Origin: a virus
Taxonomy: Duplodnaviria; Caudoviricetes
Strand: one strand, 5' to 3'
Length of the DNA: 48,433 nucleotides
Virus record (IMG/VR): IMGVR_UViG_3300033076_001576
Span: 1-48,433 of that record
The position numbers and the translations under genes are program-made. Positions 1 through 48,433 of the stretch are shown piece after piece (within the stretch, counting starts at the first letter, position 1; each line of letters starts with the position of its first letter). The notes beneath the pieces are model-generated. The model was not told the origin of the DNA. It was given only the letters and a program-made list of their open reading frames with translations, and searched no databases.

Positions 1-87
1 GGGGTGAAGCTGGAAGACATGGAGCAGCTCGTCGCGGCACTCGCCGAGGACAAGAAGCACGACGAGTTCGAGCGGAGGGGCCGATGA
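1..87 (+). CDS. 3' part of hypothetical protein spanning the genome junction (continues 48179..48433)
   Basis: Frame 1 GVKLEDMEQL...ERRGR-stop; TGA 85-87 overlaps the next ATG at 84 (ATGA). Confidence 0.75.
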   Translation, partial: GVKLEDMEQLVAALAEDKKHDEFERRGR

Positions 88-293
88 AGACTCTGCGTGA
101 GACCATCCGCGAGAGGGATGGAATTTCCGCCGGCGAGTTCGAGGACATGCTCGAGGACTTCGCAATCATGGTCGCAGGCGGCGACGACCCCGAAGAAGCT
201 CTCGCCGAGGTGTTCGGGATCGAGCCGGACTTCCTCTTCGACGACGAGATCGTCACCGCGTTGGGTGCGGGCTTGGCCCGAAGGACAGCGTGA
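84..293 (+). CDS. hypothetical acidic phage protein
   Basis: 69 aa ORF, translationally coupled at both ends (ATGA, GTGA). Confidence 0.75.
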   Translation: MKTLRETIRERDGISAGEFEDMLEDFAIMVAGGDDPEEALAEVFGIEPDFLFDDEIVTALGAGLARRTA

Positions 294-694
294 AGCGCCA
301 CCCCAGAAAGATCTGGGATGATAGCGAGATTCCCTCTTTGAGGGAGCGCTATCAAGCAGGTCTGGTTTCCGCCCGGCAGATTGCCGCTGACTACCGAGTC
401 TCCATCGAGACCGTTCGGCGAATGCTGCGAGGCGAAACCTACTTCAACCTCGCGCAGTCAGCTGCCGCACCGGAGCCCAATCTCGAGGCTCTCGCCGCAG
501 TTGCTGCGCAACTCGCACAACCCGAAGAAGACGCCGCGCTCGCCCGCTTCATGGCGGAAACCCGAGTGCAGTCGGATCAACTGATCAAGGAGATTTTCGG
601 TGAAAAACCCGCCCAAGGTGATGTTCCAAACCTGGATCGCGTGGAGAGTGAAGCGCCGCCCCTGGATGACGCCGGAGAAGCAGGAGGGTTTTAG
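290..694 (+). CDS. putative helix-turn-helix DNA-binding protein
   Basis: SARQIAADYRVSIETVRRMLRG is an HTH-like pattern; AGGA upstream; coupled start. Confidence 0.65.
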   Translation: MKRHPRKIWDDSEIPSLRERYQAGLVSARQIAADYRVSIETVRRMLRGETYFNLAQSAAAPEPNLEALAAVAAQLAQPEEDAALARFMAETRVQSDQLIKEIFGEKPAQGDVPNLDRVESEAPPLDDAGEAGGF

Positions 695-836
695 CTACCT
701 CCTCGAGGAGCTGGGGGAAGTCGATGCCCCAACTCCGAGCGCTGCGCTCGATGCGCTGAAGAAGACGTTTCCCCTCATCGCGAGGGGGGACATGATGCTG
801 CAGCTGAAGTCGGCGCGCACGCCGACGCTGCACTGA
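666..836 (+). CDS. small hypothetical protein
   Basis: MTPEKQEGFSYLLEEL...; fills the gap before 850; start uncertain. Confidence 0.45.
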   Translation: MTPEKQEGFSYLLEELGEVDAPTPSAALDALKKTFPLIARGDMMLQLKSARTPTLH

Positions 837-849
837 AGGAGCAAGAGAC

Positions 850-1107
850 ATGAGACAGGTGAAGATGAAGGTTGCCGCCGTCCCGAACTTGCGGCCGATC
901 GCGATCGGATACTACTCCCACGTCCGCGATCCCGACAAGGACTACAGCGTCGTCTCCCACGCGAAGAGTGTGAGGAACGCTGCGAGAGCGGCATTCACCC
1001 GCATTCTCGATCGGCGCGCATACAAGGCGCTGATCCACGCCGAGAACGGCGTGGTTGTCGCCAGGATCTGGCGGGAGCGCAACAAGATCCACTCGGTGGG
1101 GATGTGA
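850..1107 (+). CDS. hypothetical protein
   Basis: AAGGAG RBS upstream, 85 aa. Confidence 0.75.
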   Translation: MRQVKMKVAAVPNLRPIAIGYYSHVRDPDKDYSVVSHAKSVRNAARAAFTRILDRRAYKALIHAENGVVVARIWRERNKIHSVGM

Positions 1108-1108
1108 C

Positions 1109-1336
1109 ATGGGGGAGAAAGTTGAGAAGATCGAGGCCTGGAAAACGCCCGACGGCAGGGTCTGGCAGACTCGCGAAGCCGCCAACGAGCACATGCGGGT
1201 TCGGGCGCTCTTCCCTGATGTCGCGAGGGCGCTCGAAACCGAGAGCTTGCGGCCCACCAGGCAAGCGCTCGAGAACATCACCCGGTATCTCCTGAGTCGA
1301 TGGGCGGTGGCTCGCAGGGAGGATCGCTGTGATTAA
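1109..1336 (+). CDS. hypothetical protein
   Basis: MGEKVEKIEAWKTPDGRVWQTREAA; starts just after the previous stop. Confidence 0.7.
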   Translation: MGEKVEKIEAWKTPDGRVWQTREAANEHMRVRALFPDVARALETESLRPTRQALENITRYLLSRWAVARREDRCD

Positions 1337-1847
1337 GCCACTCTACATTTTCGACCTTGACGGAACGCTCGCCCTAATCCAGCATCGTCGCCACTTTGTC
1401 GAACGTCCTTCCCTGAAGTGCTACGATTGCGGCGGAAAGAACTGGAGAAACTGCGTGCAGTGCAGTGATCTTGACGCCGGCTTCAAACCGAACTGGCCCG
1501 CCTTCTTCAAGGCGTGTGTCGATGACCAACCCAACAAGTCGGTTATCGGTTTGCTACAGCAGTTAAGGGGCATTGCTGATGTCGAGGTGTGGTCTGGTCG
1601 CAGCGACGAAGTACGAGAAGAAACTGAGCAGTGGCTTTTAAAGTACGCTAACTACACTGGCGTGCTGAAGATGCGCAAGAAAGGGGACTACACCGTAGAT
1701 CACAAGCTCAAGCTGTCATGGCTTGAAGAACTAAGCGAGGGTGATCGAAAGCGTCTCGCCGCGACATTCGACGATCGAGACCAAGTAGTTCAAATGTGGC
1801 GCCAGCAAGGCATCCTTTGCTGTCAAGTTGCGCCTGGGGATTTCTGA
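1329..1847 (+). CDS. HAD-family polynucleotide 3'-phosphatase (like the C-terminal domain of T4 PseT/PNK), with a CxxC-CxxC insertion
   Basis: HAD motifs IFDLDGTLA, WSGR, MR..GD...D...K, FDDRDQVVQMWR...CCQVA.GDF. Confidence 0.88.
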   Translation: MIKPLYIFDLDGTLALIQHRRHFVERPSLKCYDCGGKNWRNCVQCSDLDAGFKPNWPAFFKACVDDQPNKSVIGLLQQLRGIADVEVWSGRSDEVREETEQWLLKYANYTGVLKMRKKGDYTVDHKLKLSWLEELSEGDRKRLAATFDDRDQVVQMWRQQGILCCQVAPGDF

Positions 1848-1877
1848 CCCGGGTATAATTGGGGAATTGTACCCGGG
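1848..1877 (+). promoter_or_regulatory. 30-bp palindromic operator/promoter element, copy 1
   Basis: CCCGGGTATAAT-TGGGGA-ATTGTACCCGGG, upstream of the ncRNA array. Confidence 0.8.
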
Positions 1878-1957
1878 AAGTTATTTCATTCCTGGGGAAC
1901 TTCCCGCCGTTTCCACGGTCAAACACGCACCCGCGCGAATAGCGGGTTCCAGTTTTC

Positions 1958-2019
1958 GCCCCTACTGCTGCGGATACACGCACAATCAGGATAGTTCGCA
2001 AACCGCAGCGACTCGGGGC
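1958..2019 (+). ncRNA. Y RNA-like stem-loop, unit 1
   Basis: GCCCC-TACT-GCTGCGG-ATACACG...AAA-CCGCAGC-GACTC-GGGGC; both helices pair perfectly. Confidence 0.75.
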
Positions 2020-2028
2020 ACCAGAAAA

Positions 2029-2098
2029 GCCGTTACTGTTGGAGATACATGTGGGGGTTTGCGCCCCTGCCCAATCTCAAACTCCAGCGACTTACGGC
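2029..2098 (+). ncRNA. Y RNA-like stem-loop, unit 2
   Basis: GCCGT-TACT-GTTGGAG-ATACATG...AAA-CTCCAGC-GACTT-ACGGC; internal G/C hairpin at 2051-2070. Confidence 0.75.
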
Positions 2099-2107
2099 CC
2101 CTTTTCA

Positions 2108-2166
2108 AGCTGCTACTTGGTGAGATACACGCAAGCATAGTCGCAAAGCTCGCCAGACTCGCAGCT
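2108..2166 (+). ncRNA. Y RNA-like stem-loop, unit 3
   Basis: AGCTGC-TACT-TGGTGAG-ATACACG...AAAG-CTCGCCA-GACTC-GCAGCT. Confidence 0.75.
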
Positions 2167-2174
2167 CTCAAATT

Positions 2175-2300
2175 CGCTACAACTTGCCGAGATACATGCA
2201 ATTTCAATGCCGGGGTCAGGGGTTCGAATCCCCTCTTCGAAGTGGATTCTTCGAAGTAGCTCAGTGGTAGAGCACGAAACCCCTCGACAGACTCGTAGCG
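2175..2300 (+). ncRNA. YrlA-like Y RNA (unit 4) with a circularly permuted tRNA-like domain
   Basis: Same scaffold (CGCTAC-AACT-TGCCGAG-ATACATG...CTCGACA-GACTC-GTAGCG). It encloses a T-arm AGGGG-TTCGAAT-CCCCT (2218-2234), a loop-closed acceptor-like stem (2235-2256) and a D-arm TA-GCTC-AGTGGTA-GAGC-A (2257-2274). Adjacent to the Ro60-like gene. Confidence 0.88.
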
Positions 2301-2308
2301 ATCATTTC

Positions 2309-2337
2309 AAGAGGGGGGCGATTGTGCCCCCTCTTTT
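2309..2337 (+). terminator. GC-rich hairpin with short U tract (terminator/attenuator or processing stem)
   Basis: AAGAGGGGGGC-GATTGT-GCCCCCTCTT followed by TT. Confidence 0.55.
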
Positions 2338-2354
2338 CCTGGAGAGAAAGAGAC

Positions 2355-3779
2355 ATGAAAGAGCAGGCGTTTTCGAGGAATCGAGCGGTGTCGATGCTGC
2401 TCAAGTCCCCGCACGGGGAGCTGAAGGGATACGTCGAACCGACGCAAAGGACCGGGGAACAAGACCCCGAGTTCCTCGCCCGGCTGACGGCCTGGAACCT
2501 GAAGAACGGGAAGATTCGCGACAGCAAGGTTGCGCTTCCCGTCATCTCGCTGGGGATCGAGAAGATTTCCGCCGAGCCGGAATTCCTCGACAACGCCCTG
2601 GCGGCGTTCGCGAGCCTCTCTCCGCGGGAGATGGTCCGCTCGATGCGGTTCGCCTACGAAATTCCTGGTGTGTCGAAGAGGAAACTCGCGAAGGTTGCCG
2701 CCGCGAAGCTCGCCGCCCTGGAGAGCAAGCCGGCGAAGTTCGCTCGCGTGGCGATGCAGCACAAGCACTCGCTGCAGGAGATGTACGCGCTCTCCCACAC
2801 CAAGGCGAATGAACAAGCTCGCCAGCTCGTTTTCGGGCGAGGGGAGAAGACGATCGTCGGCCAGCTCGCCGGGATGTCCGACGCCGAGGCAGCTGGAACG
2901 ATCCTCGAGATGAAGATTCCCTTCCTCGCCGCCGCAGGCGCGTTGGGGAAGCGCTCCTCGTCGCCGGTGATCCTTTCCGCCTTGATGAGGAATATGACTC
3001 CCACGGAGGTCGTGACGAACATCAAGCGGCTCGAGAAGCTGGGTGTCCGCCAGGATGCAGCATTGCGGGCGGAACTCGAAGACAAGATGGCCGCCGTGAG
3101 CAGCTCGACCACGGCGATCCTCAAGACCTCGAAGGCGGCTGCCCTCCTCGCGGGAACGGAGACCGGAGAGAAGCTTGCGGCCACGCAAGAGCGCCAGCTG
3201 GACGCCATCGGCGTGAAGGGGAACTGGTTGATCCTCGCGGACAAGAGCGGCTCGATGGAGCAGTGCATCGAGGCAGCCCGGCATGTTGCCGCCACGCTCG
3301 CGAGGGTCTCCGAGGGAGAAACGCAGCTCACCTTCTTCGACACCAACGCAACGAGCTTCCCTGTGACGGGAAAGAGCTACGAGGAGATCTCCAGCATCTC
3401 TCGGTTCGTTCGAGCCAACGGAGGGACTTCGATCGGGATCGGCGTCAGGCATGCCCTGGCTTCTAAGTTCTCCGCCGACGGCATCGTGATCGTGACGGAC
3501 GGGGAGGAAAATGCCAATCCCCGTTTCCACGAGGAGTACGTCCGCTACACCGAGTTCTTGGGGAAGGAAGTCCCCGTCTACGTCTATCGCATCGGGAGGG
3601 AGAGGAACAGCCTCGAAGATCGCTGCGAGCGAGATGGAATCTCCCTCCAAGTCTTCGACATCGCTGGCGTGGATTACTACTCCCTGCCCAACCTCATCCT
3701 CACGATGAGGACCAACATGTTTTCCCTCTCCGACGAGATCATGTCGCAGCCGTTGTTGCGTCTCGCGGATGTCCTTTAA
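2355..3779 (+). CDS. Ro60/Rsr-like TROVE + vWA domain RNA-binding protein
   Basis: Helical N-terminal region with QDPEFLARL..W....IRD. C-terminal vWA/MIDAS motifs LADKSGSM, GGTSIG, IVIVTDGEEN. About 474 aa; GGAG upstream of ATG 2355; tRNA-like Y RNA immediately upstream. Confidence 0.85.
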   Translation: MKEQAFSRNRAVSMLLKSPHGELKGYVEPTQRTGEQDPEFLARLTAWNLKNGKIRDSKVALPVISLGIEKISAEPEFLDNALAAFASLSPREMVRSMRFAYEIPGVSKRKLAKVAAAKLAALESKPAKFARVAMQHKHSLQEMYALSHTKANEQARQLVFGRGEKTIVGQLAGMSDAEAAGTILEMKIPFLAAAGALGKRSSSPVILSALMRNMTPTEVVTNIKRLEKLGVRQDAALRAELEDKMAAVSSSTTAILKTSKAAALLAGTETGEKLAATQERQLDAIGVKGNWLILADKSGSMEQCIEAARHVAATLARVSEGETQLTFFDTNATSFPVTGKSYEEISSISRFVRANGGTSIGIGVRHALASKFSADGIVIVTDGEENANPRFHEEYVRYTEFLGKEVPVYVYRIGRERNSLEDRCERDGISLQVFDIAGVDYYSLPNLILTMRTNMFSLSDEIMSQPLLRLADVL

Positions 3780-3831
3780 CACCCGCCAGCGGGGTCGCGG
3801 GATCAAGACCCCCACCTTAAAAGGAACGTCC

Positions 3832-4140
3832 ATGTACGAGAAACTGCGCCAGATCAACCTCCAGCGCGCCGAGACCGACGAGCTGGTGGCGCTCTATTCC
3901 TTCGGCACCGTGATGGCCACGAGCTACCGCGACTTCCAAGTCCCGGAACCGGACTGGTTGAAGGAGAACCTGGCGGGTCTCCGGCGGGAGATCACGTCGC
4001 GCCACCGCGACATGCTGGAGAGCCGCCTCCGCGACATCCGCTCGCGCCGCGAAGCGCTGGCCACCCCGGAAGAGAAGCGCTCGCGTCTCGACGCCGAGGA
4101 GAAGCGCCTGATCGAGGCCCTCGGAGGGAAGTCGGAGTGA
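3832..4140 (+). CDS. hypothetical coiled-coil protein downstream of Ro60
   Basis: AAGGAA RBS, MYEKLRQINL..., charged helical C-terminus. Confidence 0.75.
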   Translation: MYEKLRQINLQRAETDELVALYSFGTVMATSYRDFQVPEPDWLKENLAGLRREITSRHRDMLESRLRDIRSRREALATPEEKRSRLDAEEKRLIEALGGKSE

Positions 4141-4298
4141 CCGCCGAAGTCGCATGGCTGATGGCGCTTCTCGGAGCACTGTTTGCCGTCGGCGGCTACA
4201 TCATCGGCAAGATGCACGGCTACGAGGAAGCGATGAGGGGGTTCATCTCCGTGATGAACTCCCTCGTCGAGCCGCTCGGGCCCGGCGGAACCGACTGA
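4137..4298 (+). CDS. small putative membrane protein (53 aa)
   Basis: GTG-coupled ORF with hydrophobic VAWLMALLGALFAVGGYIIG; below the ORF-track cutoff. Confidence 0.6.
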   Translation: MTAEVAWLMALLGALFAVGGYIIGKMHGYEEAMRGFISVMNSLVEPLGPGGTD

Positions 4299-4507
4299 TG
4301 CGCCGGCTTTTCAAACCCCTCGAGCCGATGGAAATGGCGGCGGACCAGCTCGCCTGGACGCGCCGTGCCATCCTCGAGGCTGAATCAACGCTCGAGCTGG
4401 CGCAGGCGGAGGTGGCTTACCTTCGCGCGAGAGAGCGCCGGCTCGAGAGCTTCTTGAAAGCGGAGGCCCAACGTGCCGAACTTTCTCCCAGACCTCAACA
4501 AGCTTGA
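4298..4507 (+). CDS. hypothetical coiled-coil protein
   Basis: TGATG coupling; MRRLFKPLEPMEMAADQL... Confidence 0.65.
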   Translation: MRRLFKPLEPMEMAADQLAWTRRAILEAESTLELAQAEVAYLRARERRLESFLKAEAQRAELSPRPQQA

Positions 4508-4883
4508 TCCCTCGGGGATGGTTCTTGGGGGGAAGGTGACCGTCAAGGCGACGGTAACCGCCAAGATCGCCGAGGTTGCCCCCGGCATCCTTCGGGGCGA
4601 GGATGGGAAGCTTCGAACCTGGTTTCCCGAGAACGAGGCGCCGTGGCCGTCCAAGGAAGTTCCTTGGGGGAAGAAGATCGTCGGCAATATGGTCTTCATC
4701 GAGGACACCAAAAAGGCGGGTCTGTCCGGCAAGTATCGCGGATGGGCGAAAGTCGAGGGATACAACGAAGAGCTCGACTGCCTCATCGTTCACAGAGGTT
4801 TTCTCCTCGATTGCCGGTGGCGAGGAACGGTCTTCTCCCTTGCGGGAAACGTGTGTGGGCAAATCCGGAAGGCATCACTATGA
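4473..4883 (+). CDS. hypothetical protein
   Basis: GGAGG RBS, 136 aa. Confidence 0.65.
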   Translation: MPNFLPDLNKLDPSGMVLGGKVTVKATVTAKIAEVAPGILRGEDGKLRTWFPENEAPWPSKEVPWGKKIVGNMVFIEDTKKAGLSGKYRGWAKVEGYNEELDCLIVHRGFLLDCRWRGTVFSLAGNVCGQIRKASL

Positions 4884-5053
4884 CCCTCTCTGAACTTCGA
4901 GACGCCGTGTTCTGGGAACACTCCCTCTGTCTCGACTGCACGGCCACGTTCGACTCGGCGCTGGAAGCCTGCCCGGTTTGCGGCGGCGAACACCTCGTGC
5001 CGGCGACCAAGATCCTCGCGCTGGTCGAGCCCATCATCGAATCGGTGGAATGA
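4880..5053 (+). CDS. small zinc-ribbon protein
   Basis: CLDC...CPVCG; ATGA coupling. Confidence 0.65.
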   Translation: MTLSELRDAVFWEHSLCLDCTATFDSALEACPVCGGEHLVPATKILALVEPIIESVE

Positions 5054-5331
5054 CCTCGACAAACGCCTACCAGCGGAGAACCGCGCCCAAGCGGGCGTGT
5101 GAGTACTTGAAGCTCCTCCGTTCCGGCTGGTGGACGTTCGCCGAGATGGAGAAAGAACTCGAGTGGAACGATGGCACCCTGGTGACCTGGAACAACGAGA
5201 TGCTTGAACAGGGAGTCATCGTGCGCAAGCGGCAAAGAAAGGTCATGGAAGGGCCCGGGTCGCCGCCGTATTTCTACTCCCTCGCCCCCGAGTGGGGCGG
5301 AACGAAACAGGAGCCCGACGAGCGCCTGTGA
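5050..5331 (+). CDS. putative winged-helix DNA-binding protein
   Basis: LKLLRSGWWTFAEMEKELEWNDGTLVTWNNEMLEQGVIVR resembles a wHTH. Confidence 0.55.
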   Translation: MTSTNAYQRRTAPKRACEYLKLLRSGWWTFAEMEKELEWNDGTLVTWNNEMLEQGVIVRKRQRKVMEGPGSPPYFYSLAPEWGGTKQEPDERL

Positions 5332-5366
5332 AAAGGCTCGTCTTTTTCAACGTAAGAAAGACTCTC

Positions 5367-6035
5367 ATGAGCGAAACCCAAACGGCGACTCCCGCCAAGA
5401 AGAAGACCGAGTACATCAAGGTCAAGATGACCGACGGCCGCGAGGTCGATTTCCCGAAGAGCCGGAAGGCGCAGTCCGACGTCCTCGAGGGCGCCGAAGG
5501 CTCGTTCAGCGGCATCCGCTTCGACTTCGTCAACGGCGAGACCCGCACGCTGGAGCTGTCGGACGTCCCCGAGTCGGTGATCAACTACAGCGCCTGCCAC
5601 GGCCTGAAGCAGAAGATCGCCGACGACTGGGCCGGCATGAAGAACGAGGACGGCACGCCGGCGAGCATCGATGACGTGGTGCTGGCCTGCGACGAGATGA
5701 TGAACCGCCTGCGCACCGGTGACTGGCGTGTGGCCCGCGAACCTGGCGACTCCACCGCCGGCGCGAGCATCGTCATTCAGGCGCTGTCCGAGGTCACCCA
5801 GAAGACGGTGGCCGAGGTCAAGGCTCTGCTGGACGCCAAGCTGGCCAAGATGAAGGCCGATGCGGAGGCCGCCGGCCAGACGCCCCCGACGCGGCAGAAG
5901 CTGTACGCGACCTTCCGCGATCCGCGCTCGGCGATCGGCAAGAAGATCCGCGAGCTGGAAGAGGCGAAGGCCGCCAAGAACGCTGTCGGCGATGCCGATG
6001 CGATGGTGGCGGAGCTGAGCGGCGCGGCCGCCTGA
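5367..6035 (+). CDS. hypothetical phage protein; paralogue of 46173..46736
   Basis: Strong GC3 codon bias; shares colinear motifs and C-terminal GDADAMV with 46173..46736. Confidence 0.85.
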   Translation: MSETQTATPAKKKTEYIKVKMTDGREVDFPKSRKAQSDVLEGAEGSFSGIRFDFVNGETRTLELSDVPESVINYSACHGLKQKIADDWAGMKNEDGTPASIDDVVLACDEMMNRLRTGDWRVAREPGDSTAGASIVIQALSEVTQKTVAEVKALLDAKLAKMKADAEAAGQTPPTRQKLYATFRDPRSAIGKKIRELEEAKAAKNAVGDADAMVAELSGAAA

Positions 6036-6045
6036 TGGCGGGTTG

Positions 6046-6075
6046 CCCGGGTATAATCCCCCAATTGTACCCGGG
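6046..6075 (+). promoter_or_regulatory. 30-bp palindromic element, copy 2
   Basis: CCCGGGTATAAT-CCCCCA-ATTGTACCCGGG, intergenic. Confidence 0.8.
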
Positions 6076-6095
6076 CTTCTTTCGGAGCCTTCGAC

Positions 6096-6380
6096 ATGCC
6101 ACGCGGCCGTCCACCTCTCATTCGCCCCAACATCCCCAAGGAGATCGCGTTTGACGCCGGGCTGATCACGCGGTTGGATCTTATCCTCTATTCTGAGGCG
6201 GAGCAGAGGGTTCCGAAAGGGGCGTATCAACGGTTCTTCAACACCCTCTTGACGCAATACTTCGAGCACAAGACGCTCGACCTCGCACCGTACCTGGGGA
6301 CGTTGCCTCAGGTTGCCGCCGTGCGGGGTCGGGAGGACGTGATCGAGATGCTCAAGCAACACCTGGAAAGGAAACCATGA
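6096..6380 (+). CDS. hypothetical protein, possible ribbon-helix-helix regulator
   Basis: MPRGRPP...KEIAFDAGLITRLDL...AYQRFFNTLLTQYF; GGAG RBS. Confidence 0.6.
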   Translation: MPRGRPPLIRPNIPKEIAFDAGLITRLDLILYSEAEQRVPKGAYQRFFNTLLTQYFEHKTLDLAPYLGTLPQVAAVRGREDVIEMLKQHLERKP

Positions 6381-6694
6381 GCAAGAAATACCACGTGCAG
6401 CTTCCGATCGCCGGCGTCATGTACGTCGCGGTTGATGCTGGGTCTCGTCGCGAAGCGATTGACCTCGCGGTGAAGAAGGCGGAAGATGCGCTCGGCTCCC
6501 CCGACGCGATGCAGCACATCGAGTGTCTCGACGTATACGAGCGCTTCTTCGAAGGGAACATTTCCCAAGTCGAACTCGACGAAGTCTCCGTCGAGGACGA
6601 GGACGGCTTCGAGGTGGACGAGGACGACGAGGAAGAGACGGAGGGCCTCGAAGACGAAGACCTCACGGACGGCGAGGGCGACGATGACTCCTGA
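6377..6694 (+). CDS. hypothetical protein with highly acidic C-terminal tail
   Basis: C-terminal ~40 aa dominated by D/E. Confidence 0.7.
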   Translation: MSKKYHVQLPIAGVMYVAVDAGSRREAIDLAVKKAEDALGSPDAMQHIECLDVYERFFEGNISQVELDEVSVEDEDGFEVDEDDEEETEGLEDEDLTDGEGDDDS

Positions 6695-6890
6695 ACTTCA
6701 GGCGAAGATCCAGATCTGGCGGCAAAAAGCACTCAATGGTGACCTGTCCGAGGAGGAATGCGCACAAGCGGTCATTGCCCTTCGGGCCGGCCGGATGAGC
6801 GCGCAGGCTGCCAGCGAGACCTCGAAGAGGAAGAAGGCAGCGGCGGAGATTCCCGACGCAGATGATCTGGTGAAGGAGCTGATTGGATGA
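6684..6890 (+). CDS. hypothetical protein
   Basis: MTPELQAKIQIWRQK...IPDADDLVKELIG. Confidence 0.7.
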   Translation: MTPELQAKIQIWRQKALNGDLSEEECAQAVIALRAGRMSAQAASETSKRKKAAAEIPDADDLVKELIG

Positions 6891-7102
6891 CGAATGCCTG
6901 CGCAAATTGCAAGTTCTGTTCTCGCGGTGACGGACAGGATTTGCTGTGTCGCCGCCTGCCTCCGCAATCCACCGTCGTCTTGCGGCCGGCGCAAACTCTC
7001 CAAGGCACCCAGCTCGTCCCGACGCCGGTGACTTCCTGGCCGCTCGTCCGCAAGGACGAATGGTGCGGGGAGTTCGAGATGCAGTTGACGCTCGCCTCGT
7101 AA
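6887..7102 (+). CDS. small Cys-rich (metal-binding) protein
   Basis: CANCKFC...CRRLPP...WPLV..DEWCGEF; AAGGAG RBS. Confidence 0.7.
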   Translation: MTNACANCKFCSRGDGQDLLCRRLPPQSTVVLRPAQTLQGTQLVPTPVTSWPLVRKDEWCGEFEMQLTLAS

Positions 7103-7177
7103 GAGCTCAGCCCCCGAACATCGCGAGTCGGTGTTTCGGGCTGCGTTCCTGCAGCGCTTCAAGCAGGAGTTTTTTCG

Positions 7178-8098
7178 ATGGCCCTTCATCGCCCACCCTT
7201 CCCTCACGTTCTCGATTCCTCTTTCATCGCCGCGTTCCGATCGTGTCCTCGCAAGGCGATGTTCGAGTACTTCCACCACTGGAAGCCGAAGACCCCCTCG
7301 GTTCACCTCCACGCCGGCGCAGCGTATGCGAAGGGGCTGGAAGTCGCCCGCACGGAGTTCTTCCTCAATGGCCGCTCGTCGCGAGACGCGATTGGCGCCG
7401 GGCTGCAAGCCTTGCTGCTGGCCTACGGAGATTTCCAGTGTCCGCCGGACTCCGCCAAGTCCCTCGAGCGCACCGCTGGCGCCTACGAGTACTACTTCTC
7501 CGTCTATCCCCTCGAGCAGGATCACGCGGTTCCAATCACCCTGCCGGGTGGCCGCCGGGGCATCGAGTTCAACTTCGTCGAGCCGATCGACGCGAAGCAC
7601 CCTGAAACGGGCGACCCACTCCTTTACTGTGGCCGCATGGACATGGTGTGCCAGTTCGCCGGCCAAGCGTTCGGCGAGGACGACAAGACGACGAGCCAAC
7701 TCGGCGCCAGCTGGCCCCGTCAATGGGATCTCCGCTCGCAGTTCACCGGCTACTGCTGGGGCGCCAAGCAGGCAGGGATGCCACTTGCCGGCTTCATCGT
7801 GCGTGGTGTGTCGATCTTGAAGTCGAAGTACGACACCCTTCAGGCGATCACGTACCGCCATCCCTGGATGATTGACGAGTGGTACGAGCAGCTCGTCACC
7901 CGCGACATCCCCTCGATGGTGAAGATGTGGGAATCGGATTCCTGGGGAGCGAACCTCGATTACAGCTGCAACGAGTACGGCGGCTGCACTTTCAAGCAAG
8001 TGTGTCTCGCGGCTCCGGCCGATCGAATGAGCTGGCTCGAGACCACCTTCGAGCGCCGCCGGTGGGACCCGGTGACGAGAGAGGAGACGAAGCTGTGA
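7178..8098 (+). CDS. PD-(D/E)XK exonuclease, Cas4/AddB-like (recombination)
   Basis: N-terminal SCPRK, LHAGAAY, GRMD...EDDKTT, QFTGY, and C-terminal C..YGGC.FKQVC (Fe-S cluster pattern). Confidence 0.85.
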   Translation: MALHRPPFPHVLDSSFIAAFRSCPRKAMFEYFHHWKPKTPSVHLHAGAAYAKGLEVARTEFFLNGRSSRDAIGAGLQALLLAYGDFQCPPDSAKSLERTAGAYEYYFSVYPLEQDHAVPITLPGGRRGIEFNFVEPIDAKHPETGDPLLYCGRMDMVCQFAGQAFGEDDKTTSQLGASWPRQWDLRSQFTGYCWGAKQAGMPLAGFIVRGVSILKSKYDTLQAITYRHPWMIDEWYEQLVTRDIPSMVKMWESDSWGANLDYSCNEYGGCTFKQVCLAAPADRMSWLETTFERRRWDPVTREETKL

Positions 8099-8451
8099 GC
8101 AAGACATTTCTGACTTCCGTTCAATCCGCTCGCTTGGTAAACCTGATCGAGGCGGAGTACTCGGCGTCGAAAGTTTCCGACGTCGGCTTCGCCAAGATCG
8201 CGACGGAGAAGCTCGGCTTCGAGGTCAACAACCGTCATGTGCAGAGTCGGCGGGTCGAGCTAGGCATCCCGCTGAATGGTCCGCCTTCCCCCGACGAGAC
8301 ACGTCTCGACCGCATCGAGCGGGATGGGGCGGCGCTGACCGAGGTTGTCGCCGAACTCACTCGCAAGCTGGACATCGTCATCAAGGTGCTCAATCTCAAG
8401 ATGCATTTCGAGGGCAGCCGGGATGGGCACGCAGCACTTCATCCTCGGTAA
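8095..8451 (+). CDS. hypothetical protein
   Basis: GTGA-coupled ORF VSKTFLTSVQ... Confidence 0.65.
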   Translation: MSKTFLTSVQSARLVNLIEAEYSASKVSDVGFAKIATEKLGFEVNNRHVQSRRVELGIPLNGPPSPDETRLDRIERDGAALTEVVAELTRKLDIVIKVLNLKMHFEGSRDGHAALHPR

Positions 8452-8758
8452 GTCCGTTTTGGGGGCTCGCAAGATACCCGACTTGCGAGTCATCCCCGGG
8501 CTCGAGGTTCGCTTCCACCACTCCTATTGCTTCTTCTGCATCAGGTGTGGAGAGATTTGGGGGCGCCTCTTGCACGACCGAGCGGAGTACACACAGTGCG
8601 TTTGCCGCCCGTGCCTTGCACACGGGGATGGGCGGTTCTCGCACGCCAGCTTTTTTCCTGGCGAGCCCGACAATTTTGAGCGCAACTGGCCGGTTGCCGC
8701 CATGCGCCATGAACTCCTCGCCGAAATCTCATTCACCGAAAGGTTGTACAAACTATGA
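8423..8758 (+). CDS. hypothetical Cys-containing protein
   Basis: FCIRCGEIW...CRPCLAHG. Confidence 0.65.
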   Translation: MGTQHFILGKSVLGARKIPDLRVIPGLEVRFHHSYCFFCIRCGEIWGRLLHDRAEYTQCVCRPCLAHGDGRFSHASFFPGEPDNFERNWPVAAMRHELLAEISFTERLYKL

Positions 8759-9597
8759 CTTCACTCACAGCGCCGAAGATCCTTCTCGAGGGTGACTCGG
8801 GCGGCGGCAAGACCTACGCCATCGGCTCGCTCGTCGATTGGGCTGCCAAGCAAACGCCGAAGGTCCAGGTCTTCGTCGTCTTCGTCGAGAACGGGCTGGA
8901 AACCCTCTTGGGTTACTGGCGTGACCGCAAGCTTCCCATCCCCGACAACCTCCATTGGCACGAAATTCCCTCGGCGGCACTCGGCCTCGAGGCGTTGATT
9001 GCCGGCGCCAAGGACGTGGGGATGCTGACCTACGAGGGGTTGACCAAGCAGATCGACCCCAACCGAGGCACGAACAATCCGGCCTACAAGTTCCTGCAGA
9101 TTTTCGCCGACTTCCCCGACGACCGAACGGGGGAGAAGTACGGCAACGTCGGCAAGTGGGGCGCGGACAAGTTCCTTTGCATCGACTCCCTCACCGAGAC
9201 GGCAGTTCTCTACGAGAAGATGTGCATCGGGAACAAGCCGGTGATGTCGCAGCCGGAGTACCTCGTGGCGCAGAACAACTTGATGAACTTCCTCCGCTAC
9301 ATGTGCGCCCCGAGCAATGCCTTCGGCTTTCTCATGACCGCTCACCTGCAGAAGCAGATGATCGAGGCCACCGGCACTGTGATGTACACGATCAAGGCGA
9401 TCGGGAAGGCAATCTCCGATGACATCCCCAAGCTGTTCTCCGAGGTAATTCTTTGTCGGAGGGAGGGGACGAGCTGGCATTGGGACACCCTGTCGCCGGG
9501 TGTGGTGACGAAGACGAGGTACCTTCCGCTGTCGCAGAAGTTGCCGCCGGACTGTGGCACGATCATGGAGAAGTGGAAGGCGAGGGCCAGCGAATGA
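8755..9597 (+). CDS. P-loop ATPase, AAA_24/Sak4-like
   Basis: Walker A GDSGGGKT, Walker B LCIDSLT, TAH, IPKLFSEV; context between exonuclease and SSB-like genes. Confidence 0.82.
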   Translation: MTSLTAPKILLEGDSGGGKTYAIGSLVDWAAKQTPKVQVFVVFVENGLETLLGYWRDRKLPIPDNLHWHEIPSAALGLEALIAGAKDVGMLTYEGLTKQIDPNRGTNNPAYKFLQIFADFPDDRTGEKYGNVGKWGADKFLCIDSLTETAVLYEKMCIGNKPVMSQPEYLVAQNNLMNFLRYMCAPSNAFGFLMTAHLQKQMIEATGTVMYTIKAIGKAISDDIPKLFSEVILCRREGTSWHWDTLSPGVVTKTRYLPLSQKLPPDCGTIMEKWKARASE

Positions 9598-9821
9598 CCA
9601 AGGTTTTGATCGGCGACGCTTGTGCCTATATCGGGCCCAAGAAGTACCAAAAGATCGGCGTCGCTTTCCGCGACGAACAGGGAAGAATCTGCGTCAAAAT
9701 CGACGTGTTGCCGCTTCCGAATTCCGGCTGGGAAGGTTGGATCAATGTGTTCGAGAAAAAGGATAAGTTGGCGACTTCGGCTCGGCCAGAAGGAATTCAT
9801 GATGACGACATCCCTTTCTGA
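9594..9821 (+). CDS. small protein with SSB-type C-terminus (DDDIPF)
   Basis: 75 aa beta-rich ORF ending in IHDDDIPF. Confidence 0.7.
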   Translation: MTKVLIGDACAYIGPKKYQKIGVAFRDEQGRICVKIDVLPLPNSGWEGWINVFEKKDKLATSARPEGIHDDDIPF

Positions 9822-10077
9822 TCGAGACCTCGGGCCGCTGCCGGAGCCGGCTCGCACGGTCGATATCTTCGGCCACGACTGCCCGCTATTCACGCGAGAG
9901 CAGATGCGCGCCGAGCGCACCCGCGCCTACGACCTGGGCCGCGCATCGCGCGACGCGGAGGTGGAGAGGCTGCGAGAGGCGCTGCGCGAACTGCTTGACC
10001 CGGCCATAAACGAAGATGGCGAGTGGTATCGGCAGGCGCGCGCAATCGCCCGCGAGGCACTGAAGGAGAAGCCGTGA
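9799..10077 (+). CDS. hypothetical protein
   Basis: AAGGAA RBS; PLPEP...FTREQMRA...AEVERLREAL. Confidence 0.65.
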   Translation: MMTTSLSDRDLGPLPEPARTVDIFGHDCPLFTREQMRAERTRAYDLGRASRDAEVERLREALRELLDPAINEDGEWYRQARAIAREALKEKP

Positions 10078-10457
10078 ACCTCACCAACCTGCCCCGCGTG
10101 GGCGAGCCGCTCGAGGGCGGCACCTTCGCCGGCATCATCACCGGCCGCGACGGCGCGCACAGCGCCGTCGTGCTGCTTGACGACAAGCCGGCGGACCGCG
10201 TGACCTGGCAGCAGGCCATGGAGTGGGCCGCGAGCTTGCACGCCGAACTGCCGACGAGGCCGGTGGCGGCGCTGCTGTACGCCAACCTGCGCGCTCGCTT
10301 CGAGGAGGCGTGGCACTGGACCTCGGAGGATGTCGAAGGCTACGGCTCGCACGCCTGGCTCCAGCACTTCCACGACGGCAACCAGTACAACTACCGCAAG
10401 GGCTACGAGGGCCGAGCCCGAGCGGTGCGGCTGATCCCGCTGGAGCCCGCCCCATGA
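10074..10457 (+). CDS. DUF1566/Lcl-like (C-type lectin fold) protein
   Basis: GEPLEGGTFAGI...TWQQAMEWA...LPTR...WHWTS...AWLQHF.DG.Q...K.....RAVR; AAGGAG RBS. Confidence 0.8.
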   Translation: MNLTNLPRVGEPLEGGTFAGIITGRDGAHSAVVLLDDKPADRVTWQQAMEWAASLHAELPTRPVAALLYANLRARFEEAWHWTSEDVEGYGSHAWLQHFHDGNQYNYRKGYEGRARAVRLIPLEPAP

Positions 10458-10822
10458 CCGACGAGAAGATGCGCCTGGACCCTGACTCGTGGGAGGCCAG
10501 CGCTCAATACCTCCTAGAGTCGTGCCCATTCACCGTGTGGCAGCGCCCTGGCGGCGGAGATGTTGACCTCATCGCAACGCTCGTGGTGACTTTCCGGGGC
10601 ATGCAAATGCGGCTCGAAGGCCACCCGATGTTTGGCGCCCGCGCCACCGAGGCTCAGATTGCATCCGCTCGCGCAGAGGAGCGGGAGCGGTGCGCCGCCC
10701 TCCTCAACGCCAGAGCAGCCGACTACCGCGCCTCAGCTCTGCTTATGCGCCCACCCGCCGAACGCTTCAATGCGTACGCGACGGCGCTCAACGAAGCCGC
10801 CGACGCCATCCGCAAGGGGTAG
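10454..10822 (+). CDS. hypothetical protein
   Basis: ATGA coupling; ERERCA...ADAIR tail common in phage ORFs. Confidence 0.65.
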   Translation: MTDEKMRLDPDSWEASAQYLLESCPFTVWQRPGGGDVDLIATLVVTFRGMQMRLEGHPMFGARATEAQIASARAEERERCAALLNARAADYRASALLMRPPAERFNAYATALNEAADAIRKG

Positions 10823-10823
10823 C

Positions 10824-11045
10824 ATGTCTTCTCCTCTCTCCCTCCTCCGCTGGTGGGCCGCCGTCTCAGCCGCCCGCCTCCGCAAACCTGCGGAGGTTGT
10901 CCTCCGTTCCTCTCTCGGCGGCCACACCTTTGAGGTCACCGCCGGCGACCTCACCGCCATCTGCCGAATCATCGAATCTTGCGTGCCGCCGGGCCACGCA
11001 GGCTCTGAGCAATCCTGCCCGGAATCTCTTAACCGAAAGGTGTAA
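10824..11045 (+). CDS. hypothetical protein
   Basis: ATG just after the previous stop; AAGGGG upstream. Confidence 0.45.
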   Translation: MSSPLSLLRWWAAVSAARLRKPAEVVLRSSLGGHTFEVTAGDLTAICRIIESCVPPGHAGSEQSCPESLNRKV

Positions 11046-11053
11046 CAACCATC

Positions 11054-11524
11054 ATGGACTTCGATCCGCAAGCATACCTCGACGCACCCACCACCCAAGC
11101 CTCCGAACGCCGTCCGCCGGTTCCTGCCGGCGACTACGTCGCTTCCATCACCGACCTCACGGTCGAGCCGTGGACCTCCAAGGACAAGGTCGATCCGATC
11201 ACTGGGCAGCTGAAGTCCGGCATTCGCTTCGACATCTCGATGAAAATCGAGCTGCCCGAGGCGATCGCCGAAGTCTGCAAGATCCCCGCGCTGACCCTCA
11301 AGGACGGCGTGCTGGTTGACCGGACTACGGAAGGTGCCATCGACTACTCGCCGGGGAAGAACTCCCGCCTGCGGCAGTATCGTGAGGCGACCGGCCTGAA
11401 TGTGCCGGGGGAAACCTTCTCTCCCCGCATGCTCATCGGCCGGCTCGTCAAGGTCCGGCTGACGCACGAGGAGTACCAGGGCAACCTGCAGGAACGGGCC
11501 GGCGCACTGTCGAAGGTGAGCTGA
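11054..11524 (+). CDS. DUF669-like single-stranded DNA-binding protein
   Basis: PVPAGDYVASI...RLRQYREATG...LIGRLVKVRLTHEEYQG; context with Sak4-like ATPase. Confidence 0.72.
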   Translation: MDFDPQAYLDAPTTQASERRPPVPAGDYVASITDLTVEPWTSKDKVDPITGQLKSGIRFDISMKIELPEAIAEVCKIPALTLKDGVLVDRTTEGAIDYSPGKNSRLRQYREATGLNVPGETFSPRMLIGRLVKVRLTHEEYQGNLQERAGALSKVS

Positions 11525-11530
11525 TCGAGT

Positions 11531-11557
11531 GGGAGGGCTTCGGCCCTCCCCTTTTTT
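11531..11557 (+). terminator. Rho-independent terminator
   Basis: GGGAGGGC-TTCG-GCCCTCCC-C-TTTTTT. Confidence 0.9.
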
Positions 11558-11570
11558 AACCAAGGAAATC

Positions 11571-12938
11571 ATGAAGATCCTGGACATCAACGAAATCGTT
11601 GTGCCGCCGAACCGGCAGCGAAAAAAGTTCGACCCGCAACGCATCGCGGACTTGCGAGTCTCGATCACGGAGACCGCCTACGGCTTGCAGAATGCCGTCG
11701 TGATCAGGAGAAGCGAGAACGATCTTCCCCTTCTGGTTTCCGGCGAACGGCGGTTGCGGGCCGCCCAGGAAGCATTCGAACTCGGGATACCGCTGAGGCA
11801 CGCCGGGGAAGTTCTTCCCGTCGGCAAGATCCCGGTGGTTGACGTGGCCGACCTCGACCCCATCGACGCGTTCGAGGCGGAACTCGAGGAGAACATCAAC
11901 CGAGAAGACCTCACCATGATCGAGCAGGCGCAGGCGACTGCGCAGCTGCTCGAGCTCAGGACGAAGCAGGCGGAAAGAGACGGCAAGCCAGCGCCAAAGG
12001 CAATCGACATCGCTGCGGAGCTGGCGGACATCGAGAAGCCAAACAGCCGTGAAACCTGGAAGGAGGCGGCCGCCGCCCACACGAAGGTTCGGGATCAGCT
12101 GATCGTCGCCCGGCACGCCGAAGACCCCGAGGTTCGCAAGGCAACCTCCCTCAAGGAGGCGGTCAAGATTATCAAGAAGAAAGAGGATGACAAGCGCAAC
12201 GTCGCGCTGGCGGCAACTCACGGCGCCATCTTCAAGTCGTCTTCCCATCAGCTCTTCAATGCGGACTGCCTGGCCTGGTTGGAAGCAGCGCCGGCGGCCA
12301 CCTTCAACCTCGTAATCACGGACCCTCCCTACGGAATCAACGCTCACGAGTTCAACGACTCCGGAGTCGGCACCTCGGCCGACGCCCACTTCTACGATGA
12401 CTCTCCCGAGTCCTGGTCCGCGCTCATGCAGGTGCTCCCCGCGGCACTCTTTCGTGTCACTGCGGACGAAGCTCACGCCTATCTTTTCTGCGACGTTGAT
12501 CGCTTTCCCGAACTGCGCCTTCGGATGTCCGAGGCGGGATGGAAGGTTCATCGCACTCCGCTGATCTGGCACAACCCCGATGGCTTCCGGGCGCCGTGGC
12601 CTGAGCACGGGCCGCAGCGGAAGTACGAGATGATCCTTTACGCCAGGAAGGGGGACAGGAAAACCAACAAGCTTCTCGGAGACGTGATCGAGTGCAGGAA
12701 GGATTCCGCTCTCGGTCACCCCGCGCAGAAGCCAGTGGCCTTGATCGAGAACCTGCTCATGCGGAGCGCCCGCCCAGGGGATAAGGTGATTGATCCCTTT
12801 GCCGGCAGCGGGGCCACAATCGAAGCCTGCAACAATCACAAGCTCGCCTGCACCGCCATCGAAAAGGATGCGGGCGCTTACGCAATCTCGCTGAAGCGTC
12901 TCAAGGCGCTCAGCGCTTTTGACGAGGGACTGTTCTGA
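11571..12938 (+). CDS. ParB-like N-terminal domain fused to an N6A/N4C DNA methyltransferase (beta-type motif order)
   Basis: RQRKKFD...LVSGERRLRA...ELEENINREDL (ParB); ITDPPYG, HPAQKP, DPFAGSG (MTase). Confidence 0.88.
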   Translation: MKILDINEIVVPPNRQRKKFDPQRIADLRVSITETAYGLQNAVVIRRSENDLPLLVSGERRLRAAQEAFELGIPLRHAGEVLPVGKIPVVDVADLDPIDAFEAELEENINREDLTMIEQAQATAQLLELRTKQAERDGKPAPKAIDIAAELADIEKPNSRETWKEAAAAHTKVRDQLIVARHAEDPEVRKATSLKEAVKIIKKKEDDKRNVALAATHGAIFKSSSHQLFNADCLAWLEAAPAATFNLVITDPPYGINAHEFNDSGVGTSADAHFYDDSPESWSALMQVLPAALFRVTADEAHAYLFCDVDRFPELRLRMSEAGWKVHRTPLIWHNPDGFRAPWPEHGPQRKYEMILYARKGDRKTNKLLGDVIECRKDSALGHPAQKPVALIENLLMRSARPGDKVIDPFAGSGATIEACNNHKLACTAIEKDAGAYAISLKRLKALSAFDEGLF

Positions 12939-13627
12939 TGACCTCCGTTCTTATCCTCGACACCGAAACCACCGACATCGACGGGGAGGTGATCGAACTC
13001 GCCTATGTTGCCGCCGAGGGGCTTCCCACCCGCGAAACCACCTTTGCTGGAAAGACCAAGCGCTTCACGCCGTCAGTCCCCATCAAGTTCGGTGCGATGG
13101 CAACCCACCACATTCTGCCGGAGGAGGTCGTCGGCTTTGCCCCCAGCTCGGAAGCGCCAAAGGAACTTCCCTCCGCCGAGTACTGGATCGGCCACAATAT
13201 CGACTTCGACTGGAAGGCTCTCGGGTCGCCGCCGAAGGTTCGGCGCATCTGCACGCTCGCGCTCGCCCGGGCTGTGTGGCCCGAGACGGACTCCCACACG
13301 CTGACGGCGCTGCACTATTTCCTCTTCGGCGCAACTCCAACCACCCGGCAGATCCTCCGCAACGCTCACTCGGCCATGCACGATGTTATGCTGTGCGTGC
13401 AGCTCCTTCACCTCATCGTCGAGAAGATGGGGGTGTCGGACATCGAAGGCTTGTACGCGCTCTCCGAGGACGCGAGGATTCCTCGCAAGTGGGGGTTCGG
13501 GAAGTTCGTCGGCAAGCCAATCTCGGCGGCGGACCGGGGCTACGCGAACTGGTACCGGTCGAACTGCAAGGACAATCCGGATTATCTCTATTACTGCGAG
13601 GCGCTGCGCCGCAGCGGGCTGATGTGA
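12938..13627 (+). CDS. DEDDh 3'-5' exonuclease (exonuclease X-like)
   Basis: ILDTETT, GHNIDFD, AHSAMHDV, FGKFVG. Confidence 0.85.
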   Translation: MTSVLILDTETTDIDGEVIELAYVAAEGLPTRETTFAGKTKRFTPSVPIKFGAMATHHILPEEVVGFAPSSEAPKELPSAEYWIGHNIDFDWKALGSPPKVRRICTLALARAVWPETDSHTLTALHYFLFGATPTTRQILRNAHSAMHDVMLCVQLLHLIVEKMGVSDIEGLYALSEDARIPRKWGFGKFVGKPISAADRGYANWYRSNCKDNPDYLYYCEALRRSGLM

Positions 13628-13866
13628 GACCACCTCTTCCAGCCCCTCGAACTTTGCTGATCGACGGTCCCATCTCCATCTACGTCTACGACGCTCCGGA
13701 GGAGGAACTCCGCGCAGCACACGCCCGCCTTCTTCCACTTCTCGAACAAGCAGTTAAGGGAGCCTCGCAATGCTCGGCCACGGAAACGGACCTTCCAACG
13801 CTCGAATCGCAATCGTCGGAGAAGTCTGGGGAAACTACGAAGACCGAACCAAGGAACCCTTCATAG
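13624..13866 (+). CDS. possible small hypothetical protein
   Basis: GTGA-coupled ORF filling the gap before the polymerase; overlaps the polymerase start. Confidence 0.35.
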   Translation: MRPPLPAPRTLLIDGPISIYVYDAPEEELRAAHARLLPLLEQAVKGASQCSATETDLPTLESQSSEKSGETTKTEPRNPS

Positions 13867-16169
13867 GCCCAGCCGGCGAAGAGATGAATCGGATGCTGCA
13901 CGAGGTCGGCATCCTTCGCTCCGAATGCTGGGTCACGAATGTCGTCAACGCCAGGCCACCAAACGGAAGTGTCGAGGCGTGGATACCCAAGAAGAAGAAA
14001 GACATCAAGTCGACGTTTGTTGGGCTGCACGAGAAGCTGGTCGACCCGCTGGTTGTCGCCGGCTACAAGCAGATGATTGGGGAGCTGTCCCTCGTCAAGC
14101 CCAACATCATCGTCGCGATGGGGAACACTGCGCTGTGGGCTTTGACCGGCGCGGAGGGAGTGATGAAGTGGCGCGGCTCCCAGCTCTACACCACCGCCCC
14201 CGGTCTGCCGAAGACCAAGCTGATCCCCACCGTCCACCCGGCGGCGATCATGAGGGATTGGTCCCTTCGTGCTATCTCCCTTCACGATCTCAAGAGGGTT
14301 GCCGCCGAGCGCGCAACAGCGGAATATGCAAATGAGCCTCAGTGGAACTTCATCGTCCGCCCCGACTTCGCCACAGTCCTCGGAACTCTCCGAAGCCTCC
14401 TTGATCGACTTACTCAAGGGATTCTCTGGCTTGACTTTGACCTTGAAACCCGAGCGGGCCATATCGCTTGTGCTGGCATCTCATGGTCGAAGACTGAAGC
14501 GATCTGTATTCCCTTCATGTGTGTGGAGAGCCGCTCTGGGTACTGGCTTGCGGAAGAGGAAGCGAAAATTGTCCACACTCTCTACACTCTCCTCACGCAT
14601 CCGAACGTCCGAGTAAGGGGGCAGAACCTTCTCTACGATTGCCAGTACACGTACCGCCACTGGCACTTTGTCCCTCGTGTCGCCCAAGACACGATGATCG
14701 CTCACCACTCAACGTTCTGCGGGCTGCCGAAGTCCCTCGCCTTCCAGGCGTCGATGTATTGCGACCACTACGTTTACTGGAAGGACGACGGTAAGACCTG
14801 GGAGAAGAACGTTTCCGAGGACCAGCTCTGGCGGTACAACGCCATCGACTGTGTGAGGACTCGAGAGTGCGGAGAGGTCGAGACGAAGAACCTCGAGAAG
14901 CTCGGCCTCGTCGAGGTGGATCGGTTCCAGCAGGAGTTCTTCTGGCCCGTCCTCCAATGCATGCAGCGAGGGGTGGCAATCGACAAGAAGCTTCGGGCAG
15001 AGTTCGCTCTCACGCTCGAGGATGAAATCGCCAGACGTGAGCAGTCGTTGAAGAAGATCCTCGGCCATCCGTTGAACCCCCGCTCTTCCAAGCAGATGCA
15101 AGAGCTGTTTTACGGGGACTTGAAGTGCAAGCCGAATTGGAAGAGACAGCCTGGGATGCCGCCGTCCCTGACGTGCGATGACAAGGCCCTCGAGAAAATA
15201 GCTGTCGAGGAGCCTATCCTCCGGCCACTCATCCGGATCATTCAGGAGTACCGCAGCCTCGGCGTATTCCTTTCCACATTCGTCCTCGCCCCGTTAGACA
15301 TCGACGGCAGGATGCGAACGAGCTACAACATCTGCGGGACGGAGACGTTCCGTTTCGCCTCGTCCGAGAATGCATTCGGCAGCGGGACGAACCTTCAGAA
15401 CATCCCGAAAGGGGGTGAGGACGGGGACTCCGATTTGAAGCTTCCGAACATCCGGCGCATCTTTGTGCCTGATCCAGGCTTCACCATTTTCGACACGGAC
15501 CTTTCGAAGGCGGACCTTCGCATCGTGGCCTGGGAGGCCAATGAGCAGGAGATGAAGGCGATGCTTCGCGAGGGCCGCGACCCGTATGTCGAGACCGCAA
15601 GGGAGTTTCATCGTGACCCGACTCTTAAAAAGACTCGCGCTGACGGCAGCGAGGATCCTCGGTACAAGCAATTCAAATCCTTCTGCCACGGAACCCATTA
15701 CCTGGGAACTCCGCATGGCCTTGCCCAAAGGCTCGGCCTTACCATTCATACTGCCGAGAGGACTCAACGTTGGTACCTTGGAAAGTACCCTGCAATCCGC
15801 CGCTGGCAAGAGGACTTTAAGGATCGGGTCACCTCCCGACGCTACGTTGAGAATGTATTCGGCTACAGACGGTACTATTTTGATCGTCCTGACGATGCGA
15901 TGTTCCGAGAGGCAATTGCGTGGCTTCCTCAATCCACGGTAGCGCTTTACATCAACCGTATCTGGATGAATATCTACAAGAAGTATCCCTGGATATGGGT
16001 GCTTCTGCAGGTGCACGATTCGCTGGTGGGGCAGTTTCCGGCGTTCCGGAAAGAGGAGGCGATCGCGGCAATCCAAGAGGCGGGGAATATCGTGCTGCCT
16101 TACGAGGATCCCCTCATCATCCCGATGGGGTTGAAGACGAGTGAGACCAGCTGGGGGGAATGCGGATGA
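13770..16169 (+). CDS. Family A DNA polymerase with N-terminal uracil-DNA-glycosylase-like domain and 3'-5' exonuclease domain
   Basis: UDG family 4-like IVGE...PFIGPAG...TNVVNARPP...TVHPAAI; exo FDLET/QNLLYD/YNAID; pol TNLQNIP, DLSKADLR, KSFCHGTHY, QVHDS. Confidence 0.93.
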   Translation: MLGHGNGPSNARIAIVGEVWGNYEDRTKEPFIGPAGEEMNRMLHEVGILRSECWVTNVVNARPPNGSVEAWIPKKKKDIKSTFVGLHEKLVDPLVVAGYKQMIGELSLVKPNIIVAMGNTALWALTGAEGVMKWRGSQLYTTAPGLPKTKLIPTVHPAAIMRDWSLRAISLHDLKRVAAERATAEYANEPQWNFIVRPDFATVLGTLRSLLDRLTQGILWLDFDLETRAGHIACAGISWSKTEAICIPFMCVESRSGYWLAEEEAKIVHTLYTLLTHPNVRVRGQNLLYDCQYTYRHWHFVPRVAQDTMIAHHSTFCGLPKSLAFQASMYCDHYVYWKDDGKTWEKNVSEDQLWRYNAIDCVRTRECGEVETKNLEKLGLVEVDRFQQEFFWPVLQCMQRGVAIDKKLRAEFALTLEDEIARREQSLKKILGHPLNPRSSKQMQELFYGDLKCKPNWKRQPGMPPSLTCDDKALEKIAVEEPILRPLIRIIQEYRSLGVFLSTFVLAPLDIDGRMRTSYNICGTETFRFASSENAFGSGTNLQNIPKGGEDGDSDLKLPNIRRIFVPDPGFTIFDTDLSKADLRIVAWEANEQEMKAMLREGRDPYVETAREFHRDPTLKKTRADGSEDPRYKQFKSFCHGTHYLGTPHGLAQRLGLTIHTAERTQRWYLGKYPAIRRWQEDFKDRVTSRRYVENVFGYRRYYFDRPDDAMFREAIAWLPQSTVALYINRIWMNIYKKYPWIWVLLQVHDSLVGQFPAFRKEEAIAAIQEAGNIVLPYEDPLIIPMGLKTSETSWGECG

Positions 16170-16519
16170 GGACGATCGTAGCCGGCTCCCGCAGCGTGCA
16201 TGACTGGCTGCCTGTGTGGGAGAAGCTGGAGAAGCTTCGTCCACCGATAACGCTCTTGATCTCGGGGATGGCCGCCGGCCCGGATACAATGGGGCTTGAC
16301 TGGGCGAAGAAGTACGATGTCCCCTTCGAATGCTACCCCGCGCAGTGGAGAAAGTTCGGGAGGGTGGCCGGGTTCCACAGGAACATCCAAATGGCAGATC
16401 GAGCAGAGAGGCTTGTAGCTTTTTGGGACGGGAGAAGTCGGGGCACAAGGCACATGATCGAGGTAGCTCGTGAGAAAGGCCTTATCGTGGAGGTAGTCGA
16501 TGCCCCGCCGTCTCGGTAA
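16166..16519 (+). CDS. SLOG-superfamily (YspA/DUF2493-like) protein
   Basis: IVAGSR, ISGMAAGPD, AG..RN..MA, AFWDG.SRGT..MI. Confidence 0.85.
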   Translation: MRTIVAGSRSVHDWLPVWEKLEKLRPPITLLISGMAAGPDTMGLDWAKKYDVPFECYPAQWRKFGRVAGFHRNIQMADRAERLVAFWDGRSRGTRHMIEVAREKGLIVEVVDAPPSR

Positions 16520-17705
16520 TTGGCTTCACGCCTACCTCAAATACAACGAGGGGACGGAGGCACCGAAGCTTTTCCACTTCTGGATCGGCGTCTCCACCAT
16601 TGCAGGGGCACTTCGCAAGCATGTCTGGCTGGACATGATTCGCTTCAAGTGGACGGCGAGTTTCTACATCATCTTGGTGGCGCCGCCTGGCGTAGCGACG
16701 AAGACCACTACGCTGGACACGGGGCATGGCCTGCTGAGGAAAATTCCCGGCATCAAGTTCGGGCCGGACATTGTGACTTGGCAGGGGCTGATCAAAAAGT
16801 TCTCGGAGTCGCAGGAGGAGTTTGCCTTTGGGGAAGAGTTCCACCCGATGTCCGCCCTGACGATCGGCTCGGGAGAGCTGGGGAACCTTCTCAACCCTCA
16901 GGATAAGGACATGGTGAATCTCTTGATTACCCTCTGGGACGGCAAGTCGAGAGTGGATAAAGAGACCAAGATGTCAGGGAACGAAACCATCGCGGCACCC
17001 TGGGTGAATCTCGCCGGCTGCACTACACCAGACTGGATTGCGAACAACGTTCCCGCGAGTATGGTTGGCGGCGGGTTCGTATCCCGCTGTATATTCGTCT
17101 ATCGCGACGAGAAAGAAAACCTCGTGGCATGGCCTGACGAAGCGGCGCCCGGAGAAGTTACCAAGTTGGAGGAAGACCTCCTCGCAGACCTCGAGCACAT
17201 CGCGGTGAATCTCGTGGGGCCGATGACCCTCACGCCGGCGGCCCGCAAATGGGGAAGGGAATGGTACGAGAAGCTCTGGCGGGTAGAGGCCAAAGCTGCG
17301 AGCGACGATCAGGTCAAGGGGTACCTCGCGCGGAAGCAGGGGCACCTAGTGAAAACTTCGATCGTGTTGTCGATCGCTCGAGGAGATTCGATGTTGATCG
17401 AAGAGGACGATTTGAAGCTCGCCGACCTGATGCTCAAAGACGTGGAGTCGAGCTATGCGAAGGTCTTCTCCCGAATCGGGATGAACGATTTTTCCGCCCG
17501 AGTCTCCCGCGTCCTGGAAGTCATCAAGCGGGCGGGCCGAATCACCTACGTCGACTGCTATCGCCAGGTCCACTCCTGGCTGGCGGACCCCAAAGAGTTC
17601 GGGGCGGCCATCGACGGACTGGTGAGGTCAGGACAAATCAAGCTCGACGTGGCGGGGGCGGCCGAGCCGATGAAGTGGTCCCTGGTGTATATTGACCGGG
17701 TATAA
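16500..17705 (+). CDS. DUF3987 (YfjI-like) P-loop protein, putative replicative helicase-related
   Basis: TEAP..FHFW...LVAPPGVATKTT...LITLWDG...GCTTP.W...GGFVSRCIFV. Confidence 0.75.
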   Translation: MPRRLGNWLHAYLKYNEGTEAPKLFHFWIGVSTIAGALRKHVWLDMIRFKWTASFYIILVAPPGVATKTTTLDTGHGLLRKIPGIKFGPDIVTWQGLIKKFSESQEEFAFGEEFHPMSALTIGSGELGNLLNPQDKDMVNLLITLWDGKSRVDKETKMSGNETIAAPWVNLAGCTTPDWIANNVPASMVGGGFVSRCIFVYRDEKENLVAWPDEAAPGEVTKLEEDLLADLEHIAVNLVGPMTLTPAARKWGREWYEKLWRVEAKAASDDQVKGYLARKQGHLVKTSIVLSIARGDSMLIEEDDLKLADLMLKDVESSYAKVFSRIGMNDFSARVSRVLEVIKRAGRITYVDCYRQVHSWLADPKEFGAAIDGLVRSGQIKLDVAGAAEPMKWSLVYIDRV

Positions 17706-17724
17706 TACGCCAATTATGCCCGGT
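17695..17724 (+). promoter_or_regulatory. 30-bp palindromic element, copy 3
   Basis: ACCGGGTATAAT-ACGCCA-ATTATGCCCGGT; the inverted repeat extends 17693-17726. Confidence 0.75.
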
Positions 17725-18000
17725 CACAATTCCCGCCCTACAGTCGCCAACCTCGTCACCGAGGGGCTAGGCTATTGCTGCACGTGGTTCTTCTTCAAGC
17801 ACTTTCGCCAAACCCCTCTGGTGGCCGCCCGGCTCGGGGTCACTGACCGCGCCGTCCGAATGGCGAAGGCTCGGGTCGATTCCGGCGAAGACGCGTGCAA
17901 GCATTGCGACAAGTGCCTGCACGCCCGGATAACCCTCGAGGGCTCCCCTCGTGTCAAAAGCTTCGACTCATCTCCACCCAAGAACTCGAGTACGAAGTGA
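17716..18000 (+). CDS. small HTH/Cys protein, possible transcription regulator
   Basis: TPLVAARLGVTDRAVRMAK (HTH-like), CKHCDKC. Confidence 0.55.
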   Translation: MPGHNSRPTVANLVTEGLGYCCTWFFFKHFRQTPLVAARLGVTDRAVRMAKARVDSGEDACKHCDKCLHARITLEGSPRVKSFDSSPPKNSSTK

Positions 18001-19180
18001 ACTTCACGAACGTCATAAAGGTTCCGGCGGCCGGCGTCACGCTGCTGGCCCCTCCCTTCAGGGTGATCCCGGAACCCGCCTGCACCGTGGTGTTCCCGTT
18101 CGCGAAGAAGCAGACAACGAACCCCTGAACCTGGCTGGTGGGCAGCACCAGGTTGGTCATGTTCGTCGCGCTGCTGTTGTCGACGTAGCAGTAAGTCGAC
18201 GTCAACGTCGGGGTGGCGCCGGAGATTGAGGTCCAGGGAAGGGACCTCATCCCCTGAAGCTGAACGCCGGAAGCCAGGTCGACTGTCAGAGATGCGACCC
18301 TGGCGCCAAAGGTCCACGAGCTGAAGACGCTCGAGGCGATCGAAGGGATGCCGTAGATCTCGACGCTTCCATCCTCGCGTTCTTGCCTGAACGTCGAGTC
18401 GATGTTGATGGCGGCGAACTTGTAGCTCCACACGCACGAGCCGTCGGTGATGCTCGTCCCCGTCCCGGTGATGGCGGAGCTGCCACTCGTGCCGCCGGTC
18501 GTAGCGAGGTACACCTTGCCACTGTCGGAAATGCAGTAGTCGCCGGTTGCGTAGGTATGGCTTGCTTGCCAGGGTTGCGGGTCCTTGATCGCGACTGCGT
18601 AAGGAGTCTGCAGTCGATGGCTGATGATCCAGCGGTTGCCGCCGTCGTCCTTCTTGTGCTGGCGCAGAATGGTGGTGAGGGGATCCCCATCATAGTTGAT
18701 CCCGATGCCGAAGATCTCCGACATGTAGCGTCCAGTCGCGCTCGTGGTGCCGGCGGTCCCGAAGTTGAGAAACATCCGATTCGGGTGGTGGCCAGAAGCG
18801 ACAACGTCACTCGTATCGTCCGAGGCGATGTCGCCGCCGTACAGGATCCTCATCTTCTGAATCCCGCCGGGCGAATGGCCGATGTTGACGCTCGACTCGT
18901 CGAGGACCATCACCCCAGTGGGCACTGCCGCGTAGACAGCGTCCATATCGAACGCGGTGCCGAAGGCGATGTACAGCACCCCGCGCCAGCCAGAAAGCGA
19001 AGTGAGAAGGGCGACCAACGCGGTCGTCTGGTCCGTTCCGTCGGCGAGGATGCCCCTCGAGTAGGCCTCGATTCGGCCGACGCCAGGAACGTTCTTCCTC
19101 TTGTACGCCGCGTCGTTGACGTCTTGCGCCCAGGCAGTGTTGAACACGGTTTGCTTGTCGACAAAAGTGGTGTCAGCCAT
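17954..19180 (-). CDS. tail fibre/receptor-binding protein with a carbohydrate-binding-module-like segment
   Basis: N-terminal MADTTFVDKQTV...AWAQDVND anchor; WQASHTYATGD...GKVY.A...GTSG...DGSCVW; last gene of the virion operon. Confidence 0.75.
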   Translation of the reverse strand: MADTTFVDKQTVFNTAWAQDVNDAAYKRKNVPGVGRIEAYSRGILADGTDQTTALVALLTSLSGWRGVLYIAFGTAFDMDAVYAAVPTGVMVLDESSVNIGHSPGGIQKMRILYGGDIASDDTSDVVASGHHPNRMFLNFGTAGTTSATGRYMSEIFGIGINYDGDPLTTILRQHKKDDGGNRWIISHRLQTPYAVAIKDPQPWQASHTYATGDYCISDSGKVYLATTGGTSGSSAITGTGTSITDGSCVWSYKFAAINIDSTFRQEREDGSVEIYGIPSIASSVFSSWTFGARVASLTVDLASGVQLQGMRSLPWTSISGATPTLTSTYCYVDNSSATNMTNLVLPTSQVQGFVVCFFANGNTTVQAGSGITLKGGASSVTPAAGTFMTFVKFTSYSSSWVEMSRSF

Positions 19181-19510
19181 TTAGGTCCTCGGATCGTTTT
19201 TCCATTCTTCCACGGGCATGAAGTGGCCTACGATTGCGCAGCCGGCGATTGCATACCCTACAATCGCTGTGCGCCCTTCGATTGTGCAGATGTTCTCGAC
19301 GAAGACCTCCTCGGGATTCCGCACAAACTCAGGAGTTGGATTCTCCTTGACAGCCCGAACAAAATCTTGGGGGTGGCGAGGTTCCCAGTGCTCCGGACAG
19401 ACGTACCAGTTATTCCATTGCTTGCGAAGCTCGCTCCCCTTTCTCTTCTTCCCACACCGATCGCAGCGAGCGTTCCAGTCGCCAAGACGGAAATAGTCAG
19501 CGTTTCCCAT
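19181..19510 (-). CDS. hypothetical virion-operon protein (CxxC)
   Basis: MGNADY...CDRCG...VCPEHWEPRHPQDFVR; AAGGAG RBS. Confidence 0.75.
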   Translation of the reverse strand: MGNADYFRLGDWNARCDRCGKKRKGSELRKQWNNWYVCPEHWEPRHPQDFVRAVKENPTPEFVRNPEEVFVENICTIEGRTAIVGYAIAGCAIVGHFMPVEEWKNDPRT

Positions 19511-22500
19511 CACAGCTCCTTCTTTGCTTTCTTCTGATACTTCAGAATCTCTTGGTGGATCTCGTCTTCCTTGAGTTCTTTCCGCCGCTTCGCCTTCGTG
19601 GCGGCTGCCTGCCCAGCGTCGCTGTGAGTGTACATCCACTTCCCGACAAGGGGGATATACCTCATCGCCTTCGGGTCTTGCGTGAGGATCTCCCCGAACA
19701 TCTCATACGGCGGAGCGAGGGTTCCGGCCGCGGCTTTCACCACGTCCTTCTTCCTCGCATTGTCGAGAACGTAGGAAGACCAGCCAAACGTCTTGAAGAT
19801 GTTCTCGGGGATGTCGCCCCACTCGAGCTTGTCGTCTTTCCCGAGCAGCCAGTTCTGAATAAACGTCAAGCCGGCGCCGGAAAGACCCAACGCGAGGCTG
19901 TAGCGAAGGAGAAAGTTCGTCCCCCTCGTCACGCTCGCGATGTCGCCTTTCGCGATTTCCCTGATGCCTCGTTCGCGCACCAGGTTCATCTGGCGAATCA
20001 TGAAAGACTTGAGGGTATAGAGCACCCTCGCGTTGGGGGAGTGGACCCACGCCTGCGGCATTTCAAGCTTGGAGATCGGCTGGACGTCGGAAAGCTCGCG
20101 GAAGAGAAGTTCCCCTACGAGGGAAGATTTCTTTCCGCGGGCAAGATCGTCGATTAGCTGGGCGGTGTCGGCGCCGAAGTACTCGCCGTACTGCCGAGCA
20201 ATCTCCATGCGCCCCGACTCGCTCTTGGCGAGCTTTCCAAATTTATTCGCTGCCGCATTGATGTTCACCAGCTTGGAGAACTCGTCCACGAAGCTGAAGC
20301 CGGAAAGACGCAAGGTCTTGTCGAGGAAGGCGGCGGTTGAAATTTCCCAGCCGCCGACGCGAAGGGGTTGCCGCGAGCCCCGCACGAATTCCTCGGAGAG
20401 GTGATTCACCAACCCCATGTCGGAGAGGGTCCATCCCTTCTTTCCCACGCTTTGCGCGACGGCCTTGATGGAAGGGAGAAAACCTTGCAGCGCAACCGCC
20501 ACCGCCGCGTCGCCAAACTGCACGATCGCGGAGAATGGGTTGCCGAGGAGAAGAGCCTGCGTGATGTTCTTGTAGGCTTGGGCGAGAGGGTGAGCCGCCT
20601 TTTCTCCTGGACCGAAGCGGGATCGAAGGAGGGATTCGAGGCGCCCAAGCTGCTCGTTGGTGAGGTTGCCGGCGGCCCGCTCCCTCGCGACGACGTTCCC
20701 GATAGAGGCGGAGACGTTCACCGCCTGCGAATCGGGGTGTTGCGCCAGATCCTTCCCGAAGAAGCGAGCCCGTTCGATCTCCTTTGCGGCGGATCGAATG
20801 TAGAGAGGCAGCGACTCCGACGCCGGTGCGTAGAATTGGAGGAGGTCCTCCGTCATCTTCTTCACCGTGCGGTTTTTCAGTAAGCCGCTCTGCCCGCCCA
20901 TGTCAGTCTTGCGGATCGCTTGGATCAAGTGAGAGTTGACGATTTGGGAAAGCTCGACCTCGGTGAGGTCTTCGCCGACGGCCTTTGTTTTCTTCTTTGC
21001 CGCCTCAGAAATCTTCTCCCCCAAGAAATCGGCGGCTGGCTTCCCGAGATACTTCATCAATCCGTTGAGGTCGGAGACGATTCGCGGGTAGTAGTCGGGG
21101 AGCAGCTCCTTGGCGAGGTTGAGGTTCTTCAGGTCGGCGCCGAATCGATCGAGCAGCGCTTGGACCTTCGGCCAATCCTCGATGAGGGTTTTGTCTCCGG
21201 TAGCTTGAATCACCTTCGTGACCAGCGCCCGGTTGTTGAGAAGGGTAGCGAAGTCCAACGCCTTTCGAACCTCAGCGGGGAGGGCACGAAACGCCTCCAC
21301 GAATGGGGCGACAACCTTCACCTCGTTGTTGGTGCGGACGAGGAGGTTCTTCTCGTGCTCCGTCAGGCGACGGAGGAGAGGTTGCGACATGGTTCGAAGC
21401 TCGGCGGAAAGGCTACCAAAGAGGGCTTCGGCGGCTGACCCCTCTTCGGCGGCAACCCGCGCAGCGTAGGAAGATCGAGACTTCGCCCACATTCCCAAGC
21501 CGACAACCGCGCCCGCAAGTGCGGAGTTGCGAACCCTTTTCTCCTCGTCGGAAAGAACGGCGGTTAGGGCGGCGCCGGCCCCGATGGCGAGGACGGAGGG
21601 AATGAACTTCGCTGCGCGGCGATTCCCGGGGACGGCGAGAAGAGCCGCAAGGGATGTTGCGTCCTCTCCCTCGAGTTGGGTTGCCGCCAGGCCGGCCGCG
21701 ACACCAGCGCCAGCGACTCCTAGCAACCTCGTCGGAACACCGTCGCCGGAGGGTGGCTGAGGAAGGTCAATCTCGAGCCAAGTGTGGCCGTGGGAGTCGG
21801 TGTGAGGGCGGGCTTTGAACTCGGACTTGAGGAACTTCTCGATGCCACCGCGGTAGCGGTCGTAGAGAAGTTGATTAGAGCCAAAGTTGGGAGTCTTCTG
21901 CGCATCGAGAGCTTCCTGAGCGCGCTGTAGGTCAGCTTTATTCTCAGCGAGAAGTTCCCGCAGCTCAGCAATGTGCTGAGTAAGCCATTTCGGATCAGAG
22001 AGAGCTGGAGCGGCTCTAAGAGTAGAGGCAGCATAAGAGCCGCGTGGGGGGGTTCCTGTTTCCAGCGTGGTTACCCAATCGCGAATCTCCGCTTCCGCTC
22101 CCATAACGAGCCTTGTATGGTGCTCGACCTGCCGCCGCAAGCCATCTCGACTGTCCGGCCACCCCTCCACCTTCGCAACGGTGTCGGCGGTCGCGAAGCG
22201 GATGGTTGGGCGACTTTGGCCTTCCAAGCGAGCCGCATCCGCAATTTCCTCCCTCACAATCCTCTTGTACCACTCAGGGAAGAGAGGGCGAAGGGCGTCG
22301 ACGGAGGCAGACGCGCCAAGCTTCGCTCTGTTTTCGGCAATCTGAACTTCGTACTGTCTCAGCACACGGTTGAGCATGAAGCGTGGGTTGTTCTCCCCGC
22401 GTCGTATTGCGTCAGCAAACAGAGTGTCTGTCCGGAGGGTCTCCATAACCTCAGGCCAAGCCTCACCCCGATTTTCGCCAAAGACGGGCCTACCATCTTG

Positions 22501-24522
22501 GGTGTGTCGACCGAGTCGATTACGCAGCTCCAGATAACGAGCGTGGTCCGCCAGAAGCGTCTCGAGCCCTCTCTCAAGTCCCGCCCTCTCCCCCTCGCTA
22601 AGCATCTTTCCCGCTTTCTGCACCAGGTCGCTCTGCAGCTCTACCACATGCCGGACGCCGCCCTCGTCGAAGGACCTCGAATGGGCGAAGTAATTGGGGT
22701 CGGAGAAGTGATTTGAGGTGCCCGTTTTAAGAGGAGATTGCCAGACAATCGTGCGGGCGGGAGGGCCAGCAACCTCGCTCGAATTTATCCCCTCAAGTGC
22801 AGCGTACTCCGCTTCAAGCTCTTCCAACCGCACTCGCCGAAGTCCGCCGAAATCCGGAATGGTTCTTGTCCCATCGGAATTTACTTGGGCTTGTATTGCT
22901 TGATCGATAGCAGTACGGAGCTGCTCTAACCTTACTGCGTGTTGAGCGACGCCAACAGTCTCATAGTTAGTCAGTCGGTCAATTCTTTCCAGTCCATACG
23001 GTTCGTACCTCGACGTCCCCATCGAGGTGTCCGCCGTCAACTCAAAGTCCCCGGCGGCAATCTTGAACCCTCCCACCAGATCCTTCGCGGTAATCCTCGG
23101 CCGATCGCCGATGATCCTCTCAAACATCTCGACTTCTGCAGCCGGCGCCCCACTCTTCTTCAGCTCTTGGCGAAGCTGGTTCGCACTGAAGTCCCACGTG
23201 CCGCCGAACTTGCTGTTCAGCCGCTCGAGAAAGCGGGAGGTGTACCTCAGCCGCGGGTGAATGGCGGAGAGGGGAGTTGCTTCCGGCAACCGCGCAAGCG
23301 CCCCAATTGTCAGGAAACCGCCGAGGAGTTCCGCCTCCTTAAGCTTATCCCTCGTCTGAACGAGGAGATAATCCAGCCCCGTTGGGATGGGGACGATCAT
23401 CGGCTTGAGCTTGCTGTCGCCAGCCTTCTCGAGGTCCCTCACCGTGGCATCGACGGCGGCGAGAAGTTCTTTCGGCGCCTCCGCGTCGTGGAGGTCCATC
23501 CGCAGCTGGTCAAGATGAGAGATGGCGGAAGGGCCATATCCCACGACAGCTCGGTCGGCGGCCTCGAGACGAGAGCGGAGAGGGCTTCCCTCCGGGATTG
23601 CCGCCCGCAAGCCTTCCATCCGCTTCGCAATGGGAAGGGCGGCCATCGCGACGAGGTACCTCGAATTGTCCTCGTCGGAGAGGGCAGCAGCACCAGCAAC
23701 CCCGACGCCGGCGGCAACCGCCATCGGCTTGCCGTATTGGTCAAGAAATCCGCCTTCCTTGAGGGTAGGAAAGCTCTCCTTGAAAGAAGGCTCAGACGCA
23801 GCATCTGGCTTCTCTTTCGCAAGCTCCTCTTCCAGTGCCTTGGTCACCCGGTCGGCCATATCCTTGGGCATCGGGCCACGGCCGTCCCAGCGAGAGGTCG
23901 CTCGATTAAGCCCCGAGACTGCGAACCGAGACATCAGGGCGTTGATGAGGATTTGAACCTCTTCAGATTTAACTACCCCTCCAGTCTTCCGCTCTGCAGC
24001 ATCCGAGCCTCCTTTGATAGCGTCCATCACCTTGTGCATGACGACGTCGATAGGGGTTTGCTTGCTTGGGTCACCCGCGAAGTAGTTGATAAGAGTCGTG
24101 AGCGGACGGTAGGCGGCGGATGCCTGCTCACTGTGTTCGGCGCCAAAGCCGAGAGCAAGTTCGCCAGCTTCTTTTCGAGATTTCCCCTCCGACCGCGCAA
24201 ACCCATAGCCGAGAGCTGACGCGACTGTCGAGCCGACCATCCCCACCATCTCGGTGGTTATGAACTCTGGCACCTGGGCAGCAGCCCTAAAAGCCTCGAG
24301 AGGGGTACCCTGCGGTTTGAAGGTCGGTCCAGTAGGCGCGGGCCTCTGATGGGACATCGGCTGCGACGGACGGGAGAACAGTGCGGCGGTCTCCGGGCGA
24401 AGCGGTCTTTCCTCACCAGGGGGAATGGCTGGCTTCGCTTGCGGAGGCGCGGGCGCCACGCCGGGCTGCGGCTCATCTGGCACGAACCGACTGACCGGAA
24501 GTTCATCAGCGACAAACGGCAT
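19510..24522 (-). CDS. large internal virion/DNA ejection protein (1670 aa)
   Basis: Size and position after two smaller ejection-type genes; hydrophobic Ala/Gly segments; HF...AH.R...VELQSD motif. Confidence 0.78.
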   Translation of the reverse strand: MPFVADELPVSRFVPDEPQPGVAPAPPQAKPAIPPGEERPLRPETAALFSRPSQPMSHQRPAPTGPTFKPQGTPLEAFRAAAQVPEFITTEMVGMVGSTVASALGYGFARSEGKSRKEAGELALGFGAEHSEQASAAYRPLTTLINYFAGDPSKQTPIDVVMHKVMDAIKGGSDAAERKTGGVVKSEEVQILINALMSRFAVSGLNRATSRWDGRGPMPKDMADRVTKALEEELAKEKPDAASEPSFKESFPTLKEGGFLDQYGKPMAVAAGVGVAGAAALSDEDNSRYLVAMAALPIAKRMEGLRAAIPEGSPLRSRLEAADRAVVGYGPSAISHLDQLRMDLHDAEAPKELLAAVDATVRDLEKAGDSKLKPMIVPIPTGLDYLLVQTRDKLKEAELLGGFLTIGALARLPEATPLSAIHPRLRYTSRFLERLNSKFGGTWDFSANQLRQELKKSGAPAAEVEMFERIIGDRPRITAKDLVGGFKIAAGDFELTADTSMGTSRYEPYGLERIDRLTNYETVGVAQHAVRLEQLRTAIDQAIQAQVNSDGTRTIPDFGGLRRVRLEELEAEYAALEGINSSEVAGPPARTIVWQSPLKTGTSNHFSDPNYFAHSRSFDEGGVRHVVELQSDLVQKAGKMLSEGERAGLERGLETLLADHARYLELRNRLGRHTQDGRPVFGENRGEAWPEVMETLRTDTLFADAIRRGENNPRFMLNRVLRQYEVQIAENRAKLGASASVDALRPLFPEWYKRIVREEIADAARLEGQSRPTIRFATADTVAKVEGWPDSRDGLRRQVEHHTRLVMGAEAEIRDWVTTLETGTPPRGSYAASTLRAAPALSDPKWLTQHIAELRELLAENKADLQRAQEALDAQKTPNFGSNQLLYDRYRGGIEKFLKSEFKARPHTDSHGHTWLEIDLPQPPSGDGVPTRLLGVAGAGVAAGLAATQLEGEDATSLAALLAVPGNRRAAKFIPSVLAIGAGAALTAVLSDEEKRVRNSALAGAVVGLGMWAKSRSSYAARVAAEEGSAAEALFGSLSAELRTMSQPLLRRLTEHEKNLLVRTNNEVKVVAPFVEAFRALPAEVRKALDFATLLNNRALVTKVIQATGDKTLIEDWPKVQALLDRFGADLKNLNLAKELLPDYYPRIVSDLNGLMKYLGKPAADFLGEKISEAAKKKTKAVGEDLTEVELSQIVNSHLIQAIRKTDMGGQSGLLKNRTVKKMTEDLLQFYAPASESLPLYIRSAAKEIERARFFGKDLAQHPDSQAVNVSASIGNVVARERAAGNLTNEQLGRLESLLRSRFGPGEKAAHPLAQAYKNITQALLLGNPFSAIVQFGDAAVAVALQGFLPSIKAVAQSVGKKGWTLSDMGLVNHLSEEFVRGSRQPLRVGGWEISTAAFLDKTLRLSGFSFVDEFSKLVNINAAANKFGKLAKSESGRMEIARQYGEYFGADTAQLIDDLARGKKSSLVGELLFRELSDVQPISKLEMPQAWVHSPNARVLYTLKSFMIRQMNLVRERGIREIAKGDIASVTRGTNFLLRYSLALGLSGAGLTFIQNWLLGKDDKLEWGDIPENIFKTFGWSSYVLDNARKKDVVKAAAGTLAPPYEMFGEILTQDPKAMRYIPLVGKWMYTHSDAGQAAATKAKRRKELKEDEIHQEILKYQKKAKKEL

Positions 24523-24524
24523 AG

Positions 24525-25688
24525 CTACCTCCAGGTCCCTGGCCGGCCGCCGATGACGACTCTGGTACCAGGCTTGAGCTTCCCTGCACGTTGGGCGGCT
24601 TCTGCTTCAGCTTCCGTAGCGAAAGATGGGGTGCTCGAAGAATCGGGAAGCTTCGTGGGGTCGTAGCCTCCTCGCTTTCCAACCCCGACGCCGAGGATCT
24701 TTCTGTCCTTCTCTCCCACCGCGCCGGTAGAGGCGAGCTGCTTGTAAGCCCGCTGGATGGATTCCCCCTCGGTCAGGTTGGGGTTTCCCTTCCGAAGAAG
24801 GTTGGCCGCCGATGCAACTTCCGAAGCAAACGAGGTGAGTTCGGCATCGTCCTCGATCGTCTCGTTGATCCCCATGATAGTGAGCTGGCGCTTCGCGGAA
24901 ATCACCTGGCGGTCGGTAGGCGAAGCCACGTCTTTTCCGCCGCCCGCCTTCTCGGCGGCAAGAGCCCTTCTCTCTGCGATCGCCGCCCGCGCGAGAGCGA
25001 TTTCTCTTCTTTGCCTGTCGAGTCGCTCCTGGCGCTTCAGCTGATCGAGGCGAAGTTGCTCTATCGCTTGCTGGTGGGCCTCCACGCCCACCTGCTTCTG
25101 GCCAATCGCCATCTCGCGAAGCATAGGAATCGCCGCCGCGCCGTGTTCGGCGAGAAGTTGCTCGGCACCATCCGCCCGCGCTTGGGCGTCTGGCAGTCCG
25201 GCGGCTTGCTGAAGAAACATCCTTCGCGCGAACGCGAGCTGGGTGGGGTCCTTCGGGTCCCTTACCGACGCGTAGGTGTTGCCGAGAATCTTGTTGTACA
25301 CCTCGGCGGTTTGAGCAACCCGCGCCCCAGCTTGGGCACGGTAGTACTCCTCCATCCCCTTTCGCTGTCCCGCCTGCTCCGCCAGCGCCAACGCGTGGCC
25401 GGCGCTGCTGACGTCGCCTGCTCGCATCGCCATGCCAGCAATGTCGATCAGGTTATCCTCCTGCGAGGCGCCGGGTTTTGGCTTCCAGCCCTGCGCCATG
25501 TCCACCAGCCGGCGGTCCTTCTCGTACCGCATCTGGGCTTCGTTGGCCTGCGCGCGCTGGAGCATCGCCAAGCTTTGCTGGTGTTGAATTTCGAAGGGGG
25601 CTTTGGCCGCCTCGATATCCATCTTCTGCGCGTCGGCCATCGGGCCGAGGGCAGCGCGGCCAAGATCAAGTGGTTGGATTCCGGGCAT
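24525..25688 (-). CDS. internal virion/ejection protein
   Basis: Ala/Gln-rich helical protein; GGAGG RBS before MPGIQ. Confidence 0.7.
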   Translation of the reverse strand: MPGIQPLDLGRAALGPMADAQKMDIEAAKAPFEIQHQQSLAMLQRAQANEAQMRYEKDRRLVDMAQGWKPKPGASQEDNLIDIAGMAMRAGDVSSAGHALALAEQAGQRKGMEEYYRAQAGARVAQTAEVYNKILGNTYASVRDPKDPTQLAFARRMFLQQAAGLPDAQARADGAEQLLAEHGAAAIPMLREMAIGQKQVGVEAHQQAIEQLRLDQLKRQERLDRQRREIALARAAIAERRALAAEKAGGGKDVASPTDRQVISAKRQLTIMGINETIEDDAELTSFASEVASAANLLRKGNPNLTEGESIQRAYKQLASTGAVGEKDRKILGVGVGKRGGYDPTKLPDSSSTPSFATEAEAEAAQRAGKLKPGTRVVIGGRPGTWR

Positions 25689-25689
25689 G

Positions 25690-26568
25690 TCAGCCTCCCA
25701 GGAAACCGGAGCCAAGCAGACCCAACGCCGACAGGCTTCCGTAGGTCGCGCCCATCTTGTTGGCGGCGCGTTGCTGCTGCTCCATGTACATCTGCTGGTA
25801 CAGGTCGGCAGACTTGCCAGCCACCACGGCGGCCATCATGGGGGAGCCTTGGTATCCGCCGGCTCGTGCCTGGCGCATGGCGCTTTCCATCATGTTGGCG
25901 TACATAGGGTGGGAGGTGACGTCGATTGAGCCGTTCACCTGGCGCTGCGCGGAGAGGGTGTTCATCAACCCATAAGCGCCCATGCCCATACGCCACATGT
26001 CCTTGGCGGTCATCGTGCTGTAGCGGCGCTTCATCCAGTTCTGGACGTTGTCCCAAAGGCCGCCTTGGGAGGCGCCGGGAGCCACTTCGCCGCCAAAGGC
26101 TCCGGGGTCGTAGCCGAGGGCCGTCGGGTCACCCATGTAGCCATCGTAGGCGCCGGTGTAGCCTGGGTCGTAGCCGGCCGCCGAGGGATCGCCGTAGTAC
26201 CCGCCAGCACCCATCGCCCCCATGTTGGAACTCATCCCATAGGCGCCACCGCTCTCGGCCGCACTTGCTTGGGCGGCGTACCCTTCCAGGCCACTCGCCG
26301 AGCTTGTCCCGCCACCAGCCCAGGAGGCGAGCGCCGGCAAACCAAACGCGGCGCCAACCGCGGTCCCTGCCGCCCGCCCAACCCGCCGCTTCTCTGGGTC
26401 CTGGCTTTCCCTAGTTCCGCCACCGATCACGTCGCCGACTCCCACACCGCTGCCGTAGGGATTCCAGGAGTAATCTCCGTTGAACCCGCCGTAGATTCCC
26501 CGGATAACCGCCTCGGGCGATCCGGGAAGCGCTGCCCCTGCGTTGAAGAGTTTCGAGAAAAAGTCCAT
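25690..26568 (-). CDS. Gly/Ala-rich pilot/ejection protein
   Basis: Low-complexity G/A/Y content, hydrophobic segments, duplicated GY.GDP.A.GYDPG. Confidence 0.68.
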   Translation of the reverse strand: MDFFSKLFNAGAALPGSPEAVIRGIYGGFNGDYSWNPYGSGVGVGDVIGGGTRESQDPEKRRVGRAAGTAVGAAFGLPALASWAGGGTSSASGLEGYAAQASAAESGGAYGMSSNMGAMGAGGYYGDPSAAGYDPGYTGAYDGYMGDPTALGYDPGAFGGEVAPGASQGGLWDNVQNWMKRRYSTMTAKDMWRMGMGAYGLMNTLSAQRQVNGSIDVTSHPMYANMMESAMRQARAGGYQGSPMMAAVVAGKSADLYQQMYMEQQQRAANKMGATYGSLSALGLLGSGFLGG

Positions 26569-26577
26569 TCGCTTCTC

Positions 26578-26937
26578 CTACGGAGGCGTAGCCCCCAGGT
26601 TTTCGGTGTGGAGTGATCCTGTCTCGTCGATCGTGATTCGCCAGTAATTCGGGGTTGCCCCCGTGTCGCGGAGGATGATTCCGTCGAGGTACTGGCGATT
26701 GAGGTAGTTGAACGCAGCCTCGGTCAGGTGAAAGTACTGATCCACCGCGTTGCCGCCTTGCAGGTTTGCGAGCTGGCCGTGGTCGATCTTCCCGTCGAGG
26801 GTGAATCCGGCGGAGGTAAGAATCTTCGCGACGTCGATGAACCAGCGAATCCAGGCGGGGCTGAACACTACCTGCTTGGTCGTCTTGTCCTCCTCGAGGG
26901 GAAGGGCGTAGGTCGGCGGTGTTGGGAAGTTTGCCAT
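26578..26937 (-). CDS. hypothetical tail-associated protein
   Basis: PAWIRWF...H..L.NLQGG....YFHLT; coupled to upstream gene. Confidence 0.7.
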   Translation of the reverse strand: MANFPTPPTYALPLEEDKTTKQVVFSPAWIRWFIDVAKILTSAGFTLDGKIDHGQLANLQGGNAVDQYFHLTEAAFNYLNRQYLDGIILRDTGATPNYWRITIDETGSLHTENLGATPP

Positions 26938-28328
26938 CAGCCCGCCCCCGCATCAAGAAAAGCCTCGACCCGTTGCAACCTCATTGGGGCGTTCGCCCTG
27001 TGCGTGATTCGGAAGGCGCGCTTCTTGAAGCTTCCCAAATCCGACGCGAAGGGATCGTCGATACTGAGGTCCACGTTGTGAGGATGCGTCTGCCAGGTTT
27101 GGTAGTCGTCGTCGCTGTACTCGAGAAGAAGTGTCGACGCCTCGGCTTGGTCGCCGGCAAAGTTGAGCTTCGCGAGCGTCTTGTACGCGCGGGTGCCGGA
27201 GTCGAAGTTCGGCGTCTGGATGATGACGGGAAACACCTCCCCCTCCGCGTCGGTGAAAGAGGTGATCTCGAGCTTGTACAGATCCCCGTTGTTTCGGTGC
27301 TGGAAGACGACCTTGTTTTGCGGGCTGATGGTGGAGAAGGTGTACGGAAGGTACGCCCCTGCCGAGTCGGTCCACTGGTACCAAAACTTCGTGGTGATGT
27401 CGTAGACGAGGGTGAGGTTCGAGTTCGCCACCGTGATGCCGTAGAAGCGGTGGCCATCGACCTTGGCGGCCCAGGAATAGACCTCCCCGGAGTAGTCGGC
27501 GGCCTGCAGCAGCCTTTCGACCGGCGGGGTGGAAACCGGCTGAGCTTTCATGCTCGAAACCAGGACAACCGTGATGCCCCCTTCACGGGTGCGACCTACC
27601 CACATCACGTCGCCGCCGATGTCGCAGACGGTCCGCCCATCGACCGTTCCGTAGTTGATCTTCGCGCCCGGAACGGGGCCGAGAGGAGATACTCCCGCCG
27701 GGTTGGCGGCGTCGTAGAACATCTCGGTGTAGTACTCCTTAATCACCAGGATGTACGACAGATGCTTGTGAAGCGCCTTCGGGTCGTCGGACTCCATCCT
27801 GGCGAGAACGTAGTTCGAAGCACCCCAGACCGTCGGGTCGTCGGCATTGGAGTTCCAAAGCTTGGAGTTTCCGTCGATTAGGCAGATGTAGCCGTTGAGG
27901 TACACGCAGTCGGGAATCCAGCTTGATCCGATCGTGGCGGTGATGTAGGAGGTGACATCCGTCAGGGTGTCGGTGAGGCTGATGGTATACGCGCTGGTGC
28001 CGTTGGTGAAGAACAGAACCGCCGAGGCGCCAACCGTAGAGACGAAGCTGTACGAGCCGGCGTCCTCCACCGAGCCGAGGGAGACACCGTCCTTATACAC
28101 CGTGCCGCCAGCGATGGTGAACAGGTGCTGCTTCCAGTTGAACACTCCGCGGGAGGTTGCCGCCGACGCCGAACTGAACGTGGCGAAGCCGGGCCGCTTG
28201 TAGACGAACGTTTCGTGCTCGTCGGCGCCAATCTCGACGAAGGCATTGACCAGCTTCGGATCGGCGGTGATCGACTCGTACCTCGCGCCGATCGGCGCGG
28301 CGAGCGGGAGGTTTACGGGGCGAGTCAT
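26937..28328 (-). CDS. tail nozzle/DNA stabilization protein (P22 gp10-like)
   Basis: KRPGF, beta-rich, VSTPPVE, DGHRFY, TLVYD....WYQW, YSDDDYQTW, LGSF..RAFRI. Confidence 0.8.
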   Translation of the reverse strand: MTRPVNLPLAAPIGARYESITADPKLVNAFVEIGADEHETFVYKRPGFATFSSASAATSRGVFNWKQHLFTIAGGTVYKDGVSLGSVEDAGSYSFVSTVGASAVLFFTNGTSAYTISLTDTLTDVTSYITATIGSSWIPDCVYLNGYICLIDGNSKLWNSNADDPTVWGASNYVLARMESDDPKALHKHLSYILVIKEYYTEMFYDAANPAGVSPLGPVPGAKINYGTVDGRTVCDIGGDVMWVGRTREGGITVVLVSSMKAQPVSTPPVERLLQAADYSGEVYSWAAKVDGHRFYGITVANSNLTLVYDITTKFWYQWTDSAGAYLPYTFSTISPQNKVVFQHRNNGDLYKLEITSFTDAEGEVFPVIIQTPNFDSGTRAYKTLAKLNFAGDQAEASTLLLEYSDDDYQTWQTHPHNVDLSIDDPFASDLGSFKKRAFRITHRANAPMRLQRVEAFLDAGAG

Positions 28329-29023
28329 CGAAAGCGGCTCGGCGGCGTTGCTTGCGTTTCGGGCTGGAAGTACGTGGGGACATCCTCCACGTCCCAGCCG
28401 TCGAGCGCTTGCTTGGCGATGTCACGGTTCGCCTGAGCGCGGATGATCACGCTGTCAGGCATGCCGGTTGCCAGATCGGCAGCGAGAGCCCATCGCAGGT
28501 AGATGACCCACTCGGGCGGAAACCCGGTCGCCTCGGAGATGGTCGCGGGGTTGGTGGTCTGGGCGTGGAGGACCAGCAACACCGTACCAGCCGCGGCAGT
28601 TGCGTCGGGCGAATTCCAAAAGTGAACGACCATCTCGGTCGCGAGCTTCTCGACAAAGAAGCTGTTGATCGAGCCGGTCTGTGAACGGTTTGCCAGTCGG
28701 GTCCACTCTTCCCGCGACAGGGGGATCAGCGGGCGAAGGTTGCCGGCGGAACTCTTGTAGGAGGCCTGCTTGACTCGCAGCGGGCGGGTGCGATCAACGT
28801 CGCCGGAGGGGGCGAACGAGTAGGACTGCTGGCTGGCGACCAGATCCAACTCGTACTCCTCCTCGAGCCACAGGCGGAGACCTTGTGTCTGTTCCAGGTT
28901 GATGATGTCGTTGAGGCGGTCGAGACCGTCGAGATACTGCGCGGGCGTAGGAACACCGCCGCGAGGGATTTTCGAGGCGTCGACGTAAGCCTTTTCGATC
29001 ACATACTTGGCGGTGTTTGCCAT
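28325..29023 (-). CDS. head-tail adaptor (P22 gp4/tail tubular A-like)
   Basis: DGLDRLNDII, FPPEW..YLRWALA.DLA; directly upstream of the gp10-like gene. Confidence 0.75.
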   Translation of the reverse strand: MANTAKYVIEKAYVDASKIPRGGVPTPAQYLDGLDRLNDIINLEQTQGLRLWLEEEYELDLVASQQSYSFAPSGDVDRTRPLRVKQASYKSSAGNLRPLIPLSREEWTRLANRSQTGSINSFFVEKLATEMVVHFWNSPDATAAAGTVLLVLHAQTTNPATISEATGFPPEWVIYLRWALAADLATGMPDSVIIRAQANRDIAKQALDGWDVEDVPTYFQPETQATPPSRFR

Positions 29024-29024
29024 G

Positions 29025-29216
29025 TCAGTTTTTCATCCCTTTGGTTTGGAAGTACGCGTAGCTGAAAGCCGCGATTGCCGCCGAGACAATTCCCCAAAAC
29101 GTCCAGCGGCCGAACGCGGAGAACTGCTTGTCCAGCCACGCGTCAATCGCTTCACGGATGATCTTGCGGAACTCCTCGCGCTGCTTCTCATCGCTGAGGT
29201 CAACAGGCATTTTCAT
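29025..29216 (-). CDS. small membrane protein (holin-like candidate)
   Basis: 63 aa, one TM segment WTFWGIVSAAIAAFSYAYF; TGATG coupling. Confidence 0.6.
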   Translation of the reverse strand: MKMPVDLSDEKQREEFRKIIREAIDAWLDKQFSAFGRWTFWGIVSAAIAAFSYAYFQTKGMKN

Positions 29217-29626
29217 CACCTGTACATCTTCACGAGGTCCAGGGCGATGGTGAAGCTCGCCGTGGTGCCGGAGGGGTAGCCGGCTGTCCTCAGGTTGATG
29301 GTGCCGTCGTACCCCGAACGGCTGGTATCCGGAAGCGTACCGCCTGAGCTGCGCCCCTTCAACTTCCCCCGCCCGGACAGAGCGAAGATCAGCTGAGGGG
29401 TGGCTCCGTTCCACTCCAGTGAAACCACCATCGGATTCGAGATGGAGTAAGTGACGCAATCGACGCGGAACCCGAAAAGCCGAACGTTCTGCTCATTCGT
29501 GAGGAAGTCACTGAACTGAACGGCTGGAACGAGAACGAGGTTTCCGCTGTCGAGAACGCCACTGATTTTCACCGAAGCGTTGCGGTAGCCGTCAAGGGTC
29601 ACCTGCTTGTCATAGGTGTTTGCCAT
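29216..29626 (-). CDS. hypothetical virion protein
   Basis: AAGGAG RBS, beta-rich, 136 aa. Confidence 0.72.
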   Translation of the reverse strand: MANTYDKQVTLDGYRNASVKISGVLDSGNLVLVPAVQFSDFLTNEQNVRLFGFRVDCVTYSISNPMVVSLEWNGATPQLIFALSGRGKLKGRSSGGTLPDTSRSGYDGTINLRTAGYPSGTTASFTIALDLVKMYR

Positions 29627-29638
29627 GACGGCTGCTCC

Positions 29639-30367
29639 TTACTGACCCATCGGCCGTTCGGCGTAGATGAAGTCGAACTCCCAGGCGGGGGCACCGGCAC
29701 AGCTCGCGCCCCACATCTCGAGGGTGAAGTTCCAGCCCGGCGCCAACGCGAAGGGGAAGCACGGGATGTTGATGTTCTTCGCGGCCGAGGCGGTCAGGAT
29801 GCTGGAAGGCATCGTCATGTCGCCGAAAGTGAAGATCCACACGTCCTTCACCACGGGGATGGTGGACTGGATCTGACCGCTGCCGAGCACCCGTTGCTGC
29901 GCGCCGGGGAGACCGGTGACCACGGCGCCGAAGTACGCCAGCGCCTGGGACGTGCGGGCCGAGCCGGTGTTGAGGTTGATCGCGTTCATCCTCGTGCCGC
30001 CGGACGTGTACCGCGAGGTGTTGTCTGCGCGGATCGCGTAGTTCCAGACCGTCGCCAAGGTGGGCGCGGCGGTGACCGTCATCTTCAGCGCGATCGGGTA
30101 GATCGTGGAAGCGTTGGCGTCACCCGAGGAGGCGTTGTTCGCCAGGTACATCACCGGGACGTTCTGCGCGTGGGTGGCGCTGGCCGTCGCGGCGTCGTCC
30201 ACCACGGAGGTCGTGGTCGCGATGCCGGTGCCGGCAGCCTTGCCGCTCGCAGCGTCCGTCGAGGACATGAGGAAGAGCGAGCCCTCGTCCACGAGGGTGT
30301 GCAGGGAGGGCCACAGCGTCGCGCTCTTGGAGGCGCCGAGGGAAGGGAAGTTGGTGTTTGCAGGCAT
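29639..30367 (-). CDS. hypothetical structural protein
   Basis: Ala/Thr-rich, strong codon bias, GGAG RBS. Confidence 0.75.
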   Translation of the reverse strand: MPANTNFPSLGASKSATLWPSLHTLVDEGSLFLMSSTDAASGKAAGTGIATTTSVVDDAATASATHAQNVPVMYLANNASSGDANASTIYPIALKMTVTAAPTLATVWNYAIRADNTSRYTSGGTRMNAINLNTGSARTSQALAYFGAVVTGLPGAQQRVLGSGQIQSTIPVVKDVWIFTFGDMTMPSSILTASAAKNINIPCFPFALAPGWNFTLEMWGASCAGAPAWEFDFIYAERPMGQ

Positions 30368-30394
30368 GATGAAGATCTCCAGAAACGAGGTTGA

Positions 30395-31597
30395 TCAGGC
30401 GTCGGCCGCCGGAACGAGGTAGCCTTGCTTGTCGGCGGCACCGGTGTAGTAGTTCTCCCAGAACACGAAGCCCGAGGAGGCGGTGACCAGCAGCTCAGAG
30501 GTCGCGTCCAGCGACGTGGTGAGGTTGCGGGCGATAACGCCGCTGTTCGTGGAGCCGTCCGTCGTGATCAGGATGCCGGTGGTTGCGCCGGCAGCGCCGA
30601 CCAAGTTGAACACATTGTCCACGATGGTGGCGTTGGTCAGCACCTTGCCGGTTGCAATCGCGATCGGAGCGCCGGTGTCGGTCGTGCTCTGCTTGTGGGA
30701 GTTGTTCGCCACCACGATGCGATCGTGGGTACCCAGGGCGTCGATCAGCTTCGTCACGCCGGAGGCGTTCTTCAGAATGACCGTGTTGCCGAAGAGGGTC
30801 AGCCCGTCGTTGGCGTTGGAGGTGGTGGACAGCTTGACCACGATCAGGGCGTTGAGAATCGCCGAGGTGTCGAGGATCTCGCAGCCACGCAGGGAGAACC
30901 CGCGGGCAACCGAGGTGACCGTACCGCTGGCCACCGTCTGGGAGATGTTGACGGTGTAGACGCCAGCGCCGCCGGTCGTGCCGGAGGTTTGCGAGATGAT
31001 CTTCGTGCCAGCGATGAAGCCGGAAGTGGAACTCGCGAGCGTGAGCCCGGGATAGAGGGTCCCCGAGCCGACGGCGGAAACCGTCATCGTCTGGCCGCTG
31101 ATCGAGGCCGTGACGGAGGCTCCACCGAGGGTGAACATGGCGGCGATGTTCAGGAAGTTGTTGACGAACCGGACGTTCTGGAACGTGAAGTTCGACGCCA
31201 GCACACTCACCGTGGCGGTGTTGGCCGTGTCGAAAGTGAACGTCGGGCGGTTGTCGCCGGCGCCCAAGCCGATCACGGAGACGCCGGAAAGCTTGAGGAC
31301 GAGAGCCGTCGCACTGAAGATGGACTCGTAGTGCCCGGGTTTGACCATCAGGATGTCGTTCCAGACGGTCGGAGCCGGCGAGGTCATCATGGACAGGGCG
31401 CCCGCCAGGCTGGCGAACGGCCGGGCAAAGGTGCCACGGTTGTTGTCGCTGCCATTGACGGAGTCCAGCCAGAAGACGCGGCCGGGGTACGAGTTGAGGA
31501 CTGGCATGCCCTGGACCGTGAGGCCTTGAGCGAAGCCGCCTGGGAAGTTCGACATTGCGTCGAACGAAGGGGAAGAACCGAGACTCATTGCAATCAC
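30395..31597 (-). CDS. structural fibre/decoration protein (beta-helix-like)
   Basis: VFWLDSVNGSDNN.GT...PFASL..A, G/T/S-rich; follows MCP; AAGGAG RBS. Confidence 0.72.
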   Translation of the reverse strand: MIAMSLGSSPSFDAMSNFPGGFAQGLTVQGMPVLNSYPGRVFWLDSVNGSDNNRGTFARPFASLAGALSMMTSPAPTVWNDILMVKPGHYESIFSATALVLKLSGVSVIGLGAGDNRPTFTFDTANTATVSVLASNFTFQNVRFVNNFLNIAAMFTLGGASVTASISGQTMTVSAVGSGTLYPGLTLASSTSGFIAGTKIISQTSGTTGGAGVYTVNISQTVASGTVTSVARGFSLRGCEILDTSAILNALIVVKLSTTSNANDGLTLFGNTVILKNASGVTKLIDALGTHDRIVVANNSHKQSTTDTGAPIAIATGKVLTNATIVDNVFNLVGAAGATTGILITTDGSTNSGVIARNLTTSLDATSELLVTASSGFVFWENYYTGAADKQGYLVPAADA

Positions 31598-31632
31598 TCC
31601 TTGGATTGACCGCCCCGAAGGGAACGTGAGTA

Positions 31633-31662
31633 GCCGGGTACAATCGGGGAATTATACCCGGC
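31633..31662 (-). promoter_or_regulatory. 30-bp palindromic element, copy 4
   Basis: Minus strand GCCGGGTATAAT-TCCCCG-ATTGTACCCGGC, between MCP and the next gene. Confidence 0.8.
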
Positions 31663-31676
31663 CACGAACCGACTGC

Positions 31677-32597
31677 TTACGGTCCGTTGCTGCCGTACAG
31701 GCCGCGCGGGTCAGTGCAGCCGACCGAGAAGCGCATGTAGCTGGCCGCCTTGGCGTTCTTGGTGTCGAAGTCGTTGTCCTGATCGAACTCCGGCTTGTCG
31801 CGCCAGAACATCGTCATCCCGTTGGGCACGTTGGTCCTGACGAACCAGGCGTGCGGCGCCGTGAAGTAGTGGTTGATCCTCGCGCCGCCGGGAAGGGCAT
31901 TGGTCGCCTTGATGACGTTGATGTCATTGTTGGCGGTGCCAGGCTGCAGGACCGACTTCAGGATGCGGTTGGCGTTGAACCACTCCGAACGATGGATGTG
32001 CAGCGACTGCGGCATGATGTTGATCAGCAGGCCACGGTCGTTCTGCGCACCCATGATCTGGATGCACATGTCCTCGATCGCCGCCTCGGACAGGTCGGCG
32101 CCGGGGGTCAGCACGTTGGAGAAGGTGCCGCCGGTCGCGTTCAGGTGGGCGCTGTTCAGCAGGCTGACGCTGTCCCAGGTCGTGAAGTACGTGCTGGAGA
32201 ACGCGTTGTTGTACAGGAAGGCGCACACGTTCTCGATGGTTTGGCGCATCGAGAAGGCATTCGCCGCCGCACGCCGCTCGCCGACCTGCTTGTACAGGTT
32301 GTCGCGGATCTCCTCCTTCGACACGATGTAGCCGAGCGCGTAGGCGATGTGCACGTAGGTCGTGATGCCGCCTTGCTGCTCGCTGTCGAAGGTGATGCTC
32401 TGCGCTTCCGGCTTGACCGGAGCCAGGCCAAAGCCGGTGAGACCCACGTCCTGTTCGTAGGCTTGGCCCGAGTCCTTGACCTCGAAGAGGTCCGTGTACT
32501 CGGTCTCGTGCTCGTTGTAGGTCTGACCCCACGTCGCGTGGACGCCGGGCCAGAGCAGTTTCGGGTGAGCACTGGTGGTGATGATACCGCCGGGCAT
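31677..32597 (-). CDS. major capsid protein
   Basis: KLLWPG, TGFGLAPVKPE, YALGYIVSKEEIRDNLY, DFDTKNAK, DPRGLYGS.G; position after scaffold; highly biased codons. Confidence 0.9.
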   Translation of the reverse strand: MPGGIITTSAHPKLLWPGVHATWGQTYNEHETEYTDLFEVKDSGQAYEQDVGLTGFGLAPVKPEAQSITFDSEQQGGITTYVHIAYALGYIVSKEEIRDNLYKQVGERRAAANAFSMRQTIENVCAFLYNNAFSSTYFTTWDSVSLLNSAHLNATGGTFSNVLTPGADLSEAAIEDMCIQIMGAQNDRGLLINIMPQSLHIHRSEWFNANRILKSVLQPGTANNDINVIKATNALPGGARINHYFTAPHAWFVRTNVPNGMTMFWRDKPEFDQDNDFDTKNAKAASYMRFSVGCTDPRGLYGSNGP

Positions 32598-32609
32598 GGT
32601 CGTCTCTCC

Positions 32610-33218
32610 TTACACGCCGGCCACGCCAGCATTGAAGGCGTGGTTGTTGATGAAAACGACCCACTTGGCGTAGGCCCCGAGGGCATTGTCCGGCGCCTGC
32701 CACAGGCGCATCAGCTTCAGCTGCCGCGTCGCGCCAGTGTTCGCGGTGGTCGAGTCGATCTTCCAGCCGCTGAAGAAGCCGTTGTTGGTGCCCGAAACCA
32801 GGTCGATGTTGCTCCCCAGGGACGCGACGGTCAGGGCCGCAGCGTCGGTGGTGGCGCTTTCCTGCATCAGGAACTCGATGTTCGGGTCGTCCGCGACTTG
32901 GACGAAGTAGCCCTTCGTCTTGGTGGCGGGGATGACCATCGTGTCCAGGGACGCCGGATCGGCCATCACACCGCCGTAGACGGTGCCACGGGTGCCGACG
33001 ATGCAGCCGATCAGTGCGTTGCCTGCGCCGGCGGTCGCCAGCGTGACGTCAGGGACACCAGCGGACGAGCCGCTGCCGGCCAGCATGACAGGGTCGCCCA
33101 CAGCGTAGGCGTTCGTGTCTGACGACTGAATGTAGTAAGTGGTGGCCTTGCCGTTCCACGGGCTACCGTCACGGTAGCCGATCGGCTTCATCCCCCAGGG
33201 GCGGTTGGCATTTGCCAT
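32610..33218 (-). CDS. capsid-associated (decoration/cement) protein
   Basis: MANANRPWGMKP...GDPV...VADDPNIEF..Q; directly upstream of MCP. Confidence 0.72.
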   Translation of the reverse strand: MANANRPWGMKPIGYRDGSPWNGKATTYYIQSSDTNAYAVGDPVMLAGSGSSAGVPDVTLATAGAGNALIGCIVGTRGTVYGGVMADPASLDTMVIPATKTKGYFVQVADDPNIEFLMQESATTDAAALTVASLGSNIDLVSGTNNGFFSGWKIDSTTANTGATRQLKLMRLWQAPDNALGAYAKWVVFINNHAFNAGVAGV

Positions 33219-33250
33219 TTCCGAATCCTTTGAAAGTTGAGAAGTTGGGA

Positions 33251-33772
33251 TTAGCCCTTCTTCTTCGGCCAGAACAGATCTTGGCCCGCCTTCATGTACC
33301 GGCGGCTGCGATCCGCATCCGTTTCTTCCGGCGCACCAGCGCGGGTGACGTTCTGACCGCCGCGAAGGGCGGCTGCGACTCTCTCATTGACGGCCTCGAG
33401 GGCCGCGATGTCTTTGTTGCGGAACTCCTGACGCAGCTTCATCGCGTACAGGCGTTCTGGCTCGGCCGTTCCCTCGACGAGGCCGCCAGCGAAAATGCTG
33501 ACTCGCGACCCCATGTCGGTGCTGCCGCTCGTCTCGCGATCATTCGCGATGCCCTTCTGGACGACGTCGGCATCTTCTTCAGTGAGGAATTCGTAGCCGG
33601 CGCGAAGGGCGCGCGGGACGTTCCTCCCGAGGAACCAGTGGGTGTGGTACCCCGGAATGGGTGGGAGTTCGAGCCGCAGCTGCGGCACGGACATGGGGAC
33701 GCGGGTAGCTTCCGTGACCCGCTTCGGCGCAGGGTTGGCCGGGTTGACACTTGCTTGAGGGGGGTTTGCCAT
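33251..33772 (-). CDS. hypothetical head-module protein
   Basis: IPGYHTHWF...ALRAGYEF...LYAMKL. Confidence 0.72.
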   Translation of the reverse strand: MANPPQASVNPANPAPKRVTEATRVPMSVPQLRLELPPIPGYHTHWFLGRNVPRALRAGYEFLTEEDADVVQKGIANDRETSGSTDMGSRVSIFAGGLVEGTAEPERLYAMKLRQEFRNKDIAALEAVNERVAAALRGGQNVTRAGAPEETDADRSRRYMKAGQDLFWPKKKG

Positions 33773-33775
33773 GAA

Positions 33776-34624
33776 TCACTCCTGGAAGTACTGGGCAACG
33801 AAGTGAGCGCGCCAGGCCTCCTTCGTCTTGAACATCTTTCTCTCGCCGACGAAGCGCTTTTCCTCTGCATCGCACATGGCCTTCGCGTCCGCCGGCAGGG
33901 CGTTGTAGCCCTTCGATGAACCGGCACCGCCGCCACCGGAAGGACCACCACCTTCGACCTTCGAGGCCGCCGGCTCCTTCCTCAGGCGCGGCGCCATCTT
34001 CGCGTCGATGTGGTCGTAGAAGTCCTGGTTCTTCAGCCCCTTCTTCATGGCTTCCTGGGCGTACTTGTAGGCGATGGCGGTCAGCGCCACGTCCTCGTCG
34101 TCTTCGCCCTCGAACCAGGGATTGGCCGCCTTCCATGCAACGAACTCGGGAGGAGGTTCGTTCGTGGCCGCCGCCTTCTTCTTCGGCTCGGGTTCTTTTT
34201 CGAGTGCCTTGGTTTGCTCGCGGTTGTTCTGGAGCTGCTCGTCAATCTCGTCCAGCACGGCGTCGTCACCCTCGTCGCGAGCGGCTTTCCGCTCGGCGAG
34301 AAGTTGCTTCCGCTGGTCCGCCAGACGGTCCTTCAGCATCTCGCGTTGAGACTTGACGAACTCCTGCATGTTGGAGTTGATCTCGCTGAGTTCGCTCTTC
34401 AGCTCCTGGTTCGCCCGAGAGAGGTTGGAGACTTCCTCCTCCAGCCGCCGGTTCGTGGCCTTCAGCAGAGGGAGCATCGTCTTGCCGCGCTCCAGATAGG
34501 TGGCAGCGTCAACCCAGTGGGCGGGATCGCCGCGCCACTTTTCCTTGGGGGACCAGCCGAGCTTCGAAGCCTCGGCGCGTTGTTCCTCGGTGGAGGTGTC
34601 GTCCACGGTGTCGATGTCGTTCAT
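33776..34624 (-). CDS. capsid scaffolding protein
   Basis: GWSPKEKWRGDP..WVDA, coiled coil, W...NPWF; between portal and MCP. Confidence 0.75.
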   Translation of the reverse strand: MNDIDTVDDTSTEEQRAEASKLGWSPKEKWRGDPAHWVDAATYLERGKTMLPLLKATNRRLEEEVSNLSRANQELKSELSEINSNMQEFVKSQREMLKDRLADQRKQLLAERKAARDEGDDAVLDEIDEQLQNNREQTKALEKEPEPKKKAAATNEPPPEFVAWKAANPWFEGEDDEDVALTAIAYKYAQEAMKKGLKNQDFYDHIDAKMAPRLRKEPAASKVEGGGPSGGGGAGSSKGYNALPADAKAMCDAEEKRFVGERKMFKTKEAWRAHFVAQYFQE

Positions 34625-34923
34625 TGAGAGACTCCCGCGAAAATGTCGCTGTCGTTGACGAAGCGATAGAACTTGCCGTCCGTCGGGCTCTTGGCAACGT
34701 GGCCGGCGTAGCGCGCGACCAGCACCTTGTCACCCGGCTTCGCCCGAGGGCGAGACTCGTTCTTCCAGGCTTCCGGGCCGATGGAGACCACGACAGCTTG
34801 GAAATCGATCGACATGTTCCTGTTTGCCACTTCCTCGGGAATCTCGATGATGGAGGAGAGCTTCTCCTGCACCGGCCTGAGAAGGACTGCCCGACCGAGG
34901 GGCTCCAGTCCGCATTCATTCAT
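34621..34923 (-). CDS. GroES/Cpn10-like co-chaperonin
   Basis: LEPLGRAVLL, VVSIGPEAW, KPGDKVLVARYAG, YRFVNDSDI. Confidence 0.85.
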   Translation of the reverse strand: MNECGLEPLGRAVLLRPVQEKLSSIIEIPEEVANRNMSIDFQAVVVSIGPEAWKNESRPRAKPGDKVLVARYAGHVAKSPTDGKFYRFVNDSDIFAGVSQ

Positions 34924-35176
34924 TTGCTTCTTGCTCCATTTCTACCAGGTCATTTTCATCGAAGTCAAGCAGTGCGGAGAGGACCTGGCACTCCCGAACT
35001 GCCGCCGCCTGCAAACAGGCATGCTGAAACTCACTCTGTCCCTGGGTCATTCCCAGGGCCCATTGCTCCTTCAGGGATTCCCGACGCGAGCGGAGGAACT
35101 TTCTGAAGGATTTCGTCACTGGGTGGAGGCGCCACTCCGCCACCATCTCCTGTGTCGCTTGAAGATCCTGACTCAT
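34916..35176 (-). CDS. hypothetical protein
   Basis: EWRLHPVTK; overlaps the portal C-terminus; start uncertain (35176 or 35188). Confidence 0.6.
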   Translation of the reverse strand: MSQDLQATQEMVAEWRLHPVTKSFRKFLRSRRESLKEQWALGMTQGQSEFQHACLQAAAVRECQVLSALLDFDENDLVEMEQEANE

Positions 35177-37157
35177 TTTTGGCTCCATTCATGAGGATGT
35201 CGAGGCGATTGTTCACGACATCGTTGTGATCCTTGATCGCGCGAAGACGCGCGTCGAGGATTTGCAGCTGAACAGCTGCGTCTGCGCCAGAGGCCTCCGC
35301 CATCGCTTTGGCGGCGTCGGCTTCCAGCTTGATAATCTGCGCGTTGTTGAGGCGCCGCTGCTCCATGAGGTCCATAATGAACTCTTCGCGAGCGTGCTGC
35401 AGCTCCAGCTGCTTGCGCTGGGTCTTGAGTTCTTCGACCGCCGCCTTGGGGTTGGGAGGGGGCGGAAGCTTCTTCGACCCGGGGAAGATGACGTCGATGT
35501 CGTCGACCTTGAGGGTGCGAAGGAACCGGCGCTCCACGGCGTCTGTGTCGTAGCCGGGCGTCGCGAGAGCGGCCTGCTTGATGGTGACAGCTTGCTGAGT
35601 GCGCAGACCGTCGCTCACCATGTTGGGATCTGCCATCGGGACGAGGTTCGACGGGTCGTCCAGGAACATGTCGCGAGTGACGAAGGTTCCGCCGAAGGGA
35701 ACCCGCTCGGGGAGATGCCGCCCGTTAAGGAGATAGAGCTTCGAGAACTCCTGCTTCATCGATCGCCAGAGCCGCTTGAAGATGGCGCTATAGATCTTCA
35801 TGCCCTGCTCGACCATCGACTGCATGTTGTAGGCGGGCGTGTTCTGGCCGGGGTTTTCGCCGGCCATCACGTCAGTCGAGCCAGAGATCCGCTGCGTGTA
35901 GTTGATCAGCAGGGTGAGGAGATTGAACAGGACGGCGGAAGGCTCGCGGACAGGGATCGGGAAGATTCCCTTCCTCAGATCATCTCCCGTGGCGTCGACG
36001 TGGTTCCAGCCGAAGGGATCGAACCGCTGGGCGCCGCCGCGAATCTTCACACCGCGCGCCATGAAGCCGCCGGCAGTGTTCATCATCGTCCCGGCATCGA
36101 GCATTTGATTGACCAGCGTATCCACGCTTTCGTTCAGCGGGCCGACGAGGGCGCCGAACCCGAGGCCGTAGAAGCCGCCGTCTGGAGACGGGATCAGCTC
36201 GTGCTTGGTGAAGTACTCCGTGGCGCGAATGCGGAAGATCTTTCCACGAATCCGCTCCACGTCCTCAGGCATCTCCCAGCGGGCAACAATGCGGAGGACT
36301 TCCTTCGTGCTGCGGTCGATGGTGATGATATAGGGCTCGGAATAGCCGTCGCCGTCCAGGTCGAGCCAGGTGTGCTGCTCGAGGAGGAAGAGGGCTTCGC
36401 CGGACGAGTCAGAGGGAGCGGATTGCCCAGAGATCTGATCCTTCTCGGACTGCTTCGGGAGCATCGGAGTCTGCGTGTGGCAGTACCAAGGCTCCTCGCG
36501 GATGTCGCGGAAGGTGCCGGCGGCACACCTTTCCCAGATGTCGTTTCGATACAGCAGGACGTGTTGGGTCTTGCGGAGCGCCTGGTCGATCGACTTGGCG
36601 TAGTAGTCGACCACCAGGTCTTCGGCCGGGACGAACTCGCTGACGTTGTGGCCCTCGCGGGGAGAGTAGCGGGACTTGGTGAATCCACAGCCAACGATGG
36701 GGATGTGGATATACAGGCGGTCGTGCTGCTCCTCGAAGGCTTCGTCTTGCTCGAGAACCTGGTAGGACATGTACCGCGCGACGAGGAGGGCACGTTCACT
36801 TGTTTCGCCGGTGGTGTCAGGGCCGGTGACCTTGTACTTCACCAAGTCGGGGCCGGAGAACAGAGCAGGGTAGGCGCGAGAGTGGAACTGGAGGGCAGCG
36901 ATCGTCAGCAGCGGGAACGCGACGTTCGCGGCGTTTGGCCAGGGGAAAGTCTTCCCGGGCTTGATCTGCAGCGCGAGTTCCATTGCGGCCCGCATCCGCT
37001 CGTGCCAACGCCGGCGACTCTGAAGGTCGCGGTCGTACCCCTCGAAGACAGCGGCGCCAATCTTCTTGAGGTCGTCTGCCCCGAAGCGCGCAGTGAGGTT
37101 CGGCGCCTTGCAGATGTCGTCGGAAAGCTTCAGGTAAGAGTCGAGTTCGAGGCGCAT
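35031..37157 (-). CDS. portal protein
   Basis: KTFPWPNAANV..PLLTIAALQF..RAY, FYGLGFG, NQMLDAGT; follows terL; 708 aa. Confidence 0.9.
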   Translation of the reverse strand: MRLELDSYLKLSDDICKAPNLTARFGADDLKKIGAAVFEGYDRDLQSRRRWHERMRAAMELALQIKPGKTFPWPNAANVAFPLLTIAALQFHSRAYPALFSGPDLVKYKVTGPDTTGETSERALLVARYMSYQVLEQDEAFEEQHDRLYIHIPIVGCGFTKSRYSPREGHNVSEFVPAEDLVVDYYAKSIDQALRKTQHVLLYRNDIWERCAAGTFRDIREEPWYCHTQTPMLPKQSEKDQISGQSAPSDSSGEALFLLEQHTWLDLDGDGYSEPYIITIDRSTKEVLRIVARWEMPEDVERIRGKIFRIRATEYFTKHELIPSPDGGFYGLGFGALVGPLNESVDTLVNQMLDAGTMMNTAGGFMARGVKIRGGAQRFDPFGWNHVDATGDDLRKGIFPIPVREPSAVLFNLLTLLINYTQRISGSTDVMAGENPGQNTPAYNMQSMVEQGMKIYSAIFKRLWRSMKQEFSKLYLLNGRHLPERVPFGGTFVTRDMFLDDPSNLVPMADPNMVSDGLRTQQAVTIKQAALATPGYDTDAVERRFLRTLKVDDIDVIFPGSKKLPPPPNPKAAVEELKTQRKQLELQHAREEFIMDLMEQRRLNNAQIIKLEADAAKAMAEASGADAAVQLQILDARLRAIKDHNDVVNNRLDILMNGAKNESGSSSDTGDGGGVAPPPSDEILQKVPPLASGIPEGAMGPGNDPGTE

Positions 37158-37158
37158 G

Positions 37159-37431
37159 TCAGTATCCCTGTTGTACGTCTCCGCACAAAGCGCAGTAGAC
37201 TTGGCCGTGTCTGTTTATTCTGAACAAGTCGTTCTCGCAGTAGCAAGTCCACACCAGATTGCCGTGCATTACAGGGGCAACAAATCTACCTTTAGGCAGG
37301 TGACATTCTGGGCATTCGAGCTCAAAAGTACCCAAGGGAGCAACAGCTACCCATTTACACTTACACCCCACGCACTGCGCCGCACCACTAAGATGTGGAC
37401 GGTGCTCATCGAGAGAAACTACGCTACCCAC
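37159..37431 (-). CDS. small zinc-finger protein
   Basis: CVGC, CPEC, CYC, CALC; visibly more AT-rich than its flanks. Confidence 0.65.
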   Translation of the reverse strand: MGSVVSLDEHRPHLSGAAQCVGCKCKWVAVAPLGTFELECPECHLPKGRFVAPVMHGNLVWTCYCENDLFRINRHGQVYCALCGDVQQGY

Positions 37432-37432
37432 G

Positions 37433-38887
37433 TCAGTACCCCGTCACAGAGTTCCTGCCACTCACGCGGCGGGGATCGTTGCGAAGCATCTCGAGTTCTT
37501 CCTCTGGCGTGAAGTCCTCTTCTTCCACCTGCGCGAGGTCGTCGAAGCCAAGGGAAAGCAGGGCGGCCGAGTCGAACTGGTCATCAAGGGTCGCCTCGGA
37601 GTAGCCGGTGAATCGGAGCATCTCGTCCTGCATTCCCGGAAACCAGTGAGCCTTGTCGTTCCACCGAGTGCCGTCGCCTCGCATCCTCCGCTGAAGGGAT
37701 CGACCGCGACTCGCCTTGTCCTTGATGGAGACGCGCTCGACGAAGTTGATCCATTTGCCGCGACGCTGCATCTCCCTTTTGAGGACGGGCCACAAAGCAA
37801 GCCAGATTTGCCCAGTCTCCACCCAGAAAACATCGGGGTTGTGGCGTGCGACGAGGGAGAAGATCTCCTCACAAATCTCGAGGGAATCCCATCGCCCCAC
37901 ACGCTGGTCGATGAAGTGGAGGAGGTTGCTCGAGTCCATCCCGCCAACGGTGAGGGAAGTACGATTCGCCTTGTCCTGCTTCGAAATCGCGAAGTCGGCG
38001 GCGGCGCAAACCACCTTGGGGCTGTCGAAGTCGTCGTCCCGCATCGGGATGAACCACTCCTTGCGGAGGTAAGCCTCATCCGAATCGAGGGGATCGTTCA
38101 GGTATTCTTGCGAGTAGCCGCCGGAGTCTTGCTGGTTGATGTACTGCTGGCGACGAGAGCGCAAACGTTCTTCGGGGAACTGCTCGGGCCAGAGGATCTC
38201 CCCGAAGTCGTCAAAGCCGGCGTGGGCCTTGAAGAAGAGGGATTTCCACTCCGAGTCCTTCTGGAGTCGAGCAAGAAGGGAATCTTCGTGGAGGATGGTT
38301 CCATGGAGGCGAACGAGACCCCCGCGCCTACGCGCCGGCATGAGGGCTCGGAAGAACCAACGGCGGAACTTTTCGCGCCGATCTTTGCTTTCAACTTGTT
38401 CATCTTCCTCGAGGTCGTCGCCGATGATGATTCCAGGCCGGCGGCCATTCCACTTCAGTCCTCGCATCTTCTGGCCGGAGCCTTTGGCGAGGACGCGGAA
38501 CTCGTAGCCGTCGCGCATCTTGCAGATGATCTCCGTCTTGGCGTCGACGGTGAGGCCAGCGATTTTGAAATGCTTGATGACCTCGTCGTTTTCCCTGAGC
38601 ACCTTCGCGATGTCACCCAAGTGGTCCTTCGCGAGGTCCTCCGTCGCGGAGACGAGTACAGCGTAGGGATCGACTCGGAAGAGGAGGGCCGCCAAACCCC
38701 AATCATGGGTGAAGGCGGTAGACTTCGCATGCTCCCGCGGAGCGACAATCGTGCAGAGCTCGTGACGGGTGCAGTACAGCTCCCATCCCTGCCGATGGAA
38801 TTCCGGCGTCGGCTGAGGATTGTCGTACATCGGGGACAGGAATGTCCCCGCGAAACCCTCGACGAGATCGGCGGTGAAGTCAATCAC
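37433..38887 (-). CDS. terL: terminase large subunit
   Basis: Walker A APREHAKST, RGL...RPGIIIGDDLE, GTILHEDSLL, QEYLNDP, RNase H-like AADFA...DDQFDS; GTG start coupled to upstream stop. Confidence 0.92.
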   Translation of the reverse strand: MIDFTADLVEGFAGTFLSPMYDNPQPTPEFHRQGWELYCTRHELCTIVAPREHAKSTAFTHDWGLAALLFRVDPYAVLVSATEDLAKDHLGDIAKVLRENDEVIKHFKIAGLTVDAKTEIICKMRDGYEFRVLAKGSGQKMRGLKWNGRRPGIIIGDDLEEDEQVESKDRREKFRRWFFRALMPARRRGGLVRLHGTILHEDSLLARLQKDSEWKSLFFKAHAGFDDFGEILWPEQFPEERLRSRRQQYINQQDSGGYSQEYLNDPLDSDEAYLRKEWFIPMRDDDFDSPKVVCAAADFAISKQDKANRTSLTVGGMDSSNLLHFIDQRVGRWDSLEICEEIFSLVARHNPDVFWVETGQIWLALWPVLKREMQRRGKWINFVERVSIKDKASRGRSLQRRMRGDGTRWNDKAHWFPGMQDEMLRFTGYSEATLDDQFDSAALLSLGFDDLAQVEEEDFTPEEELEMLRNDPRRVSGRNSVTGY

Positions 38888-39174
38888 GTCGTCGGCTCCG
38901 ATGCGAAGAAGGTCATCTTCTTGACGAGGATGCGGCCGAGAGTCGAAGTGATGGCGCACTCGACCCAGCCACTGTCGCCAACCTCCGAGCCGGAGGTCCA
39001 CTCCGCCCAGAACGTCACCACGTTGCTGGCCTCCGAGGCGTTCGACTTGGTGATGGAGGCACTGGCCGTGAGGACATACGACGCGATGGTGTCTGCGTCG
39101 TCGCCAAGCTCCGTCGCGTCGAACAGGAAGTCGAGCTTTTCGCCAAGAGCAAGGGGGTAGGGTTGCAGCATCAC
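38884..39174 (-). CDS. putative fibre adaptor protein
   Basis: EKLDFLFD...DTIAS...VECAITSTLGR pattern resembling small phage fibre adaptors; AGGAGG RBS. Confidence 0.55.
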   Translation of the reverse strand: MMLQPYPLALGEKLDFLFDATELGDDADTIASYVLTASASITKSNASEASNVVTFWAEWTSGSEVGDSGWVECAITSTLGRILVKKMTFFASEPTT

Positions 39175-39971
39175 GACCTCCTGAGCTTGGTCGAGCGGGC
39201 GCCTTGGGAGGTTTTCAGCGTACGAGCGCCTTGAAGCATGGCGAGCTGGCGGTTGCCGGTCAGCCGCGTTGTTTGGGAGACGTCGGCTGCGATTGCCGCC
39301 TGGCCAGCGGCTTGAAGGCCTTGGGTGATTACCACGGGGAAGATTCCGAGGTTGGTTGTGACCGAGAACGTCGCGGCGCCGGCAGCAGCGAGGGCGCTTG
39401 GAACGATGGAAAGCACCTGGCTAGGGGAAACCGAGAACGTGACAAGGCCGGCGGCACTGAGCCCCGAGGTAATGTTGACCGTGTAGGGAGCATCCGTCCC
39501 GAAATAGCGCGTGCCGAAGTAGTAGCTTCCGAAGTAACCGCCGCCGAGGTACCTTCCAACGCCGGGCGCTCCGCCGATGGTGTAGGAGATTGTCGCCTGG
39601 ATTGTTGCCTGGCCAGCGGCGGAAAGCTGCAGTGGGGCACAGACATCGAACAGGTCGCCAAGAGTCGAATCGATGCTGACGTTGAAGCCAACAACACCGA
39701 CCGCTTGAATCCCTTGAGTGATCGTGACGGTATGCAGGTTGGTCGTCGAGATTGCCGCCGTGCCAAACAGAGCCGCCCCCGCAGCAGAAAGCCCGGTAGT
39801 GACAGTAACCGTGTGCGGTGCTGTATCACCCTGCTTAGAGAAATACCGCGCGCCGAAGTAGCCGGAGCCGAAATACCCCTGGCCGAAGTAGTACGCGGGA
39901 GAAGTGAGGCCAACTTTGCCAAAGTAGCTTCCCCCAAAATACCGTCCGCCAAAGTAGCCGGCGCCAAACAT
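39171..39971 (-). CDS. virion fibre-like protein with YFGxx pentapeptide repeats
   Basis: Three clusters of (Y)FGxx repeats, plus repeated T.GL.AAG beta segments. Confidence 0.7.
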   Translation of the reverse strand: MFGAGYFGGRYFGGSYFGKVGLTSPAYYFGQGYFGSGYFGARYFSKQGDTAPHTVTVTTGLSAAGAALFGTAAISTTNLHTVTITQGIQAVGVVGFNVSIDSTLGDLFDVCAPLQLSAAGQATIQATISYTIGGAPGVGRYLGGGYFGSYYFGTRYFGTDAPYTVNITSGLSAAGLVTFSVSPSQVLSIVPSALAAAGAATFSVTTNLGIFPVVITQGLQAAGQAAIAADVSQTTRLTGNRQLAMLQGARTLKTSQGARSTKLRRS

Positions 39972-39974
39972 TGA

Positions 39975-40640
39975 TCAGGTTCCGTCTTTTGTCGCGAAGG
40001 CGGAGCGGTTGCCGTTGCTGTCCACGGTGGCGACGATGCGGTCCTTCGTGTCGGCGTCGTCGCGGAAGGAAACCGTGGTGCCGCCGAGGCCGGAGACCTT
40101 GCCGCACAGCGCCGCATAGGCGAGACGGAACATCGTGAGGAAGCTCTTGGAGTTCTCCACGTTTGAGAGGGCGGTGCCGGAAATGTGCGTCGTGTTGACC
40201 TCGGCGCGGCCAGAGGAGAACGTCCCGGCAGTTCCGCCGAAGGCATCGACATCGACCTTGGGCTTGCCGGCCACACCCTCGGCGGCCACCAGCCGGAACG
40301 CGCAGGCCACGAAGCTCATCGTCTGCGAGTCGACTGTCACAGTGGAGATGACCACGTGGAACCAGGCGCCTGTGGCATAGAAGCTCGCATCGGTGTTGTC
40401 CGACGTGTCGATGCTGAACCCGTGGATGCCGGTGATTGCGTCGAAGTCGATGCCGTCAGTATCCAGCAGCGTGAAGCCGGCGGTCGAGCTCCGCTGCGTG
40501 GTGCTGCCGTTTTTGTAGACGAGAATGTCGCCGACGGCGAACCCGCTCATCGTGACAGGGGCGCCCGTCGCGGAAGCGAAGGTGTCGAACAGGTGGTACA
40601 GGGTACCGCCAGCAGGGATGGTGTAGACTGGATAGGCCAT
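39975..40640 (-). CDS. hypothetical virion protein
   Basis: T/S-rich; C-terminal GKVSG.G.TTV.FRD.ADTKDRI.ATVD.NGNR. Confidence 0.72.
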   Translation of the reverse strand: MAYPVYTIPAGGTLYHLFDTFASATGAPVTMSGFAVGDILVYKNGSTTQRSSTAGFTLLDTDGIDFDAITGIHGFSIDTSDNTDASFYATGAWFHVVISTVTVDSQTMSFVACAFRLVAAEGVAGKPKVDVDAFGGTAGTFSSGRAEVNTTHISGTALSNVENSKSFLTMFRLAYAALCGKVSGLGGTTVSFRDDADTKDRIVATVDSNGNRSAFATKDGT

Positions 40641-40643
40641 TGG

Positions 40644-41342
40644 TTACCCCAAAAGTGCTGAGTTCATGACGCGGCTGTTGAGGGTGGGGGAGCCGCGAAG
40701 GAATTTGCCGCCGGACGCAGTTTCCGTCACGCTGAATCCGATCATGACCGTTTCGATGAAGGCTCCATAATCCAGGCCGACTGTCGTGGAGCCGCCGGCG
40801 GAAACCTCATAAGACGCGTCAGCAATACCGCTGGCGCTGGAGATGAGCGTGTCTCCGGACAGGCCGGTAGGAACTGCCCCCGTCAGGTCGATTGCCAAAG
40901 CAATCACTGTCACGCCATTGGCAGCAGAGATAGTAACCGAGGGGTCATTACCACCTCCACCGTCTGTGTTACTATTCGAGCAGGCGGTGACGTCGGCGAT
41001 CGTAAGAGAGTTGGTGCCTTGGATAACCAAGACGACCATATACGATCCTCCGGTTATGGGGCTTCCGGAAAAGCTCGCATCAATTACTTTTGAGCCGGAG
41101 ATCCCACTCACGTCGTAGCCGAATGCTCGCCAGTCCCTTCCGCTCCCGTCCGTGTAGAGAGCGTTCAAAGCGGTCATGCTGTTGGTATCGACTCGCATCC
41201 CCGTCACAGAAAGGCCCCCGTCAGTGCTCCCGACAAGGCCCACAAGGTAGCGATTCGAGCCAGTTCCAATGTCGGCGGAGTGCGAGGGAGCACTGGCAAA
41301 TGCGTCAAACCAGCCAGTGAGAAGAGGGTACGTGAGCGACAT
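40644..41342 (-). CDS. hypothetical beta-rich virion protein
   Basis: G/S/T-rich, GTGSNRYLV; 232 aa. Confidence 0.68.
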   Translation of the reverse strand: MSLTYPLLTGWFDAFASAPSHSADIGTGSNRYLVGLVGSTDGGLSVTGMRVDTNSMTALNALYTDGSGRDWRAFGYDVSGISGSKVIDASFSGSPITGGSYMVVLVIQGTNSLTIADVTACSNSNTDGGGGNDPSVTISAANGVTVIALAIDLTGAVPTGLSGDTLISSASGIADASYEVSAGGSTTVGLDYGAFIETVMIGFSVTETASGGKFLRGSPTLNSRVMNSALLG

Positions 41343-44186
41343 TCAGACCACCGAGAATACGTAGGTTTGCTGATTTACTGCGTTGACGACGCCGAGGACC
41401 TTCAAGCGCTGACTGTAGAAGAAGCGCCCCCAAGTACCGTTTCCTTGCGGGTTTGTGGGTGTCGCTCCGCCAAGTGCCGTCAACGTGCTCCAAGTCCACG
41501 CAGAGGTCGTCTGGTTTGTTGCCGGCGGCGTTAGCAAACGAATGGAGGTTCCTCCGTGCCAGCAAGCTATCGCCCCGAGCTCTGGAACCCAAACGCCATT
41601 AGGGTAGAAATCCCCGTTCGAATAGGCGTACGCAGGCTTTGCCTCCGAGACGCCCGACAAACCCGGTCTGAAAATGCTGGTTCCCGCGGTCCTTCCAAAG
41701 TCGTAGACGCCAAAACCGCCTACGTATCCGTCATTCAAAACGACAAGGATATCATAGACATCAACGTAGACACACATACTGTAAGCGGACCCGCCGAATA
41801 CAGAGACGGTGTCGGAGCCTTGAAAAGTCCCAAGATCCAAACGGCGCAGCATCTGCGCACTGTTGGTGCGCGGGCAAAAATACAGAGCGTTTTGCGTCGG
41901 GACAAAGACAAGACCGCCACCTGCGTTCTGGTCGATGTTCGAGCCTACCCAAGATGATGTCTTGAGGTCCCAATCCCCGCCGCGATAACGGAACCCTGGC
42001 GCTCCGGCAGAGCCTATCACCCCGCTGTCAGAAGGCGCCCCTGGGACCATCCAGAAGTCGTCGTCGGCAAAGCAAAGCCCGCCGTAAGTGTGATTCGACC
42101 GAGGGCGGCCGTCAAAGAAAACGCTTGTCGCCTCGAGTCCGTCAGCGAGATTTCCCGTATTCCCAATCGCTCCGGTCGGCTTTCGCTCAAGTCTCCATTG
42201 TGGATTGTCGCTCCACAAATCAAGCACGATTATCTCGTTGCCGCGATAATCTCCGTGGCCGCCGCCGGTCACCCAAAGCTCATCACTCCTAACGTTGAAT
42301 GCCCCACCATTCCAGGCGTTCATTATGTTGGTAAACCCAAAACCAGACTGAGCGCCAATCCAAGGTGGCGTGTTGCCGGCACCGTTGGGATTGATTGCTG
42401 CATCATTTGCAGGGTTTACCGCGGAAGGAAGTCCACCAATTGCGGCCCACGTGCGGACTGCCATCGCCCTCCGCCAAGTAGGTACTTCCACAGCCGGCGC
42501 TGGGATGGTGTTCCGGCTAAAGATTATCTGTGCGGTGCGAGTCCAGTAAGACCGAATCGGCGGCGGGGCGTCAGCGCCCTGGCCGTGGATGTTGTAGTAG
42601 CCGAAAATGTAGAACGCCTGATACCCGGGGAGGGTGTTCATCGTTGTCACGCTGGACGACGTGAAGTAGCCGTCGGGGTAATCGTAATCCCCCTGCCCGG
42701 AGTAAACGACTCGGGCGTCGGTGACAGACATTAACTTCGTGTAGGTTCCGTCGTAGTTGATGTCTTCGGTGCGCGCAAACCAGCACTCGATAGTGGTGTT
42801 TGGTACTCCAGAATTACCAGGAACAACGTGCAGAAGGAATGTTATCCACTCGTTGTCTTTCCACTCCCACATCGACGACTTGTCTGGAGTGCCGCCAACC
42901 CCGGCGGAGGGGAGGAAAGCTTGGCTTCCGTTGGGGTACGTCGGTTGGCAATAGGCGTAATACGGAGCTACGTCCCAAAGGGAGTTCATCTGCCGTGAGG
43001 GATGCGTTCTTGTTCCGTAACTCGTCCAGTCGGACGTGCCTACTGTTTGTTGGCTCTTGTAGGTGGAGAGCGAGAAGGGCGTCTCGTTTGTCGTTGGGAG
43101 CGAGTACCGGGCGCTGGGGGAAATCCCGGCGACAATCTGGTTAACGACGCTGATTTCGCTCTGCACCGACCAGAACTTGCGACCCCAGTAAGGACTTGCT
43201 ACGTCGGCGCCACTGCCGGCGGGGATCGGTCCAAGCAGACTTACCGGATGCTGGTGGCGGCCCCAAAAGCGTTTGTCGACTTTGACGCGAAACTGCAGCC
43301 AAAACTCTGTGCCATCCCAAGGATTTTCCTTCGTCCCGGGAGTTCCGCCGCGCGGCGTGTAGGTCGTGCCGCCAATCCAAGGGACCCAAGGAGAGGCTCC
43401 GGACTGACCGGCCGGGTTCCCCCAAATCGCTTGGTTTGTCGGATGGCCATAATAGCCGTAAAGCCACTGGCTGACGTCCCGCGGCACCCCATAAAGTGGC
43501 GTAGACGCCGACCTCGACCTGATAGGTACTGCCCCGCCAGCAGCGCGATCATTCACGGCCCGGCCATTCTCCCCAGCCGGAAGGGCGCTGAAAGGCCTGA
43601 TATACGTTCCGCCTTCCGAACCTGCGTAAGAGCCTGCAGCGTAGCTTTCCGCCGAGGCGGAATACACGCTGTTAAGCCCGCCGGTGTAGCGACTGACAGT
43701 CAGCGTGTTTCCTGAACGAGCGGTGCAAAGAAACAGGTTCTTTCTGCCATTCCCCGTTGCGCTGTCCGCGATCTCGGGGTACGGGCGCGAGACCTGGAAG
43801 TAAAAGGGGCCGGTAACTGCGGGATCGGGCCAGCCGGTCGTATCGTCAATGACCATCGTGGTCGAGCCGGCAGTGTATGCTTGCGCCAGTTTGGCGCCAA
43901 TTGCGCGCTGCTCAACGCAGTAGATGCCAGTCTCGTCGAGAACCCTACGAAGGGGAACGGCGACAAGATTCCCATTCGGCCCTGTCGTAGCCGTCTCGAG
44001 GGAAAAATTCGAAACTTCAGCGTCGGCCTCGAAGTTCTGAGACCAAACCACGCCGGGACCTGTGCTTCGCGTCAAGAAGTCGGCGGACGGCTGCGGAGTA
44101 TCTTCCGCAACCCCAACCGACACCCCGAAGCTAGCCAACCCCGGCGCAGAAAGCCGGAGAGGGGCCCCAATCGTGTGAAGTGTCAC
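41343..44186 (-). CDS. large receptor-binding/fibre protein (jelly-roll-like N-half, beta-propeller-like C-half)
   Basis: 947 aa, aromatic/G-rich; AWNGG...LWVTGGGHGDY.GNE propeller-like motif; fold calls are inference. Confidence 0.65.
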   Translation of the reverse strand: MTLHTIGAPLRLSAPGLASFGVSVGVAEDTPQPSADFLTRSTGPGVVWSQNFEADAEVSNFSLETATTGPNGNLVAVPLRRVLDETGIYCVEQRAIGAKLAQAYTAGSTTMVIDDTTGWPDPAVTGPFYFQVSRPYPEIADSATGNGRKNLFLCTARSGNTLTVSRYTGGLNSVYSASAESYAAGSYAGSEGGTYIRPFSALPAGENGRAVNDRAAGGAVPIRSRSASTPLYGVPRDVSQWLYGYYGHPTNQAIWGNPAGQSGASPWVPWIGGTTYTPRGGTPGTKENPWDGTEFWLQFRVKVDKRFWGRHQHPVSLLGPIPAGSGADVASPYWGRKFWSVQSEISVVNQIVAGISPSARYSLPTTNETPFSLSTYKSQQTVGTSDWTSYGTRTHPSRQMNSLWDVAPYYAYCQPTYPNGSQAFLPSAGVGGTPDKSSMWEWKDNEWITFLLHVVPGNSGVPNTTIECWFARTEDINYDGTYTKLMSVTDARVVYSGQGDYDYPDGYFTSSSVTTMNTLPGYQAFYIFGYYNIHGQGADAPPPIRSYWTRTAQIIFSRNTIPAPAVEVPTWRRAMAVRTWAAIGGLPSAVNPANDAAINPNGAGNTPPWIGAQSGFGFTNIMNAWNGGAFNVRSDELWVTGGGHGDYRGNEIIVLDLWSDNPQWRLERKPTGAIGNTGNLADGLEATSVFFDGRPRSNHTYGGLCFADDDFWMVPGAPSDSGVIGSAGAPGFRYRGGDWDLKTSSWVGSNIDQNAGGGLVFVPTQNALYFCPRTNSAQMLRRLDLGTFQGSDTVSVFGGSAYSMCVYVDVYDILVVLNDGYVGGFGVYDFGRTAGTSIFRPGLSGVSEAKPAYAYSNGDFYPNGVWVPELGAIACWHGGTSIRLLTPPATNQTTSAWTWSTLTALGGATPTNPQGNGTWGRFFYSQRLKVLGVVNAVNQQTYVFSVV

Positions 44187-44554
44187 GTCAGCGTGAAGGA
44201 GATGGTCATGCCAGAGATCGTCACGCTCGTCGCCGTCGGCGGGATGGTGACGCTGGAGACCTGAATGTCCCCGGTTCCGACCCCGAGGGTGCCGCTAACG
44301 CGCGTCGCTCCGCCGGAGGTCTTGAGCTCGAAGGACGCCATGTCGCCGGCGGTAATCGAACTGTCCGCCGTGAAGGCGTTTGCCGTCGCAACGCTCGGGT
44401 TGGCGGTCGTCGGCGTGCCGAAAGCGGTCGCGTTGAAGACTGGGGCCGCCAGTTCGCTGGCTCCGGCGTTCAGCAAGCGGAAGGTTCCGCCGTTCAGAAG
44501 AGAGCACATGCCCGCGAGGGCAGCGGCGCGCATCTCATTCGCCCAGGTTGTCAT
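44183..44554 (-). CDS. small virion fibre/base protein
   Basis: GGAG RBS; A/T/G-rich beta protein. Confidence 0.7.
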   Translation of the reverse strand: MTTWANEMRAAALAGMCSLLNGGTFRLLNAGASELAAPVFNATAFGTPTTANPSVATANAFTADSSITAGDMASFELKTSGGATRVSGTLGVGTGDIQVSSVTIPPTATSVTISGMTISFTLT

Positions 44555-44714
44555 CGGAGGGCTCCTCGATTAGTGGGAGGGTGCCGGAAAAGGGGGTTTC
44601 CCCGACGATGTTTCCGGCGGCGTCTCGGAAAACCAGGGTCCCTGCGATTACGGCCCGGCCGTTAGCCGTCAGTTCCTGTGCTGCTGGGGGATGGGATTTC
44701 TCGGGCAGTGACAT
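44535..44714 (-). CDS. small hypothetical protein
   Basis: AAGGAG RBS before MSLPEK; LVFRDAAGNIVGE. Confidence 0.55.
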   Translation of the reverse strand: MSLPEKSHPPAAQELTANGRAVIAGTLVFRDAAGNIVGETPFSGTLPLIEEPSDDNLGE

Positions 44715-45237
44715 CGACGACTCCTTCGGTCTTGGATCTGCGGGTGAAAGCGACGAGGCGCTCGGCGAGCGTCGAGAGTTCGTCTGCGGTAGGGGCCGCG
44801 GGAGGGGGAGCTTGCCCCAAACCGAGGCTTCGGGCACCGAGAGCAGCCGCCTGCAGGGCGAGTTGGTCCGGCACTGACGAGGGGTCGCGGGACAGTTTCT
44901 CTTGGAGGACCTCGAGACTCCTGGTCGTCAACGCCACGAACCGCTCGTTCAGCGTAATTTCGAGCGTCGGGTCCACCAACTCGCGGCGGCGGGCGGCCAG
45001 CCGAGCCTTGAAGGCGTCGCTGTTGACAACGAGCGACATCCAGCTCTGGCTGTACCCGTAGCGGATTGCGAGTTCCCCCTGCGAAACGCCGGGGTTTGCG
45101 ATGATGAAGTCGACGCAATCCTCGTGCGTGTAGCGCAGCTTGGCGGGCCCGGGCGCTTTCGGCGCAGGGACGGGGGCCGCGGCCGCCAGGGCGGCGTTGA
45201 CCAGGGAGTCGAAGTCGGCGGCGACGGGCGCATCCAT
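44662..45237 (-). CDS. putative terminase small subunit (HTH)
   Basis: IIANPGVSQGELAIRYGYSQSWMS..NSDAF..RL; first gene of the leftward virion operon. Confidence 0.65.
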   Translation of the reverse strand: MDAPVAADFDSLVNAALAAAAPVPAPKAPGPAKLRYTHEDCVDFIIANPGVSQGELAIRYGYSQSWMSLVVNSDAFKARLAARRRELVDPTLEITLNERFVALTTRSLEVLQEKLSRDPSSVPDQLALQAAALGARSLGLGQAPPPAAPTADELSTLAERLVAFTRRSKTEGVVDVTAREIPSPSSTGTDG

Positions 45238-45297
45238 GCGGCGATTGTCGCGGAGAAGCCTGGAGGGGTCAAGAGGGGGCGCGGAAAAGGATATTTG

Positions 45298-45344
45298 ACC
45301 GGGGATAATTGGGGGATTATACCCGGGAGAATATAAAGAGCCAA
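45298..45344 (-). promoter_or_regulatory. 30-bp palindromic element, copy 5 (45298-45327), embedded in a sigma70-like promoter for the virion operon
   Basis: Minus strand TTGGCT-17 nt-TATAAT, with CCCGGGTATAAT-CCCCCA-ATTATCCCCGGT. Confidence 0.72.
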
Positions 45345-45415
45345 AAAAATATCTTGGGGCATTTGCCCCCCATCCCACCCGAGGATTTTTGCCCCTTGCC
45401 CCCACGATTCCTGGG

Positions 45416-45472
45416 TGGTTAGTGAGCGCCCACGCACATGTGGGGGTGGCGGGCTGGTTAGTGCGTGCCCAC
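45416..45472. repeat. imperfect 18-bp direct repeat
   Basis: TGGTTAGTGAGCGCCCAC (45416-45433) and TGGTTAGTGCGTGCCCAC (45455-45472). Confidence 0.65.
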
Positions 45473-45863
45473 ATCCCAAGCGCGCGCACCAATTTGGGGA
45501 ACGAATCTTTACAATGTAACTGGGGAACCAATGACGACTGGGGGAGTCGAACACCACATGGATGCGACGAACGACTCGAACAGGGCGACGAATCCGGGTT
45601 AACACCTAGAAACTATCCCATTCGGCGTGAGTCAAACCATCATCGGGCCGGCGACAATCATGGGGTAACCTGTGGTTCCCGTCGGGAGAACCCTGCCCCG
45701 TGATCCGGGGGCATAACAAATACACATCTGCCCGCGTACCGAGGGCGTTAAAATACGGCACCGCCACCCTCGCGTAATGGCCGGGCGCGGAACAGTGGGC
45801 ATCCTTCGGATTGTCCCCCCGAGCGCGTCGCATGTCGCGGCCGTCGAAACGAGGGGAAATGTG

Positions 45864-46070
45864 ATGATTGGAATGAAGCGATTCTACGCGAAGGCCGGCG
45901 AACTGCTGCTGACGGTGCATCATACCGTCGGCGAGGCACCTCGTCGCGCATTCGTGGTAGAATTCCAATACGAGCGTGGCTGGGCCAAGTACGATGGGCG
46001 GGAATGGACCCGTCACATCTATGCGCCCGAGGAACAGCAGCGCATCGACCGCGAGCGCGCGACCGTCTAA
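45864..46070 (+). CDS. hypothetical early protein
   Basis: GAGGGG RBS; MIGMKRFYAK...; followed by a UUCG hairpin at 46077-46092. Confidence 0.6.
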   Translation: MIGMKRFYAKAGELLLTVHHTVGEAPRRAFVVEFQYERGWAKYDGREWTRHIYAPEEQQRIDRERATV

Positions 46071-46172
46071 TCGAGTCGCCCCTTCGGGGGCGCTCGGGAG
46101 GGCAATTCGACCCCCAGCCCAGGTATTCCACCGAATCGGGGGCATACGCGCGAGAGCGCATGTGAGGGTGAT

Positions 46173-46736
46173 ATGAGCCAAGTGGAAAAGGAAACGAACC
46201 GCCTCGCGAAGGCCAAGTGGACCGACACGGGCATCCTCGAAATCACGTTCAGCAATGGCGTGGTGGAGAAGTTCGACCCGCGCCTCACCACGGTGAGCAT
46301 CCAGACCGAAGCCCTGCGGTACGGCTTCGGCGTCAGGTTCCAGCGCCTCGGCTCGCTCGAGGTGAAGGACTTCCCGACGGTGCAACTCCGCATGGAAGAA
46401 TACCATCGCCGGGTGAAGGAACTCCGGGAACACTACTACTCGGGCACCGACTCGTGGGACATCCCCAGCCGGTCTGGCTCGGGCAGCGCGATCTCGGAGG
46501 CGGATCTCACGGAGTGCATCGACAGGTGCTATCCCGGGAAGGGTCAGCAGCTGTTCAACGCGTCCCTGGCGAAGAACGGCGGCGACCTGCCGAAGACCCG
46601 GGAGATGTGGTTGACGACCAAGCAGATCGCGACGGCCTGGGCGAAGTTGCAAGCCGAACGCCGCGAGACGCGGGCGGCGGGTCTGGGCGATGCGGATGCG
46701 ATGGTCCAGGCGATGCTGGAAGCGGCCGGGCAGTAG
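46173..46736 (+). CDS. hypothetical protein; paralogue of 5367..6035
   Basis: GAGG RBS; F.NG...YG...G.DSW...GDADAMV. Confidence 0.82.
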   Translation: MSQVEKETNRLAKAKWTDTGILEITFSNGVVEKFDPRLTTVSIQTEALRYGFGVRFQRLGSLEVKDFPTVQLRMEEYHRRVKELREHYYSGTDSWDIPSRSGSGSAISEADLTECIDRCYPGKGQQLFNASLAKNGGDLPKTREMWLTTKQIATAWAKLQAERRETRAAGLGDADAMVQAMLEAAGQ

Positions 46737-46803
46737 CCGGTCTGGGGGACAATCCGAAGGGTGCCAGGGGCGCGGGCGGCGTGGGGCCTGCCCCAAAGGG
46801 GTT

Positions 46804-47082
46804 ATTTATACCCCCGGGGCGACGTCGACCACCACCACCACCACCGTCCCCCCCCCCCATTCCATACCCCCAGGTGATTATCCTCCCTTGTGTAATCCCC
46901 TTAAATCCCCCCTCATTTCTTATTCCCTTTCTTATTTTTTTTTTCCTTAGAAGATAGAGATAGGGAGGGAGGGGAATGGGAAGGGAGGAGAGAGGAGGGG
47001 AATAGAAAAGACCTGGACGCTCGGGGATAACCCGGATGGGTGTGGTGGTGGTGGTCGTCGATGTGGCCGCCGGGGTATAAAT
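46804..47082. repeat. long imperfect inverted repeat enclosing a pyrimidine-to-purine tract switch (candidate origin or terminus)
   Basis: Arms ATTTATACCCCCGGGGCGACGTCGACCACCACCACCACCAC and GTGTGGTGGTGGTGGTCGTCGATGTGGCCGCCGGGGTATAAAT; C/T tract 46847-46948, then A/G tract 46949-47010. Confidence 0.8.
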
Positions 47083-47171
47083 CCCGCCTCATCCCCTCAG
47101 TCGGCAATCCCGCCGGCTCTCGAAAGCAGGTGAGACGAAGAACCGCGAAGGGGGAATGATGATGACGGGCG

Positions 47172-47201
47172 CCCGGGTATAATCGGGGGATTGTACCCGG
47201 G
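47172..47201 (+). promoter_or_regulatory. 30-bp palindromic element, copy 6
   Basis: CCCGGGTATAAT-CGGGGG-ATTGTACCCGGG. Confidence 0.8.
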
Positions 47202-47379
47202 TTCCGACAACAGTAATTACATTCCTGCGGAACCCGCCGGGCGAGGGAGACTCTAACACACACGAGCCCCGCGATGGGCGCCGACGAGCCGGCGACGATC
47301 AGAGGAAAACCCCTATCGGGGGCTTCCCTCTGCTCGGCAATCCCGCCGAGCAGGTAACCGAAAGAAAGGGGCACTCCCC

Positions 47380-47664
47380 ATGATTTGCGGAACGATCGTC
47401 TTGGAGGACTCGATTCTCCACTTCAGGATGGACCCGAGCGAGGCGGCAGGCGAAGCGTCTGTCCACCTGCGAGTTTGCGATGCGCTGAGCGGGCAAGAGC
47501 ACGAAGCGCGCGTCACCTCCCGCGCATTCGCCGCCTCCATTGCGCTGGCGCTCGACAACGAGGGGATGGACGGCACCCAGATGTGCGCGGCCCTGTACGC
47601 GTTGGCCGAGCCGATTCAGCCGGCTTGCGATTCCGCAGGCAACGGCTTGCGATGGATTCCCTAG
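47380..47664 (+). CDS. hypothetical protein
   Basis: AAGGGG RBS, 94 aa. Confidence 0.55.
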   Translation: MICGTIVLEDSILHFRMDPSEAAGEASVHLRVCDALSGQEHEARVTSRAFAASIALALDNEGMDGTQMCAALYALAEPIQPACDSAGNGLRWIP

Positions 47665-47786
47665 CACGCCGCTCGCCCAAGTAACGAGCCCCGCGCGTAA
47701 AGGGAGCGAGTCTCCCTTTACCGAGTGGCTTGAAAAGCTTCTCCCGAACGGCAGCCGGATTGCCGCCGAACCAAAGGAGATCTGAA

Positions 47787-47906
47787 ATGAAGACCCAGAA
47801 CAAGCACCTCCCCCGCGCACGCAAGCCAGGGAAGAAGCAGCCCGCCGGCTCCAAGCTGGCGAAGAAGGTCGCCGACAAGCGGGTTGGACTGGGGCACCCG
47901 CGATGA
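47787..47906 (+). CDS. small basic peptide (39 aa)
   Basis: AAGGAG RBS; MKTQNKHLPRARKPGKKQPAGSKLAKK... Confidence 0.6.
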   Translation: MKTQNKHLPRARKPGKKQPAGSKLAKKVADKRVGLGHPR

Positions 47907-48082
47907 GCATCGGCCGCCACACATACTGGCTGATTGTGTATCTCCCCGATGGGGAGGCGATCACGCCCCCGGAAGACCGCCGGCTCGCGCTTCGCTTTGT
48001 CACCGCCGAGGATGCGGAGCGGTACATGCAGACGAGGAAGCTCGACAAGGACTTCTATCTCGTCGTGAAGGTCCCCGCGTAA
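47903..48082 (+). CDS. small hypothetical protein (59 aa)
   Basis: ATGA coupling; MSIGRHTYWLIVYLPDGE... Confidence 0.6.
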   Translation: MSIGRHTYWLIVYLPDGEAITPPEDRRLALRFVTAEDAERYMQTRKLDKDFYLVVKVPA

Positions 48083-48178
48083 GACCCTTCCTCTCAGCAG
48101 CTTCACCCGAGGCTGCTGCAAGGAAGCGTTTCTCGCTTTCCCGCAACCGAGCGGTTTCTCGGAAAGGAGCCCCCACAA

Positions 48179-48433
48179 ATGGGCGAAATCTTTGCGCTCA
48201 CGCGCATCATCAGACTGAAAGACTCACCTCGTCTGCACGAGGTGGTTGAAAACCTCGGAGCCCTGCGGGGTACGCAGAACGTGGAGGTGGCGATGAAAGT
48301 CGCAGCCGCACTGATGAACTTCACGGAGTTCGAGGTGCTGCTGGAAGTTCGCGGCGACCGCGAGCTGCTTTCGCTGGCCGAATCGCTCGAGCAGAGCCTG
48401 TTCAACAACCTGGTTTCCGCCGTCGAGATTCTT
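48179..48433 (+). CDS. 5' part of hypothetical protein continuing into 1..87
   Basis: AAGGAG RBS; 85 codons with no stop up to the window end. Confidence 0.75.
   Translation, partial: MGEIFALTRIIRLKDSPRLHEVVENLGALRGTQNVEVAMKVAAALMNFTEFEVLLEVRGDRELLSLAESLEQSLFNNLVSAVEIL

Follow-up and report, generated by a model that had tools for sequence, protein, structure and literature searches.

An exchangeable anticodon loop in permuted tRNA-like Y RNA units beside a phage Ro60-like gene

The virus record IMGVR_UViG_3300033076_001576 was analysed over its full length of 48,433 nt, referred to here as the window. The record is estimated to be complete, and terminase, portal, capsid and polymerase genes were identified among the 46 ORFs scanned against PHROGs; a fusion of a ParB domain with a DNA methyltransferase is encoded at 11529–12938. 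ARAGORN found no ordinary tRNA gene in the full 48,433 nt, that is, no linear cloverleaf with a free acceptor end, and an Rfam scan of the record at the gathering threshold gave no match. Positions 1958–2300 hold four copies of a carrier, an array that does not appear as a family among the repeats listed by the repeat finder. Each carrier is built of an outer helix of 5–6 bp, an internal loop (NACT/GACT), an inner helix and the motif TACA, and then holds a payload (Table 1). Unit 3 is absent from some close relatives, as seen at a joint of 2057–2156 in runs X2, X4 and X5, and the array appears from such sequences to gain and lose units. The unit 2 payload also differs across this joint in the same three runs, and one contig of X2 contains an additional carrier-like payload, its loop being Pro(UGG)-like. 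Directly 5' of the array lies a gene for a stand-alone PNK-type 3'-phosphatase domain (1329–1847), separated from it by a 13-pair hairpin (1848–1877).

Table 1. Features of the RNA array, of its fourth unit and of the genes that follow
Feature	Position	Strand	Basis or detail
Unit 1, carrier with short payload	1958..2019	+	carrier architecture
Unit 2, carrier with G-C-rich hairpin payload	2029..2098	+	carrier architecture
Unit 3, carrier with short hairpin	2109..2165	+	7-nt loop with CAU, G at position 33
Unit 4, carrier stem with circularly permuted tRNA core	2175..2300	+	predicted RNA of ~126 nt
Unit 4, carrier 5' strand	2175..2197	+	outer helix, NACT internal loop, inner helix, TACA motif
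Unit 4, anticodon arm (tRNA positions 29–43)	2198..2212	+	GCA 2198–2200; loop ATTTCAA 2201–2207 (A32, U33, anticodon UUC at 2203–2205, A37, A38); TGCCG 2208–2212
Unit 4, variable loop and T arm	2213..2234	+	variable loop 2213–2217; T arm 2218–2234
Unit 4, sealed acceptor-like hairpin	2235..2256	+	8 bp, 6-nt loop, without CCA
Unit 4, U8-A9 to position 28	2257..2276	+	U8-A9 2257–2258; D arm 2259–2273; A26 2274; CG 2275–2276 (positions 27–28) completing the anticodon stem
Unit 4, carrier 3' strand	2277..2300	+	GACT motif
Terminator-like hairpin with T run, 3' of the array	2313..2340	+	consensus match only
Divergent Ro60/TROVE-like protein, 474 aa, helical repeats and vWA domain	2355..3779	+	predicted model
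Protein of 102 aa, no assigned family, apparently helical, directly after the Ro-like gene	3832..4140	+	

Unit 4 corresponds to a tRNA whose chain is interrupted between positions 28 and 29, while its acceptor end is sealed and its anticodon arm kept; the T arm, closed acceptor stem-loop and D arm follow in permuted order and carry the bases of the tRNA tertiary contacts. When the sequence was read again, every element of the permuted cloverleaf named in the original prediction was found in its place. That prediction also proposed two checks against existing models. Re-permuted in silico, unit 4 was called as tRNA-Glu(ttc) by ARAGORN, but most other cut points were accepted too, with many anticodons, so that this test alone is weak and reliance was placed on comparison. 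The Rfam YrlA model (RF02553) matched 2195–2305, but with 32.9 bits (E 2.6e-5), below the gathering score of 69 and at an E-value at which matches also arise in 9 of 14 control genomes.

The Ro-like ORF begins 54 nt after the end of unit 4 on the same strand, well within the 4 kb in which a Ro60 gene is expected for YrlA. Its predicted structure (pLDDT 89.9) is a ring of helical repeats closed by a vWA domain, and the top 13 Foldseek matches are all Ro60/Rsr proteins, with TM-scores of 0.58–0.67 over 13 Ro60 chains (best match 9kop, E 1.2e-11, TM 0.63; 2nvo, TM 0.67). The protein is 13–18% identical to solved Ro60s, has no match to Pfam TROVE, and scores 18.8 bits against the vWA_Ro60 cut-off of 27.7. 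It has 520 homologues; in GenBank phages just two distant ones were found, both uncultured. Bas63 gp130 was considered as a close relative and rejected, being distant and of another family; the 740 nt upstream of its gene, viewed by eye, contained no carrier-like units.

In 106 of the 143 loci with room for one, a homologue of the 102-aa protein is encoded no more than 300 nt from the Ro-like gene. The protein has no match in Pfam, PHROG or PADLOC and no usable Atlas match, and is a candidate third component. The PNK-phosphatase gene was discarded as a part of the system, since a homologue was found in 0 of 167 related loci. Other genes recur near the Ro-like gene: an ORF cluster with an HNH endonuclease representative occurs in 59 of the 167 loci, one member being placed between the RNA units and the Ro-like gene (L049:1924-2472), RF-1-domain genes occur in nine loci (e.g., L024:4673-5026), and an SpoU methylase in five (e.g., L109:4863-5372).

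Related loci were collected with a 53-homologue alignment of the Ro-like protein, which was needed because a search with the single protein found nothing; 168 loci were fetched. The carrier architecture was found 237 times in 99 loci, 232 times on the strand of the Ro-like gene. Carriers are present in 84 of the 123 loci having 1.5 kb of upstream sequence, and 223 of 228 family units are located upstream of the Ro-like gene. Distinct units in which TACA, a T arm and a D arm were all recognised numbered 88, and 51 of them have a spacer of 18–22 nt like that of unit 4; the other 37, which include other permutations, were left out of the arm count. A redundancy filter reduced the 51 to 43 family units, unit 4 included, and the register was set on the three hairpin pairs only, in real units and shuffles alike.

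The composite 5-bp anticodon stem with its 7-nt loop, which the original prediction expected homologues to conserve, is indeed kept: a perfect split stem forms in 32 of the 43 family units (mean 0.9, maximum 5 in 2000 shuffles). In 37 of 43 units 27-43 and 28-42 are both paired, compared with a mean of 15.7 and a maximum of 25 when bases were permuted among units 10000 times. All four Watson-Crick pairs occur at 28-42 (GC 23, TA 8, CG 5, AT 4 in the 43 units), a position that covaries. U33 is found in 34 and a purine at 37 in 41 of the 43. In an unguided MAFFT alignment 89.5% of cells pair, a value reached by 0 of 500 shuffles and by none of the slid partners (at most 66%), relatedness being left aside in this comparison. 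A second sample was drawn with a DNA pattern that placed no condition on the arm, yielding at least 120 loci from 28 of 64 parts; 60 of 120 loci had a Ro60 homologue in their short flank. Here a perfect split stem was present in 65 of 110 non-redundant permuted units (shuffle 1.8), and the 65 had U33 in 57, a purine at 37 in 63, and 27 anticodons. On these comparative grounds the anticodon arm exceeds chance.

The arm could alternatively be a relic of the tandem tRNA transcript that gave rise to Y RNA, with only the elbow mattering now. A dimeric-tRNA origin has been modelled (Wang 2018), the YrlAs of Salmonella and P. fulva are without the arm in the published alignment, and the arm is imperfect or absent in 11 of 43 family units and 45 of 110 pattern-search units. 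Tandem ordinary tRNA genes, however, cross-pair at 27-43 and 28-42 in just 13 of 67 cases, against 37 of 43 and 80 of 110 here; the four Watson-Crick pairs at 28-42 and the survival of the loop rules when anticodons are exchanged on identical stems (see below) likewise speak against a relic. As a family-wide account it is very improbable and largely refuted, although it may hold for single degenerate units.

Free-energy folding does not support the split stem of unit 4, since a competing helix is preferred. In the nearest-neighbour model the 2-bp split part has a probability of 0.0 and the 3-bp hairpin one of ~0.4, the split stem being disfavoured because 2212–2216 can pair with 2279–2283; the fold with the competing helix has −40.2 kcal/mol as against −35.1 kcal/mol, in a model that ignores tRNA tertiary contacts. 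Relatives differ at 2213 and, in some cases, at 2281, changes that would weaken the competing helix.

Unit 4 resembles YrlA in its T arm, sealed acceptor hairpin and D arm, in their permuted order, in the long stem joining its 5' and 3' ends, in lying shortly upstream of a Ro60-fold gene in the same orientation, and in a UA-containing motif ahead of the tRNA part. It differs from YrlA as described in its complete, conserved anticodon arm. The Ro-binding motif of YrlA, GNCGAA (GNCGAAN0-1G), was found in 0 of 232 carriers, which have NACT/GACT instead; a GCCGAG at 2186–2191 in unit 4 is not conserved in units 1–3. Also unlike YrlA, this family has the conserved 102-aa gene downstream and arrays with several permutation points. 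The family shares the plan, and presumably the way of working, of YrlA and is set apart by the GNCGAA motif, the Rfam threshold and the description of YrlA as having no anticodon loop. Thermus phage phiLo likewise has several Y-like RNAs (Yrl1 and Yrl2) upstream of a phage Ro60, which is the best structural match of the Ro-like protein (PDB 9kop); its Yrl1/2 carry the CGAA motif, unlike the units here (PMC12135203). The word "anticodon" is absent from the main text of that paper.

Chen et al. 2014 (PMC4201824) place a hairpin of lower conservation, "V", ahead of the T arm of YrlA, and Wang et al. 2018 (bioRxiv 10.1101/312249) state that YrlA lacks an anticodon loop; the crystallised YrlA is the Salmonella RNA. 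The original prediction took the same view of YrlA, which does not agree with several of the published sequences. For the phage loci of Chen Table S2, as taken from GenBank, a perfect arm is present in three of four parsed units, with Ser(UGA) in ET08, Gln(CUG) in CcrColossus and UAU in phage G, and a further CcrColossus unit has Asn(GUU) by eye. The 11-row YrlA alignment of Chen et al., compared by eye only, has five rows with a 5-bp split stem and a 7-nt loop (M. smegmatis and Streptosporangium Arg(UCU), Gordonia CAU, R. etli Asn(GUU), and ET08); Gloeocapsa has four of five pairs, Salmonella and P. fulva have no arm, and three rows were left unparsed. Among bacterial Rfam matches in three samples of 151 genomes, the arm was found in three of eight parsed units. 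Judged from these sequences, published YrlAs often have this anticodon arm, labelled "V", and the arm is not peculiar to the present phage but common in phage YrlA RNAs. No description of an anticodon arm in YrlA was found by full-text searches; subscription papers and reviews were covered in part, and a prior mention is possible.

The anticodon itself is exchanged. In phages nearly identical to this one, differences at 2201, 2204 and 2205 produce a Thr(UGU) loop while the stem is unchanged. Contigs with UGU come from runs X2, X4, X5 and X6 of one study and X3 of another, and represent one allele in five of eight runs, each contig with a depth <5; of the remaining runs, X1 is possibly the source of the record and X7 and X8 have no phage cover of the loop. 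Pieces of ordinary tRNAs of other organisms were set aside in X3, X6 and X8. Three of the four differences between a 131-nt contig and unit 4 fall within the loop; at the 4.4% divergence of the adjacent gene the chance of three or more changes in 7 nt is 0.003, a post hoc value. Because near-identical phages carry Thr(UGU) on an unchanged stem, Glu is not a fixed identity, and the "Glu-like" label of the earlier annotation is not supported. The 103 pooled perfect units carry anticodons for 17 amino acids, and every stem seen more than once (21/21) occurs with more than one anticodon; the stem of unit 4 itself was found with UCC, UCA and UUC.

Loop rules persist through this exchange. In the 103 units, G37 accompanies G36 in 27 of 33 cases as against 4 of 70 otherwise (p 5e-15), and U36 is followed by A37-A38 in 46 of 49. 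A32 is found in 30 of the 103 and in 3 of 283 ordinary tRNA genes from the same loci, a frequency that argues against decoding; anticodons with A35 are scarce (7/103 as against 80/283). G36-G37 and U36-A37-A38 are the sequence rules of tRNA modification enzymes. The RNAs might then be ligands for other proteins that read tRNA, with the RNP binding or sequestering modification enzymes, synthetases or proteins that sense uncharged or damaged tRNA, and so reprogramming translation or silencing a stress signal. The preserved loop rules fit such a role, but modification enzymes serve many tRNAs, so that their sequestration would not require near-identical strains to switch anticodons, and uncharged-tRNA sensors read the 3' end, which the sealed acceptor removes. 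YrlA is modified by TruB and DusA (PMC4201824) and RtcR is activated by tRNA halves (PMC7790460), both of which favour this role; on balance we regard it as fairly unlikely.

The units could also be precursors of permuted tRNAs, as the original prediction allowed: the carrier would be excised and positions 28 and 29 ligated, RNase P would open the acceptor loop, and the addition of CCA would complete a functional tRNA. All tRNA parts are in register in unit 4, seven of seven acceptor pairs form in 71 of 92 units, both RNase P cleavage and acquisition of CCA are reported for M. smegmatis YrlA (Chen 2014, PMC4201824), and the route was raised by Wang 2018. The permuted tRNA genes of algae and an archaeon, as reviewed there, share with unit 4 a closed acceptor loop and an anticodon stem made from the two ends of the transcript; they mature to working tRNAs, the splicing endonuclease being described there as unreported in bacteria. 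Unlike those genes, the present units keep neither acceptor identity nor CCA and do not appear compatible with a mature tRNA. No association was found between acceptor identity (discriminator and acceptor pairs) and anticodon when pooled units were compared with ordinary genes: position 73 may be T, G, A or C in Lys units, whereas it is A in all 15 ordinary Lys genes of these loci. The acceptor is followed by CCA in just 13 of 92 units, and in 11 of 103 the hairpin is too short for an acceptor. The variable loop is of 4–5 nt in all 14 units with Ser anticodons, which thus lack the long variable arm. Unit 4 has an 8-bp stem and no CCA, A32 is frequent, and the same carrier holds cores opened elsewhere as well as bare hairpins. 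Because acceptor identity is independent of the anticodon and CCA is rare, the units are improbable tRNA precursors, and that option is disfavoured. A minority of units place N-CCA inside the loop after a 7-bp acceptor (L030:728, L031:2191, L094:1642, L174:1350 and, on the minus strand, L171 near 2342), and these could be opened by RNase P like M. smegmatis YrlA.

A payload census of 162 non-redundant carriers found the tRNA core opened in the anticodon stem in 30, at the acceptor in 33 and in the variable loop in 7 (four with the arm), while 54 had no detected T or D arm and 38 belonged to other or mis-parsed classes. Of the acceptor-opened cores 28 keep an anticodon stem of 4–5 bp, with U33 in 23 and a purine at 37 in 24. 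Short payloads begin with a bare hairpin having U33 and a purine at 37 in 15 of 45 cases (shuffle mean 0.9, maximum 5), a test that units 1–3 of this array do not pass. The anticodon loop is thus the part common to the payload types. Further types were seen: L011:1765, L026:1537, L022:1866 and L055 (near 1526) combine a short hairpin with a long variable arm and a class II-like D arm, giving Leu/Ser-like bodies on the same carrier, and payloads at L014 (near 1465), L096 (near 505) and L143:1955 are apparently opened inside the D loop, a further permutation point.

The sequences, then, show a carrier stem, a full set of tRNA arms, a covarying split stem and tRNA-like loop rules; the anticodon is exchanged while the stem stays fixed, and acceptor identity is unlinked to the anticodon. 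A loop that is kept, obeys tRNA rules and is exchanged, on a body whose chargeable end is lost, fits display to an anticodon-reading enzyme, and for a phage the likeliest candidates, at about even odds, would be tRNA-cutting defences. The best reading, to which we give an even chance, is that the units are Ro60-held bait for host nucleases of this kind. The array would be transcribed and cut into units; the Ro60-like ring would bind the carrier stem and protect its ends; and the core would fold into an L shape, as Salmonella YrlA does. Host anticodon nucleases would then bind the loop and cut it or stall on it, sparing host tRNAs, while the sealed acceptor would exclude the RNA from charging and translation. 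The anticodon would be switched as the phage meets hosts with other nucleases. Of the interpretation first offered for unit 4, the decoy for anticodon nucleases is retained as the best reading and the fixed Glu identity is not.

Phages are reported to counter anticodon nucleases with tRNAs (PMC10264068). Such replacement tRNAs resemble the units in being phage-encoded, in having non-standard loop bases and in overlapping anticodons, such as Thr(UGU) and Lys(UUU) (PMC10264068, PMC12445682); they are chargeable and rescue by decoding, whereas unit 4, without a free 3' end, could only bind. The lack of any tRNA gene of the phage's own is counted in favour of bait. So is the cleavage site of P2-OLD, which prefers tRNA-Thr(UGU) and cuts between 28 and 29 (PMC12445682), the point at which these RNAs are opened. 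The OLD target motif, however, is present in 13 of 103 pooled units and 109 of 283 ordinary tRNAs; because it is rarer in the units, the match at 28/29 may be chance or avoidance, and OLD as a general target is not supported. The list of anticodons singles out no target, because known nucleases cover many anticodons.

Several observations count against bait: the competing helix predicted for the unit 4 allele, the failure of units 1–3 in the bare-hairpin test, and the presence of the arm in bacteria (three of eight units), where a decoy against a cell's own defences is less obvious. Stoichiometric decoys would also be needed in amounts near those of host tRNA or nuclease. Salmonella YrlA, which lacks the loop, was not cut by a RecA-dependent nuclease, competitive inhibition being suggested (Hughes 2020), and this too weighs against bait. 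So does Bas63 gp130, a distant Ro60-like phage protein that reportedly countered the Ppl defence alone, without phage RNAs (PMC11482910).

The counter-defence activity of that protein alone would also suit a tripwire or repair cofactor, in which cleavage of the loop opens the RNA and switches the Ro60 ring (as a gate, or a tether for PNPase or a ligase), sensing the nuclease rather than absorbing it. Y RNAs gate Ro60 and tether it to PNPase (Chen 2014, PMC4201824), phiLo Ro60 with its Y RNAs binds and attenuates host PNPase (PMC12135203), and RtcB is often found beside rsr and yrlA (Wang 2018). No RNA ligase, however, was found among the 46 ORFs of the record scanned with PHROGs, which are a subset, and the adjacent PNK-phosphatase gene has no homologue in the 167 related loci; we consider a tripwire unlikely.

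If the bait reading is extended to the family, phage Ro60-Y RNA loci would be a programmable counter-defence: arrays of Ro-held RNAs, each presenting a single anticodon loop on a tRNA body that cannot be charged or on a bare hairpin, retargeted by anticodon switching against host tRNA-cutting nucleases, and the "variable arm" of most phage YrlAs and of M. smegmatis YrlA would be an anticodon arm overlooked since 2014. This wider proposal is tentative, and we lean slightly against it. Since 2014 the field has sought what the tRNA-like domain of Y RNAs, in bacteria and phages, binds and what it is for; with YrlA described as having no anticodon loop, a partner binding the elbow has been expected. 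The presence, in most of the phage units examined, of an anticodon loop that is under selection and can be switched points rather to enzymes that read anticodons. If true, the proposal adds a class of RNA decoys to phage counter-defence, explains why phages carry Ro60 with RNA arrays, and calls for revision of the structure of YrlAs already shown to be expressed. RNA genes of this kind were missed here by ARAGORN and by the Rfam threshold. Part of a CcrColossus Y unit (L171:2318-2385) is annotated as tRNA-Gln in GenBank, and Y RNAs may be among the phage tRNAs annotated close to Ro60 genes. Clusters of ordinary tRNAs also lie near the Ro-like gene in the larger phages.
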